Program-made: the position numbers and the translations under genes | Shown: piece by piece, positions 1-64,000 of the stretch | How the letters are laid out: each line of letters begins with the position of its first letter | Numbering within the stretch: position 1 is the stretch's first letter | The notes under the pieces: generated by a model | Told to the model about the DNA's origin: nothing | What the model saw: the letters and a program-made list of their open reading frames with translations, nothing else | Databases searched by the model: none | Assembly (NCBI RefSeq): GCF_023055435.1 | Contig: NW_025963846.1 | Coordinates: 14,880,001-14,944,000, forward strand | DNA length: 64,000 nt | Source: Haliotis rufescens | Lineage: Eukaryota | Direction: 5' to 3'

Positions 1-356
1 TGGGCCCAGCTGTCCCAGGTAGTTTGAATTTTAGCAATAGCTACTGATCGTAGTGGGGGTTGTTTTTTTTTAGTGACTTCTGACGTTAAAGCAGTGTCAA
101 CTATGGGAGGGTGAAACCCTTTGTATTGACTTTCTAGTGGTTAAATGTCATCATAATTGTTACTTATGATCAGATGGCTTATCCCAGATGGCTTTAGTGA
201 GGGATTTTTTCCGAGCTAGGGCCTAATCTCGGGTATTTTTGTATTGCCGTATCTTTTTCACCAAAGAGTTTGATGTTCGCCCCCACGATAATATTTCCTG
301 CTCTCTTCTTAGTTTCAATGGGAGTTCTCCTGTTTGTAGACAGTTTTTGATGCTGA

Positions 357-722
357 GGTGAGGTGAGGTGAGGTGAGGTGAGGTGAAATGGGGTTTAACG
401 TCGCGTCCAAGGTTATTGCATTTATATAGCGATGTGCATGCTCGTGTGTGTGTGGCTGCTTGTACTAGTCCGGACTGATGCCGATTTATAGTGCGAGCAC
501 ACTTTGATATCATGCTGCAATTGAACATAAATACCCAACTCAGACACAGTATACTGACTCCGAGCCGACCAGTCCTTGTTTTAGCCCTTTAATGCCGAGC
601 GCCAGACAGGGTTACAACAAGTACCATCTTTTAACGTCTTTTGTTATGACGCGGCCTGGGATCGAACCCCGGACCTTCTGCTCTCCGGGCGGACGCTCTA
701 CCACTAGACCGAGGAGGCGGTC
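357..722 (-). mobile_element. tRNA-headed SINE, family D (Meta-SINE-like body), full length
   Basis: Minus strand: A-box-like GGTCTAGTGG, B-box GGTTCGATCCC, body AAAGACGTTAAAAGATGGTACTTG and (CACCT)n tail. Target-site duplication TGATGCTGA at 348..356 and 723..731. Fragments of the same family at about 42240..42324, 54176..54268 and 60460..61015. Confidence 0.85.
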
Positions 723-741
723 TGATGCTGAATGAAAGGCA

Positions 742-1797
742 TGTGGCATGTGGATCTGCACCATATTGGTGGCATGTGAATCTGTACCCTACTGGTGACA
801 TGTGAATCTGTACCCTACTGGTGGCATGTGGATCTGCACCATACTGGTGGCATGTCGATCTGCACCATACTGGTAGCATGTGGATCTGTACCATACTGGT
901 GGCATGTGGATCTGTACCCTACTGGTGGCATGTGGATCTGCACCATACTGGTGGCATGTGGATCTGCACCTTACTGGTGGCATGTGAATCTGCACCATAC
1001 TGGTTGCATGTGGATCTGTACCATAGAAGTGGCATGTGGATCTGTACCCTTCTGGTGGCATGTGGATCTGTACCCTACTGGTGACATGTGGATTTGTACC
1101 ATAGTGGTGGCATGTGGATCTGTACCATACTGGTGACATGTGGATCTGTACCATAGTGGTGGCATGTGGATCTGTACCATACTGGTGACATGTGGATCTG
1201 TAGCATAGTGGTGGCATGTGGATCTGTACCATAGTGGTGGCATGTGGATCTGTACCATACTGGTGGCATGTGGATCTGTACCATAGTGGTGGCATGTGGA
1301 TCGGTACCATACTGGTGACATGTGGATCTGTACCATACTGGTGACACATGGATCTGTACCATAGTGGTGACATGTGGATCTATACGATACTGGTGGTATG
1401 TGGATCTGTACCATACTGGTGACACATGGATCTGTACCATACTGATGACATGTGGATCTATACGATACTGGTGGTATGTGGATCTGTACCATACTGGTGG
1501 CATGTGGATCTGTACCATACTGGTGACATGTGGATCTGTACCATACTGGTGGCATGCGGATCTGTACCCTACTGGTGACATGCGGATCTGTACCATACTG
1601 GTGACACATGGATCTGTACCATACTGGTGGCATTCGGATCCGTACCATACTGGTGGCATGTGGATCTGTAGCATACTGATGACATGCGGATCTGTACCAT
1701 ACTGGTGGCATTCGGATCTGTACCATACTGGTGGCATGTGGATCTGTACCATACTGGTGCAAGTTGGATCTATACGATACTGGTGGCATGTGGTATC
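742..1797. repeat. 26-bp minisatellite (CCATACTGGTGGCATGTGGATCTGTA), about 40 units, in intron 1 of PAN paralog 1
   Basis: Direct tandem periodicity. The overlapping ORFs repeat every 26 aa, which equals 3 units. Confidence 0.97.
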
Positions 1798-2066
1798 TGT
1801 GCCATAATGATTAACTTGTGATTACGATCGACATGTGCCTGATCACTAAGTAGTGAATGGGTACCCGGTAGGATGTTGTGACCATGTGACTGCTGTGACG
1901 TATGCCTCCAACATACAGTTTTGGTAGAGTATAAAAAGGTGCACCTGAATTCGTTAATCGGCGTCCTACACTGACACACACTTGGAGCCCTACCTTCCAC
2001 GGGTCAGTTTTAAGAACAAATGTTATATTCATTATTTTTATAATATTTATAATTATTATTACTTAC

Positions 2067-2381
2067 CGATGGCATATGTGACGCGCTTGCATGGTTCCAA
2101 CCAGAGGCAGCCACCATTCCAGAAGGAGCCGTTGTCGAGTTGTCGTAGTTGAGCTCGCATTGTCCCGCCTTGAAGTTCAAGCTGACGCAGCGAGACTGCT
2201 GCAAACATGACGTCACACAGTCCTGTAGGGTGAGGGTCTGGAGCACGAGGTAGACTGACCCCACGAGCCTACTACTAGCCATGAGCCCGGGGGTGTTAAC
2301 CCCTCGACTGCATGTCCCCGTGACTTGACCACACCCTGTCATCAGCTCCACAAGCAACATTGTTGTCAGAAAGCTTTTCAT
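2067..2381 (-). CDS. Exon 1 of putative secreted PAN/apple-domain protein, paralog 1 (downstream exons probably outside the window)
   Basis: Signal-peptide-like N-terminus, then the PAN pattern DCVTSCLQQSRCVSLNFKAGQCELN. Phase-0 donor TCG|GTAAGT at 2067/2066. Near-identical copy at 26142..26456. Confidence 0.85.
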
Positions 2382-3629
2382 TTTGTAGGTTTTTAAAATT
2401 ATTTCCTCATAACATTATATCATTAATCAAGGTCGTCGATGTCCACTCGTGCAGTTGTGACGTTAAGTATGTGTTGGACAGGTCACTTCCTTACCTTCTT
2501 AAAAAATGTGTCTCTTGACTGTTTCACACGTCTGTTATAAAAGCTGTGTTTATTACAGTCTTCTTAAAATCAGTGTTTCTTGTCATCCATACACTAGTAG
2601 TTATTTCGTCACTCTGTTATGAAAATGATTAGTTTCACGATATATCATGGAAGGAAAATATCACTCCAAGCATTCTGCGTCCGTGTTGCCTTCAAGGCCC
2701 TGTGCATGGTTGAAACAGAGGGCGCTGAGTTGGTCTTTCACGTTCCAGGCGCAGAGTACCCGAGCGCATTAGTCGTCTTCGTCTGATCCACCTAGAACAT
2801 CGTTGTTCAGTACGCATCCGGGTATTTAACATAATAGTCAATGTATGCAACTTAATTAATTGTAGAGTTCATGTTGGTGAACTGAGCATTGATAACCGGA
2901 TGACTGATTGTTTAAAGACTGAAATGACTTAACTGTGCCCTGACATAAACAATAAGAAGTATTCCTTTGGGGTGGGGGAGGGGGGGTTCAACGGGTCTTT
3001 CTTCGGCAAATTGAATGTATTACTCAGTCTTGTGTGGCTAAGTGAATTACTTAATCATCAATCAATTGATTACAATTCCCAAGATCAAACAGCAAAACAC
3101 GCTACAGAAATTGTCTCAATGAATTTAAAAAATATTTGAAATGTCGAGTGCAGATGCCTTTAGAGTGTAATATGTGTATAGGCTGACTATATTGAGCGTC
3201 CTTCTAAACAAAACGCTCTTCTGAATCATTGATGACAAACCTCGTCCGTATCCATTGTGACGCACGTAACAGACCAAGTCAACCCTGTCTGCTTCAGCGG
3301 GTGAAAGAATTGTTTTTCACTTGATATCGCAGACGTTCATTAACCACACTGCCGCTCATTAGTTATAACGGCAACTGTGATGTAGCAGATATAACCGACA
3401 GCGACGTTTAAATATGATCAAACTATTAAACTTTTAGCCAACGTTTGACCCGGTGGGGAACTGCAGGTTCACTTGGCACAAGTGTTATCGTCTTAGAAGA
3501 CAAGGTGTGGACCAGCATGGCGCGCAAACGGCATAACTATTGACGCCAGTATGTTACCTCGGTAGAACTGTCCAGTGACCCTTCCTGAACAATACACAGT
3601 GGCGTCCAGACAGTCAAATTAAATATTTC

Positions 3630-5790
3630 AATTTCTTTATTCAACGTACTGAGGAGGCCACAGGCCTATAGTACAATCATGATTACAGGAGCAATTGGTA
3701 CAATCATATAATTTCCAAACTTGATTTTCTTTGTATAAAAGCATGATATATGTACATAGAAAGATTTCTTATGGTTTCAATGTTGCTAGTGGTCAGTAAT
3801 AGTTTAAACTTAAATATTTTGGTAAATATACTTTTCTTAGTTCATCATAATGCGGACATACTAGTAAAAAGTAATACTCGTCCTCAATTAATCCTAGGTC
3901 ACATAGTGGACAGAGTCTATTTTCTCTCGGAATATTTTGATATCTACCTTTTTCAATTAAAAGATCGTGTGATGAACATCGGAATTCTTGCAAGTGCTAC
4001 CCTAACTTTTCTAAGACTAACACTGAAAAGGTATTGCTCTGCATTGATATATGACTTGAAACTGCTATATAACAGGGACTTTGGTGAACGCGTTAGAGTT
4101 GCATTCCATGACTGAAAATATAAATCTTTTAATCTTTGTGTTATAGCATTTATGAACAACTTCGGATAAGCAATATGTTCTAATTTAAAAATGTAACCAA
4201 AACCACAATTATTCAGCAGGTTCCTTAAGTCGGTTACCCAATTTGTTTTGCCATTGCTATCATACAAACACATCATATTGTAACATTTCTTAGGATATCT
4301 TGAGGAGGGCATATTAAGTAGTCTTATCCAAAATTTTATTATTTTCAGACGTGCTTCTATACACAAAGGGACTCGTCCACATTTACCATAAACCATCACG
4401 TTTGGGGTATTCATTTTAACTCCTAAATATTTCTTACAAGCATATAAATGAACTTTTTCCAGAGCATCTATTTGTGTAAATCCCCAAATTTCTGCCCCAT
4501 ATAAAAGAATGGGTTTAATTTTCGTGTCAAATATTTTGAAATATATTCTATAGTTTACAGCCCCAACATTTTTTAAACTACTGAACATGCCCAACAATAT
4601 TTTCTTTCCCTGTACAGCAGCATTATTTCCATGTGTATTCCATGCCAACGTATTGGGAAAATACACACCTAATTATTTATAACCCTTAACTACTTCTAAA
4701 CACTGACCTTTAAATAACCACTTTTCAAACCTTGATAATTTGCCACCTTTTTGGAAAACAACGATTTTTGGCTTATTTGTATTAATTTTCAAATTAAACT
4801 TATCACAATGAACTTCTAATTCTGCTATTTGTTTCTGCAATCCTTTCACCGTACTAGAAAACATGATAATGTCATCAGCAAATAACAGAAGGAAAAGCTT
4901 GACAATGTCTGGATGAAGTTATATACCATCTGTACAGTTCTGATGAACAGCTGTAGCTAGTTCATTAATAAAGAATACAAACAAAAAAGGGCTAAGTATA
5001 CATCCCTGGCGTACACCAATGCTGCAGTCAAAAGCGGTGGACATTACACCGTTATTTCTTACACATGCTTTTACATTATTATTGATGCTACATAATAGTT
5101 TTACCATTTTACTGCCCAGGCCATGCTTGGTAAATAATATCCATAATTTACTTCTATCCACAGAATCAAAAGCTTTAGAGAAATCAACAAATAAAACGTA
5201 AAATTTACCCCCTTTGCTTGATATATAGCCCTGAATGAGATTATACAAAATCAAAAATATTGTCCGTGGTTGAGTATGCTTCCCTAAATCCTGCTTGTGC
5301 CTCACTGATTTTACCTGTAGCGTTGGACCAAAAAACTGGTCTTTTATTGATGATATACAAGAAAACTTTACTAAATATACCAAGAAGTGTAATACCTCGA
5401 TAATTGTCAGTCATATTTGGGTCATCATTCTTGAATAGGGGTATGATAATACCAACATCCCAACATTTAGGAAAGTAAGATTTTTCAAGCATTAAACTAA
5501 ACATTACCAGTAGGTATGGCGTTAATAAATCTTCAGCGTGTTTGAAAAACTCCGGGATAAGGTAATCTATTTCCGGGGGATTTATTTTTTTTAAGATGCC
5601 GAATGCTTACTCTTATCTCATCTTCTGAAATTGGTGGATCTAAGATATCCCTTGTAATATCATTCTCAAAAGTATTTTCCAAAACTGACTCGAAATAATT
5701 ATGAAAATCATTAACATCTGAGCCATTCTCTTCTGATCTATCGTCAAATAAACCCTTAAAATGATTAAACCAGTCTTCCAATTTTATCGT
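3630..5790 (-). mobile_element. Decayed 5'-truncated non-LTR retrotransposon (RTE-X-like LINE ORF2)
   Basis: Frameshifted RT motifs: KSPG, NYRGITLL, FVDFSKAFDSV, GVRQGCILSP, LFADD (4871..4882), LLYGAEIWG, VYGKCGRVPL, and C-terminal CPLC...EDEYYFLLVCP. AATAAA near the 3' end at about 3640. Clade assignment is from memory. Confidence 0.92.
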
Positions 5791-5791
5791 A

Positions 5792-6350
5792 TTAAACGTA
5801 TAGGCAGGCAGTCATAGTGATCCCGCCCCGCATCATTACATACCCACCCACCCACCCAAATCTGTCATGTTGCCTTGGTTTGACTTTCGCAAGAGGTTCG
5901 TTAGGACGCCTCCAGGGACGTCCACGCCGATCCATAAAGTCCAGAGTGGATATAGACTCATCTGAAAACATCACATGAAACCATCGGCGAGTCTCACAGT
6001 TTCTTTGCTTTGAAAACAACTGGCGTCTGGCTAGAATGTGTTGATGTGTTAACGGTGGTACAAAAGGTTCCGTCGAGCATGCAGACATTTTCTAAATGTA
6101 TTGTCAGGATGTTGAACTCCGCTTGCCTGGCGAAGGTGAACAGCGATTTGATTCGATTACTTATAGCCTGGTTTCTGATTGTTCGGTTCTTGTACTGAGA
6201 CCATTAACATTCTGTGTCTGCCGAAAGCTGTTCCACAGTCTGTAAATCACACACTGAGACACATTAAACATATTTGATACCCTTTTGAAGCAGGCCAATA
6301 GCCCTTAGGCGTTCGTCACGTTGTGAAGGATGCATTCCAAATCTGATCTG
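5792..6350 (-). mobile_element. Tc1/mariner transposase remnant
   Basis: PPLTHQHILARR...WFHVMFSDES...WRRPNE...GGYVMMRGGIT, the first catalytic D region of Tc1 transposases. Truncated by the adjacent LINE. Confidence 0.85.
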
Positions 6351-7080
6351 AAATACTGCATTGAAGCAAGAGTGGAGAGTTCACTGTGGATAATGAAAAT
6401 TAACAATACTTATGGCTCAGAACGAATTGATGACCTTTCCCTGAAGTGTCAAAATCAAGAATGACCCCCTATCCTTGTTCACAGAGATCTTCCTACCGAT
6501 GACCGATCATAACATTTATATTTCATACATTTTTGTCGGAGAGTATAATATTGCTAGTTTTTCGTTGAATATGAATGTTTAATCGGCGATTAACCAGTAA
6601 AGGAATGCATCTAGTTGGAGAGACTTAAATTTACACGCACGTTAAGACGAATATACTCTGTTACTCGCTTCTGGTTATAAATCACTATCAGGCGTTCGCG
6701 AAAAGGTGAGCACCCGATGGCACCCGTCAACGTGCACTTGAAAGAAACCAATCAAAATTATCATAAAAACAAGAACGATTTTATTTTGCAGTAATATTAT
6801 ACTCTCACCAAATAAGCTGGTGAATGCAGCATATGAGGTTATGTATAAGATGCATAAATTGTAACAGAAGTTTTAATCTTATTTAAGCTATACCAGAGAG
6901 CACGGGGTTAAATTATGTATGGTGGTTATCTCAATCGCGATAAGTTACCAGCATTTCATGGTTGAAGCATAAAGTCGGAACAGCTCTAATAGGTCAATTC
7001 TTTCACGATTGAAGAAGAGAGATGACATCCTCTTCAAAAGGTATTTTTTATTCCATGTTTTAGAAGTTACAAGTGAACAA

Positions 7081-7192
7081 CCGGGGTAGAATAGGTCTTC
7101 AGCAACCCATGCTTGCTTTAAGAGGCGACTGTGCTTGTCGTAAGAGACGACTAACGGGATTGGGTGGTCAAGCTCGCTGACTTGGTTGATGC
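7081..7192 (+). mobile_element. Family C retroposon, 5' fragment
   Basis: CCGGGGTAGAATAGGTCTTCAGCAACCC...GTCGTAAGAGACGACTAACGGG matches the copy at 23402. Confidence 0.8.
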
Positions 7193-7387
7193 TTCGTTCA
7201 TTATGGAATTAGCTCACGTGAGGCACTGTCTTCATCCGCTGATGAACGTCAACAAATACAACTTCAATCCTTAATTGAACCATACCTAATGTCACTGCCT
7301 GTAAACCTCAGATTAAGCCAACTCGATATAGATTAGGTAATCACTATCTCCCAACAGAAACTGGTGGATGGTACAGGGTAAGTAGAG

Positions 7388-7560
7388 TGAGTGAGTGAGT
7401 GAGTGAGTGAGGTTTTACGCCGCTTTTAGCAATATTCCAGCAATATCACGGCGGGGGACACCAGAAATGGGCTTCACACATTGTACCCATGTCGGGAATC
7501 GAACCCGGGTCTTCGGCGTGACGAGCTAACGCTTTAACCACTAGGCTACCCGACCGCCCC
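7388..7560 (-). mobile_element. tRNA-Asp-like SINE, family A
   Basis: Head GTAGCCTAGTGGTTAAAGCG...GTCACG...GGTTCGATTCCC and (ACTC)n tail. TSD GGGTAAGTAGAG at 7376..7387 and 7561..7572. Confidence 0.92.
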
Positions 7561-7915
7561 GGGTAAGTAGAGAAAACTGAATGTGTACATGATGTAATCT
7601 TGGAATAGGTGACGAGCCACAATCTTCTCTGTATCACATGTTGTGATTTATAAGATTAAACTTGACTTGACACAAACACATGCACCGGCATGCGCACTAC
7701 AAACAACTGACTCAGCGACTAGAATGACATTTAACCCTAGGTTCTGTGATAACGGTATGAAAACATTGCCTTGTGTTGATATTGTGAAACATGGGAACAC
7801 GGAAACATTCGTCGTATGGAATCACGACACATAAGTTTTCTCACTGATGTGGCAGATTTGGAAAGCAATTGATCAATTTACTCCTCGTATACGGCAAACA
7901 GAAGTTTTGTTGTTT

Positions 7916-8465
7916 CACCTTTGATATTTGTGTAACTTGAATTACCGTATATGGCATATATTATTTATGTTGTTGCACAGTGCACATTCTTCTCTGTCAA
8001 TCCCCCACCATGACATAGCTTTAACATAATTAATTGCTAAATTGCTAAATTCACCTTTGACATTTGTGTTACTTGAATTGCCGTAAATGGCATATATTAC
8101 TTATAAATGTTGTTGACATTTGTGTAACTTGAATTGCCGTAAATGGCATATATTACTTATGTTGTTGCACAGTGCACATTCTTCTCTGTCAATCCCCCAC
8201 CATGACATAGCTTTAACATAATTAATTGCTAAATTGCTAAATTCACCTTTGACATTTGTGTTACTTGAATTGCCGTAAATGGCATATATTACTTATAAAT
8301 GTTGTTGACATTTGTGTAACTTGAATTGCCGTAAATGGCATATATTACTTATGTTGTTGCACAGTGCACATTCTTCTCTGTCAATCCCCCTCCATGACAT
8401 AGCTTTAACATAATTAATTGCTAAATTGCTAAATTCACCTTTGACATTTGTGTAACTTGAATTCA
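7916..8465. repeat. Tandem repeat, 192-bp period, about 3 units, with an internal sub-duplication of about 56 bp
   Basis: CACAGTGCACATTC recurs at 7976, 8168 and 8360. Confidence 0.92.
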
Positions 8466-9329
8466 CGTATAGGTTTGACATTCCCCTGGGGAATACCAAA
8501 CGAGTGTGTTGGATGTCAGTTTCCTACCTCTGGTATGTCCTGTCGGTGTTGAAAAAAATCAAACAAGGAAAGTTCACATCAATCCATTACATCTTAAATC
8601 TTAACATTGTTTTCTGAGACTCAAGTATTGAATGCGGAATCACGTCCATTGGAAGCGCTTGTAAAATCTCAAAATCTCCATCTTCATGAAATGGCCCCTG
8701 AGAGTAAATAAATATTCTTTCTTTATTGGTACTTTTTTCCTGGTGTACATGGACATATGAAAAAAACACCTTGTATAATGGATTACTAATAAGGTAAAGT
8801 TTATATCAAAGATGGTACAATAGAGAAATGAAGACATGTTACAAAATGCATAGACTTCGTAAGTGGGCTTTTCGAGATGAATCAATGGATCTAAACAATG
8901 GTTGCTTTCTTTGGTTACATTAGGCATTCCATTTACCTTTGTATCACGGATAACAGTAATTGATTTTAGTTATTGAATAGAAGATGGCATAAAGACCTGA
9001 ATTTCACTTGGTGTTTTTACAAGTGGAAAAGGCATTGAATTTATCTATGTTATATGCATGTATAATTTTCCTTTGTAACAATTCAAATATTTAAAAGAAT
9101 ATTTTAGATGATTGTTGTTAAAAGATTAAAATGCCATTATGGGTTTTTTTCGAATTCTAGAATCATTCAAACAACCTATCTTCGTACACTTCTTAGGGGT
9201 ATAATTTAAAAGCAAAACAAATATGTATGATAACATTCAGAATTCATAAAACTGACAAAATATGTTTGTGACAGGTTACTATGGTTCCTAGGGTGAATAT
9301 ATTATTTCCGTAAATCTGCAAATTCTTTA

Positions 9330-9560
9330 CATGGAAGTGAAACATTAAACTCATTTTCCACAAAGTTAAAGCCATGTCGAGAGCAATAGGAACACAGTCG
9401 ACATTCCAGATCTACGCCCCTGTTCAATCATTAGGTTGTGACAAACGCATCTCAATCTGGATAAGGCTTGTTTATAGATTCTTAGCTCTGTATGAGTAAA
9501 ATAGCGCTTGACGTTTAAAAAGAGATATTTGTACGTAGAGTATGTTGTCAATTTTATGTA
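9330..9560 (-). mobile_element. RTE-X-like LINE C-terminal fragment
   Basis: ALSRLRCVCHNLMIEQGR resembles the C-terminal region of the LINE at 3630..5790. Confidence 0.65.
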
Positions 9561-9860
9561 TGAGTATGATGCTATGATGCATGAGGAAACTTATTGTCGT
9601 CCATTAAGAGACGTTTGGTCCAGAAATTTGTAACAACATGAGCAACAAAAACAAAATTCCTCCAACAGTCTCCTAGCACTGCAGCATACATGTATATGTA
9701 GTTTTTTTCAGACACATGATTTATTTTGTCTGGACTCTTTCAACTTGTTCCAATCGGTGAAACCCCCAAATTTCGGCTCCGTCTATCAAAGTAGGTAATT
9801 CCATGCTATAAAATAGAGTTACTGCAACGTTAACTGGTAATCGACCAGATTTTAAGTAAC

Positions 9861-10986
9861 GGGCAAAAGAAACGCCACCATACAATTTTCTGGTCTAAAA
9901 CAAAACAGACGCAAAATTTAGTAACAGTTAATGTTTTATGATGACGATGATGATGATGCTGATGCTGATGCTGATTATTATTATTATTATTATTCTAAAA
10001 ACAATTATTCAAAAACGGTATTTGGAAATAACAAGATAAAAAACTATGTACTTATGCTGGGTGCACTGTCCAGTATTCGGTCACACCCGGAGACTCGACT
10101 TCAATATCTTTTAAAGTCCCGTGCTACACACATGGCTGGGTATTGGATGTGACCCCCTCCATCAACGATGCAGGCCCTAACACAACGTCGACAAGAGTAC
10201 ACGAGTCTCCTGACATTCTTATTAACGATCCTACGCCATTCTTCCTGCAGGGCAATTGCCAAGGCATCCTTCGTCAATGGCGGCTGTTGGCATTTCCGAA
10301 TCCTGCGTCCAAGTTGGTTGCCATTTCTCTCCTGCCACTGCTGTACAGTCCTGGCCCATCTCACTCTGTGACGTCGGTGTAGAAACTATAACGTCACGGC
10401 ACGGCACGGAGACCATACAGGCGGAGTCGTCTAGCAACGGTCCTTCTGCTGACTGGATGTCCAAGGCTGTTTGCGGATGATGACGTCACAGTTAGGAATC
10501 TGGACCCTAGGTGAAGCTCCCGTAAATACCGGTCTTCCTGTGGGGTCGTGACCTTGGGTCTTCCACTCCTCGGCCTGTCTGCAGTACCGCCAGTTTGCCT
10601 GTGACATGTGACAAGTCTGGCGATGGTGCACTTGAGGCAGCCCATGATCCTGGCAACGTGCTCCCATTTGCAACATACCGATGGCTCTCTCCCTCTGCTC
10701 TGCGGTTAGTCGAGGCATGTTCGTTGTTTTAAACGGTATCATGTGACGAGAGAGTACAATCCTGCTCATGTTTTATACCAGAATTTCACACGGGTAACTT
10801 TGTGCACATTTTGCATTTTTTAGTGATTAAATTCACTTTTCTCGCAAATCACGTGAAGCACGTGCACATGTTCACAGGGAATAGGTAAGTTGCATTCCAT
10901 CTGTGTGTTCCCAGCTGTTTTCGTGCTGTTTGGCAAATTTGTTGAAACTGACGACCATTATTTATATGGTGGCGTTTCTTTTGGCC
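9861..10986 (-). mobile_element. Tc1-like DNA transposon, internally deleted, both TIRs present
   Basis: TIRs GGGCAAAAGAAACGCCACCATA (9861..9882) and TATGGTGGCGTTTCTTTTGGCC (about 10965..10986). HTH region MPRLTAEQRERAIGML...DRPRSGRPKVTTPQEDR and C-terminal LQEEWRRI...RACIVDGGGHIQY. Confidence 0.9.
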
Positions 10987-11421
10987 TCTTTGTTTATAAC
11001 GAAGTAGATGAATAGATCATGAGACAAACATGTTCTGCTTGCGGTGCTAATGTTTTTGGTGTGAACACTAGTCCAAAATGTTTGTAATAAGACACTACTT
11101 TAATCTGTTATCATTTTTAATAGTATTTTCATAATTACGTTACTACCATCCGTCTTGGAAAACAACAATCTGAGATTTATGGATGTTGAGAGAAAGTCCC
11201 CCTTAGGAACAAGAAGTAACATGAAGTTACTGAGGCAATCAATCTGTTGTTGGAGTCTCCCTGCTGTGTCCGTTGAACTTGTTACATCATCTGCATGTAT
11301 TTAGAGCGTCTTCAGAGATAGATATTCCTTTGCAATCCGATGTTGCCATTTCAATTACCAGTTCGGTGATAAATAATGCGAAGACTAGAGGACTAAGCAT
11401 ACATCCCTGTCTGGTGCCTGT

Positions 11422-12067
11422 CATCCTCCCGAGGCACGCGTGTCCACTAGCCTATATCAAAGCCTAGTTTCTACCCTTGCCACATCAAGGCCACTTTTCT
11501 TGGGGTAGATCGGGGCGGTCGGGTAGCCTAGTAGTTAAAGCGTTCGCTCGTCACGCCGAAGACCCGGGTTCGATTCCCGACATGGGTACAATGTGTGAAG
11601 CCCATTTCTGGTGTCCCCCGCCGTGATAATCCTGCAATATTGCTAAAAGCGGCGTAAAACCATACTCACTCATTTGGGGTAGATCACGAATTTTGCCCCT
11701 TGTAATGAAAACGCGATATCCAATCAGATCGCTATTCTTATCTCGTATAGCTTCACTAAAATGGCGACTACCATAGGCGACGACCTAGTCGATCCGATAA
11801 CGAAAACATTCGTGATTTAATTCTGACACAACAACAAAGGGAATCATTAGATATACACGTGTCAACAAAGACGGGCGGCGGTAAATCACTTTCATACGAA
11901 GGTGTACCAGTCGTGGATGTTGATTTTGTGAAACGTTCTCTGATTGGACTATCGATATATGTGATAGTCTAATCATATTTAGCACAGGGAAGCGGGCTGG
12001 ATGTGGCAAGGGTGAACACAAGACGTTGATAAGAAAGGCTAGTGGACACTCTTGCCTCGGGAAGATG
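11422..12067. mobile_element. Non-autonomous TIR element (CATCTTCCCGAGGCAAGAG family)
   Basis: Imperfect TIRs of about 32 bp. Imperfect 9-bp flanking duplication GGTGCCTGT / GGTACCCGT. Confidence 0.8.
11512..11673 (+). mobile_element. SINE family A
   Basis: Full-length copy. TSD TTGGGGTAGATC at 11500..11511 and 11674..11685. Confidence 0.92.
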
Positions 12068-12123
12068 GGTACCCGTAAAACACTTGAACTATTGAGTCAG
12101 GCCACTTTCTGTTCTTACACATG

Positions 12124-12180
12124 ATCGTCACGATATGGCTGAAATATTGCCGATGTGACGTAAAGCTTTAACTCACTCAC
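12124..12180 (+). mobile_element. Tail-only retroposon insertion
   Basis: GATATGGCTGAAATATTGCCGATGTGACGTAAA plus (ACTC)n. TSD TCTTACACATG at 12113..12123 and 12181..12191. Confidence 0.85.
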
Positions 12181-13004
12181 TCTTACACATGGTTTGGGCT
12201 CTGAGTACATACTTCTTATAACTGCCAGAATATTGCCGTGGCTGTATAGTGTATGAGTGGATACCAAGTTATTAGGCACTCGTTTGCTGATATATTGTTT
12301 GTAGTTTTAGATACCATCTAATTCTTCAGGTCCTTCCACGTCTTAGTATTGTGCTTAATTGACATCCGTTTATCTTTAATACTTTTCTTTCTTAATGCTT
12401 CTTTATTCTTGTTAACAAACATCTTTAAAATATTATTTCAACCTTTTATATTTATGAACGTCTGTGTGAGAATTTGTCACACGGAATATATCAAAAGCAT
12501 TATATTTGTTTTGCTTTGTTACAATCAGAATGCACCACGCTGGTTGTGTGACCTCGTGTTGGTCACGTGATCGGTATCGTTTGCTTCTGCAGTCTGCCCT
12601 ACTGTAAAACTCACTGATGCGTTTAGCTGCAATTTCAATATCGATATTATTACCCAGGTTATTCTTTTTTTCAAGTTAAATGTGCTGTTTCATCTGTAAC
12701 TAATTCTTGGAAAACATCAGTAAATCGAGTAGCCCAGACGTGTCTCGTCCTGCCAGAGCTGGCAACATTTCTATATCATTTGAGCAATCCATATCAAATC
12801 CGCATATAACTGGAAATCAGTCAGAATCATCTAAATCACAAACCCTGAAGTCACTGATAGCTGAAAATGATGAACTTAAAGTAGTTTATCATGGAAACTG
12901 TCCATTGTTTATGTAAAATCTTCATTTGTATCACCTGGGAATTTCCAAATAACATTATGTAAACAATAAGTACAAAACGTATTTAGCAAACGCCTTCCAA
13001 AGTT

Positions 13005-13131
13005 ATTTAGAAACATAATCGGGGCGAACCGGGATTCGAACCCACAATCATAGGTTTCTGGCGTGTTCAAGGGACGCAACTCTGCACAGCGAAACGCGGC
13101 GCCTTAGACGACTTGGCCACCCTTGCCCCCC
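13005..13131 (-). mobile_element. SINE family B, head fragment
   Basis: Reverse complement of the family B 5' region (see 46812). Confidence 0.85.
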
Positions 13132-13900
13132 CTTTCATAAGAAATATCTGCCCAAAACAGAATCGATTTTACGATTCCGACAATGTAATATGTAAATGTT
13201 TATGAAGCACTATCACATAGCGACAATACCAGGTGTTCGCGAAAAGGTAAGCATTTCCTGCCAGGTCGCTGGCACAATGTCGATCCCGATCCTAAATGCA
13301 GAACTTGTTGATATTCAACGTTGGCAGAAAGCAGAGCTTGTTGGGGATAGTCTAAAATATATCCATGAGATTTGCATTTTCAATTACATTGATAATTGAC
13401 AAATGTTATATTTGGGGTAACACCTTCTCAGTAAAGAACAAATTCTTTACAAAGAGAAGTTATGCCAATGGCAACATTTGTTACATTAGACCACTTTCTA
13501 AATGGCGTTTTGTATTCATTGATAATTGATGTGAAGACTGCCGGAGGGTTGTATGGACGGAAGAGAAGAGATATATTGTTTCTATATTGATATAGTTGTG
13601 TGTGGTAATGTCATAGAAAGGACAGTGGTTAAAATCATGCATATAATGTGCAGTGAAAACGCAGCAGTTTATATCGTAACGATAGCCAATGGTAATTGTC
13701 CTGTAATTATAATCATGCATTTAAACACCGCGCCGACCAAGTAAGTTGTCACTCTTTAGGTCAGCGCCAACCTGTGTTTGTTATAAAGGCCTTACATACA
13801 AAAAGATTTCTGTTCGATCTCATGTAGTCAGTCTTTGACCTTGCTACGCCGTTACTTTCTTAACTATACTTAGGATAGTACATGGCAGAAGTGACAGTAC

Positions 13901-14105
13901 GTCTTCAGCAACCCACTGCTTGTCGTGAGAGGCGCCTAACGGGATCGGGTGGTCAGGCTCACGGACTTGGTCAATGCATGTCATCGTATCCCAAATGCGT
14001 GGATCGAGGCTCAAGGTGTCAATAACTGGATCGTCTGTCTACAGGCCGGAATATTGCTGACTGTGGCGTTCAACAACAAACAAACAAACAAACAAACAAA
14101 CAAAC
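13901..14105 (+). mobile_element. Family C retroposon, degenerate
   Basis: CTTCAGCAACCC...CTAACGGGATCGGGTGGTCAGGCTC...(AAAC)n tail. Confidence 0.8.
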
Positions 14106-14530
14106 AGGTGTTAACGACACTAGTGAATCCAACGAGCAGGGATGTGTAGCAAGTCGACTATAATACAGTGTTATGTGACCTCATGTAAATCCCCCTATGG
14201 GGGGTACATGTTTTTTCTGGGATATCATGGCGTTGCTGAGGGGGGGGGGGGGCTGCTGTCATGCAGGTACACGAAGATGGGTATTATGCTGACAAACAAA
14301 GAATCATGGTGTGAGTATAGAATTCGAAATCACGACCATCGGATTCTGGTGCGCCTAAGGGACGCAACTCTGCTGGACAGCGACTTCCGTTGCCTAGGAC
14401 TCGGTAACATACCTCCTTTTAACAAAGTATAAATAAGCTCAGACCGTTCTGTTGTTGGGATGGAACGTTAGTCAGTCATGGTAACTTAACAATCCATTTG
14501 AGTGAAAGAGTGCATTAACAACCTAAGTTG

Positions 14531-14800
14531 TTGGTTGGTTGGTTTGCTGTTTAACGCCGCACTCAGCAATATTCTAGCTATATATATATGAAGGCGGTCT
14601 GTAAATAATCGAGTGTTGACCAGACAATCCAGCGATTGACATCATGAGCATCGATCCACGCAATTGGGATCGATGAAATGCATCAACCAAGTCAGCGAGC
14701 CTGACCACCCTATCCCGTTAGTCGCCTCTTACGGCAAGCATAGTCGCCTTTTACGGCAAGCATGGGTTGCTGAAGACCTATTCTACCCCGGATCTTCACG
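14531..14800 (-). mobile_element. Family C retroposon, full length
   Basis: Begins CGTGAAGATCCGGGGTAGAATAGGTCTTC on the minus strand and ends GCGGCGTTAAAC(AACC)n. Confidence 0.88.
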
Positions 14801-15561
14801 TTTCTGTTGCTAAGGACTTGACTTTAAAATTCCTAAAGGCAGTGACATAACACAGGGCATCAGTATTTAATAGACAGTATTAATCATACGGTTCGAGGCA
14901 TACTAAAAATATGTTGTTCTTGACAATACTGGATCTCTATATTGACAGAACATAAATTGCTGCATGGCCTAAAGACTGCTAAGTCTTTGTAAACAAAATC
15001 GAAATATATCCGCTTCTTATTTAAAAAATCAATAGAACTGCACCGAACAAATGATTGTTCGATAATGACAGCATTTAAAATGTTCAAACACAAAACAGAC
15101 TGACGTCGACAAGAAAATTGGTCATATTGATTCGGTGATTAAAACTTGTCGAAGAATAGGAGAAAAGGTAAATTGTGTTTTTGTTTTGTGAAGTACATTA
15201 CAACGTAATGACATTGTATCTCAATCATTCAAAAAACATACAACATCAGACGTTCTCATAATATAATAATGCCTTTAATGAATAGTATTACAAAGATATG
15301 TGAATTCTCGTTTACACCAAACTGTGCTTAGATATTAACACATGCTTGACATGTTTCAATCCAATTAACCACATTCCCATTATTATTTTCGCTGATAGAT
15401 CCTGAACACGTTCAGACTGAAAGCATGTTTAGATCCTGTAGAACCTAAACATGTTCAGATTTGAAACACAATGCTTAACATGTTTAAGATTTAAACATGT
15501 TCAGGCCTCTGGGTGCGTTACAATAATTGGACAATTAACGTGCTAAGGTTTATGTTTAGCA

Positions 15562-16764
15562 TCTATTAAAGCTAAAATGGATAGGATCATCATTAACTTA
15601 TCAGAAATGAGCGGGCCACTGTAACTTGATAATGCCCTAATGTTGTTTGACAAAGGGCCTTTATCATGCCCGTTGTTAGGTTTGTTCTGTGACGTTTCTA
15701 TATTTGTAAAAGTGGGTAAGTGACACTCGTGTTGATTGCAGTAAATGTTTCCAAATCGATATTGTGTTTTTTATTTTTATTTGACAACAAATTCTATCCA
15801 TTTTAGCTCTAATAACGGTAAGGCTATTTTTCTTGGCATTATCATTGGCAGAAGCCATCCGTCATTACAACTGCCCTCTTTTGTCGGGCAGTTAATGGAA
15901 TACCTCGGGCTTCTACAAATGATAATGCCCCGAAAAATAGCTTTACCCTTTGTGGCGTGTTTTACGGCGTTAGTTTGTCGTAGGAAGACTTAATTAACCA
16001 ACAACACGTCAGCTGATCCAGAGTAGCATTTACTTCTCAAAGCTACATTGTAGGAACAGAGTTACTTCCCTTGTTACCGTACATAACAATTATGCACGCT
16101 TATCATAAATACGCCACACCCTTATCAGTCCATCCTATAGCAAATGGTGGAATATATTAGCCTTTCAGCCCTAGCCTTTCAGCGAAGAAATATTGAAGCC
16201 TTTCCTCGTCTCAATTCCCGTTAACAAATAAAATCTAGTGTACATTGATCCTTTGACCGAGCATGCTTTAGGATGTGTATTTGGCGCATTACATATATGT
16301 ACATTACTATAAGGGTAACGCTATTTTTCAGGGAATTATCATTTGCAGAAGCCCGAGGTTTTCCATTAACTGCCCGACGAAAGGGGGCTGTTGAAAAGAC
16401 CGAGGGCTTCTGCAAATGATAATGCCCTGAAAAATAGCGTTACCATTATTAGAGCTAAAATGGATGGAATTTGTTATCAAATAAAAAGAAACAACAATAT
16501 CGGTTTCGAAACATTTACTGCAATCAACACGAATGTCACTTACCCACTTTTACAAATATGGTAACGTCATAGAACAAACCAGATGACGTCACTATTGAAC
16601 GTGACGTCACCTATCCCAATCCTATGACGTCACCTAACAACAGCGTGATAATTGCCCGTCGTCAAGCAATGTGAGGGCATTATCAAGTTACAGTGGCCCG
16701 CTCATTTTTGATAACATGCGGGCGGCTTGTTGATAATTTTATCCATTTTAGCTATAATATAGAT
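15562..16764. mobile_element. Foldback-type non-autonomous element with long inverted arms and internal palindromes
   Basis: About 15562..15950 is the reverse complement of about 16311..16764 (e.g. GAGCGGGCCACTGTAACTTGATAATGCCCT vs AGGGCATTATCAAGTTACAGTGGCCCGCTC). Each arm contains its own hairpin of about 130 bp. Confidence 0.82.
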
Positions 16765-17398
16765 TAATTAAGTGACGCCGTATTTCTCACTGTCTTGGCA
16801 ACTTTGACATTATGCGTACAATCGTATGACAAAGCGAAAGTACCTTAAATAATTATTCATTTAAAAGCTGCTGTATAACCCATGTCATGTCACATATTCT
16901 TTGTACATGCTCGTATGCCAATTTTTATAATAAGCCTGACGCGGTGTGATACACTGATTATTGTTAATTGTGAAAGATATATATTTTGATGCTAGTTGGC
17001 AATGCAGCTGCCGGTAATCCTATCAACGAAATGTACATGCATCTATGAATAAAACAAAATGGTTTTAGTGAGCAGTGCTCATGTCTCTAATTCTCTTCTT
17101 ACATTTCTGCATTTAATGTGTAAATTGTAAATAGGCAAGCGTGTAAATCCATAGCAGAGGGCGATATAATATGTTATATGTATGCCAGATCCTTTTTTCT
17201 TTTGTAAATTCATTTTGTTCAAACTTATAACAAATCAACAACCCAATAATAATGCATCTGACATTTTGAAGAAATCATTTACCCTGACTTATAATGGTTA
17301 TGAGATGTAGGGTTTTACCAATTTGGATGGCATTGAACGTGTGAGAGTGAGTTATCCCGAGTGGGTGATATGTGCTGCCAAGCGGAACTGCCTGTATA

Positions 17399-17558
17399 GT
17401 GAATGAGTATGGTTTTAAGCCGCTTTTAGCAATATTCCAGCAATATCACGGCGGGGAACACCAGAAATGGGCTTCACACATTGTACCCATGAGGGGAATT
17501 GAACCCGGGTCTTCGGCGTGACGAGCGAACGATTTAACCACTAGGCTATCCCACCGCC
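17399..17558 (-). mobile_element. SINE family A
   Basis: Full-length match to the family A consensus. Confidence 0.9.
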
Positions 17559-17779
17559 TCTATGCCTGTGGAGAATATGACATGTACCCTTTATAAAATG
17601 TATATTAAGCTGTGATATGTTTGTCTGATGTTTTCACTGTGAATAAAGTTTGTTTAAACAAATCAACAAATCAAAAATAATGTATTTAATATGTATGACA
17701 AAATCATATTACCTTGACTAAAGGTAAGATGTGACGTTTTACTAATTTTGCTTGTATTGAACGTGATATTTATTATATT

Positions 17780-17945
17780 TATGACGTCTATAACGCGTCC
17801 ACTGTCACACACTTGAGCGTCTATATTACGTCTATAAACCATTACTGTCACACACTTGAGAGTCTATATGACGTCTATAAACCGTCCACTGTCACATACT
17901 TGAGCGTGTATATGATGTCTAAAAACCGTCCATTGTCACACAGGT
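17780..17945. repeat. Tandem repeat of about 42 bp, about 4 units (TATGACGTCTATAAACCGTCCACTGTCACACACTTGAGCGTC-like)
   Basis: Direct tandem periodicity. Confidence 0.85.
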
Positions 17946-19422
17946 TTCAACGTATAAATTGTTAATTGCCCTGCATTCCAGCGTCACTAATTGAGGCCTA
18001 TCAAACGCGGTGTCGTACAGCAGCACAGTTGATCCTGAGTTTGTTCATGCTGGTTCGATTTCATGTACCGGTACTGCACGTGAAGCTGCTATGTCTACTG
18101 TTGTGATGTGCAGTCCCAAACGGTGTAAGCCACTGTCTCATACGCATCAGCGTCTTCTCAAGAAACCCCTGTACTCTGCTACAAGCTCGTTAAAAGAAAT
18201 CTTCTGGTATATGCGTCTGTTGGGCACAATGAAATATTGGTGTATCGCAAGCATGGATCTGTTCACGGCAACCTTCGTCCTTATGTAGCCATGCTCAATC
18301 CTGAATCAAACGCCACCCCCACCCCGTCAGAACAGTTCATATTATTGTTTACCTTCCTGACTGCTGTGGGAATAGCACCATGGACCCAAGTGGACCCACC
18401 TTCAACTACCAACGAAGTGTTTTGGGATTACAAACAAATCGCCACAGGCAGAGGATCATGGCGTAGTCACGGCATCTTATTGGCTGAAGTCTCCCGGCGG
18501 GTTAAACGCAGTCCCCACCACGTCACCTGCTAATACCACCCCTCCCGTACATAGCCACACACCCAACCCCACCTATACACACACACGCACGCACACATCG
18601 ACTCATCCCGACTCGACCCCTTTCCTCTCCCCCCTCCTTTCCCCCTCCTTCCCCCCTTCTTTATCGTGTCTTCCCTGGCGTCCTCTCCCACTACAACCCA
18701 CCTACGGCCTTCCAACCCACCCTGCCGAGTGAACTTCTGTTGGTTACTATACCTCAGTATTAGAGACGATCGATCGGTTTATCGAATTTATAGATTCGTG
18801 AATTACATGCTGGCTAGTTGACACGAATTGAAGGGCCAAGATTGTAGATGGTAGTCAGTATACAGTTAAACAGATAATCCCAAGGTACAAAATGTAACAA
18901 ACACAATCAATTGCTCCCCGGGATTGATTCCACACATGGGTAAAATGGCAGAACCCCCCTTCTGATGTTTCCCGTCGTACCATTGCTGGAATATTGCTAA
19001 AAGCGACATAAAACCCTACTCCCCTACTCACTCAACAGAAAGGGACGTTACATTCCTCCCAACGAACGCTGGGGTCCACCGTATAACACCACGGGATTGT
19101 GTGCCCCGGCATCCGACAGAAGTTGCGCTCGTCAACTAGGGCAGGGTCCCCGCGTGACATCCCCCTGGGAAAATACACACGATCGTGTGGGATGTCAGTG
19201 TCCCACCTCTGACATGTCCGGCCAGTCTTGGTAATGTTCAGGGTTCCGAGATAGAGCGCTGATGCCGTGTAGCATAACTCCTCTGAAAAATATCAACAGA
19301 GGAAGTTCATGACTATGCAATAACAAATGGACGCCTCCTCTATTTCTGTTTTATGCGCCTCAAGTAATAACGAGTGCGTAAATCGGGTCTACCCGAAGCG
19401 CTTGTTAAATCCCCACCATGAT

Positions 19423-19454
<32 letters not shown>

Positions 19455-19585
19455 GCATCAAATGGTTCCTGAGAGGAAATAAATCCCCCGACCACGTTCC
19501 TAAAAAGAGGTAACAAGTGAAGTGTCCTCTAGAGCTAGAGAGGAAACAAGACTCTATTAACCCAAGGAAAATTCATATTGCACAG

Positions 19586-19841
19586 GGGGCACGGGTGGCC
19601 CAGTCGTCTAAGGCGTGCAGGGTTACGTCCACGCAAGAAACCTATGATTGTGGGTTCGAATCCCGGTTCGCCCCGATTATGTTTCTAGGTTTGTCAGCAC
19701 CATAGCCGTGCTCGTGGGCTTCACCGAAGTGGTAAACGTCTGAGGCCTGCATCACTTCGGGCTTTCCTCCCACATTAAACTGACACACCGTGATTTAAAT
19801 GGAATACTGTTAAAAGCGGCGTTAAACCCAACTCACCCACA
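19586..19841 (+). mobile_element. SINE family B (tRNA-Leu-like head)
   Basis: GGTGGCCCAGTCGTCTAAGGCG...GTGGGTTCGAATCCC. TSD CATATTGCACAG at 19574..19585 and 19842..19853. Confidence 0.9.
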
Positions 19842-20044
19842 CATATTGCACAGTTGATTTGCATTTAAAATATGAAAAAAGAAAACGTATGACATTAAAA
19901 CATGTACATAAGAAAATAAGACACATGAGACTTAATATATGTCTTAATGAATACTCGTGGGTACACCATTGGTACAAAAACCATGTGACAATGACCATGA
20001 AATTGGAAAGACATGTAGGCGTTTCAATCACAGGTTGTCATTTA

Positions 20045-20209
20045 GTGAGTGATTGAGTATGGTTTTACGCCGCTTTTAGCAATATTCCAGCAATGTCACG
20101 GCGGGGGACACCAGAAATGGGCTTCACACATTGTACCCATGTCGGGAATCGAACCCCGGTCTTCGGCGTGACGAGCGAACGCTTTAACCTCTAGGCTACC
20201 CGACGGCCC
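20045..20209 (-). mobile_element. SINE family A
   Basis: TSD GGTTGTCATTTA at 20033..20044 and 20210..20221. Confidence 0.92.
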
Positions 20210-20765
20210 GGTTGTCATTTATAAAGATAATAAGTGGTCTATAAGTCCTGCCCTCTTAGTCAGCTTTCTGTGCACATTAATCCTTTATGTGCTTCATTCT
20301 CCAATATCTAAATCAACATGTAATCTAGTTCTTTTGAAAATAAATCTGCAGATATCTATCCCCTCAAAGTGAGTTGTGGATTGTAAACACAGTTTAACTA
20401 TGTAACTTGTCGGATGAACTTCAACAATAAGCTCTGAAAGGACCAGGCTTCGTGGGTTATCTTAATGAAATAATTAATTTTGCTTGACGCGGCTGGGCGA
20501 AAGGGTAAAGAAATATAAAGGCGCCCTTAAAATAACCAAGTCTGAACAAGCCAACTAGTGATTGGGAGAAAGAGCTGCACGTCATCATCGCAATGACACG
20601 CAGTCAGCCAAATCCAAGAGCCTGACCACCTGACCCGTATCTACCGGCTGTGACGGCATACATAGGATACTGTGGACTGCCCAGGGATACAGGGATGTTA
20701 TACTCCAGCAAAAATGACTTGAATGACCTGAATAGCTATATTTATCTACCAGGGCCCTCTACCAG

Positions 20766-20872
20766 GGCCCACTTGCACAAAACGATCTTAGCGCTACGAT
20801 TATTGTAAGCCTATGTTAAAGTATGGGAGTTAAGATCATCTTAGCGCTAAGATCGCTTTGTGCAAGTGGGCC
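20766..20872. mobile_element. PIF/Harbinger-like MITE
   Basis: TIRs of about 35 bp GGCCCACTTGCACAAA(A/G)CGATCTTAGCGCTA with 3-bp TSD CAG. Confidence 0.78.
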
Positions 20873-20879
20873 CAGATGT

Positions 20880-21342
20880 AGTGCCAGGCTGTCTCAGTCC
20901 ATGACAAGAAAGTGGAGACATACAGAATACAGAGGTCAACATCACCAGTTGGGCCCGTGAGTCACCGCCTTCTGGCATAAGGCTCTAGGCAGTTTATTCC
21001 ACCCAATAGTGTGAATTCATACAGGTTAAACATGACCAAGACCAAAATATACATTAAAATACAAGACGCGTGTGCATATACAATATTACGTACAGGGCTT
21101 GGCATGACCAGCCGATTGTAAAGACCGGCCCATCTTACCACCTGTTTTGGCGAAGTAAGGGTCAAAGTAGTGTGTTTGGCAAAGGAACACAGTTCCTGGA
21201 ACCTGTGCCCTCAACTACCAGAATCCCGTCCTCCACCGACACAGGGGCGCAACCCACGGCAAAAAGGGTTGCCCAATTTAGTCGCCTCATACGATCAGCA
21301 ATGGGGTGTTGAGGACACATTCTACCCCGGGTCCACATGGGG
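20880..21342 (-). mobile_element. Putative 5'-UTR fragment of a longer retroelement that shares the family C 5' motif
   Basis: Minus strand starts CCCATGTGGACCCGGGGTAGAATGTGTCCTCAACACCCC...CGTATGAGGCGACTAAATTGGG, then continues with sequence unrelated to family C. Confidence 0.6.
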
Positions 21343-21530
21343 AATATACGTGATGAATGTGGACATGTTAGTGAAAGCATGTCATATACGTGATGTATAT
21401 TGACATGTAAGTGATCGCACACTATATACGTGGTGAACGTGAACATGTTATTGATGGTGAGCTATATGCGTGATTTATTGTTGGCATATTGGCATGATCT
21501 ATTTATACAGATGGACAGGTTATACATCAC

Positions 21531-21615
21531 CTCGTTGACATTCATAGCTCCCGTCCCTGTCTCTACATGTTTCGTCCACACCGCAAGGCCTGGACGCACA
21601 AATACCGACAAGTCT
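21531..21615 (-). CDS. Exon 2 (EGF-like) of PAN paralog 2
   Basis: Acceptor TCTTCTTTTCAG|, 85 nt, RLVGICASRPCGVDETCRDRDGSYECQR, donor G|GTGATG. The phase-0 start matches the phase-0 donor of exon 26142..26456. Not in the ORF track. Confidence 0.8.
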
Positions 21616-22193
21616 CTGAAAAGAAGACCAACATTCATAGGCTTTGTCGTACCATGGTTTCTGGGCCGTTGGTAGATGTCAATTTTTTTCTCTCAAGTCA
21701 GTGTCAATAGTATCGGTCGTATCAGATTCAATTTAGTGAAACAGGCGTTACGTGAAGAGATTAAAGTCTCCACCCGAAAATGTCATCTCACATAAACGAA
21801 TTCTGTTCCGGTGAATTTCTTAACCATTTAATAAAAAAACGTCGCCTCAGTGTTAGAATGTGATTCAATGAAATATGTTTAGGGGTCCATATTTGAACAG
21901 GGTAAGTTTCACTCGTTCACGTGAGTATCACATCATACAGCCCAATCTAGCGGCTTAAATAGTTTTTGTCTTGAGATCAGACTGTTTATATAATTTCTAT
22001 TAACCGTAAACAAAATCGATCGTCATGTTGTACGAACTACATGCGGCGGTATCGGACGTTACACGGACAACGTGGATACCATGCAATATCTCTACTCCTT
22101 TATGTAGGCATCATGTAAGTAAAGGGAACGGAATTGGCCGAGTAGTCATTCATAGGAAAACAAGGTTCATTCTGGCGATGATATTCCAGTTCG

Positions 22194-22412
22194 TTTGTTG
22201 TTCATCGCTGCACTCAGCAATAGCCAAGCTTCATGACAGCGGTCTGTACACATTCGAGTCTGGTCCAGACAATCCAGTGATTGACATCATGAGCATTGAT
22301 CTTCGCAGATGACATGCATCAACCAAATTAGCGAGCCTGACCACCTGATCCCGTTTGTATGGGTGACATGTATGGGTTGCTGAAGACACATTGTATCCCG
22401 GACCTTCACGGG
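22194..22412 (-). mobile_element. Family C retroposon
   Basis: Starts CCCGTGAAGGTCCGGGATACAATGTGTCTTCAGCAACCC; internally deleted. Confidence 0.82.
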
Positions 22413-22679
22413 TGTATTTGGCAGTAGAAGCCATACCGAGACATCCGTCCCTTACCGACCAGGATCCGCTTGAGGGAGAGGGTAGAGGTGTCCATTCCCC
22501 CGATCTGCCTTGGTCTGGCCACATACCCGTGCTCGCGAAATTCCAACATTAAGCTGACATATACGATTTCGAAAAAAATATAGAGCCATACATTAATCAG
22601 TTATGCCATGATTATAGTATTATGAAAGAAAAGGGTGGTTATAAACTTTTTACGTATTTATATAACGCCATTACACAAC

Positions 22680-23181
22680 CATCTTCCCGTGGCAAGAGAG
22701 TTAACTGACCATAAAAGTCCAGTTTCAACCCTTGCCGAACTAGGCTGGAATTCCAGTGGCTATTATGAGTTATGTCCCTTCTAAGCCTCTCCTAAAAGCC
22801 AATCAGATTCCACCTCTCGTATCACTTGCATTTGCTTCAAACAAAAGAGCGGCGCTCAGTCAAGACGATCTGATCGATAATCAAGGTCTATATTGTGATA
22901 AAACGGGTCTTACATCGCGAAATCCATCAAATCACGTGAGCACCTTGATAAAAAACATGAAACGATTTGGAAAATATCTGTTGACAACGAGTTGGCGGTA
23001 CACATGCTTTGCAAATCCCGCAATCGACCGAAATCTGCACGACAGTTTACGAACCGGATTTCGATTTCGTTGCGCGGTTTTGATTGGACTATGCATAGAC
23101 TCGTTGGTCAAAATGTTACTCCATAATACTAGCCTAGTTCGGCAAGGGTGGCAACTGGACTTCTCTTGCCTCGGGAAGATG
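22680..23181. mobile_element. Non-autonomous TIR element (CATCTTCCCG family)
   Basis: Ends CATCTTCCCGTGGCAAGAG and CTCTTGCCTCGGGAAGATG; subterminal inverted CCCTTGCCGAACTAGGCT. An inverted partial copy lies at about 57900..58346. Confidence 0.82.
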
Positions 23182-23401
23182 TTACCGGTGCTTTTTGATT
23201 CAACACTAGGGATCAGGCCGCCATTGTTCCATCAAACATCATCACTAGTAAATATGCAAATAGACGGTCTCTGAGTTAAAAGCTTGCATTAATAACCTTC
23301 CTATTCGCAAGGCCAACCTTATTTCAAGTTTCAGTATTTCCATTAAGTTTATGTTTTATTCATAGCGAAAGTATACGGTCTATTTCACATTTAAAAAAAT
23401 A

Positions 23402-23640
23402 CCCGTGAAGATCCGGGGTAGAATAGATCTTCAGCAACCCATGCTTACCGTAAAAGGCGACAATGCTAGTCGTAAGGGGCGACTAAAGGGATCGTGTGGT
23501 CAAGCTCGCTGACTTGCATTTGCGTATATCGAGGCTCTAGATGTCAATAACTGGATTGTCTGGTCCAGACTCGATTATTTACAGACCGCGGTCATAGCTG
23601 GAATATTGCTTAGTGCAGCGTTAAACAACAAACAAACAAA
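23402..23640 (+). mobile_element. Family C retroposon, near full length, no tRNA head
   Basis: CCCGTGAAGATCCGGGGTAGAATAGATCTTCAGCAACCC...GCTGGAATATTGCT...GCGTTAAAC(AAAC)n. Confidence 0.88.
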
Positions 23641-23736
23641 TCAAATCCAGATAGTTAACAAAGGGGTATGTTCCTCCCGGCTTTTACATGGATGGGGGCT
23701 AAACCGATATGGTTGCCAACGGACTACACATGTACG

Positions 23737-24091
23737 AGTGAGTGAGTTTGGTTTAACGCCGCTTTGAACAGTATTCCAGTTATATCACGGCGTGTCAGCT
23801 TAATGTGGGAGGAAAGCCCCAAGTGAAGCAGGTTTCAGGCGTTTACCACTTCGGTGAAACCCACGAGCACGGTTATGGTGCTGACAAACCTAGAAACATA
23901 ATCGGGCAAACCGGGATTCGAACCCACAATCATAGGTTTCTGGCGTGCCCAAGGGACTCAACTCTGCACAGCGAATCGCAGCGCCTTGCCCAAAGGGACT
24001 CAACTCTGCACAGCGAATCGCAGCGCCTTGCCCAAAGGGACTCAACTCTGCACAGCGAATCGCAGCGCCTTAGACGACTGGGCAACCCCAC
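23737..24091 (-). mobile_element. SINE family B with an internal 42-bp triplication
   Basis: Family B consensus; 42-bp unit repeated three times at 23948..24070. Confidence 0.9.
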
Positions 24092-25060
24092 TTAAAAGTG
24101 TGACTTTCAGAGGATCTCATTATTCAGAATTCAAAGTTATTCAAAAAGGAATATATAAATGAGTATGACTACGTTAATACTTAAGTAAATAGTGTACCAA
24201 GTAGTGTTTATGTTAGATGTTTCACTACAACAAGATACGACTGAACTTGATTCGTAGACCGCGGCTAAGATCGCCTACATTTTCCGGCTGCATAGTCACG
24301 TGACACAGCATTTCTGCATTTGGAAAACAAAACATATCATTGATTTTGACGCAATGCCAATACCTAACCTCACTACTTTTTCTGTAGGTTTGTGTGACAC
24401 ATGGGGAATTTAACTGATGCGAGTTGGCAACGAATACCATCTTGTGTGGTGTTCAGAAGGTCGGTATACAGTCCGTGTGTTGTTGCTTGTTAATGCGGCT
24501 AGAAACTGCTAAGGTTAAACAATCGATTATTTGTTCAAGATTCCAGAGATTTTAAGACTATTTGTATAAGAAAAAAAAGATAGTGTATTTTACAAAATAA
24601 TTAGATACAGCATGTCCCGAATAAGGATTTTCTGTCGTTAAACAAATTAAACGATTCATAAATCTTTTAAATGATTAAATATCACCACGATTACTATATC
24701 TTAAGTAAATATGTTTTAAAATGAGCTATACGAGGAGCTTTGGGGGAATAAAACACTTATTTTTAAAGGGAGGGGTATCATATGTGGAAATAATAAGATG
24801 TCACTTTATGAGTATACAGTGCCTTTAAGAAAGTGGTCAAATGTAACATCTGTTATATTTAGGAGAATACTTTCTTAGTAAAGTACAAACTATAGAACTG
24901 TTTCGGGTTGTGTTGTGTGACTGATTAAAACCCACACTCTCAGAGTGAAACACCTAATCGCCAGCACTCAAAGTACAGCGATCTATCCCACTCAGCTACC
25001 GAGGCTGGAAGTCCGACAGGTGGTAGTCTGGATCACGTACTGTGTGTACCCCTCTGATTT

Positions 25061-25186
25061 AGTGAGTGAGTGAGCAATATCACGGCAGGGGACACCAGAA
25101 ATGGGCACCACATTGTACCCATGTCGGGAATCGAATCCGGGTCTTCGGCGTGACGAGCGAATGCTTTAACCACTAGGCTTCCCGAC
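25061..25186 (-). mobile_element. SINE family A, deleted near the tail
   Basis: Match to the family A head and body. Confidence 0.85.
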
Positions 25187-25371
25187 TAAATTTCTGTTCA
25201 AAATATCACAAACAATTCGAATACATTCTGCTACACCTTCATTAACATTATCAGATAGACCGTAGATAACCACATTATTTTCCCTGCTATATTGTTCCTG
25301 ATTTTTTCAATTCCATTCTCAGTCTATTTTAATCTGTCCTCAAGTTTCTTCAAACCCGTTTCGTCACCTGG

Positions 25372-25649
25372 TCATACTGGTGACATGTGACTCTCTACCG
25401 TACCTTGGTGGCATGTGGATCTGTATCATACTGGTGACATGTGACTCTCCACCATACCTTGGTGGCATGTGGATCTGTATCATACTGGTGACATGTGACT
25501 CTCCACCATACCTTTGTGGCATGTGGATCTGTATCATACTGGTGACATGTGACTCTCCACCATACCTTGGTGGCATGTTGATCTGTATCATACTGGTGAC
25601 ATGTGACTCTCTACCATACCTTGGTGGCATGTGGATCTGTATCATACTG
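25372..25649. repeat. 54-bp higher-order minisatellite (26+28 dimer), about 5 units, in intron 1 of PAN paralog 2
   Basis: TCATACTGG recurs every 54 bp; both half-units resemble the 26-bp monomer at 742..1797. Confidence 0.95.
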
Positions 25650-26141
25650 GGTACACAGTCGGATAGTGTAAAGTTAGTGACCAAGTTAGGAGCACGACAT
25701 TTTGAACAGTATGTTCACGATACATGAATATGACGACGTCTTAGCTTAATGTGGGAGAAAAGTTCGACGTGATGCAGATCTTAGATATTTGCCACTTTGG
25801 TGAAACCCACGAGCACGGGTGTGATGCTTACAGACCAAGGTTACATCTGGTAGGTTAACTAGTGACTTGGATCAATGTGTGTCCCATCTCCAAGTAGTGA
25901 ATGGGTACCCGGTAGGATTAGGTGACATGTGATTGCTGACCTTCTAGCATCCGACATACACTTGAGTTCTCTCGATGGAGAATGATATATAAGTGCACAT
26001 GGATTCATTACTTATGGTCCGACACTGACACACCCCTGGAGCCCGACCTTGCAAGAGTTGACGCTTAATGACACTGCTTACTTTTATTATTATCATGATT
26101 GTCATTTGTATCATTATATTTGTATAATTATTATTACTTAC

Positions 26142-26456
26142 CGATGGCATATGTGACGCGCTTGCATGGTTCCAGCCAGAGGCAGCCACCATTCCAGAAG
26201 GAGCCGTTGTCGAGTTGTCGTAGTTGAGCTCGCATTGTCCCGCCTTGAAGTTCAAGCTGACGCAGCGAGACTGCTGCAAACATGACGTCACACAGTCCTG
26301 TAGGGTGAGGGTCTGAAGCACGAGGTAGACTGACCCCACGAGTCTACTACCAGCCATGAGCCCGGGGGTGTTAACCCCTCGACTGCATGTCCCCGTGACT
26401 TGACCACATCCTGTCATCAGCTCCACAAGCAACATTGTTGTCAGAAAGCTTTTCAT
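26142..26456 (-). CDS. Exon 1 of putative secreted PAN/apple + EGF-like protein, paralog 2
   Basis: Same 105-codon exon as 2067..2381 (one amino-acid change, S/G). Donor TCG|GTAAGT at 26142/26141. Confidence 0.85.
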
Positions 26457-28529
26457 TTTATAACTTCTTCAGATTAATGTCCACACGTTTGTCTTGAAAG
26501 CTGAGTTTAAAACCCGTTCTTGTTACCTCCCATTCACTTGTAGATATTACAACATCACTATGTTGTGACAATGATTAGTTTGACAACATATCATTAAAGG
26601 AAAATATCACTCCAAAGACTCTGCGTCCGTGTTGCCTACAATGCTCTGCATGGTTGAAACAGAGGGCACTGAGTTGGTCTGCCTCGGAGTACCCGTCATT
26701 GATCGTCGTCTTCTTATCCATCTAGAACATAGTTGCACGCATCCAAGACTGGCTTTTAACAAAACGGTAAAATATATACAGTTTAATTCCTTGTGGAGAA
26801 CATTGGTAAACTAGACGGCATCAATAGCAGAAAGACAACGAACGTGACTATCAGTTCACGCCACAATATAACAGGTCCGTGAAATGACACAAGGCTTGAT
26901 TGATTTCTGACTTCATGCAACAGTTACTCAGCTTCCAACGATTGATTGTTTTCTCTATACGCCCTGACATAAAGGTATTACTTTCCATGATGACAACATC
27001 TTCCAACTACCCATTTCGTTTCAATGACATACCACAAGCCAGAACCCTTAGCAAGTGCACCTGCGGCAAACAGTGCTGTTGGTAAGGGAGAGTGGTAAGT
27101 GTTCAACAAGCATATGCAGAATGGAATATTTCGTGAACCTTCACAACCTGTTACCATTCAGAACCATATCCTTGAACACGTTCATGTATAAAGCATGGCA
27201 AAAGTAAGTACTCGAAAGAGGCAGATTCACTTTCTTCATCCGTGATGACACGGCGGTGCAGTTTCAATCTCCCTCAGGACCTGTATCTTCGAGCAAACAT
27301 GGGAAAGAAAGCCGAATTGTCGCACAGGAGACAGCTCAAGAATCTCCTGAACAGCCGCATATTTTGTAAAACAATCACCGTGTTGATCCAAGAATTAACA
27401 TGGTCCCCATTGAAAGGATAACGATTCCGTCACCGTCCGACGTCGTTGTTTTCTACGTCAGGATGAAACGTTATCTCGCTTTCAAACACTAGACAATAAT
27501 CTATGAAACTTCCTACAGGAACAAAGAAGCATTTCCAGTTTTAAACAAACTGACGCCAGGAAGCCAGCTTGTTTGTCAGGTTATCGGTTGGCTCTAGGTG
27601 CTGAGACACTATTGACCAATGAGCGTGAGGTTGCCAACGCGCGTGTGACGTTACTAATTAAACTAATACCGTTAACAAATATGCCTATTATTATCCAGCG
27701 CTACCCGTGAGATCTGGAATACATCGGTAATCTAATCTATGGCAAATGAAGGACTTCCCACACTTCAAGATCGATAAACAATAAATTGAAGAAAGGACAC
27801 GATTATTCGGATGTAGCGTCTAGCTTTTCTAGCTGAGATTTCACCTGTACTAAAGTCCCCAAACAATATGGTTTTTTTTAATGAGATGTTGTTGTCGTTG
27901 CTCAATGACATTCGTATGAGAATTTTTTTGGACATACTTTACCCATGTTAATTTTATTTGAGGGGAAATTCTTCATACTTCATAGTGAGTTTTCAGGGAG
28001 GGTTCAAGGGGTCTTTCTTCGACGACCTAAATGTATAGCAGTATGCTATTGGTATACATAATTATGTTTCTCATACTGTTCGCGGAGGACATGTTTTATG
28101 CTGAGTCAGCTGCAAAAGATATGTTTGGGCGGAGACTTTAAAACTGCGCTCAACTGTGTTGCAAAACGAATATTCCTTAACGTTTTTCTTTACTTATGAA
28201 TAGCAAAATATCTGAACTTGTACACAGCAGACGTAATTCAAATTAAACTTACCATTTTTATTTGTTTCAACAAAATCAGTAATGGTACTCTCGTGTCACT
28301 GGATTTTCTGGGTCATCGATCACTTGTTTGTCGGGTTTGTTTATAGGCTAACGTCGCAAGGCAGGAGTACTGCTGTGCTGCGTCAGGCAAAAATTATTTT
28401 TTTAGGCAAATTGTATGAATGGCGGGGGCTACCGCTAGGGCAGGACATGTTTACCCTTTTCGAACACCTGGTACCATCACTCATTTTCAGTGATCCATTC
28501 ATAAAATTTCCACTGCTATTTTCCCTTTA

Positions 28530-29567
28530 AGCCAAGTGGAAACTGTTTCGGTTGAAAATCTAGGCTGGTTATTCTCTTGCACTGACAATTTATATTTGTT
28601 GTCCGAACCACATGTTGGATTGCAGAGCTTCGTTAATACTTTATATGATTACGACTTGAATGGAGGCTCGATGTCAAACAATAATTATGGTTTTCCGCAA
28701 TGGTGGAAAACTGAGATCGAACGAAGAATGGCATTAAGGAAATAAATCATGAACTTGAAGTTGTAGATAGTTTTAACTATTTAGGAAATGGTCTAAAATT
28801 TAACGAATCATTGTCCATGACACAGAAAACATTAACAGGAAAGGGATAAAATGTATGAATATACACCCAAAAGAACTATGAGTGTGAGATATGGGTCTTT
28901 GCCAACTGTTTAGGTATGGACAGGATTCATCTGAAATTTTGTAAATAAATATGTTAATTAAAAAAAGTAGTTCTGTATGAATTTTGGGGAACTTAGCAGA
29001 TGCCTTTGCATATAAACATTTATGTTCCTATATTGGTTTAAACTTCTAGTTAACTGTATATTACAAACAATGTATACAATTTCACTTATTTTTTTAACAA
29101 AAAAATGTACTTCTTGGGCTAAAAATATGTCATATGTGCATGGGGTTTGGTAGTTCCTGGGAGTATCCCACGTATGTAAATAGTAGGTACATACGTGGGA
29201 TTTCCAGGTACTTTTAAGTAAAGATTGGTTGATGTATTTATGCAGAAACGACTAGAAAATATGAGCAGCAATGGAAATCAGTTTGTTGTTGAAGACGAAT
29301 ATCACGATATCCTTATCTGTCCCAAATGTGTAAATGAACGTAAACTATATATTAAAATGTAGTAATGGGTAAATCTTAATGTTTATAAGATTGTACAGTT
29401 ATTTATGTGTAAAAACAATAAAACCTTCACGCTTTATTATGTCACCATGCCCTATATATATGGATATGTATATTTTGGACGTGGACACAGTTGGTTCAAG
29501 AATAAAGTTTCTGTTCTGTTCTGTTCTATCCTGTTCTTTTCTGTTCTGTTCTGTTCTGTTCTGTTCT
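28530..29567 (+). mobile_element. Highly decayed RTE-X-like LINE 3' fragment with (TTCTG)n tail
   Basis: Remnants of FNYLG, CEIW, GELSR and VEDEYHDILICPK. AATAAA at 29501 followed by the pentamer tail. Confidence 0.75.
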
Positions 29568-29939
29568 ATAAATCAGCCTCCTGTGCGATCACGTGAATTA
29601 CCGCATCATCAACTGATTACATTTTCCCTTTCCAAAAAAAGGGTTTTACCAAGATATTTGATAGAAAAAATATTGACCGCTCCCATTGTAACATACTTTA
29701 AAGATCAAATCCCTTTTGTGTATTTTATTGAACGTGATAATTGTTTTCAATACAAGTCGCAGACATTCGCTCAGACACTACATTATAACTGATGCACGCA
29801 TTTTCAAGAATAATCGACCTATGATCTGTTCACAAGAAGTTTTAAAAGGTTATGCAGGCAATATATACCTTCCGGGCGGCGTTGTCTGCAAATTATAGAC
29901 CAGAACAGGTTTTGAGACTAAGTGTGAATAAAAGCATAC

Positions 29940-30165
29940 GTGAGTGAGATGGATTTTGCGCCGCTTTTAGCAATAAAATATGGGTGGGGGTGGGGGTGAA
30001 TCATCGGGTCTTCCTTCGGCGTCGTGAACGTATTACTCAGCCTGTACCCAGCATCATCACGGCGGGGCACACCAGAAATGGGGTTCACGCGTTGTACCCA
30101 TGTGGGGAATCGAACCCGGTTCTTTGGCGTGGCGAGCGAACACTTTAACCACAAGGCTACCCACC
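29940..30165 (-). mobile_element. SINE family A, rearranged
   Basis: Head at 30050..30165; tail at 29940..29975 separated by a degenerate second head fragment. Confidence 0.75.
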
Positions 30166-31292
30166 ATTGCTACCCGAAATATTTGAACGTAAGCAAATCA
30201 CGGTTTAACCTCAGCCGATGTTCTTGGGAGATGTTGCTAAAGACAATACAAACGTATTGAGAAAAAATTAATCATGTTGACGGACTCATATTTTGATTTT
30301 CTTCTGAAGGTGAAAATTCGTCCTTTTGCTGTAATTTTAGCCATTCCTGTATATTTGATGCCATAATGAACATACGTCCATACCATTGTACACAGTTTTC
30401 CGAGTTAAACGATTTTACACATACAAGTCAATAACGTATTGAAAACAAACACGACCATCCCACAATAATAAATATACGATTATTTGCATCAACGGTGTTT
30501 ACTATCATGGTTATATGTTGGCCATCGTAGGTTTTCGATTTGGTTAACATTTTCGATATCAGTGTTTTTAGATCAAATACGTTTATTATTTGTTAAAATG
30601 TTTAATTGCCGAACTGTAAGTTGTTTTCCTAAACAATGCCATCGCCCTTCAAATATTTGAAGAGTGTGAGTCGGATGAGTGCGGTGCCTGTGGTGTTAAC
30701 GTACGTGTTTCAGGTGTATTATTTATTTGAAGATAGATTACCCGTGAAAACAGGAAAATCGAAATGTATAGGTAATGTACCCATTGAGTGTAATAAAGAT
30801 CAAAGGGCTTTGTCGGAACTATGCGTAATTGATCACACGCCATGTTAGTAATGTCACGGTCGCGAGGGATGTTGTTCCAAGGAATTTCACTATCATGCGA
30901 ATTGGGAAAATGTCACGCCCCTGCGATTGAACACTTTAGGAACACACACGTAGACGTTGCTATATAAGTGCAATAATCTTGAGCGATGTGTTTAATCCCA
31001 TTTCACCTCACCACTATATTGAGAAAAATACTTATGACCCATCATGTCCAGTGGAAATAAAACTTAGACCAGCTGTCATGGATTAAACTTAGCATACGTT
31101 GTGCGGGTGAGTGAGTGAGTCGTATTTTACACCACCTTGCACAATATTTAGGTTACATCACGGCGTGGCAAGTTATTATAGGAGAAAAGCCTGACATGAT
31201 GCAGTTTTCTAGACGCTTGCCAGAAATCTGTAACTGGTGCTGACAAACCAAGGATCATAATCAGGGCGAATGGGACTAATACAAGGCTTGGT

Positions 31293-31520
31293 NNNNNNNN
31301 NNNNNNNNNNNNNNNNNNNNNNNNNNNNNNNNNNNNNNNNNNNNNNNNNNNNNNNNNNNNNNNNNNNNNNNNNNNNNNNNNNNNNNNNNNNNNNNNNNNN
31401 NNNNNNNNNNNNNNNNNNNNNNNNNNNNNNNNNNNNNNNNNNNNNNNNNNNNNNNNNNNNNNNNNNNNNNNNNNNNNNNNNNNNNNNNNNNNNNNNNNNN
31501 NNNNNNNNNNNNNNNNNNNN
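31293..31520. other. Assembly gap (other gaps: 33665..33828, 36611..36801, 42325..42607)
   Basis: Runs of N. Confidence 1.
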
Positions 31521-32132
31521 CTAGTGCAATAGTCTTGACCGCGGCGTTATTCCCATTTCACCTGATAAGTTTCAATACATTATCAGTTTGTTAAATCTTC
31601 ATTCGGTGTTTTCTATTTCCCTCTTTTTCACTTTCAAATGGAACATACATTGGAACGTCACATTTTCTCAGATCTAGGATTCGAGTTATATACTAAATAG
31701 CAGCTAAGTTTATATAAATAATACGACCGGTCATTTCCCCAACTGTGTATAAAAAGGGCACTTTCATGAAAAAAATAATTCTCTTTTAAAATGCTTTACA
31801 ATTGGAACCGAAAACGACCAAACTTGATGAGAGCTCATAAGTAAACTAATATATGTATTTGTTTTTGAGTTTTGTAATCTTTTAAAGAAATATCAACAGT
31901 AAATAGCGGTTCAGATAAAAAAAATCAACGGGGGGAATGTAGAAGCCCTGTGTTCGGGCCACCCTGAGGTCAAGTCGCTTGGGGGCAGGGGCGATGCTAG
32001 CACATATGTCTTATGTTGGTGGGGGTTGTGCCATCAATGGACCGCCCTGTGTTGATACATTTGCTAGATATACCACCAACAGGGTAACCACATTTCTTGA
32101 TAGGCAGTTTTTACCATATGTGTTTGTATTTG

Positions 32133-32303
32133 AGTGAGTGAGTGAGTGAGTATGTTTTTACGCCGCTTTTAGCAATATTCCAGCAATATCACGGCGGGGG
32201 ACACCAGAAATGGGCTTCACACATTGTACCCATGTCGGGAATCGAACCCGGGTCTTCGGCGCGACGAGCGAACGCTTTACCCACTAGGCTACCCGACCGC
32301 CCC
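32133..32303 (-). mobile_element. SINE family A
   Basis: Full length; TSD TGTTTGTATTTGA on both sides. Confidence 0.92.
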
Positions 32304-32695
32304 TGTTTGTATTTGATCATGTTGTAGTTCAAATTAAGGATTCTCTGAACATTGCAAAACAGATGTCAACAGGAGATAGGACACAAGGAATATAAGCTTG
32401 ATGAAGTCTCTAAGGACATGTAGTGTGTGGTGCAGACTTCAACAATCAATGTATATACATGTATTATCATGGATTGTTAAAGGTTTGTTCTAACTCTAAG
32501 TGTATTTCTAATTGGGTATTTTACTTATTTGTTTTTTAATTATTTTAGCTGATGAAATGCATGTGTTCTTGGCACATGGTGGTAATATTTTTGTTCAATC
32601 ATTTTGATTATTGATTGATTTCGTATCTCCATAGATATGCACATAGAAGTTTTCTATTTTTTTTATCATATTTCATATAATGAACCCTAAACCCT

Positions 32696-32942
32696 TGTGT
32701 GAGTTTTACACCGCAAGGAACACTATTCCAGTTATATCCTGCCATGTCAACTTAGTATTGAAGGAAAGCGCAAAGTGATGCAGGGTTCAGACGTTTACCA
32801 CTTCGGAGAAGCACACGGGCACGGGTCCGATGCTGACAAAAAACATCATTTTGGCGAACCGGGATTCGAACCCATGATCATGGCGTGCCCAAGGGACGCA
32901 ACTCTGCTCAGCGTTTTAGATGACTGGACCACCCGTGCCCCT
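32696..32942 (-). mobile_element. SINE family B, degenerate
   Basis: Diverged match to the family B consensus. Confidence 0.78.
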
Positions 32943-35395
32943 CCCCCATCACCCCTAAACAAGAACCTAAAATATTAGTAATAGGTCTAATGTGGTTGAT
33001 AAAGTCTCGAATATGCAAAGGTTATACACACACCTCTAGTTGCTGTGGACTAGACCAAATGATGTAAGGGTAGAGAAGAACTCTGGCTATATTTTATTGT
33101 CTCATGAAATATATTGCATTTTGACCACAACACATATATTTGGAGTTGTGATTCATTAATGCATCACTGTCACCAAACATTGTTACAAAGCATGAAGAGG
33201 TGCTGGCATCTTTACTGCCATAACTCTTCAAAGTTTGAATCAAGACTGAGAGTAATCGGCTTTTCATCTTTCTTTTAAAAGCCAAAAGAATATGATTCAT
33301 ATGTTTCATTATTACTTCATGGTATGTTTCAGAAAGAACGAAGCCACAAAGTCATTAATACTTCTCGCTGAAGTCCTAAAAATTGAAGTTCCAGGTCATC
33401 CAATAGTCCACAAACACGCCCAACGGTCCCTGAATTTAAGTCCACTTCCAAATGGGTAACCGGGTGCCCGCAAGGCTCCCCGTACACATAGGTCAAGTTA
33501 CCGTAAACATGTAATAGACATGTGAAACATCGTATGTAAATCATATGACGCCTACCGATTCTCTGGTTACATCGCACACCGTGTATGGGCTTGCCCCCTG
33601 GTGAGGTGAATGTTTGTTTAAGGGGGTAAGGGGGGAAGTGAATGTACGTTGACAACCCTACCCCNNNNNNNNNNNNNNNNNNNNNNNNNNNNNNNNNNNN
33701 NNNNNNNNNNNNNNNNNNNNNNNNNNNNNNNNNNNNNNNNNNNNNNNNNNNNNNNNNNNNNNNNNNNNNNNNNNNNNNNNNNNNNNNNNNNNNNNNNNNN
33801 NNNNNNNNNNNNNNNNNNNNNNNNNNNNACACGCACCCACACTAGTATATATTATGGAAACACAGCAACCCGGTCTGCTATATGTTATAACTTTACTATA
33901 CACTGGGGTAACCATCAAGTTGTGTGGATAACGTATATAAACAGAGGAGCAAAACAAGCAATATCTCTCAGTTGATTTCATGTCATCTTTTATTTTAAAT
34001 AGAAAATATCTTACGTTAGTGATATTATATCCAAAACATGAACTGTACTGGGGTTAGTCAGCACTCAAAGAAAACTTCCATATGGATCTATTTTTTTAAA
34101 TATAATTTGATTCTTGATATTCTTCGCATAATACACAACTGATGATGGGTATCTTAGACATTTTATCTTTGAAAAATCAATATATTTGTTTTTTGGGGTA
34201 CAGATTTACATTATTACAAACAGGGCAGGGATGTATCTTCATTTCTTACCCCAGTCTTCATTGAAGCAATATATCTTTATACAAAACCCTGCCACAGATT
34301 ACCCACACTGTTGCAGGAATGAGTGATGATTAGTTTCATATAACAACCATTCCAAGCGGACATAATCAAATTTAACTTCAGTTCTTTCAATTACATAACA
34401 AAAACAAAATCGGTATACTATCTGTTATGGACATGTTGAAACTATGTGTTACAACAGTCTCATATTGACGTCTTGATTATACCCATGCACATATAAAAAA
34501 ACCAGTTGTTGTCTCAAATAAGTATGGCCGTAAAACCATATGTTGATGCCGTCCATCAATCCGTAGTATCACGACGAAAATCACTCTCCTACCCAGAGTT
34601 CCATGCGGCCGGCAGCCAGCTAGCATAGTACCTCTGCCACAGGCCAGCGCCATGTGACGATTCGTCTCATCTTTCACAGTCCATTCAAGATATTGCATAT
34701 GCTTTTCATCCGTTTCATGTTGGACAAGTCTACACATTTTCATAAACAAATGTCAAAGAATGGTTAACTTTCATTGAGAAAGTATGCAAATACGTAAAAA
34801 TCTACTTGTTTTTGCGTAGTTATCCTATGTTTACATTGGTTGTACGGCTCCACGTGCTGTCATCGAAGCCCAACGGAGAGCTAGCGACACGGTCACTTTG
34901 ATGCATAAATATATATTGTCATGCAACTCACTGTCGCAGTTGTAGTAGCATATCTATATAGTTATGCAAAACAATATGTAAAGCGCCCCCAAATACTTGC
35001 ATTAGTCCGTTCTATACTGATTTCTGAAAAAGCGCGTTTGTTAACAAACAAGAGAAAAGTCCGGTCACGTGATATGCAAATTAGCCTGTGGCAGTGGTGT
35101 TTTGCTGAGTCACCACTGCGACGGAGTGTGGACGAAAATCATAATTCGAAATGAAGTTTTTCACGACTGCTTCAAAAGTTATTCGCGGGCATTTGTCATA
35201 CTGCAGATGTATCTTATCACAATTAACCTGGAACCACACTTGTTCATATACATGATTATACCCTGAGAATATACTTAGTATATACTACAGCGTTGATGTG
35301 TTATTTTAAACAATTTTTTATTTAAAGTTAGCTATTTAGTCTATTTATGGGCGGTTTATACTTGAATATTTTACAGGAGACCCTAACAATTACCG

Positions 35396-35640
35396 CGTGA
35401 AGATCCGGGGTAGAATAGGTGTTCAGCAACCCATGCTTGCCGTAAAAGGCACTATAAGTGATAGAGATGACTAACGGGATCGGGTGGTCAGACTCGCTGA
35501 CTTAGTTAATTACCTCTCATCGTATCCCAATTGATCGATGCTCATTCACTGGATTGTCTGTTCCAGACTCGATTATTTACAGACCGCCGTCATATAGCTG
35601 GAATATTGCTGAGTGTGCATACAAACAAACGGACAGACAA
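35396..35640 (+). mobile_element. Family C retroposon
   Basis: CGTGAAGATCCGGGGTAGAATAGGTGTTCAGCAACCC... Confidence 0.85.
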
Positions 35641-36147
35641 AACAAAGTATATATATTTATCAGTATGCTCGACATCGACCCCTAGTGGTTGCAGTCGCTA
35701 ATAACACAGGTTCCAGTCACGAAATATCATTTAACATTTGACAAACGACATTGGAACAACGATGACACAGTATGATCGTCATTGAGAGCATACAAGGCGT
35801 ACAATTGTGGCAGATTCTGATAGAACTGAAAGGTGCGGTTATACTACTCAACTTTTGATAGCGATAATTATGAGAATAAGATTTATCATCCAAAACTGGC
35901 TCCCACAGGAGATATCGCTTGGATGAGATCAAGCGATATCTACACTGTAGATATCGCTGCAATGAAATTACATCACAATGCTTTGCAGACCATTGTGACA
36001 TCACTGGTTACCATGACGTCACAATCAAATGACATCACTAATGGCTCTGCTACTGAAGCCGTTTGCAGTACTTTTTACACTGAAGACACTACTAATTACT
36101 GTCTACAAATTGAAAAAGTTGAAAGAATGATGTTGGATGATAAATAA

Positions 36148-36290
36148 AATCTCACCCTCGTGTCTTTTGATATCAAATATATCAACACTCGTTGATAAAA
36201 GTGGCAAAAATCCTCGGCAAGCCTCGGATTTTTCCACTTTTATCAACTCGTGTTGATATATTTGATATCAAAAGACACTCGGGTGAGATT
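36148..36290. repeat. 143-bp near-perfect palindrome, probably the terminus of a non-autonomous DNA element
   Basis: Arms are reverse complements except for three CTCG/CTCG appositions and a 1-nt bulge. Confidence 0.93.
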
Positions 36291-37446
36291 CTCTATTTGT
36301 GTATCATGGAAAGATAAAAACAAATATCCCTATCTAACGTAGAGTAGTATATATTGCGAACGTGGACAGCACACCATAGACTTCATGTTACGTCAGTAGA
36401 TATTAAGTTGTATATTTCACCGTGGTGAAGACGATCACACCGCTGACACACGGTACCTGATACATGTCCCTTCCCCGAGTAACATATTTCGGCGATAGCG
36501 AATTGCTTTTCACCCCAAACAATGAATCTTCTGTCTTATTGATATGTTTTACAGTATATATTTAAACTTTAATAATTGCTGTAATGTGGATGGGTTGTGT
36601 TGCAAAACACNNNNNNNNNNNNNNNNNNNNNNNNNNNNNNNNNNNNNNNNNNNNNNNNNNNNNNNNNNNNNNNNNNNNNNNNNNNNNNNNNNNNNNNNNN
36701 NNNNNNNNNNNNNNNNNNNNNNNNNNNNNNNNNNNNNNNNNNNNNNNNNNNNNNNNNNNNNNNNNNNNNNNNNNNNNNNNNNNNNNNNNNNNNNNNNNNN
36801 NGCACACACATAAACACATACGTACACACACACGTACAAATAATTGGTTGAACGTCGATATCAACGTAGATGATATTTCTTTTAATGTGGCACCAACACG
36901 CTTCCATGCAACACACATGCAGTTGTGTCTAATATTGTTATTTATTTAGGACGCATTGATACTTATACTTATTTAATACTGATACTCAAACACTACAAAC
37001 TATAATAAATAAAGGTTTCATGATTATGCAAAATACGCCACGATGAAATATATCACTGTCTGTCCGAGGACGTGTTGGAGTTCCGTCAGTATTTGTGTTC
37101 ATTACAGAAAACTAATATGTACAGACCTGTGAACAAATATTTTCAGTAAACATTCCCCTTCCCACGTGGCGGCGAAGGCATTACAGTGATGGGAGCCGTG
37201 CATTCCCTGATGCAATTCCAAATAATTCCAACTTACAACTCCACTCGTCATGTGACGTTGTTGTTAAAACATCCAGGCAAGTTCAATCAAAAGCATTACC
37301 GTGACCTTCCAGTGGATGCGATTTCAGCTAACTGTTGCATAACGCTTACTCAAGATGGGCCGCCCGTCGGTCCAGATGGCCTGCCCTGGTACCGCAACAC
37401 GCTCACCCCTCCACGGGGGTCAGGATGTTGGGGTCAGATTCTTGTG

Positions 37447-37486
37447 TATTTATAACTGGCTGACACTGATGGACAATCATATTCAG
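37447..37486 (+). promoter_or_regulatory. Putative core promoter of tropomyosin A (TATA-like + initiator)
   Basis: TATTTATAA at 37447..37455 and TCATATTCAG about 31 nt downstream; same arrangement as copies B and C. Confidence 0.55.
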
Positions 37487-37635
37487 CTTCTGCCTCCAAC
37501 AGACAGGTCTATTGCAGCCTCAGTGATTTGTAGCATCGTTATCCTGTGTTGTTGGAGCGTTCTCGACAACTGTAAAACTTTTACTTACTATCCTTTTCAA
37601 TTGAGTCTTAGGTTTTTCAAAACTTCCTAGTAGCC

Positions 37636-38490
37636 ATGGACGCCATCAAGAAGAAGATGCTCTCAATGAAGTCCGACAAGGACAACGCACTTGAAAAATC
37701 CGAGATGTTGGAACAGCAACTTAAAGACATTGAGGAACAGAAGGCTAAGGTTGAGGAGGACCTCCACGATCTCCAGAAGAAATTCTCCAACCTCGAGGTA
37801 GAATTTGACAACGTCAACGAACAGCACCAGGAGGCAAATGCCAAGTTGGAGACATCTACCAAGAGAGTCACCGAGATGGAACAAGAGGTCAGTAGTACGT
37901 CCTCCAGGGCTACCATGTTGGAGGAAGATCTGGAGAGGTGCGAGGAGAAACTGCAGACAGCCACTATCAAGCTGGAGGAGGCATCCAAGGCTCAGGATGA
38001 GACGGAGAGGTCACGCAAAGTTCTGGAGAATAAGAGCAGTGCTGACGATGAGCGCATCGATCAGCTAGAAACTCAACTGAAGGACGCTAAGTATATCGCC
38101 GAGGAAGCTGAAAGAAAGTATGACGAAACTGCCCGTAAGTTAGCCATGACAGATTCCGATCTGGAGCGAGCTGTCACCCGTTTTGAGGCTGCTGAAACCA
38201 AATCCATTGAACTGGATGAAGAGTTGAAGGTCGTTGGAAACAACGTGAAGTCCCTTCAGATCAGCGAGCAGGAAGCTTGCCAAAGAGAGGAGACTTTCGA
38301 GGAGACCGTCAAAGACCTGACCCACAAGCTCAAGGAGTCGGAGCACCGCGCTGTGGAGGCTGAGAGGACAGTGTCCAAACTCCAGAAGGACATCGACCGC
38401 CTGGACGATGAGCTACTTACAGAGAAGGAGAAGAACAAGGCCATCCATGACGAGTTGGACCAGACATTCGCCGAGCTCGCCGGATACTAA
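37636..38490 (+). CDS. TPM: Tropomyosin, intronless divergent isoform (copy A), 284 aa
   Basis: MDAIKKKM start, 284 aa, C-terminus [20 protein letters not shown] motif. Single uninterrupted ORF with GCCATGG start context. Confidence 0.97.
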
Positions 38491-38880
38491 CTGTGAATGT
38501 GTACTACAGACAGGAAACTTGCCGGTGTTCTTCAAATCTCCAGTGGATATTTTCTGTAATGTGTCACTGATCTGTGAGACCCTGTGCTCAAACGGTAAAC
38601 ACTTTTTGTCTACTTTGTGTGATGCTTGTAATTGTCATCTCATGAGTCAGTGATGCCAGTGATTGCTTGCTCGGATACAATGGATACCACTGGAGGCCTG
38701 GTTGAACACTCAAGTTTATACTTGAAACTTCGAATCTCACATGAACAATATCAAGCTTTCTTTGATTTTAAATGTACCCATCCACTGCTGAATGTTGTAA
38801 ATAGCCAAAATTGTATCAACTCATTACAACTATTTATTATTTATACAGTAAGTCTACAGACATTCAACTGTTCATTTGTG

Positions 38881-38886
38881 AATAAA
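38881..38886 (+). terminator. Poly(A) signal of tropomyosin A
   Basis: AATAAA at the end of a 3'UTR of about 400 nt that is conserved with copy C. Confidence 0.7.
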
Positions 38887-39211
38887 ACCTGAAAGTCCAT
38901 GATACAAGTTGTTCATATATTGAATACGACCTGCCACCCAGTGTGACACCATTACTGTTCACAGCACCTTTTCACACACACGTGGCTTTTGTAGTTTCCA
39001 GGAAGTACTAACGGAAATCAATTTCTCGTCGGTGAGTGCATATTGTCTGCCGTTGTCAGCAACTTTACTGCAATATGCTGGATGTTATCCCCATCAGGTA
39101 AACCAGCGTGTAAGTTATTTTTTGGTCGGTAAATAAATAATTCATTGTTATATTTTAATTACTGTTTTAAGAAATCAAGTCAATGTTGCTGTTGTTTCTA
39201 TTACTTAACTA

Positions 39212-39386
39212 CAGTAAACTACGGTTATAACGAACACGCTTATAACGAACTGACGGATATAACGAACTTACTTTTGGGTCCCGACTATTTGCTGTTGTTA
39301 TACTGTATATATGCTGATAACGAACTACGGTTATAACGAACTAAAATTAGTAGTCCCTTTGAGTTCGTTATAACCGTAGTTTACTG
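39212..39386. mobile_element. Tc1/mariner-pogo-type MITE
   Basis: Perfect 24-bp TIR CAGTAAACTACGGTTATAACGAAC, TA TSD, internal repeats of ATAACGAAC. Confidence 0.9.
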
Positions 39387-41529
39387 TATACTACTTTATA
39401 TCTTTACTGAATATAAGTTTTTTAAATCTTGTCTAGAAACAAACTGGTCACTATTTTATAGGAACACTGTTTTTTAAGGAACACTCTTGTGGTCTGGAAA
39501 CTTCACTTTGAGTTGTGGTATGAGTAATTTCAAAAACATATTTAATATTTGACTCCAAAAACCAGAAACCAGAACATCGAGTATGTCATAACAGGGCATA
39601 TCTACAAAATATATCTGTCAGACAAGCACGTGTGGACACATGTACGTGACTTCAGAATACCCGATTGTGCTCATAGTGCATTAGTATTCCAATAATTATT
39701 ATTGAGATTATAACTGGGAATTTTCAATATAGTTTATAAGATAAATGGGGGCATGGAAATCTAAGTACAATGAACATATAATATTACAGAGCGTACTTGC
39801 TGTTATCAACGACTTCAATGAAGAGAACGCTCACATTCATCTTCCCAGCCAGTTTAAGGGCTCAGTAAAGCTTTCAAAATGTTTTATAGTAGACATGGTG
39901 GACGTTTCCGAATTTAAGGCTTCAGTGACAAAATCCCTTGTTTTGCAGGCCAACAATTTACTTTCCTTTGCATGTGTTTTTGACGGGTGCCACCGGTGCG
40001 GCAGAATACGCTTATCTTTTCGCGAACACAGGGGATCATCACTATTTGATAGTCATTCAAAAAACATTTTTATGATATTGTCGGAATCGCACAATGCAGA
40101 TTTCTTCTGATTATGGCAAGGGTTTTGTCGCTGTCATTGAACTTGTGGGTATTTAATATGCATTTCATGGCGCGCACGGAATGCCTCCCTGCCAACGCTT
40201 AGAGTACCCACCTTCAATAGAAACACACATAGAATTGAAAAAAGAGTATTCTTGTGATATATAGTTATGCATTAGGTTAAAGATATATATAATTCAAATG
40301 AAGCCCAGAAAAAATGCTGAATTTGAGGGCTGAGCTGAGGCAATCTAGACTTGCCAAATCATTCTAGGTTCGAGTTAGATTCACTTTTTATTTTGCTCTC
40401 TTATGTCTGTGAGATAGACTAGAAGACCTATGACAAACATGTTATGCCTCTGTGAGTTTGCGGCGACAACTACTTGGCAACAGAGGACAATTGGGAGACC
40501 CCTTACATCCCTTATACCTGGTAGCAGTGACCCACTATGCAAACCAACGGTACCGCTATTTCCAGAGATAAGTCACAGTATCTCACGTTTATCGGTGATA
40601 TATCTAAATACCACGAACCATTTGCGGCAATCCAGGAATCTGAACAATGCTAGCATCACTCTTGAATCACACATGTAGGTGCCTATGTGCAATGACACTG
40701 TGTGAATATTCCTACACGTGTAACAGGACTGGTTATTAAAGTGATGGTCCTCTGTAATCTTTGCTGCAACTGTTTGTTTGTGTTACAAAATCCGTTTTTT
40801 TTTGTTCCTTCCAGTCTTCGTTTTGTTACATAAGGGGCCGGCAATTTGATATTCTGTACTGAATCAGCTACAGCTGCAAAACCAAATATTTTAACTGACA
40901 CTTTGAGTCTATATATTTCTTTTGAACAAAACACCTTGCAACAATGTTTTTTGTCAAGCATTTTCTTGGCCAATAATTTCGTCGATAAAATCCCAGATCC
41001 CGACCCCCAGAATATCAAATGACTGGTCCCTAAGTAAGTGGGGGTGGGGCGGGGGGTAGTAGTGGGTGGAAGGGGTGGGGGTGATGGTTTATAACTAGCA
41101 AACCGACAAATGGTGAGCAGTGGAACCCACACACACACAGGGAAGACTAAAGCGCCCACTTGTGTCGTGCTAAATCATGAAGGGACATTAGAAGTAGTCC
41201 AAGTGGGTTGTAAACCAGCCGACTTCACCTACTTTAAGAATACTCTTGATATTGCGGTGTAAAATATGTGTCTTGCCTAGGATAGCCCAGTGTTGCTTAT
41301 CGAAAAAACATTAAACGTCAATGCCAGAGTATAACACATCTCCATTAATTGCCGACACAGTTCTCCGAAAATCAGTGAGGACACCAGGTCAGCCCTTTAT
41401 GTACTGATTATGTATCCATAATGACATCTAAGATATGTGTGTGAGAGTGTGAGTATGTGTGTGTGTAAATGACGCATCAGTTGCATTTCGGAATTCGTTT
41501 ATTTGACTGATATGTTCTTTGCAATGAAC

Positions 41530-41690
41530 ACTGACACACACCACACATACCACACATACACACACACATCCGCGCGCACACACACACACCGCACATACCA
41601 CACATACACACACATACACACACACACACCGCATATACCACACCCACAAACACACACACTAGCACGCACGCACGCACACACGTAAAAGGC
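41530..41690. repeat. Imperfect (CA)n microsatellite
   Basis: Direct observation. Confidence 0.9.
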
Positions 41691-44064
41691 AAAATAGCTG
41701 TGAAAAGTTTATGAATTATATGAAAATTATAAGTATTTTATATGATTAATTTCTTTTAGGGTCAAAATTATACATAATTTGAATTGAAATATCAGCAAGC
41801 ATAAACAATTACTCTATTTGTATATACACATAATCAAAATTTGATTAAAGAATAACATTTTAAATGTATGTAAGTTGATATGTTCGTCAGTAGGAAAGGG
41901 AATGATATCTCAGTGTGAAATATGCACCCCATGGACACCCCCCCCCCCCCCCCCCCCCATACACACACACACACACACACACAAAACAAGTATCATAATC
42001 AGGGCGAATATGGGATTCATACCCACGGTCATCGGAACCTGGCATATCTACGGCACATAGCTCTGTACAGCGAATTGCGGCGCCTTGCACGACTTTAATA
42101 TAGAAGTGTTGGAGTTGTATCAATGGCAGTCCAATAGCCTGTTGTGGTTAAAACGTTCGCTCTTTCAATTCCCAACACAGGTGAAATGTACGTGTGCAGT
42201 CAATTTGCCATTTCTGTCCTCCACGTCATACAAAAAGATATTAAAATGTGGTACTTGTTGTTGTCCTGCCTGTGGCTCTCGGCATTAAGGGACTAATACA
42301 AGGCTTGGTCGGGTCACTCAGTACNNNNNNNNNNNNNNNNNNNNNNNNNNNNNNNNNNNNNNNNNNNNNNNNNNNNNNNNNNNNNNNNNNNNNNNNNNNN
42401 NNNNNNNNNNNNNNNNNNNNNNNNNNNNNNNNNNNNNNNNNNNNNNNNNNNNNNNNNNNNNNNNNNNNNNNNNNNNNNNNNNNNNNNNNNNNNNNNNNNN
42501 NNNNNNNNNNNNNNNNNNNNNNNNNNNNNNNNNNNNNNNNNNNNNNNNNNNNNNNNNNNNNNNNNNNNNNNNNNNNNNNNNNNNNNNNNNNNNNNNNNNN
42601 NNNNNNNTTGATGCGTCACATTTTTATGACCCCAATATGCATTTACACGGCACCAAGCTAAGCCAAGATAATTATTTGGTACAATGTAGTCTGTCATGTA
42701 GACCCTGAAAAAATATATCCATACATCTGTAAAACATATCTCAAAATTGTCGAAATGAGTTTACACAAATATGTCTGTCACCAACATCATAACAAAGGTT
42801 ACTCGTGAAGAGCAAATTCCGAACATGAAATGCCTAAATATATCTATACCATCCATCTTCACGAGAATGCAATAACATTGCTACGTGTACCAGAACATAT
42901 CAAGTCTATTGTAAACATGCATAAGATATATGCGGGGGCGGGGCGGGGTGGGGAGTTTGGGGGGTGGGCGGGGAAGTAGGAGGGAGAGGTTCGAGTAGGG
43001 GCTGAAGTAAGACTATAAGTGAAGAAGACCCTCTACCCCCTGGAATTATCAGCTGCAGGTGGTATGCACATGTGTTCGTGGGTGATGCATTAAGGTAATG
43101 AATTCTTTACGGTTCAAGAGAATCGAGGATCTTGCTTACTCGTGGTAATGATTATTGCAGCACCGATTGCATAAGATGAGTTGGCTTCTCCTTGTTAATG
43201 CCCACATCTGACCGCCGCGTGGGGTGTTGTACGACCGGCGTGCGGGGTGTTGTATGACCCGCCGTTTTTGCAGGGTGATGCGCAGCATCAGTGTCAATCC
43301 ACAATCATAAACTTCAGATTTATGTGTTGGTGATGGGCGTGTTAGTCGTGCATGGATACTGATTGGCAAAGAGATGCATGTGTTTATTGCCATTGGTTTA
43401 GGCAATCTAGATTCCTAAGAATGTTTAAAGAAATGAGCAGTCTTGCAGTTCCTGAACCATAATATTTTCCCTTCTGCCCATCCCTTACTGTAGTGCCACT
43501 GCCCCAAATGAAGCAAGTCTAGATATTTTTCCACAGGTTCCGATATCTCCCATCTCACTGGGGCTCCTTTTCAATTTGAATGTAGTTGGTTGTTTCTATC
43601 AAAATTATATTTTTTCAGTGACTAAGCGTTTGTCTATTCACATTTTATCAACATGCATTTATCATCTTTCTTCATCGAAATACGTTCTAGATCCGTAAAG
43701 ATCTACCTCGATATATGTATATGCAATAACGTCATTTAGTACATCCGGATCCTACACGGGTAGTCATAAAGATTACAGCAACGCCATCCAGATAACTAAT
43801 AACATTAACTTAGACAAATAAAAGCGACAAAACCCTTTCCATATTCATGGAATAATCTCTGCAAAAAGCAGAGTTGATTGTACGATTCCGACTATATCAC
43901 GAGCATACGTTATGAATCATCATCAAACAGTGATGATACCACCCTTCCAAAGTAAAACACATGCTTAAACAACACAAATGGATAAACTGGTATTGAAAAT
44001 ACCCCTGTCAAACACCACAGCAAAGGGAAACATCGTGACAAACGAAACATATGAAACAAAATGG

Positions 44065-44070
44065 TTTATT
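44065..44070 (-). terminator. Candidate poly(A) signal of tropomyosin B
   Basis: AATAAA about 490 nt after the stop, followed by a T/G-rich tract on the minus strand. Confidence 0.5.
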
Positions 44071-44560
44071 TCAAAAATTATACTTCAGCACATCGGTCAG
44101 ATCATTAAAAGTTGCTATGTACATGGTTGAAAGAGCGGTAGTGATGTTCCACATACTGCCACGTTAGCTGTGACAATATATCAACACAAGTACTTCATGT
44201 ATGGTTGCAGCATATGGAGAGAAGTCACTGACATCCTTCGGAGTCAGTAACGAGCACATATTTTCCTGGTAGAAACGCCGCTCGGAGTATAGCCTTATGT
44301 CACCTGTTGACAAGCACTATTGTAAAGCACATTGTTAGTTCAACCGTTTTGGGTTTATGTGTGTATAGTTGGCAAATGGAACAATCAATATTACGGCAAG
44401 ATTGTTGAAATAAATATAAGCATAAATTAACATAAATAAGTGACAATTTTCCTATTCACCGTTATGTCCAAATCCAGTATCCGACGAGTCACAGTATAGA
44501 AAATATTCATTAGAAGTGTGAAGAACACTGACATCTTTCATGGATGAAATACACATTCAG

Positions 44561-45415
44561 TTAGTATCCGGCGAGCTCGGCGAATGTCTGGTCCAACTCG
44601 TCATGGATGGCCTTGTTCTTCTCCTTCTCTGTAAGTAGCTCATCGTCCAGGCGGTCGATGTCCTTCTGGAGTTTGGACACTGTCCTCTCAGCCTCCGCAG
44701 CGCGGTGCTCCGACTCCTTGAGCTTGTGGGTCAGGTCTTTGACGGTCTCCTCGAAAGTCTCCTCTCTTTGGCAAGCTTCCTGCTCGCTGATCTGAAGGGA
44801 CTTCATGTTGTTTCCAACGACCTTCAATTCTTCATCCAGTTCAATGGATTTGGTTTCAGCAGCCTCAAAACGGGTGACAGCTCGCTCCAGATCGGAATCT
44901 GTCATGGCTAACTTACGGGCAGTTTCGTCATACTTTCTTTCAGCTTCCTCGGCGATATACTTAGCGTCCTTCAGTTGAGTTTCTAGCTGATCGATGCGCT
45001 CATCGTCAGCACTGCTCTTATTCTCCAGAACTTTGCGTGATCTCTCCGTTTCATCCTGAGCCTTGGATGCCTCCTCCAGCTTGATAGTGGCTGTCTGCAG
45101 TTTCTCCTCGCACCTCTCCAGATCTTCCTCCAACATGGTAGCCCTGGAGGACGTACTACTGACCTCTTGTTCCATCTCGGTGACTCTCTTGGTAGACGTC
45201 TCCAACTTGGCATTTGCCTCCTGGTGCTGTTCGTTGACGTTGTCAAATTCTACCTCGAGATTGGAAAATTTCTTCTGGAGATCGTGGAGGTCCTCCTCAA
45301 CCTTAGCCTTCTGTTCCTCAATGTCTTTAAGTTGCTGTTCAAACATCTCGGATTTTTCAAGTGCGTTGTCCTTGTCGGACTTCATGGAGAGCATCTTCTT
45401 CTTGATGGCGTCCAT
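44561..45415 (-). CDS. TPM: Tropomyosin, intronless (copy B), 284 aa
   Basis: Differs from copy A at only 3 residues (L25F, V204M, V240A). Confidence 0.97.
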
Positions 45416-45527
45416 GGTTACTTGGTTGGTGGTGAGTCGTTAATCTAAACGGAAAGTACTTTATACTACAAAGTTGTAGAGATAATCTCAAGGAGCGGAC
45501 TGTAGGTTGTTGACGGCGGGAGGCGAA

Positions 45528-45568
45528 GACTGAATATGCCCTCTCGTTCAATATCGGTCTGTTTTATA
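45528..45568 (-). promoter_or_regulatory. Putative core promoter of tropomyosin B
   Basis: TATAAAA at 45568..45562; CATATTCAGTC with the A at 45537, 31 nt downstream. Confidence 0.7.
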
Positions 45569-45722
45569 CCACTTACTGACCCCCATGTGGTATTATAGAC
45601 AGAGATGGTAACCGCCATCTTTGAAACGACCCCCTGCCACGGCGCCAGTGTACCTCTCCCTGTACCGGCGGGGGGTGCATCTGTTTGAGCATGTGCTCTG
45701 CCCGTGTACATCGTCTTATGTC

Positions 45723-48345
45723 AGAAAGTATTTTGATGGAAATAATTAAATACTCAAAACTTGGCCACATAATCCTTAGAGGGGATATCAATGTCCTCGT
45801 AGTATCTGATGATGGATGCATAGATAATAGTAATGGTATCCACTTGCCTGATCTTCCTACTGACATAGGGTTCATCCTTCATACACCAGTGGGCACTAAA
45901 TAATTTGTTGAACACCAAATGACAGTGCTTCTTGTGAAGCACACATTGATGCCTTCTATGCCGGTATATTATCTTCATTAATATAGTGTCAACAGAAGCA
46001 GGCAGACTTGTATATAATCTGCCTAAAACCCTTGGCATGATAAATAGGTTTGAACATTATTAAATAAACTTTGGTTATCTAAAAAATATAAAAGGTGCAG
46101 CCAGTACAAGGGTGTAGACAGCAAGTGGATCTCTTAATCAGGATTTCTTAATCCAGAAAATAATGACCACATTCCAAACTGTAACGCTATTTTAACTACT
46201 CAATCAATGCTGAAAGGGTCGTGCAATGTGTTTGATAATTAAAAACAAATAAATCTAATTACAGAGGCATAGCTGCACGCAGTTGTATGGGAAGTTATTA
46301 GTTAGATTATTAATGGAAGAAATGCCAAACACATGGACAATAACTCTATGCATGACATTTCACAGTCTGGATTTAGAAAACAGACCTCTGATATCAGATT
46401 TGTACTCAGAACCTTATTTGTCTCAGCAAAATCGCTAAAAAGAAGTTGTACACATGTTTTGTTAATTTCTAAAAGGCATTTGACACAATAGATAGATCAC
46501 GTTTGCCATCTAAACTTTTATTAGTTGGTGTTTCCAGGAAGGCAATTCATATTAAATATTCGCTTCATGCTGACTCGTATTTCATATAGAGTAAATACCA
46601 GTAAGGGAGTGTCACAAACATTCCTATCTGATATTGGATGAGACAGGGATGTATCCTGTTTCCCACTCTTTTCAACATATTTATACACGATCTTTAGCAA
46701 CACCTTAATTCTAAGCAAAATAGTGTAACTCTACATGATCTCAACATTGTCACTGCTTGCGGGTGAGTTTCTATTATTCGTAGACAGCCCACCCAATCTT
46801 GATACTCTTCGGGGGCACGGGTGGCCCAGTCGTCTAAGGCGCCGCGATTCGCTGTGCAGAGTTGCGTCCCTTCGGACACGCCAGAAACCTATGATTGTGG
46901 GTTCGTATCCCGATTCGCCCCGATTATGTTTCTAGGTTTGTCAGCACCATACCCGTGCTCGTGGGTTTCACCTAAGTGGTAAACGTCTGAGACCTGCATC
47001 ACTTCGGGCTTTCCTCCCACATTAAGCTGACACGCCGCGATATAACTGTAATACTGTTAAAAGCGGCGTTAAACCCAACTCACTCACTCACTCACTCACT
47101 CACTTGATACTCTTCGTGTCTTCTGCATTAATAAAAAATAAATGGAGATAAATATAAAGTTATTATATTTGGCATATTCAGTAATTTGAATGCAAAATAT
47201 TAACGGTAAAACATTGTGTGATACAAATCATTATAGTTATTTTGGAATAACGTTTGATCTATCTGGAAGGTTCATCTGGAAGGCGCTACATTATTGTTTA
47301 AACAAGGATTGGGAGCATACCACAAACTCCAAACTACCATTTTCAATCAAGATATTCCAGTACATCAAGCATGAAAACTATTCAAATCATTCACAGAACC
47401 TATCATTTAATACATCAATGCAATTTGGGGCATTAGTTCAATTCTATAAAACAGATTAACATTTTTACTCCTGAAAAACTTAAACTTCGATTCTGCAAAT
47501 TCAGTGTTTGGGGCCAGTAGAACTACACATAACTGGTCATGCAGAGCAGGGTAAGGTTAATATCCTCTTCTATGTAGTACAATAGCTAAAATGGTAAATC
47601 ACCACCATATTACCACCTCAGACAATATCATTCTCCGAAACGCTTTTGCTAAAAGTAAATCCCGAATCCTTAGAAGAATTGTTTATTTGCTGCTGGTCAA
47701 ACGCTACATTTTAGTTACTCAGCATTAACGTCATTATTTGTAGTTGATCCAACCATCCAACAGAAATTCCAAACCCTTAATATACATTCTCTTTCAGATG
47801 CAGAATCTATGGCTACTGGCTCAGGAAAAAAATAAGAACATATAGAATAGTTAAAAATGATATTAAGTTAGGAACTCTTTAAGAATATCTCAAGAAGATA
47901 TCGTGTTAAGTTGATACTTAGTGACCATTAACTTAAAAGTGAGCTTGGTACACGCACAAAACCGCCTACACCAATCCATCAAAGACTCAACTGCTCAACT
48001 TCACATCAGTAGTAAATGATCTTATTCACTGTATAAAACATAGCCAAGATTGAATAGTATTATATAATATTATTAGCTAACGAAGTTTCCAAAATAATAT
48101 ACTTACATTGAGTTGGCCTGTTCCAACATGCCCTCAATTAATACCATTTGTTAACATGTTTATAATTTCAACCAATAAATCCTAATACATCAACATAACC
48201 ATCTTTAAAATATATTGTTTTATTCTTGTGTTTTATATACGCATTTTTCATGAGTTTGTGTAAATGTAAATTGTAGCTGTTTACATTTACATCTTTTATT
48301 TAAGAAATGTATTGCAATATAAATGATCTTATCGTATTTTATCTG
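45723..48345 (+). mobile_element. Decayed RTE-X-like LINE inserted upstream of tropomyosin B
   Basis: Remnants of GDIN (45781), SGFR, KAFDTIDR, RQGCILFPTLFNIF (about 46640) and SDH. Absent from the homologous flank of copy C. Confidence 0.75.
46812..47102 (+). mobile_element. SINE family B, full length
   Basis: 14-bp TSD CTTGATACTCTTCG at 46798..46811 and 47103..47116; (ACTC)n tail. Confidence 0.93.
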
Positions 48346-48659
48346 AAGACGGAATTTTCTTACGGAGAAAGTATACATCAAACGTTGCGCCATTAATGGA
48401 GATTATCATAGAGCTATTAAGTAATTACCATCTCATCTTGTGAACATGCGAAGATAAGGTAGCATCTTGCGACATCTGGGTTACATGACTGTGCACTTTC
48501 ACCTTCATGGTGGGGGGCGGGAGTGGGGGAAGGGTTTGCGTGCACCCCCGTGTTTCACACTGAAACGGGAGAAGCTTGCAATGTTATCACGTTTCATATG
48601 CATATATTCATCAGTAATCAGTTTAGATTTTGGTATTCGTAGGTTTGTACATGTTTGAA

Positions 48660-48960
48660 GAGCAATAGATCATGCTCTTTCTTCCAACATTACAAAGAGC
48701 GCCATACAACTCTTGCTCAGAAGTTGTTTGATCAAGGTTACAACTATCCTGGCCTCAGTAAACTTTGAACAAGTTTTATGTCAGACATGTGGAGGACATT
48801 TCCATGCAATTACCTATTTTGACTTGTACCATATGCTCCCGGTTTTTTTTAGGTGAACAATTGACTTGTCTTTGCATGTGTTTGTGGCGGGTGCCAATGG
48901 TGGGCAGCATGCGCTCACCTTTTCGCGAACACCTGGTGTCATCACTATTTGATAGCGATT
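48660..48960 (+). mobile_element. Penelope-like retroelement 3' fragment (tentative)
   Basis: RHTTLAQKLFDQGYNYPGL...NKFYVRH, followed by GGGTGCC...CTTTTCGCGAACACCTGGTGTCATCAC. The same motif recurs at about 6690(-), 13230(-), 28440, 39985 and 51650..51830. Confidence 0.55.
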
Positions 48961-49007
48961 CATAAACACATGCTAATGATACAGTCGGAGTCAGAAATCG
49001 AATATTT

Positions 49008-49217
49008 CTATGATTGCGGGTTCAAATCCCGGTTCGCCCCGATTATGTTTCTAGGTTTGTCAGCACCATACCCGTGCTCGTGGGTTTCACCGAAGTGGTA
49101 AACGCCTGAGACCTGCATCACTTCGGGCTTTCCTCCAACATTAAGCTGATACGCCGCGATATAACTGGAATACTGTTAAAAGCGGCGTTAAACCCAACTC
49201 ACTCACTCACTCACTCT
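49008..49217 (+). mobile_element. SINE family B, 5'-truncated
   Basis: Match from the B-box to the (ACTC)n tail. Confidence 0.88.
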
Positions 49218-49466
49218 TATGACTATAGAAAAGGTTTTGTTGGTTCTGTTTGATTACTTTGCCTGTGGAATGTGATGTTGATGCATCTGGTATACAACTT
49301 CCAATCAGAATGTGATTCCTTCTAATTGAATGAATCTTTAATTCCCAGACATTCAGAAATAATGTATGTGATTAACAGCTCACACTATTCCTTTTACACG
49401 ACTATGCCATCTTCCTTGAGAGCGGGTCGGTGGAAATCTAAAACTATTACTGATGATGGAATATGG

Positions 49467-49632
49467 AGTGAGTGAGTGAGTATGGTTTTACGCCGCTGTT
49501 AGCAATATTCCAGCAATATCACGGCGGGGGACACCAGAAATGGGCTTCACACATTGTACCCATGTCGGGAATCGAACCCGGGTCTTCGGCGTGACGAGCG
49601 AACGCTTTAACCACTAGGCTACCCGACCGCCC
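49467..49632 (-). mobile_element. SINE family A
   Basis: Full length; TSD GATGGAATAT(G/A)GAG. Confidence 0.92.
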
Positions 49633-50749
49633 GATGGAATATAGAGCTGAAAGTAAAGGATTGAAGTCTGACAAAGCACCCGATATAGATGCTGTCCCTC
49701 CTGATTTTTATGAAAATACCATGGACATGTAACCGTATTTAACCATATATTTGATATTGGTGAATTTCCAGAAGATGTTGATCCCGCTGTAAAACAAGGT
49801 GATGTTGAAAACGTCCACAATTATGTTGTACTTTTACTATTAAATAATTTTGGTAAAATTTTCACATCAATTCTAGAACTGAGACTAAGAACTTTAATTG
49901 AAGTCAACGATACGGTGGATTAGGAAAAAATTACTCTATAACTGATCAAAGTTTCGTTCTCTTTGTTAGAAATATCTTAGAAAACCAAACCATATGTTCT
50001 AACATTATATTATTGATTATAAAATAAACGTTCGATCATATGACAGAAATAAGTTATAACTGAGAAGAAAAGGAAACTATACCTCACAGTTGATTTGATC
50101 ATATGTTTGATATTCATTTTAAAATATCTTAAGTTAGCGATACATATAGTCAGCACTCAAAGAATATTTCTACATGGTTTCATTTTTTAAAATAAAATTT
50201 TACTAAAGAAACCTTTTTAAAATAGCAAAGATTTGCATTATACACAATGGCTAATGTGTACCTTACACGTTATATCTGTGACAATTCATAAATTTGCTGC
50301 TTTGGGAACAAATTTACAACATTTCAGACAGGGTGGGGTTCATGTGGTTGCAAATTAATAATTATTTCTTACCCCAGACTCCATTGAACCAGTTAATGTT
50401 TACACAAAATTACCCTGCCACAGATTACTATGTACAAACTGTTGCTGGGTGATGGTTAATCGTCTACAACAATTGTTTCAATTTTCAATTACATAAAAAA
50501 CAAAAGCGTTACATCTTTACGCCTCAATTTACGTCCTAGTCGACAGGGGCATTCATGGGGAAATGTTTACTAACCTTTATAATATGTATGAAATTAACAA
50601 AACCTGTGCGAGGGTGGGACATGTGAAAACATAAATTTAAAAAACCAACACAGGTGTTATACAAGGTTGCATGTTTAGTCCAGTTCATTATATTTTTTGT
50701 TATGAAGGGACATGGATTAAGTGGTAATTTTGTACAAACAACAACCATT

Positions 50750-51600
50750 TATTCATTTTTGTTGATGATGTAACTATTGTTGATGATAGTATGACTGGAC
50801 TCCATAGTAAAATAGATGTTTCAGAATCGTATTGCCAACCATTGGGACTAGAGGTTAATTTCGACCAAAAGAGTAGTTTTAGAAATAGTGGTTACTTAAG
50901 AACTATGTAGCAACGGTTGAATAAAGGTTCCCAAGTTAAAGTAGCACCATGCTCTAAATATCTTGGCATATTATTTTCTTGAAGACCTGTCTGGACTAAA
51001 CCTTATGATACTCTATCTCTTCAGGCAAGAAAAGCATCTACCCCAGCCTTCATCATGTTGAAACATACTCTCGACCAATATAACTGCTGCTAAAATATTT
51101 GAATCAATGCTGCTCCTGTTATTTTTGCTATGTTTCAGAAATCTGGGTATACACCTAGAGAAAAAATATTGAAAAGGTTCACCTCAAGTCCTTTAAAAGG
51201 TATATTTCTGTTGCAAAAAGAAGCTCCACAAATGCTATTTGGGTGAACTTGGAAGAACTCCCCTATGTGTAAATTATTATAGTCGTTCTGTTACATATCG
51301 GTGTAGATTCGGTGAAAATAGATATCCTGGAAGCTTTGGACGACAATGGTAAAACAAAATAAGATTACCATTGTTTCAAACTGGGTTTTCATGTGTATAC
51401 ATTTCTCTAAACTGTGGCGATTTAAATTGTATCATGGCTTTTTTTAACAACGATAAAACGATTTCAAAACTGTCATTTAATGTAACAAATTCGTCTCTTG
51501 CATGTATAAACGCCACTCGTACCATAGAGACCTATCTATTTAGCCCCGGAAAGAGATCTCCGAACAACTTCATGTTGATTTGTCCATTTAAGAAACAAAG
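50750..51600 (+). mobile_element. Decayed RTE-X-like LINE fragment
   Basis: FVDDV (about 50758), FRNSG, KYLG, EKVHL and GELGRTPL (51241). Confidence 0.75.
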
Positions 51601-52002
51601 AGAGAAAGCAGAGAAATTATATGAATGAATCACTGTAAATCAGTGTTGGCACCAGGTGTTCATTGAAAGGGTAAGCATGGCCTGTCCTACCGGTAGCACC
51701 CGTCATGTCTTTGTAAACATGGGTGATGTTAACCGTTAGAATCCAGTGGTGGTATAACTGTTGCTACTGGTAGGGTAGGACATGCTTACCATTTCCGCGA
51801 ACACCTGGTGTCATCACCTATTTTTCAGTGATCCATTCATATAGCTTTTACCGCTATTTTTCCTTTTACACTCAATGCAATCTGTTTCGTCGTATAATCG
51901 AGACTGGTTATTCTCTGGTGTTGACGTTGTATATTTATACACCAGGTGGAATGCCAGGTGGAATGCCAAAATATGAAAAACTTGTTTTATGGACGTGCAG
52001 GT

Positions 52003-52008
52003 TTTATT
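52003..52008 (-). terminator. Poly(A) signal of tropomyosin C
   Basis: AATAAA homologous to 38881..38886. Confidence 0.7.
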
Positions 52009-52399
52009 CACAAATGAACAAACGCATGTCTATTGACACACTGAATAAATAATAAATAGTTGTAATGAGTTGATACAATTTTGGCTATTTACAACATTCA
52101 GCAGTGGTTGGGTACATTTAAAATCAAAGAAAGCTTTATATTGTTCATGTGAGATTCAAAGTTTCAAGTATAAACTTGAGTGTTCAACCAGGCCTCCAGT
52201 GGTATCCATTGTATCCGAGCAAGCAATCACTGGCATCACTGACTCATGAGATGACAATTACAAGCATCACACAAAGTAGACAAAAAGTGTTAACCTTTTG
52301 AGCACAGTGTCTTATAGATCAATGTCACAGCATTAGAAAATATCCACTGGAGATTTGAAGAACACTGGCATGTTTCCTGTCTGTAGTACACATTCACAG

Positions 52400-53254
52400 T
52401 TAGTATCCGGCGAGCTCGGCGAATGTCTGGTCCAACTCGTCATGGATGGCCTTGTTCTTCTCCTTCTCTGTAAGTAGCTCATCGTCCAGGCGGTCGATGT
52501 CCTTCTGGTGTTTGGACACTGTCATCTCGGCATCCGCTGCGCGGTGCTCCGAGTCCTTGAGCCTTTGAGTCAAGTCTGCGATGGTCTCCTCAAACGTCCC
52601 TTCTCTCTGGCTAGCCTCCTGCTCGCTGATCTGAAGGGACTTCATGTTGTTTCCAACGACCTTCAATTCTTCATCGAGTTCAATGGTTTTGGTTTCAGCA
52701 GCCTCAAAACGGGTGACAGCTCGCTCCAGATCGGAATCTGTCAGGGCTAACTTACGGGCAGTTTCGTCGTACTTACTTTCAGCTTCCTCGGCGATATGTT
52801 GAGCATCCTTTAGTTGATTTTCTAGCTGATCGATGCGCTCATCGTCAGCAATGTTCTTGTTTTCCAGAACTTTGCGTGACCTCTCCGTCTCATCCTGAGC
52901 CTTGGATGCCTCCTCCAGCTTGATAGTAGCTGTCTGCAGTTTCTCCTCGCACCTCTCCAGATCTTCCTCCAACGTGGTAGCCCTGGAGGACGTACTACTG
53001 ACCTCTTGTTCCATCTCGGTGACTTTCTTGGTCGACGTCTCCAACTTGGCATTGACCTCCTGGTGCTGCTCGTTGACGTTGTCAAATTCTACCTCGAGGT
53101 TGGAAAATTTCTTCTGGAGAGCATGGAGGTCCTCCTCAACTTTAGCCTTCTCCTCCTCGATGTCTTTAAGTTGCTGTTCCAACATCTCGGCATTTTCGAG
53201 CGCGCTGTCCTTGTCAGACTTCATGGAGAGCATCTGCTTCTTGATGGCGTCCAT
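52400..53254 (-). CDS. TPM: Tropomyosin, intronless (copy C), 284 aa
   Basis: Intact ORF; 29 amino-acid differences from copy A by manual count. Confidence 0.97.
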
Positions 53255-53396
53255 GGCTAGTTGGAAGGTGTTGTGGCGTAAAATGAAACGGAAAGTAGTT
53301 TAGATTACAAAGTTGTAGAGATAATCTTAACAACCGAGCGACGAATTGCTTATTCAGGTAAGAACTGAGAGCGGACCGTTGGTTGTTGACGGCGGA

Positions 53397-53437
53397 AAGT
53401 GAATATGGCCTCTCGTTTAATATCGGTCTGTTTTATA
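53397..53437 (-). promoter_or_regulatory. Putative core promoter of tropomyosin C
   Basis: TATAAAA at 53437..53431 followed by CCATATTCAC; homologous to the copy B promoter. Confidence 0.7.
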
Positions 53438-53916
53438 CTACAGACTGAACCTCATATGGTATTATAGACAGAGATGGCCAGCGCCATCTTTGAAACGACC
53501 CCCTGCCACTGGGCCAGTGTACCTCTCCCTGTACCGGCGGGGGGTGCATCTGTTAGACCATGTGCTCTACCCGTGTACATCGTCTTCTTATATCATTACA
53601 TGGATATTTCTTACGGAGAAAGTATACATCAAACGTTGCACCATTAATGGAGAATATCACAGCGCTATTAAGTAATTATCATGTCCACCTGTATACATAC
53701 GAGGATTGGGTAGCACCCATGCGACATCTGGATTACGGAGCGGCTGTTTTCAATGTCCATTGGTAAAGGGTCGGGTTGGGTCCCCGGGGCGGATTGGGTC
53801 CCCGTGGTTCACACTGAAACGGGAGATGTCTGTAATAGTATATGTTTTCTGTTTCATATATTCAGTAGGTTTCTGTTTTTGTAGGTTTTGTGCATGTTGT
53901 ATGTGAAGGTGTATCT

Positions 53917-54040
53917 TTGTTTGTTTGTTGTTTAACGCCGCACTCAGAAATATTTAAGCTATATGACGGCGGTTTATAAATAATCGAGTCTGGAACAGAC
54001 ATCCCAGTGATAATGATCACGAGCATCGATCTACGCAATT
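53917..54040 (-). mobile_element. Family C retroposon, 3' part
   Basis: GATCGATGCTCGTGATC...GCGGCGTTAAAC(AAAC)n. Confidence 0.8.
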
Positions 54041-54469
54041 GGAGTTGGTGTATGTGGTGTACCACTTCCATGCTTCTAATCCAGTAAATCTTCTTTAATT
54101 CCCACTCATTCAGAAAAATACATTTGATTTACAACTGAGAATATTCCTTTTATACGATTATATATCTTTAAGACTGCCCCCGTGGTCTGGGGGATAGAGC
54201 CTCTGGCGTCTGGCCGGATAGAGGAAGGTCGGTGGAGACGTTAACCCCAATTCACCTCACCTCACCTATACGTTCAGAAAGTAAGCACTTCAAAGTCGAA
54301 AACAAACAAAATATACAAGCAAACTCGAAAATTAAAACCTGACATCTGTTTTATAGAACAACAAACATAAATTTAACTTATATTTATTCTATTCATACTA
54401 TGTTATACACCACAGTATAATCATTTCAGCATGAAAAACCCAGTTTTTTTCTTTGCCGTAGATTTAGAA

Positions 54470-54633
54470 AGTGAGTGAGTATGGTTTCACGCCGCTTTTA
54501 GCAAAATCCCAGCAATATCACGGCGGGGGACACCAGAAATGGGCTTCACATTTTGTACCAATGTCGGGAATCAAACCCCTGTCTTCGTCATGACAAGAGC
54601 GAACGCTTTAACCACTAGGCTACCCGACCGCCC
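54470..54633 (-). mobile_element. SINE family A
   Basis: Full length; TSD AGATTTAGA. Confidence 0.9.
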
Positions 54634-55374
54634 CAGATTTAGACAGAATCAACTGTTTTAAACGTTACATAAACATGTTAAGTTCATTTATTCATTTTTT
54701 TCATTGGCAAGGCCAATCCTTTAAGGAATCATTTACAAAACAAATATTTTAGAACAAATGCATAATTTTGACATAACTTTACAAGGTAGTTCTATCTTAG
54801 TAGTTAGGAAAAGAAATAACTTCGAGAAAATTTTAAATAAAATGCATTTCTTAATTAAATGAAAATCCTTTTCTTTTATCGCAAGTTGGCGTCATATTAA
54901 GTGCTGGGTAGAAGAAAGTACACACCCCTGTTTGATGGTGGCTAAAAATGAAACAAACAAGACATTGTTAATCGAGGTTGATGAATTTGATACGGGTATC
55001 ATAGTTGTGTTTATGGACCTTCCGTTTGCAGTGTTTCGGGCTACTGTTTTCAGCCTAGTAACTTCTTTCAGTGGCATTTAGAACTTGGTGTGAAGTTAAT
55101 ATCACAAGAAGGATTTATAAGCCCATTAACAGGAATGTAGTCATAAGATCGATACGGATAGTTTCCAAGTTTGAAAGTCACATAATTATGAAAGTACGCT
55201 TGATTTATATTTTGGTATGCAATGTTTGTAATTAGTTGTAAACAAACATTATGGTGTTGTAAACATCTGCTATACATGGCTTATGTAATACTCTGTGTGG
55301 GATAACTTAATCATGTGAAATTGATATCAAAACTGTTCGTGTTCATATGTTCGAAAACGATCTGTATAACATGA

Positions 55375-55653
55375 GGGGGCACGGGTGGCCCAGTCGTCTA
55401 AGGCGCCGCGATTCGCTGTGCAGAGTCGCGTCCCTTGGGTACGCCTAAACCTATGATTGTGGGTTCGAATCCCGGTTCGCCCAGATTATGTTTCTAGGTT
55501 TGTCAGCACCATACCCGTGCTCGTGGGTTTCACCGAAGTGGTAAACGTCTGAGACCTGCATCACTTCGGGCTTTCCTCCCACATTAAGCTGACACCCGTG
55601 ATATGACTGGAATACTGTTAAAAGCGGCGTTAAACCAGACTCACTCACTCACT
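55375..55653 (+). mobile_element. SINE family B, full length
   Basis: TSD CTGTAT(A/G)ACATGA. Confidence 0.92.
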
Positions 55654-56321
55654 GTATGACATGATTGCACCACGGCGGTATATTTGTTCCTCTTTGTCGC
55701 CGTGAAAATAACTGAAATACTTCCCAAAGAGACTTTAAAACCAACTCACTCACTTAAATATATATATAAAACGCCAGTCTCTATTATCTACCGATACAGA
55801 TTCCATAGCGCATAAAAGGCAAACTAGCGATGAAAATAATATGAATGGATTACTGAAAATCGGTGATGACGCCAGGTATTGTGCACTCCCAGTCGAACCC
55901 ACCACTCGCACAATTTCGATAAAATAGTGAGTGTTGTCTGACAACGCGCAGCAACACTCCTGTCATACGGTTGTGGCATATACAATCGAGTCTTACCAGA
56001 CACTCACGTGATAGATCAGACTGTCCTACGCACGATAGCGCATTTACTGATTTTGTTGAAACTAAAACGATTATGTTACTTTTGAATAACGTCTGCTTCA
56101 AAGACACACCTGCAAATTTACAGTAATGCTTTATGATATAATTCTTATTTGAGAAATCTTTTACATATGCAATGCGAAAATAAAAATATTTGTATTGATA
56201 TTTTGTTGTTGTTGTTTTTATGTATTTGTATGTTGTTAGTCTAGTCCACTTGGGAATAAGGGGAACAGGTAGGGGATTATCTGCCCACTGGACCATGAAC
56301 TGTGTTGTTTTAAACTGTTAT

Positions 56322-56494
56322 TGTTGTTTGTTTAAAGCCGCACTAGGCAATATTCCAGCTGTATGACGGCGGTCTGTAAATAATCGAGTCTACGCACTTG
56401 AGATACGACGACATGCATCAACCATGTCGGCGAGCCTGACCACCCGATTTCGTTAGTCGCCTCTTACGACAAACACAGTCACCTTTTACAGCAA
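56322..56494 (-). mobile_element. Family C retroposon, deleted copy
   Basis: GTCGTAAGAGGCGACTAACG...CTGGAATATTGCC. Confidence 0.78.
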
Positions 56495-59437
56495 GTTTAA
56501 AACTGTATAGTGGTGATTTGGGGAGGATGTCGGGTTTTTTCCGTTGCTTGTTTGTAGTATGATCAGAGTCATTGTGATTGTGTATACGCGATGTGATGCT
56601 GATGGTCGACAGACTGTAATTATGGCACAACGGGGTGCCTTTTCAATACATTAGTCAGGAGTGCACCGAGAGTTATTGCTTTATCTTATGTAATAAGCTA
56701 TGGCGGTTTGCCCTACACGTGCCGAATGCTACCGTGTGTATCAAGTTACGACATTTCTCGCGCACTTGCCATGTCTGAGATCCCCGGGCATATGTGCTGC
56801 ATTTCGTGTATAGAGTGAAATAACAGATCTTCAATAGCATGTTAGAAATACACTGAAATACACAATGCCATTTAGAAAGTGGTCAAACGTAACAAATCTT
56901 ATTTTGGGATAACACTTTCTTAGTGAAGTACAGATTTTCGTACTTTTTTGGGATGAGTCCTTGGACAGAGCCCCCAAAAGTACGAGAATCTGTACTTTAC
57001 TGAGAAAGTGTTATCCCAAATCAGAGACCATACATTTGTTACGTTAGAAATACACTGGTAACTAAACTGATGAAACCAATTTGCATTTGAGCAAAATCAT
57101 ACGGCCTCCTATATTCAAAGAGTTGACCATGGCTACCCACATTGTGTGAATGCATGAAAAATAAACATGATGTCAAGAAACAGGGTTTAATGGAAATCAC
57201 ACTTCATAATTCCTTGTTCCTGAAAAACTAGTTCCGCAATCCGTTTTAACGGTGGTTTCACTTTTGTAAGAACTCATATTTGTAACTCACAAACGAAAGA
57301 GTTCTAAATTCGTCTGCAAGCAGGTGCGTTGTCTCACGATGCTGATAAAAGTAAGAATTGTCAAAGTCATGACGTAATTAAAGTTGATAACACCTTGCTA
57401 CTAAACATTTATCGAGACAATTTCAATGTAAACACCTGTGATCTTGGAGGCCATTTAGAAAGGTTTGTAAACAACCGTGGGAGCTTTTCAGACGTGCTTA
57501 CTTCACTGGTTTACAAACCGATTTCGAGAGTGTCAAAGTCATACGAAGAAACAGAGACCATTTCTCCAGAAGAAAGTACCTGATGTTGAAGTAAATCTAG
57601 CTTTCTTTTGACGCTAGATGCTACACAGGGCAGCTGGCCAAGGACTCCTTGAAGGAGATGTGGAGCTTTGTCATTTTGATTATAACAATGTTATGTAAAT
57701 GTTTCATTTACAAAATTGTGTCGATCTACACTACATTTACAGAAATGTTCTTAAATGTATCTATTTGCATTTGTTATCGAAGCCATTTCATAAGATTTTA
57801 CCCCCATGTCAGTTCCGTGTCATAATTCTTTGTTCTGGTCACAAGACACGACTAAATGGATCGGGTGCAATACTCCCTACTTAGATCCAAGTCTACCGAG
57901 TCTATGCATAGTCCAATCACAATCACATAATGATATCAACATCCGGTTCATAAACTGCCGAGCAGATTTCGGTCGATTGCAGGATTTGCAATGCATGTGT
58001 TTCGTCAACTTAGAGTCAACCAATATTTTTCCAATCTTTTCATGTTTTTAAAAAAATCAACGTGATCAAGTGATTTGATGCACTTGGCAAAGTACGATCC
58101 GTTGTATTACAATATAGATCTTGATTATCGATCAGATCATCGTCACTGGGTGCCGTCGTTTTGTTTGAAGCAAAGCTAGTGATATGAGAGATGGAATCTG
58201 ATTGGTCAATATGAGGGACATAGAAGGGACATAACCCGTAATAGCCATTGGTGGCTCTACGATCGTGCCCAGAAGTTCCAGCCTAGTTCGGCAAGGGTGG
58301 AAACTGGACTTATACAGTCAGTTAACTCCATTGTCTCGGGAAGATGCAGTTGAACTGTTACGATTCACTAGCGTATTCGGTGACTAGAACTGTATCCTTT
58401 CATGAATTGAATTCATTAATCGTGGTCACTAGAATCGAGTATTTACAAAACAAAAATGAAAAGAGATTTTTTAACTTGAAGTTGTCTGTTATTTATAAAA
58501 AGCAAGATATGCAAAATGGAATATATACAAGCCATGCAGTAGTACGTTGTGTGGGTCATCTACAACTCCAGTTCAGTCAACGGCTGATTGTCCATAATGC
58601 TCATGAGTTATTTGGACCCCAAAGGTAGTGTTGTGGCGTTTGATCACTGTTTGTTTTTTTGCAACCATGATTATGCAGACATGTGCATTTACATAACCTG
58701 TACCTGTACAAAATACAGAAGAACTTATTATATGCCTACGTAGATTTCTTCAAAGACATCACTCTTATATATTTAATTTGACAGCAATGTGGTCATTGGA
58801 TATTGTCGCCCTTGAACAGATACTAGTACCTGGATAATGCAGTATATAAATGTATGATATTATAATAATAATTAACACTGTCAACATGGTCAAACCATGT
58901 AAAATAATTTATTTTGTTATTGTTTCACTGAATATAATAAATAATACATCAACTGCTGGCTTGTTATTGTATTTGTATATAAATATTCATAATCGTTACC
59001 CTATATTCGTGATACGTATCGTATTCGCCTCATAGTGTATTCGTTGCAGCCCTAATTCTCAGTGAGATGTGATGTTCACACCAATGTATATTTTACAAGT
59101 GAAGAATAAGGCATTCCAACATTAAAATCCCATGTCACTGGATGTCTTTTTAATTCTTTACAGCTGTAACTTTTTTCTACATTTTACTGAGCGCATTCAA
59201 AAACGAAACCCTTCATACACAGACGGGTAGTTTGTGTGTCCCAGCCAGTTGATATGATGAGGCAAACAAGATGCAATCTAGTCTGGGATTTCACTTATTA
59301 GAAATGATGATATATTACACATTAAAACATGTTAAAAGAATTGTTACACAACCAAAAATTAAGAATATTTGATCCAGTTCAAGGGTATCATTTGTGATGT
59401 TTTTGTAATCATAATTTTGTGATTGGTATTTTCACAG

Positions 59438-59536
59438 GTTCACTGAATCCACAATTGATGTCTCACAGTTTAAAACAAACTACATGTACTGGATTATCAT
59501 GCAGAATTTGGACCCAGACACATTGATATAGTCATG
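59438..59536 (+). CDS. IMMP2L: IMMP2L exon: 5'UTR plus the start codon only (ATG 59534..59536)
   Basis: Acceptor TTTTCACAG|, donor ATG|GTAAGT. Phase 0 joins the next exon, which lacks its own Met; in-frame stops upstream. Confidence 0.7.
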
Positions 59537-59587
59537 GTAAGTATGACCGTTACTTTTTGTTAGTTTGCCCACTTCATTCTTATATCG

Positions 59588-60006
59588 GGGGGCGGTCGGG
59601 TAGCCTAGTGGTTAAAGCATTCGCTCGTCACGCCGAAGACCCGGGTTTCGAATCCCAACATGGGTACAATGTTATTGCTGGAATATTGCTAAAAGCGGCG
59701 TAATACCAAACTCACTCACTCACTCATATCGGGGGCACAGGTGGCCAAGTCGTCTAAGGCGCTCCGAATTGCTGTTCAGAGTTGCATCCCTTGGTCACGC
59801 CAGAAACCTATGATTGTGGGTTCGAATCCAGGTTCGACACGATTATGTTTCTAGGTTTGTCAGCACCAACCCCACTCATGGGTTTCACCGAAGTGATAAC
59901 GTCTGAGACCTGCATCACTTCGGGCTTTCCTCCCACATTAACCTGACTCGCCGTGATATAACTGGATTACTGTTAAAAGCAGCGTTAAACCCAACTCACT
60001 CACTCA
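59588..60006 (+). mobile_element. Tandem SINE A (deleted, 59588..59724) + SINE B (59730..60006) in an IMMP2L intron
   Basis: ATATCGGGGG is duplicated around the A copy, so A inserted at the head of B. Confidence 0.85.
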
Positions 60007-60595
60007 GGAAATGGTATATTCTTTAGGGATGCAACTTAACCTTGGTGATAACATATGGGAATCACACCCAAAAACCTTTAGGCCACACATTTTTTATTTT
60101 TCGTTTCACTTGCCCACAACCCCTACTGAAAAGCAGCCGGTCTAAGAAATAAATTAAATATAAAGTATTTATGTTTATGATGTGTCCCGCTGGTAATATA
60201 AACCCTCTTATGTACAATGCAAAGTGTTAACAGGTATTCATAAATTCCATGTCCACCTGCAGTTTTAAATCCATGGCAGAATGACTTTCATTTAGATAAA
60301 TAAATGATTGAATTTTGTTAATTCTATTTCAACCGACCTTGTGTTGAAAAGTTGGAATAAATCTGTGAAACATAAAATTAAGTGTGGCCTTAATTTCTAA
60401 TTGATCCTTTTATAGGATACCTTTAGACGAAATGCTTAACACGGATACCCCACTGAGACTCAGTATACTGACTCTACATGAACCAGTCCTTGTTTTATCC
60501 CCTTAATGCCAAGTGCCAAGCAGGGTAACAACAAGTACCATCTTTTAATATCCTTTGGCATGACGTGGTCGGAGATCAATCCCTAGTCTCATCTA

Positions 60596-60970
60596 AATCT
60601 CATCTTGCTGTTTGCTAACGCTAAACAAAGATCTGAGGACACCCCATAACAGGTCATGTCAGAACGACCTTTCTGAACATTGACTGACCAATGTAATGAC
60701 TAACAAGAAGTCGACATTGTCAAACAGAAAGCAACTTTCTCGCGGTATAGGTGATGAATTTCGCAGATTCAGTCTTAAAGCCCAGAACTGTTGTTCAGAA
60801 TAGCCCTTGTTAACCTTTTCCAAGGTTGCATGATTAGAAAATACATTCCGACTGTCACTTTTCTGATCTGGTAAGCAACGCTCTGGTTGGATGAAAGGTC
60901 GGTCTGATGTGAGCCTTAATGGCATGTCCTCAGACCTTTATTTAGCGGAAGCGATTACTTAGATCTGATT
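60596..60970. mobile_element. MITE nested in a family D SINE
   Basis: Inverted CGCTAAACAAAGATCTGAGGACA / TGTCCTCAGACCTTTATTTAGCG; SINE D sequence on both sides. Confidence 0.6.
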
Positions 60971-61084
60971 TTATCAAATGGATTGATCTCCATCCACTAG
61001 ACCAAGGAGAAGGCCTCTGATTTGTTTTGGTCTTGTTAACCTCTCTGATGAAAGTCCTTATTTTAACCCTTTTATCTACCTGTT

Positions 61085-61283
61085 ATGCTTGTTGTAAGAG
61101 GCAACTTACGTGATCGGGTGGTCAGGCTCGCTGACTTGGTTGATGCATGTCATCGTATCCCACTTGCGTAGATCAATGCTCATGATGTCAATCACTGGAT
61201 TGTCTGGGCACGACTCGATTATTTACAGACTGCCGTCATATAGCTGGAATATGGCTGAGTGCGGCGTTATAAACAACAAACAA
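61085..61283 (+). mobile_element. Family C retroposon, 5'-truncated
   Basis: Match to the family C body and tail. Confidence 0.85.
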
Positions 61284-61455
61284 ATGATTGCAGGTCTACA
61301 TATTCGGCAGTGAGATGTTGCCCATAGTTTGATATCTAGCACTAGTTTGTCTGGTCTACGTATACGATGGTTACCTTCACCATTACAAATTATGGCTGAC
61401 ATCCAGCAGTATCGTTTTTCATACATCAAAATATATGATTGTTATATTCTTCCAG

Positions 61456-61578
61456 ATCAGACCATTAAGAAATCTGCGAAGACTGCTGCTTGGCACTGTG
61501 ACGTTTGTTGTTCCGGTCACAGTCACATTCATAGACCTCGTCGGATGTGTGGTAAAAGTCGAGGGAATTTCAATGCAG
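61456..61578 (+). CDS. IMMP2L: Mitochondrial inner membrane protease subunit 2, coding exon
   Basis: IRPLRNLRRLLLGTVTFVVPVTVTFIDLVGCVVKVEGISMQ resembles vertebrate VPVAVTFLDRVACVARVEGASMQ (peptidase S26 catalytic Ser). Canonical AG/GT. Confidence 0.93.
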
Positions 61579-61622
61579 GTAAGCAGATTGTATAACAAAT
61601 ATCTGAGTCACATACTTTTTAA

Positions 61623-61851
61623 ATAGGTCTTTAGCAACCCGTAAAAGGCGACTTCGCTTGTCGTAAGAGGCGACTTACGGGATCGGATGGTCAAGCTCGC
61701 TGACTTGGTCGATGCATGTCAATTATCCCAATTGCCTGGATCGATGCTCATGGTGTCAATCACTGGATTGTCTGATCCAGACTTGATTATTTACAGACCG
61801 CCATCATATAGCTGGAATATTGCTGAGGGCGGCGTTAAACAACAAACAAAC
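61623..61851 (+). mobile_element. Family C retroposon
   Basis: ATAGGTCTTTAGCAACCC...GTCGTAAGAGGCGACTTACGGG... Confidence 0.85.
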
Positions 61852-61929
61852 TAATTGTATATGACTACTTGACAGCAACAAATCGACTGGATGGCCCCCA
61901 GACTAATTCTGTTTGACCTGTTCCTGCAG

Positions 61930-62039
61930 CCGGCCCTGAATCCACTAGGCGATGGCAGATCGGCAGTAGATTATGTGTTCCTCAACCGTTGGGCAGCAAG
62001 TGCATATCACTTCCAAAGAGGAGAAATTGTGTCACTAAG
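61930..62039 (+). CDS. IMMP2L: IMMP2L next coding exon (gene continues beyond the window)
   Basis: [36 protein letters not shown] resembles PSLNP...DVVLLNHW...RGDIVSL. CTGCAG| acceptor and phase-2 |GTAAGT donor. Confidence 0.93.
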
Positions 62040-63557
62040 GTAAGTACTTCTGTCAAGTCTCCTAATACTCATTGATGACCTAACTTTCACAGACACCAGT
62101 CCACATGGATGGACATTATGATCGTGTAACAGACCGTGTAGTCATCCCACAGATGACATTCTTACCTTGTCAGCTTGCTGATGGGGTTAACCTCTTTGGT
62201 CATGTGTACAAGGCATCCAACATCGGATCAGAAGATTCTTTGCTTGAATCCCATCCCATTTTGTAACCATCACAGAGATTTCTGTAGACTTGCACAGAGG
62301 CCAATATTTGGCCACAAATCTGCCAAAATTGTCAGTAAAATTTTCAAATGGAAATTAAAAGGTTCCTATCTCATGTAGATAAAGTTCCAACTAATGTGAT
62401 TGTTTGGTGACTTGTAGTCCACCTACAAATAAACCAAATAACACTAGACCACCCAACCAGCATTTTTTTAAATTTTACTGGTCCTGAAGAAAATACGCTA
62501 GGCTGTGTTAGTGTCACTGAATGCATGTAGATAAGAGAATGAATGTGCTGGGCCGAGTTGTAATTGGTGATGTCATATACATATATTTTTATATTTGTGT
62601 TTTACATGATAAAATATCAGTTTCATGTGTTATTTATTTGTTTTATAATGTTCCTTTATTTTATGCCATGTCTCTGGTTTGACTGTTACCTGCAAGTGTT
62701 GTGGATATGTGAGTGACACAATCAGTGGTCCCGCTGGCTTTTGAAACTGCCAGTCCTTGTGGAATGGCAACTCTAAAAATTACAAGTCCCCCTAATTTTT
62801 ACCAGTCCCAACTTTCAACAAATAAAAAAAAGTATGAACATTTTTTAATTCTTTCAACATCATTTTCAGTGCAAAGATGTCATCTCATAGGTAACTTAGT
62901 TAGATCTATATGTCATTCACACAAACTTCAGTCAAAATTTTCTCTTCTCTGTTTTATATTTGGAGACGAAGTCGCTACGAATGGATATTTAACCTAGAAA
63001 TAGACAAGGGGAAACCCTGATGGTAACAGACAAGCTGACTTTGTTCGAAAAATGTACTTATATGAATATTGCCAATGTTTTGTTCAACAACAAAGATTTA
63101 TAACATACTTTATTTGCCGGTCCACGGGGAATGGCTGTCACATGAATTTATTACCAGTCCAAGCCTTATTTTACCTACCGGTAAAAATCTGGTAATTACC
63201 GGTAAACGGGAACGCTGCCCAATCTCCATAGTTGAGATCAGCAGGAGCTAAGACATGTAACATGTCTGCCCTGTGAACCAGTAAGGATGTAAACTTGTCA
63301 TGTACATACAGTGTTAGAAATTGGCACTTGTCCCGTAGTCCTTGCCAAACTGCACAATAGTTAAGGTATAATAAGGACTAGTACAAATTTGCCATTTTTA
63401 AGGGTGTAACTATATGTTATAATTAAAAGGACAAGTGGATCTAAAACGTTAGTTTCTACTGCTGACATACATTCTTTTATTACTCATCCATGAAGAGATC
63501 ACCTATTTAATAACAATGGCTATCAATACAGATCACAGAGATTGTTAACTGACCATT

Positions 63558-63597
63558 CACCTGATGAAGGAGTAAGCATATACTCCGAAACATTGTG
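63558..63597 (+). ncRNA. Minimal type I hammerhead ribozyme motif, Penelope-like LTR remnant
   Basis: CAC-CUGAUGA-A-GGAGUA(AGCAUA)UACUCC-GAAA-CA-UU-GUG: core, 6-bp stem II and 3-bp stem I. Stem III is ACAU rather than palindromic ACGU. Confidence 0.72.
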
Positions 63598-64000
63598 TTT
63601 CGTCATAATACAGATGTTGACATCCATAAATTCTCTTCCTTAAATATTGATCAATGACGATAAATATTGGAGAAGTTTGAGCAAAAAAGCCGTAAAGAAA
63701 TCAACATATTCACCCTCTGGTGAGTGGTGGCACATTTATGCATGGATTATGCTTTCGTTTTCGGCAATTGACATGATTGACAATAACAAGTCTGTTTTGG
63801 TAAATCTAAACTTTACTTCATCACAATAGCTTATGTAAGAAATTATCGATCACACAATTTTTATATCGATAACCGTTAATATTTCTTCCCATCAACGATT
63901 ATTCAGATAATCGATCTTTTTAACCAGCCCTAATAATACACCTTTAGAACATATTGTGGAATAACATCAGACGTGGATGGGACTATTTGGGGCGTCAGCT

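Follow-up and report, generated by a model that had tools for sequence, protein, structure and literature searches.

The locus analysed here raises the question of what a 71-nt motif does that two retroposon families share at or near their 5' ends. The motif was found at 21342-21272 (-) of the window, i.e. the whole stretch of 64,000 nucleotides of Haliotis rufescens DNA under study, exactly as a first-pass annotation had quoted it. That annotation considered it an uncharacterised, covarying and pseudoknotted RNA that defines the 5' end of both families, possibly by self-cleavage, or that serves as an internal promoter or translation element. Its sequence, however, had been described before: it is the LP ('LINE promoter') domain reported by Matetovici et al. 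2016 (PMC4758252), as far as the accessible text of that paper goes, purely as a sequence. The copy in the window and its parts are as follows.

21272..21342 (-): LP domain, decayed copy within a LINE 5' UTR fragment; 71 nt; 81.3 bits with model R1 (copy in the training set of this model)
21338..21342 (-): 5' strand of stem S1, with the start of the P2 loop as its predicted partner; in this copy, CpG decay has broken the first pair
21311..21336 (-): stem P2 (strands 21336-21330 and 21317-21311) with a 12-nt loop
21297..21310 (-): stem P3 with a C-rich loop, the loop being the 5' strand of the predicted second pseudoknot
21281..21295 (-): hairpin P4, near-invariant; 4 bp, 7-nt loop
21272..21277 (-): G-rich 3' strand, predicted partner of the P3 loop in the second pseudoknot
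20872..21342 (-): 5' UTR fragment of a LINE with endonuclease (APE), reverse transcriptase (RT) and RNase H; aligns with full copies from base 59, 88.6% to the copy L062
20681..20752 (-): second piece of the broken LINE 5' UTR fragment

The 12-nt loop of P2 holds the 3' strand of S1 as well as the conserved AGAAU tract. The LINE fragment is broken at its 5' end, where a 40-bp tandem repeat (21344..21448) adjoins it. At the 3' break of the fragment, a degenerate stretch resembling the LP-SINE body (20600-20680, -) was recognised by eye.

Several initial claims were borne out at this level. A search of Rfam matched no family over the head of either the LP-SINE or the LINE, and no tRNA gene was detected over either head, the only tRNA matches of the window (7484 and 49557) belonging to a different family. 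The 11-mer shared by both families occurred 7 times in the window, where chance would give 0.37 occurrences. The tRNA-headed SINE copies (7484-7555 and 49557-49628, -) displayed a tail in common with the LP-SINE.

In PMC4758252, LP-SINEs of Haliotis, Littorina and oysters, together with scallop SINE heads, are described as having about 70 bp in common with Nimb-17_LMi, I-3_DR and RTE-9_CPB; the carriers named are Hdi_LP, Hmi_LP, Lsa_2 and the scallop MESC heads. The promoter role was presumed there from position, the authors calling for experiments, and the transcription and 5' end of SINEs devoid of a small-RNA head were left open. The agreement with our elements is close: the same head of about 70 nt occurs in SINEs and in LINE 5' UTRs, and the published Haliotis SINE measures 255 bp and has target duplications. 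Scallop SINE copies begin at the same C-tract (PMC4758252, Fig S2), the block of 'Nimb-17 homology' in that figure holds the same P4 motif with 7 exact 8-mer matches and, compared by eye, the scallop head can form the same stems. A difference lies in position, as LP is placed at the very 5' end of the LINE in PMC4758252 but 58 nt inside it here. The accessible text of that paper contains no structure, experiment, viral carriers or upstream ribozyme; a structure model, such carriers and a ribozyme are presented in this analysis. Within the searchable literature, which leaves most subscription journals and Repbase outside, the term LP-SINE occurred in the 2016 paper only, Nimb and ribozyme were joined only by that same paper, and searches for motif strings and motif sharing returned nothing relevant. 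The LP sequence domain and the SINE family were therefore already known, whereas searches of that scope retrieved no earlier publication of the viral carriers, of the HDV-like ribozyme upstream or of the double-pseudoknot model.

Two retroposon families and an upstream ribozyme

The family of about ten copies initially labelled C is the LP-SINE, an element of approximately 250 bp. Besides the copy at 21272..21342, the covariance model detected 9 heads of this family in the window (E<=1e-4). The copies are listed below.

14531..14800 (-): LP-SINE copy with the 22-nt duplication
23401..23644 (+): LP-SINE copy with the 22-nt duplication
35396..35646 (+): LP-SINE copy, second repeat unit degenerate
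22189..22413 (-): LP-SINE copy, damaged head
7073..7192 (+): LP-SINE head, 3'-truncated, with the 22-nt duplication
13898..14095 (+): LP-SINE copy, 5'-truncated
56316..56495 (-): LP-SINE copy, 5'-truncated
61084..61284 (+): LP-SINE copy, 5'-truncated
61622..61855 (+): LP-SINE copy, 5'-truncated
53916..54042 (-): LP-SINE body and tail, headless

A strict pattern of the head matched the 1.33-Gb genome exactly at 1,607 sites, and its reversed control matched at 0. The sequence initially quoted for the family left out a 22-nt tandem duplication that the copies at 14800, 23402 and 7073 carry. This duplication, which comprises the P3 3' strand and P4, occurred in 32 of 56 SINE copies from the genome. 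In some SINE copies the repeat (14719-14763 in the window, as well as genome copies) reached at least three units.

The SINE boundaries were surveyed at 90 loci, which yielded 49 distinct copies with both ends. Exact target duplications of 8-14 bp flanked 23 of these and, in 19 of the 23, the 5' end was the same G, i.e. the first base of the S1 strand, located 2 bases before the C-tract. Tails consisted of CAAA-type short tandem repeats. Contigs from another sample stopped at the same two SINE positions (285 and 145 loose ends), which mark the boundary of the element and not a transcription start. Small-RNA reads on the SINE numbered only 21, too few for end mapping. When this genome was searched by pattern for other families bearing LP, the SINE and the present LINE were the only ones recovered. 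The tails of the SINE and the LINE are alike (25/33, terminal in both), but the likeness was not above that of shuffles (31 versus a maximum of 38) and so does not establish this LINE as the partner of the SINE.

The statement that the motif forms the 5' end of both families thus held for the SINE and failed for the LINE, whose full copies start 58 nt upstream of LP. These copies are about 6.15 kb long and display ORF1 and ORF2 (endonuclease, reverse transcriptase and RNase H); on the basis of domain order and the LP link, the element may be called Nimb-like. Proteins encoded by LINEs in this genome had their best matches among Haliotis proteins, which points to an abalone host. The 58-nt module (L063:46-103), which is missing from the window fragment, could be threaded as a minimal HDV-like ribozyme with a tiny P4, exactly at 41 of 58 loci, with substitutions at 13 and truncated at 4. 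The thread comprised a 7-bp P1 opening with G.U, P3 with a 7-nt L3, GG for P1.1, the catalytic C of J4/2, and P2. Compared with Rfam RF02682, the module reached 28.5 bits at E 0.0033, which falls short of the gathering score of 44. Target duplications of 12-14 bp adjoined G1 of the ribozyme in 5 of 8 fetched LINE copies. Both fold and junctions suggest that the LINE end is self-cleaved at this ribozyme.

The LINE form of the motif was matched 874 times in the genome, and in all 100 listed cases the sequence ran on, by eye, into the ribozyme 3' strand. In a survey of diverged LINE subfamilies (ORF1 down to 57% identical; 60 loci, 45 oriented, 9 of the 45 without an LP motif within 1 kb), the ribozyme was found almost unchanged upstream of LP in 36/36 motif-bearing copies. 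Ribozyme and LP form a cassette that is kept almost unchanged across LINE subfamilies, and no copy started at the LP domain among either the 100 listed or the 36 diverged ones.

HDV-like ribozymes were described at the 5' end of six clades (R1, R2, R4, RTE, Ingi as well as LOA) that, in the accessible text, do not include Nimb (PMC5786205, Kojima 2018). The 58-nt module resembles those retrotransposon ribozymes (PMC5786205) in that it adjoins the target duplication, upstream of LP; with this LINE, a Nimb-like lineage apparently joins those endowed with them. The LP motif itself is unlike HDV and separate from this module, so the initial ribozyme idea found its object in full LINE copies, immediately upstream of the motif for which it was proposed. 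That LP is a new self-cleaving ribozyme cutting at its own 5' side seems very improbable. Such cutting would fit the sharp SINE start and the predicted double pseudoknot; in the 3' half of the motif, the strands also follow one another as in HDV P1-P4-J4/2-P2, and the Rfam HDV model placed the tail of the motif on J4/2 in a weak match (E 0.42). However, the motif lacks the HDV P3/L3 core and matched no ribozyme family (none at E<=10, and none at E<=1 in a later search), the upstream ribozyme was lost in 0/100 listed and 0/36 diverged LINE copies, and cutting would sever the viral tails described below.

Further observations were made on the LINE. Its copies cluster on several contigs, and six of eight 9-kb stretches (L062, L063, L065, L066, L067 and L068) carried a second copy of the same family. 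In one small-RNA run, 85 antisense reads of about 30 nt had a common start base on the LP P2 hairpin (L063:109-138) and were piRNA-like; two sister runs had 0 and 1 reads on this stretch. The sequence directly 3' of LP was also conserved, as judged by eye, between the abalone (L063:180-330) and a bivalve LINE (L179:860-1000), which suggests a further module.

Carriers in viruses and metagenomes

A search with only the P4 18-mer uncovered 6 IMG/VR contigs representing 5 distinct viruses. In all six, the 18-mer lay downstream of a capsid or polymerase-like frame and the contig ended 14-83 nt past it; the upstream stem and the AGAAU loop, both outside the search pattern, were present in every one. 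With further patterns, the set grew by two RNA viruses that have polymerase domains and by one DNA-virus contig of 212,482 bp, in which the motif is intergenic between two genes, on the coding strand (L157:1186-1259). In the reciprocal search with the 5' pattern, P2 formed 6-7 of 7 pairs in 7 of 29 matches, and all 7 carried the P4 half, outside the pattern, with at most 2 mismatches; the other 22 displayed at most 5 P2 pairs and at least 5 mismatches in the P4 half. Looser viral patterns gave chance phage matches (10, 15 and 22), which were taken as controls. A covariance model built from 9 non-viral copies scored 8/8 viral carriers at 37.7-65.6 bits, against at most 23.8 for 23 chance loci.

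In 4 of the 7 RNA viruses the motif started 4-22 nt past the final stop codon, the distance being 72-197 nt in the other 3. Tandem copies were encountered in 2 of the 7 viruses (L104 and L107) and in L073. Conserved structured 3'-UTR RNAs of unrelated viruses are a familiar phenomenon, e.g. the 3' cap-independent translation enhancers, the upstream pseudoknot domain of tobamoviruses and the mobile s2m element. To our knowledge, none of these three is known as a SINE head. The Rfam search gave no match of the motif to any of them.

Additional carriers from metagenomes were a LINE-like element of a second kind, one SINE-like element, and two copies in tandem ahead of an ORF. In L069:66-728, a 10-bp tandem repeat precedes the LP domain, which opens a further LINE-like element; the frame displays an NPGP motif resembling that of 2A peptides. 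The GTDB search gave 4 matches, of which 3 were chance and 1 was a LINE. This LINE (L179:786-1647), with LP domain and ORF1 homology, occurred in a bacterial gill-symbiont assembly from a bivalve and is probably host contamination. The Rfam search found no HDV-like module upstream of this bivalve LP copy.

Predicted fold and covariation

Alignment A2 comprised 14 carriers, i.e. retroposons, seven RNA viruses and one DNA virus. Over P2, P3 and P4, 92.8% of 209 cells were paired, versus 69.9% in shuffled (0/500) and 30-55% in slid alignments; the 11-row pairing test was performed without L157, L158 and L106 (pattern) and without L006 and the window copy (same lineage). Changes on both sides were recorded for 6/6 pairs of P2 and 3/4 pairs of P3. 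P4 hardly varied, leaving little covariation support for its pairing. The LINE subfamilies themselves swap one P2 pair, A-U for C-G, and the inner stem with its A-U to G-C change, put forward in the first-pass annotation, is real. The general claim of a structured, covarying RNA common to two retroposon families was thereby upheld for P2 and P3, its pseudoknots being predicted.

The partners of the remaining strands turned out differently. Two C-tracts and two G-tracts allow two alternative pairing schemes, and the initial description had swapped them for both the closing stem and the loop pseudoknot. Pairing of the 5' strand, made up of the first 4-5 nt, with the start of the P2 loop (S1, fixed register) gave 57 pairs versus 44.6 in strand swaps (fraction <0.0001), and position 1 of S1 was Watson-Crick in 14/14 carriers (10 G-C, 4 C-G). 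Pairing of the P3 loop with the 3' strand, the second pseudoknot, gave 51 pairs versus 44.0 (fraction 0.008). Registers were set by hand in 5 of the 14 carriers, the 9 unadjusted ones giving fractions of 0.005 for S1 and 0.024 for the second pseudoknot; carriers are few and these statistics ignore kinship among them. The alternative partners were tried and rejected: the 5' strand paired with the 3' tail no better than in strand swaps (fraction 0.21), and the P2 loop with the P3 loop at fractions of 0.24 for Watson-Crick pairs and 0.04 when G-U was included. On the non-viral copies, RNAalifold likewise arrived at the swapped partners but did not recover P2; single-sequence folding of the motif gave no signal (z -1.0 to +1.3). 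The change from CCCG/CGGG to CCCA/UGGG, initially read as covariation of a closing stem, reflects CpG decay, since among 117 LINE copies CCCA occurred in 5 and CCCG in 109, most of the latter with UGGG. Likewise, the 'extension' of GGGU/ACCC to GGGGU/ACCCC is not covariation, cross-lineage swaps giving it no support. The predicted fold therefore comprises a 5' H-type pseudoknot (1-nt linker, 7-bp P2 and an A-rich second linker) and, 3' of it, another pseudoknot around P4. Conserved loop letters were invariant across carriers.

Because the changes preserve pairing and RNA viruses have no DNA stage, the motif acts as RNA. The same two observations bear on the internal RNA polymerase II promoter proposed from position by Matetovici et al. 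2016 (PMC4758252), in which LP would act as DNA, possibly with an additional RNA role like that of Pr77 from the trypanosome element L1Tc, which is both promoter and ribozyme (PMC3383444). In favour of a promoter, LP is 5'-terminal in the SINE, whose first base is a purine and which is devoid of a tRNA head. However, compensatory changes keep pairing rather than sequence, the viral carriers are not accommodated, and the LINE end coincides with the first base of the ribozyme. We consider this explanation improbable.

Candidate functions of the domain

Any function we infer for the LP domain draws on its positions, distribution and covariation. We tentatively favour, while holding it somewhat short of probable, a roadblock to 5'-to-3' exoribonucleases (Xrn1/Xrn2), because it is the single role that would account for the SINE start together with the viral tails. 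Trimming of a read-through transcript would stop at the foot of the knot and thereby give the SINE a sharp start without a tRNA promoter. Viral RNA would be reduced to a short tail RNA, and LP would protect the uncapped RNA of the LINE, whose end would be cut by the ribozyme. The position at the SINE start, the placement close behind the stop codon in 4 of 7 RNA viruses and the tandem copies of three records are roadblock-like.

Known exonuclease-resistant RNAs (xrRNAs) offer a comparison. In flaviviruses, they open the 3' UTR as double pseudoknots that hold the 5' end by pairing (PMC11702639), and xrRNAs make coding or non-coding RNAs (PMC11702639, PMC6299227). As described in the accessible parts of these sources, classes 1-3 resemble the predicted fold of LP in their pseudoknots and 5'-end pairing. 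They lie at the start of viral 3' UTRs and occur in tandem or intergenic copies; LP lies within 22 nt of the stop codon in 4 of 7 RNA viruses and is tandem in 2 of 7. LP differs from them in strand order and secondary structure, in occurring also in cellular retroposons and a DNA virus, and in that its resistance is a proposal. No xrRNA family of Rfam matched the motif, and the secondary structure of classes 1, 2 and 3 was not recovered in it.

Some observations count against a roadblock. The gap of 72-197 nt between stop codon and motif in 3 of 7 RNA viruses is one of them; the invariant loop letters fit protein binding equally, and the fold matches no Rfam family. Moreover, no LINE copy starts at LP, i.e. 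a trimmed LINE RNA leaves no trace as template. The latter may be excused because Xrn1 removes RNA with a 5'-phosphate and spares the 5'-OH products of ribozymes (PMC8782182). Such sparing, however, leaves the near-unchanged LP of the LINE unexplained, for which a role in translation is the better explanation.

That role would be a protein-binding translation enhancer, a substitute for cap or poly(A) recruiting initiation factors or ribosomes. It would be active in viral 3' UTRs and, in the LINE, at the 5' end of an RNA that the ribozyme has cut and that bears no cap; the SINE would use it for docking near nascent reverse transcriptase. Several groups of carrier viruses probably lack a cap or a poly(A) tail. 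An enhancer could be used independently of position, agrees with the invariant loop letters, and would account for an LP conserved behind the ribozyme in LINE subfamilies with as little as 57% identity in ORF1, where it does not set the 5' end; ribozyme-cut RNAs are translated without a cap (PMC13725137). Alone, it leaves unexplained both the sharp 5' start of a non-coding SINE and the involvement of the terminal bases in the predicted pseudoknot. We regard it as rather unlikely, though a serious candidate, and the roadblock and translation roles are not exclusive.

Were the LP domain resistant to Xrn1, it would add a class of xrRNA outside viruses, an open possibility named in PMC11702639. 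Whatever its role, a predicted double pseudoknot of 70 nt that is present in retroposons and unrelated viruses and absent from Rfam constitutes a new family to model. A fold common to RNA viruses also bears on how SINEs devoid of a small-RNA head acquire a defined 5' end.

Two other features of the window were recorded. Three intronless open frames of about 290 aa (37612-38490, +; 44561-45439, -; 52400-53299, -), which we take to be tropomyosin-like, are possibly retrocopies or the product of a local expansion. Near-identical exon-like frames with a signal peptide and a cysteine pattern occurred at 2010-2414 and 25944-26468 (-), each beside a 26/54-bp minisatellite.

Follow-up and report, generated by a model that had tools for sequence, protein, structure and literature searches.

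Three Intronless Tropomyosin Genes within 15.6 kb

The window, by which we mean the whole 64,000-nucleotide stretch of Haliotis rufescens DNA analyzed here, contains three uninterrupted open reading frames (ORFs) that begin with ATG, encode 284 amino acids each (284 codons) and together span 15.6 kb. Their count, places, and length in the ORF listing are those of the original prediction, which had been made from the sequence alone. The three coding sequences (CDSs; herein referred to as c1, c2, and c3) and the assembly gap between the first two are as follows:

37636–38490, forward strand: c1, intronless tropomyosin CDS, 284 amino acids plus stop (ORF listing, Pfam, structure match)
42325–42607, no strand: N run, intergenic, between the 3′ ends of c1 and c2
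44561–45415, reverse strand: c2, intronless tropomyosin CDS (ORF listing, Pfam, blastn)
52400–53254, reverse strand: c3, intronless tropomyosin CDS (ORF listing, Pfam, exact protein in NCBI)

All three match the Pfam family Tropomyosin (PF00261; E = 2.3e-75, 1.1e-75, and 7.4e-69 for c1, c2, and c3, respectively) at 232–255 bits, against a curated cut-off of 38.6 bits, and residues 1–280 of c1 align with residues 1–280 of solved Tpm1 chains (6x5z_O and others) without indels (E = 1.4e-61). The N run lies 3.8 kb beyond the stop of c1 and 1.95 kb beyond that of c2, in non-coding surroundings where it adjoins a repeat, and is crossed by no ORF or frame. Together with a further N run at 36611–36801 it delimits a 5.5-kb island that carries c1, and because the island is bounded in this way the distance and orientation of c1 relative to c2 and c3 rest on the scaffold. 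IMMP2L, originally named as a neighbor of the cluster, does not lie beside it: the 64-kb window holds no Peptidase_S26 (IMMP-like) exon, and the nearest one is ~135 kb past the window end.

Shared Flanks, DNA Duplication, and Gene Conversion

Alignment of the flanks of the three copies delimits the following features:

37300–37635, forward strand: c1 upstream region, weakly alignable to the promoter and 5′UTR of c2 and c3
38491–38936, forward strand: c1 3′UTR, common to c3 (446 nt, 92% identity), with AATAAA at 38881–38886
44488–44560, reverse strand: c2 proximal 3′ flank, the only stretch on the 3′ side that aligns with c1 (76%) and c3 (80%)
45416–45717, reverse strand: c2 promoter and 5′UTR, common to c3, with TATAAAA at 45568–45562
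51952–52399, reverse strand: c3 3′UTR, with AATAAA at 52008–52003
53255–53586, reverse strand: c3 promoter and 5′UTR, with TATAAAA at 53437–53431

Each copy had been credited with both promoter and poly(A) motifs. The poly(A) signal is present at all three (AATAAA at +391 in c1, +392 in c3, and +491 in c2), and the TATA motif at two of them (TATAAAA at −153 in c2 and −183 in c3); the 600 nt upstream of c1 contain no exact TATA[AT]A[AT] and carry, in the alignment, TATTTATAA at the site where TATAAAA stands in c2 and c3, and a blastn search with the c1 upstream region found nothing matching beyond −13. A promoter borne by a transposable element was considered and ruled out, as the flank stretches of the copies (346 nt upstream and 448 nt downstream) are confined to these loci and occur nowhere else in the genome.

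The copies form a mosaic. c2 and c3 have ~300 bp upstream in common, and the homology of c1 and c2 is limited to −10 to +73 around the CDS. Within the CDS, c1 and c2 differ at only 10 of 855 nt (3 amino acids; 98.8% identical), compared with 17 mismatches over 70 nt of 3′ flank (p = 6e-14), and all three copies agree at every one of the final 109 CDS positions (P about 0.01). The way the flanks are shared indicates that the copies multiplied through DNA duplication, with gene conversion, and not through repeated retroposition. The amplified retrogene family that was originally proposed is hence upheld as regards duplication, with only three members. Gene conversion later homogenized part of the coding region, leaving c1 and c2 nearly identical and the last 109 nt the same in all three. 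Positive selection acting on amino acids 214–249 was also considered and rejected; differences in this segment cluster at synonymous and nonsynonymous sites alike, which patchy conversion fits better.

The near identity of the c1 and c2 CDSs and the confinement of c1 to an island between two N runs could also be read as an assembly artifact, in which one or two genes are represented by alleles or haplotigs set next to one another at gaps. We consider this extremely improbable, given that the flanks of c1, c2, and c3 differ and are not colinear, with c1–c2 homology breaking off at −10 and +73, and that 3′UTRs of both the c1 type and the c3 type are present in RNA-like sequencing runs. Depth in the DNA run X15 (59.8 for a c1/c2-type contig and 23.7 for the c3 type at the same place), a weak measure, points the same way. 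In agreement with the original prediction, the copies are thus not alleles of one gene.

The Parent Gene and the Loss of Introns

A search of the abalone's own genome returned nine matches, comprising the three copies, on contig C68, and exons of one multi-exon gene on contig C1 (G000:C1:40363913-40395366), of which isoform X10 corresponds to P0122 (Haliotis rufescens). The intron-containing parent that had been predicted to exist elsewhere in the genome is therefore found. It has eight GT..AG introns, at amino acids 38/39, 80/81, 125, 164/165, 188, 213/214, 234/235, and 257/258, none of which the copies retain; the junctions are exact and free of indels. The copies also correspond to a particular splice form: among three alternatives for exon 4 they fit E4b (nucleotide identity 0.68–0.70, vs. 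0.52–0.53 and 0.63) and of the two for exon 6 they fit E6b (0.68–0.71 vs. 0.51–0.53), with the same best fit at the nucleotide and amino acid levels. This exon choice is that of one long isoform, in agreement with the predicted derivation from the long muscle form.

The affinity of the copies is with the abalone gene rather than with tropomyosin of other lineages. In E2 they share 32 of 42 residues with the abalone parent and 26 with Bulinus, in E3 32 of 44 with the parent and at most 28 with any of eight outgroups, and S86 and T88 are common to the copies and the parent only, when set against eight outgroups including Gigantopelta. Canonical abalone muscle tropomyosin, for which one article describes a cDNA from H. 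discus hannai (PMC9858658), is likewise 284 amino acids long, has the same N- and C-terminal ends and is colinear with the copies without indels; the copies differ from its gene in being intronless, in residing on another contig and, for c2 and c3, in having their own TATA promoter.

Synonymous divergence between the parent and the copies is saturated (pS = 0.84; dN = 0.17–0.19), so the origin of the copies must be old. The classical scars of a retrocopy are not visible: neither a poly(A) tract nor target-site duplications occur at 38936, at 51952 or beyond the 5′ ends of the units, and local alignment scores against the parental UTR regions (400 nt on the 5′ side and 2.5 kb on the 3′ side) fall within the range of shuffled sequence. 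Missing scars are weak evidence, because divergence at saturation would have erased them, and with both scars and UTR homology missing we infer retroposition from two features only, the clean loss of introns and the single-isoform choice of exons.

These same absences, and the fact that the later copies did arise by DNA duplication, would suit an old DNA-level duplicate of tropomyosin that lost its introns singly or by partial cDNA-mediated conversion. Such a stepwise history is nevertheless unlikely, since every one of the eight introns is missing with exact junctions and no indel, no alternative exon has been kept, the sequence equals a single splice form, and the copies and the parent are on different contigs. 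Most likely, to judge from these sequence features, the copies descend from a spliced messenger RNA that was copied into the genome in the distant past. We propose a single ancient retroposition, its source being the spliced long "muscle" mRNA of the abalone lineage's single multi-exon tropomyosin gene. The resulting gene, which had a TATA promoter and a poly(A) site of its own, was then copied twice at the DNA level. In bilaterians, tropomyosin variety normally comes from a small number of genes through alternative promoter use and the splicing of mutually exclusive exons. In the literature searched we met no account of a functional tropomyosin retrogene family. Functional retrogenes of animals in general have lost all introns, occupy a new chromosomal site, use a new promoter and evolve faster in protein sequence than their parents; the locus described here is alike in intron loss, site, promoter, and speed of protein change.

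Protein Divergence and Purifying Selection

Over the 281 positions read, the copies are 72.6–74.7% identical to the parent protein (71–77 replacements). The motif differences from canonical tropomyosin that had been quoted are correct, as the copies differ from the parent in their own genome at the named places, and the further claim that normally conserved residues are replaced is borne out by positions at which the outgroups and the parent are invariant. Exons 5, 7, and 8 of canonical tropomyosin are identical from snails to annelids, and exon 5 in nemerteans as well; in exon 5 the copies have replaced 6–7 of 23 residues. Relative to Bulinus as outgroup (255 sites), 56–61 changes are unique to the copies and 8 to the parent (p = 2e-9 to 2e-10), amounting to ~7 times more change in the copies, and three further outgroups agree.

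Change in the copies has been selectively constrained. Between c1 and c3, dN is 0.045 and dS 0.208 (ratio 0.22; Fisher p = 2e-8), and between c1 and c2 dN/dS is 0.10 (p = 8e-4); the copies are under purifying selection, in line with the earlier expectation of functional genes. The N- and C-terminal ends of tropomyosin serve its head-to-tail overlap. The nine N-terminal residues of c1 and c2 are those of the parent, with one change in c3, and 23 of 26 residues of exon 9 are identical to the parent. With residue 1 assigned to position a, as is the convention, the a and d heptad positions are hydrophobic or Ala throughout, and the c1 and c3 strings are close to that of the parent, with mostly conservative changes. 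As the heptad pattern is unbroken and both ends are conserved, the products are expected to form coiled-coil dimers and head-to-tail polymers; from their sequences we predict parallel dimers that polymerize on actin filaments. The replacements, many of which fall at surface and core positions that do not vary in canonical lophotrochozoan tropomyosin, likely confer an altered partner or filament specificity, such that the cluster would encode a paralogue with properties of its own rather than simply more muscle tropomyosin.

By heptad class the replacements are evenly spread (19 of 82 core positions vs. 53 of 199 others; p = 0.65). An even spread of this kind is equally consistent with plain relaxation of constraint. 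The tropomyosin signature L-K-[EAD]-A-E-x-R-A-[ET], as given in PMC9858658, does not match at amino acids 232–240, which read LKESEHRAV in c1, LKESEHRAA in c2 and in the H. cracherodii orthologue described below, and LKDSEHRAA in c3; positions 4 and 9, two of the seven fixed positions, deviate in all four.

Transcription

Expression of the copies, which the original prediction implied, is indicated by sequencing runs whose coverage resembles that of RNA. Contigs of two such runs cover a span across c3:

51996–53381, reverse strand: c3 span covered by RNA-like contigs (contigs of runs X1 and X4)

The contigs, which extend from 53381 to 51996 in X1 and from 53376 to 52001 in X4 and are uninformative on strand, ends, and level, are colinear with the genome and hence unspliced. 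In X1, X4, and X5, depth ranges from 76 to about 10,000 across 51996–53381 and is 0 on the unique flanks, a pattern from which we deduce that these runs, possibly not from the species of the window, are RNA; in the DNA run X15, by comparison, all 30 bins are covered and the unique flanks stand at a depth of about 30–47. Sequences of both the c3 and the c1 type occur in the RNA-like runs. X1 yields a 431-nt 3′UTR contig with two differences from c3, and X4 a 440-nt 3′UTR contig that agrees with c1 at 14 of the 17 variant places listed; for c2, transcription is read from a single diagnostic letter (52889). By this coverage pattern c1–c3 are transcribed genes.

Transcription could also be that of processed pseudogenes, idle copies without protein function that have stayed open by chance and through gene conversion, and a sevenfold acceleration of protein change, a broken tropomyosin signature and the lack of heptad bias among the substitutions are what such copies might display. 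We regard this as very unlikely: all three ORFs and the H. cracherodii orthologue are intact in spite of synonymous divergence from the parent that has reached saturation, the dN/dS of 0.22 departs strongly from neutrality (p = 2e-8), the core positions are still hydrophobic, and k-mer depth is high in the RNA-like runs. We therefore think it probable that c1–c3 are working, full-length (284-amino-acid) tropomyosin genes, which would have arisen by one old retroposition followed by two DNA duplications, gene conversion, and divergence.

Orthologues and Implications for Tropomyosin Diversity

The exact c3 protein is already in NCBI (P0121), and the exact c1 and c2 proteins are absent from the protein collection. 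An orthologue of c3 is present in H. cracherodii (XP_071082741.1, P0001, "tropomyosin-like"; 284 amino acids, six amino acid differences, with c3-specific residues in common). Neither more remotely related abalone nor other snails yielded an orthologue in protein searches, a result that says little because the same searches missed canonical 284-amino-acid abalone tropomyosin. Whether the intronless type had already been described, a possibility raised at the outset, has a divided answer: XP_071082741.1 and P0121 exist as automatic annotations only, and we found no paper on the c3-type protein or its H. cracherodii orthologue. Nor did the article texts searched yield an account of intronless or retrocopied tropomyosin in molluscs (PMC3342872 and PMC11601488 were not relevant to this question).

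More tentatively, and with less confidence than we place in the working genes themselves, the cluster could belong to an old retroposed lineage, of an age roughly estimated at ~10^8 years and confined to abalone or, more broadly, to vetigastropods, which, free of the constraint on exons 5, 7, and 8, would have been maintained as a gene-converting cluster and would serve distinct actin filaments in gametes, larvae, or non-muscle cells. On the main account given above, one small locus combines retroposition, DNA duplication, and gene conversion in sequence, and the removal of one isoform from the splicing system, under its own promoter and free to diverge, is a natural experiment for separating the tropomyosin residues required by the coiled coil from those required by muscle-specific partners. 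Tropomyosin is also the main shellfish allergen. The predicted copy proteins, which differ from canonical abalone tropomyosin by about 26%, would, if the old-lineage reading is true, add unrecognized tropomyosin variants to the allergen diversity of abalone.

Genomic Organization and the Multi-Exon Parent

In our reading, the three intronless tropomyosin genes c1–c3 (the copies) constitute a tropomyosin paralogue of old retrogene origin and now form a small cluster of three genes subject to gene conversion. The cluster is expressed and evolves under constraint, which is far weaker than that on its multi-exon parent. A functional retrogene that is then tandemly duplicated is a known type of event; on mollusc tropomyosin genes that lack introns or arose as retrocopies, a search of the main-text literature found no paper. 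The three uninterrupted frames of the original prediction are present, each as a 284-aa ORF beginning with ATG.

Tropomyosin coding sequences in the window
37636–38490, plus strand: c1
44561–45415, minus strand: c2
52400–53254, minus strand: c3

All three match the Pfam Tropomyosin family (E 2.3e-75, 1.1e-75, and 7.4e-69 for c1, c2, and c3), and c1 is colinear with positions 1–280 of solved Tpm1 chains with zero indels (E 1.4e-61). The coding sequences differ at 10 of 855 nt between c1 and c2 (3 aa), at 61 nt between c1 and c3 (29 aa), and at 59 nt between c2 and c3 (28 aa). Their closest relatives are canonical abalone tropomyosin (72.6–74.7% identity to the copies) and auto-annotated "tropomyosin-like" proteins, namely P0121, the exact c3 protein in NCBI, and P0001 from H. 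cracherodii (XP_071082741.1).

Among the four N runs in the window, the one at 42325–42607 separates the 3' ends of c1 and c2, is non-coding, adjoins a repeat, and is crossed by no frame. Together with the run at 36611–36801 it bounds a 5.5-kb island that carries c1, and the place and orientation of c1 (convergent with c2) with respect to c2 and c3 therefore rest on the scaffold. A 143-nt stretch at 36148–36290 aligns to its reverse complement with 89% identity. A search for Peptidase_S26 (IMMP-like) exons found none in the window and two hits ~135 kb past its end (G000:C68:15079063–15082442).

Searching the entire genome in six frames with c1 returned nine matches, comprising the three copies and six exon-sized hits in a single locus on another contig (G000:C1:40363913–40395366). 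With exons delimited by tblastn of each exon in turn and by examination of the splice sites, this locus is a classical tropomyosin gene whose canonical path has eight GT..AG introns, and the multi-exon parent that had been postulated is thus found.

Parent exons in order, by amino acid position
1–38
39–80
81–125
126–164 (three alternatives)
165–188 (two alternatives)
189–213 (two alternatives)
214–234
235–257
258–284

Alternative-exon regions lie at G000:C1:40380327–40381492, 40383594–40383805, 40386682–40386929, and 40370866–40371030, with an internal alternative first exon near 40370866. Isoform X10 of the parent is the NCBI Haliotis rufescens protein P0122, which has a non-muscle exon set. 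None of the eight parental introns is present in c1–c3. Nucleotide identity to the copies is highest for alternative exons E4b (0.68–0.70, vs. 0.52–0.53 for E4a and 0.63 for E4c) and E6b (0.68–0.71, vs. 0.51–0.53 for E6a), so the copies are the counterpart of one spliced long isoform. Beyond the 3' end of the parent is a tandem array (G000:C1:40400761–40404937) with a period of ~415 nt, in which a short ORF motif recurs at least 10 times.

Age and Lineage of the Copies

Parent and copies were compared by single exons and the counts then added up. For the nine canonical exons together, synonymous differences reach a proportion of 0.84–0.85, beyond saturation, dN is 0.17–0.19, and no UTR similarity is left. 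Chance alone would give a proportion of 0.75, below the 0.84 observed; GC3 stands at 0.58 for the parent and 0.65–0.67 for the copies, a hint that codon preferences differ.

In the variable exons the abalone parent is the nearest sequence to the copies: exon 2 shares 32 of 42 positions with it (26 with Bulinus) and exon 3 shares 32 of 44 (23–28 with eight outgroups), and S86 and T88 occur in parent and copies only and in none of the eight outgroups, Gigantopelta included.

Classification of 281 positions (intronless proteins: c1–c3 and P0001)
166: same everywhere
38: changed in each of the four intronless proteins
23: changed in a subset of these four
6: changed in the parent alone, copies with the outgroup state
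10: common to parent and copies vs. outgroups (9 on Bulinus alone)
36: ambiguous outgroups
2: other kinds

The shared lineage-specific residues indicate that the copy split off the abalone-lineage gene after several such gains, and the parent-only changes, at 6–8 positions, indicate a split old enough for a very slowly evolving parent to change. Under an assumed clock and assumed split times, a rough estimate, as opposed to a calculated date, would put the age of the copy in the range of 10^8 years. The c3 orthologue in H. cracherodii, P0001, differs from c3 by 6 aa and carries the residues that set c3 apart from c1 and c2, so the split of c3 from c1/c2 predates the species split.

DNA-Level Duplication and Gene Conversion

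The homology blocks of the three units form a mosaic. Some 300 bp 5' of the ATG are common to c2 and c3, including TATAAAA at −153 (c2) and −183 (c3); 446–448 bp on the 3' side are common to c1 and c3 at 92% identity, including AATAAA at +391 (c1) and +392 (c3); and homology between c1 and c2 is limited to −10 to +73. Of the promoter and poly(A) motifs noted for every copy, TATAAAA is seen at c2 and c3 and AATAAA at all three (+491 for c2); the region upstream of c1 is only weakly alignable to c2 and c3 and has no exact TATA motif. Transposon-derived flanks are ruled out, because genome-wide the 346 nt upstream of c3 occur elsewhere only at c2 and the 448 nt downstream only at c1.

This pattern shows that a gene already equipped with a promoter and 3' end was duplicated at the DNA level and then subjected to gene conversion. 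It does not indicate three separate retropositions. Identity over the first 73 nt past the stop is 76% for c1–c2 and 80% for c2–c3, and c1 and c2 retain 98.8% CDS identity despite their diverged 3' flank (mismatches at 10/855 vs. 17/70, Fisher p 6e-14). The final 109 CDS nucleotides are identical in all three (38382–38490, 44561–44669, 52400–52508; P ~0.01 by simulation), an identity that could stem from a conversion tract or from constraint on the region of C-terminal overlap. At synonymous sites, the divergence between c1/c2 and c3 (0.20) is near the flank divergence of c2–c3, not that of c1–c3, suggesting that c2 may have converted c1.

Constraint and Protein Features

The proposed dN/dS comparison gave ratios of 0.10–0.22: 0.22 for c1–c3 (dN 0.045, dS 0.208; Fisher p 2e-8), 0.22 for c2–c3 (p 3e-8), and 0.10 for c1–c2 (p 8e-4). 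In relative rate tests with a Bulinus outgroup (255 sites), 56–61 changes are unique to the copies vs. 8 to the parent (p 2e-9 to 2e-10), and Mytilus, Batillaria, and Ostrea outgroups give 39–44 vs. 2–4. Exons 5, 7, and 8, which vary little or not at all between snails, an annelid, and a nemertean, carry 7, 4–9, and 6–9 replacements in the copies. Against the tropomyosin signature given in PMC9858658, the four intronless proteins all miss two fixed positions.

Replacements are evenly distributed over heptad positions, and positions a and d stay hydrophobic or Ala. Judging from the kept length, heptads, and ends, the products should still form a coiled coil and a head-to-tail polymer on actin. 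Their surfaces are altered, and the products may form a specialised filament system.

Transcription of the Cluster

Probable RNA runs from two coded organisms (X1–X4 and X5–X8; the "RNA" label is the tool's guess) and DNA runs from another (X15–X20) were considered, and X1, X4, X5, and X15 were mapped onto 51000–54400. All 30 bins are covered by DNA run X15, at a depth of ~30–50 where there are no repeats. In X1, X4, and X5, depth is 0 in the unique flanks (51000–51455 and 53394–53849) and mostly 0 in bins 54078–54400 (traces in X4 and X5), with a trace of 3.82 in X5 at 51456–51569; across 51996–53381 their depth is 76 to ~10,000, and elsewhere they cover only the high-copy repeats at 51570–52025 and 53850–54077. 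Depth 0 in unique flanks with high depth over the c3 unit is an RNA-type pattern. The contigs, which carry no information on transcript ends or level, have their 3' limits (51996 or 52001) just past AATAAA at 52008–52003 and their 5' limits (53381 or 53376) ~50 nt downstream of TATAAAA. They stay colinear with the genome over the start codon and at every place where the parent has an intron.

Two sequence types occur among these contigs. The X1 3'UTR contig (431 nt) has 2 differences from c3 and that of X4 (440 nt) has 21; among the variant places listed (40 of 162), X4 carries the c1 letter at 14 of 17 in the 3'UTR, and in the CDS 15 of 18 read as c1, as c2, or as both, with 52889 fitting c2 only. 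In X15 at 52699–52892, the c1/c2-type contig has depth 59.8 vs. 23.7 for the c3 type, which fits two near-identical copies plus one, depth being a weak measure.

The repeats directly flanking the c3 unit (51570–52025 and 53850–54077) reach summed depths of tens of thousands to millions in X15 and are also high in the RNA-like runs; c1–c3 homology stops at the start of the first of them.
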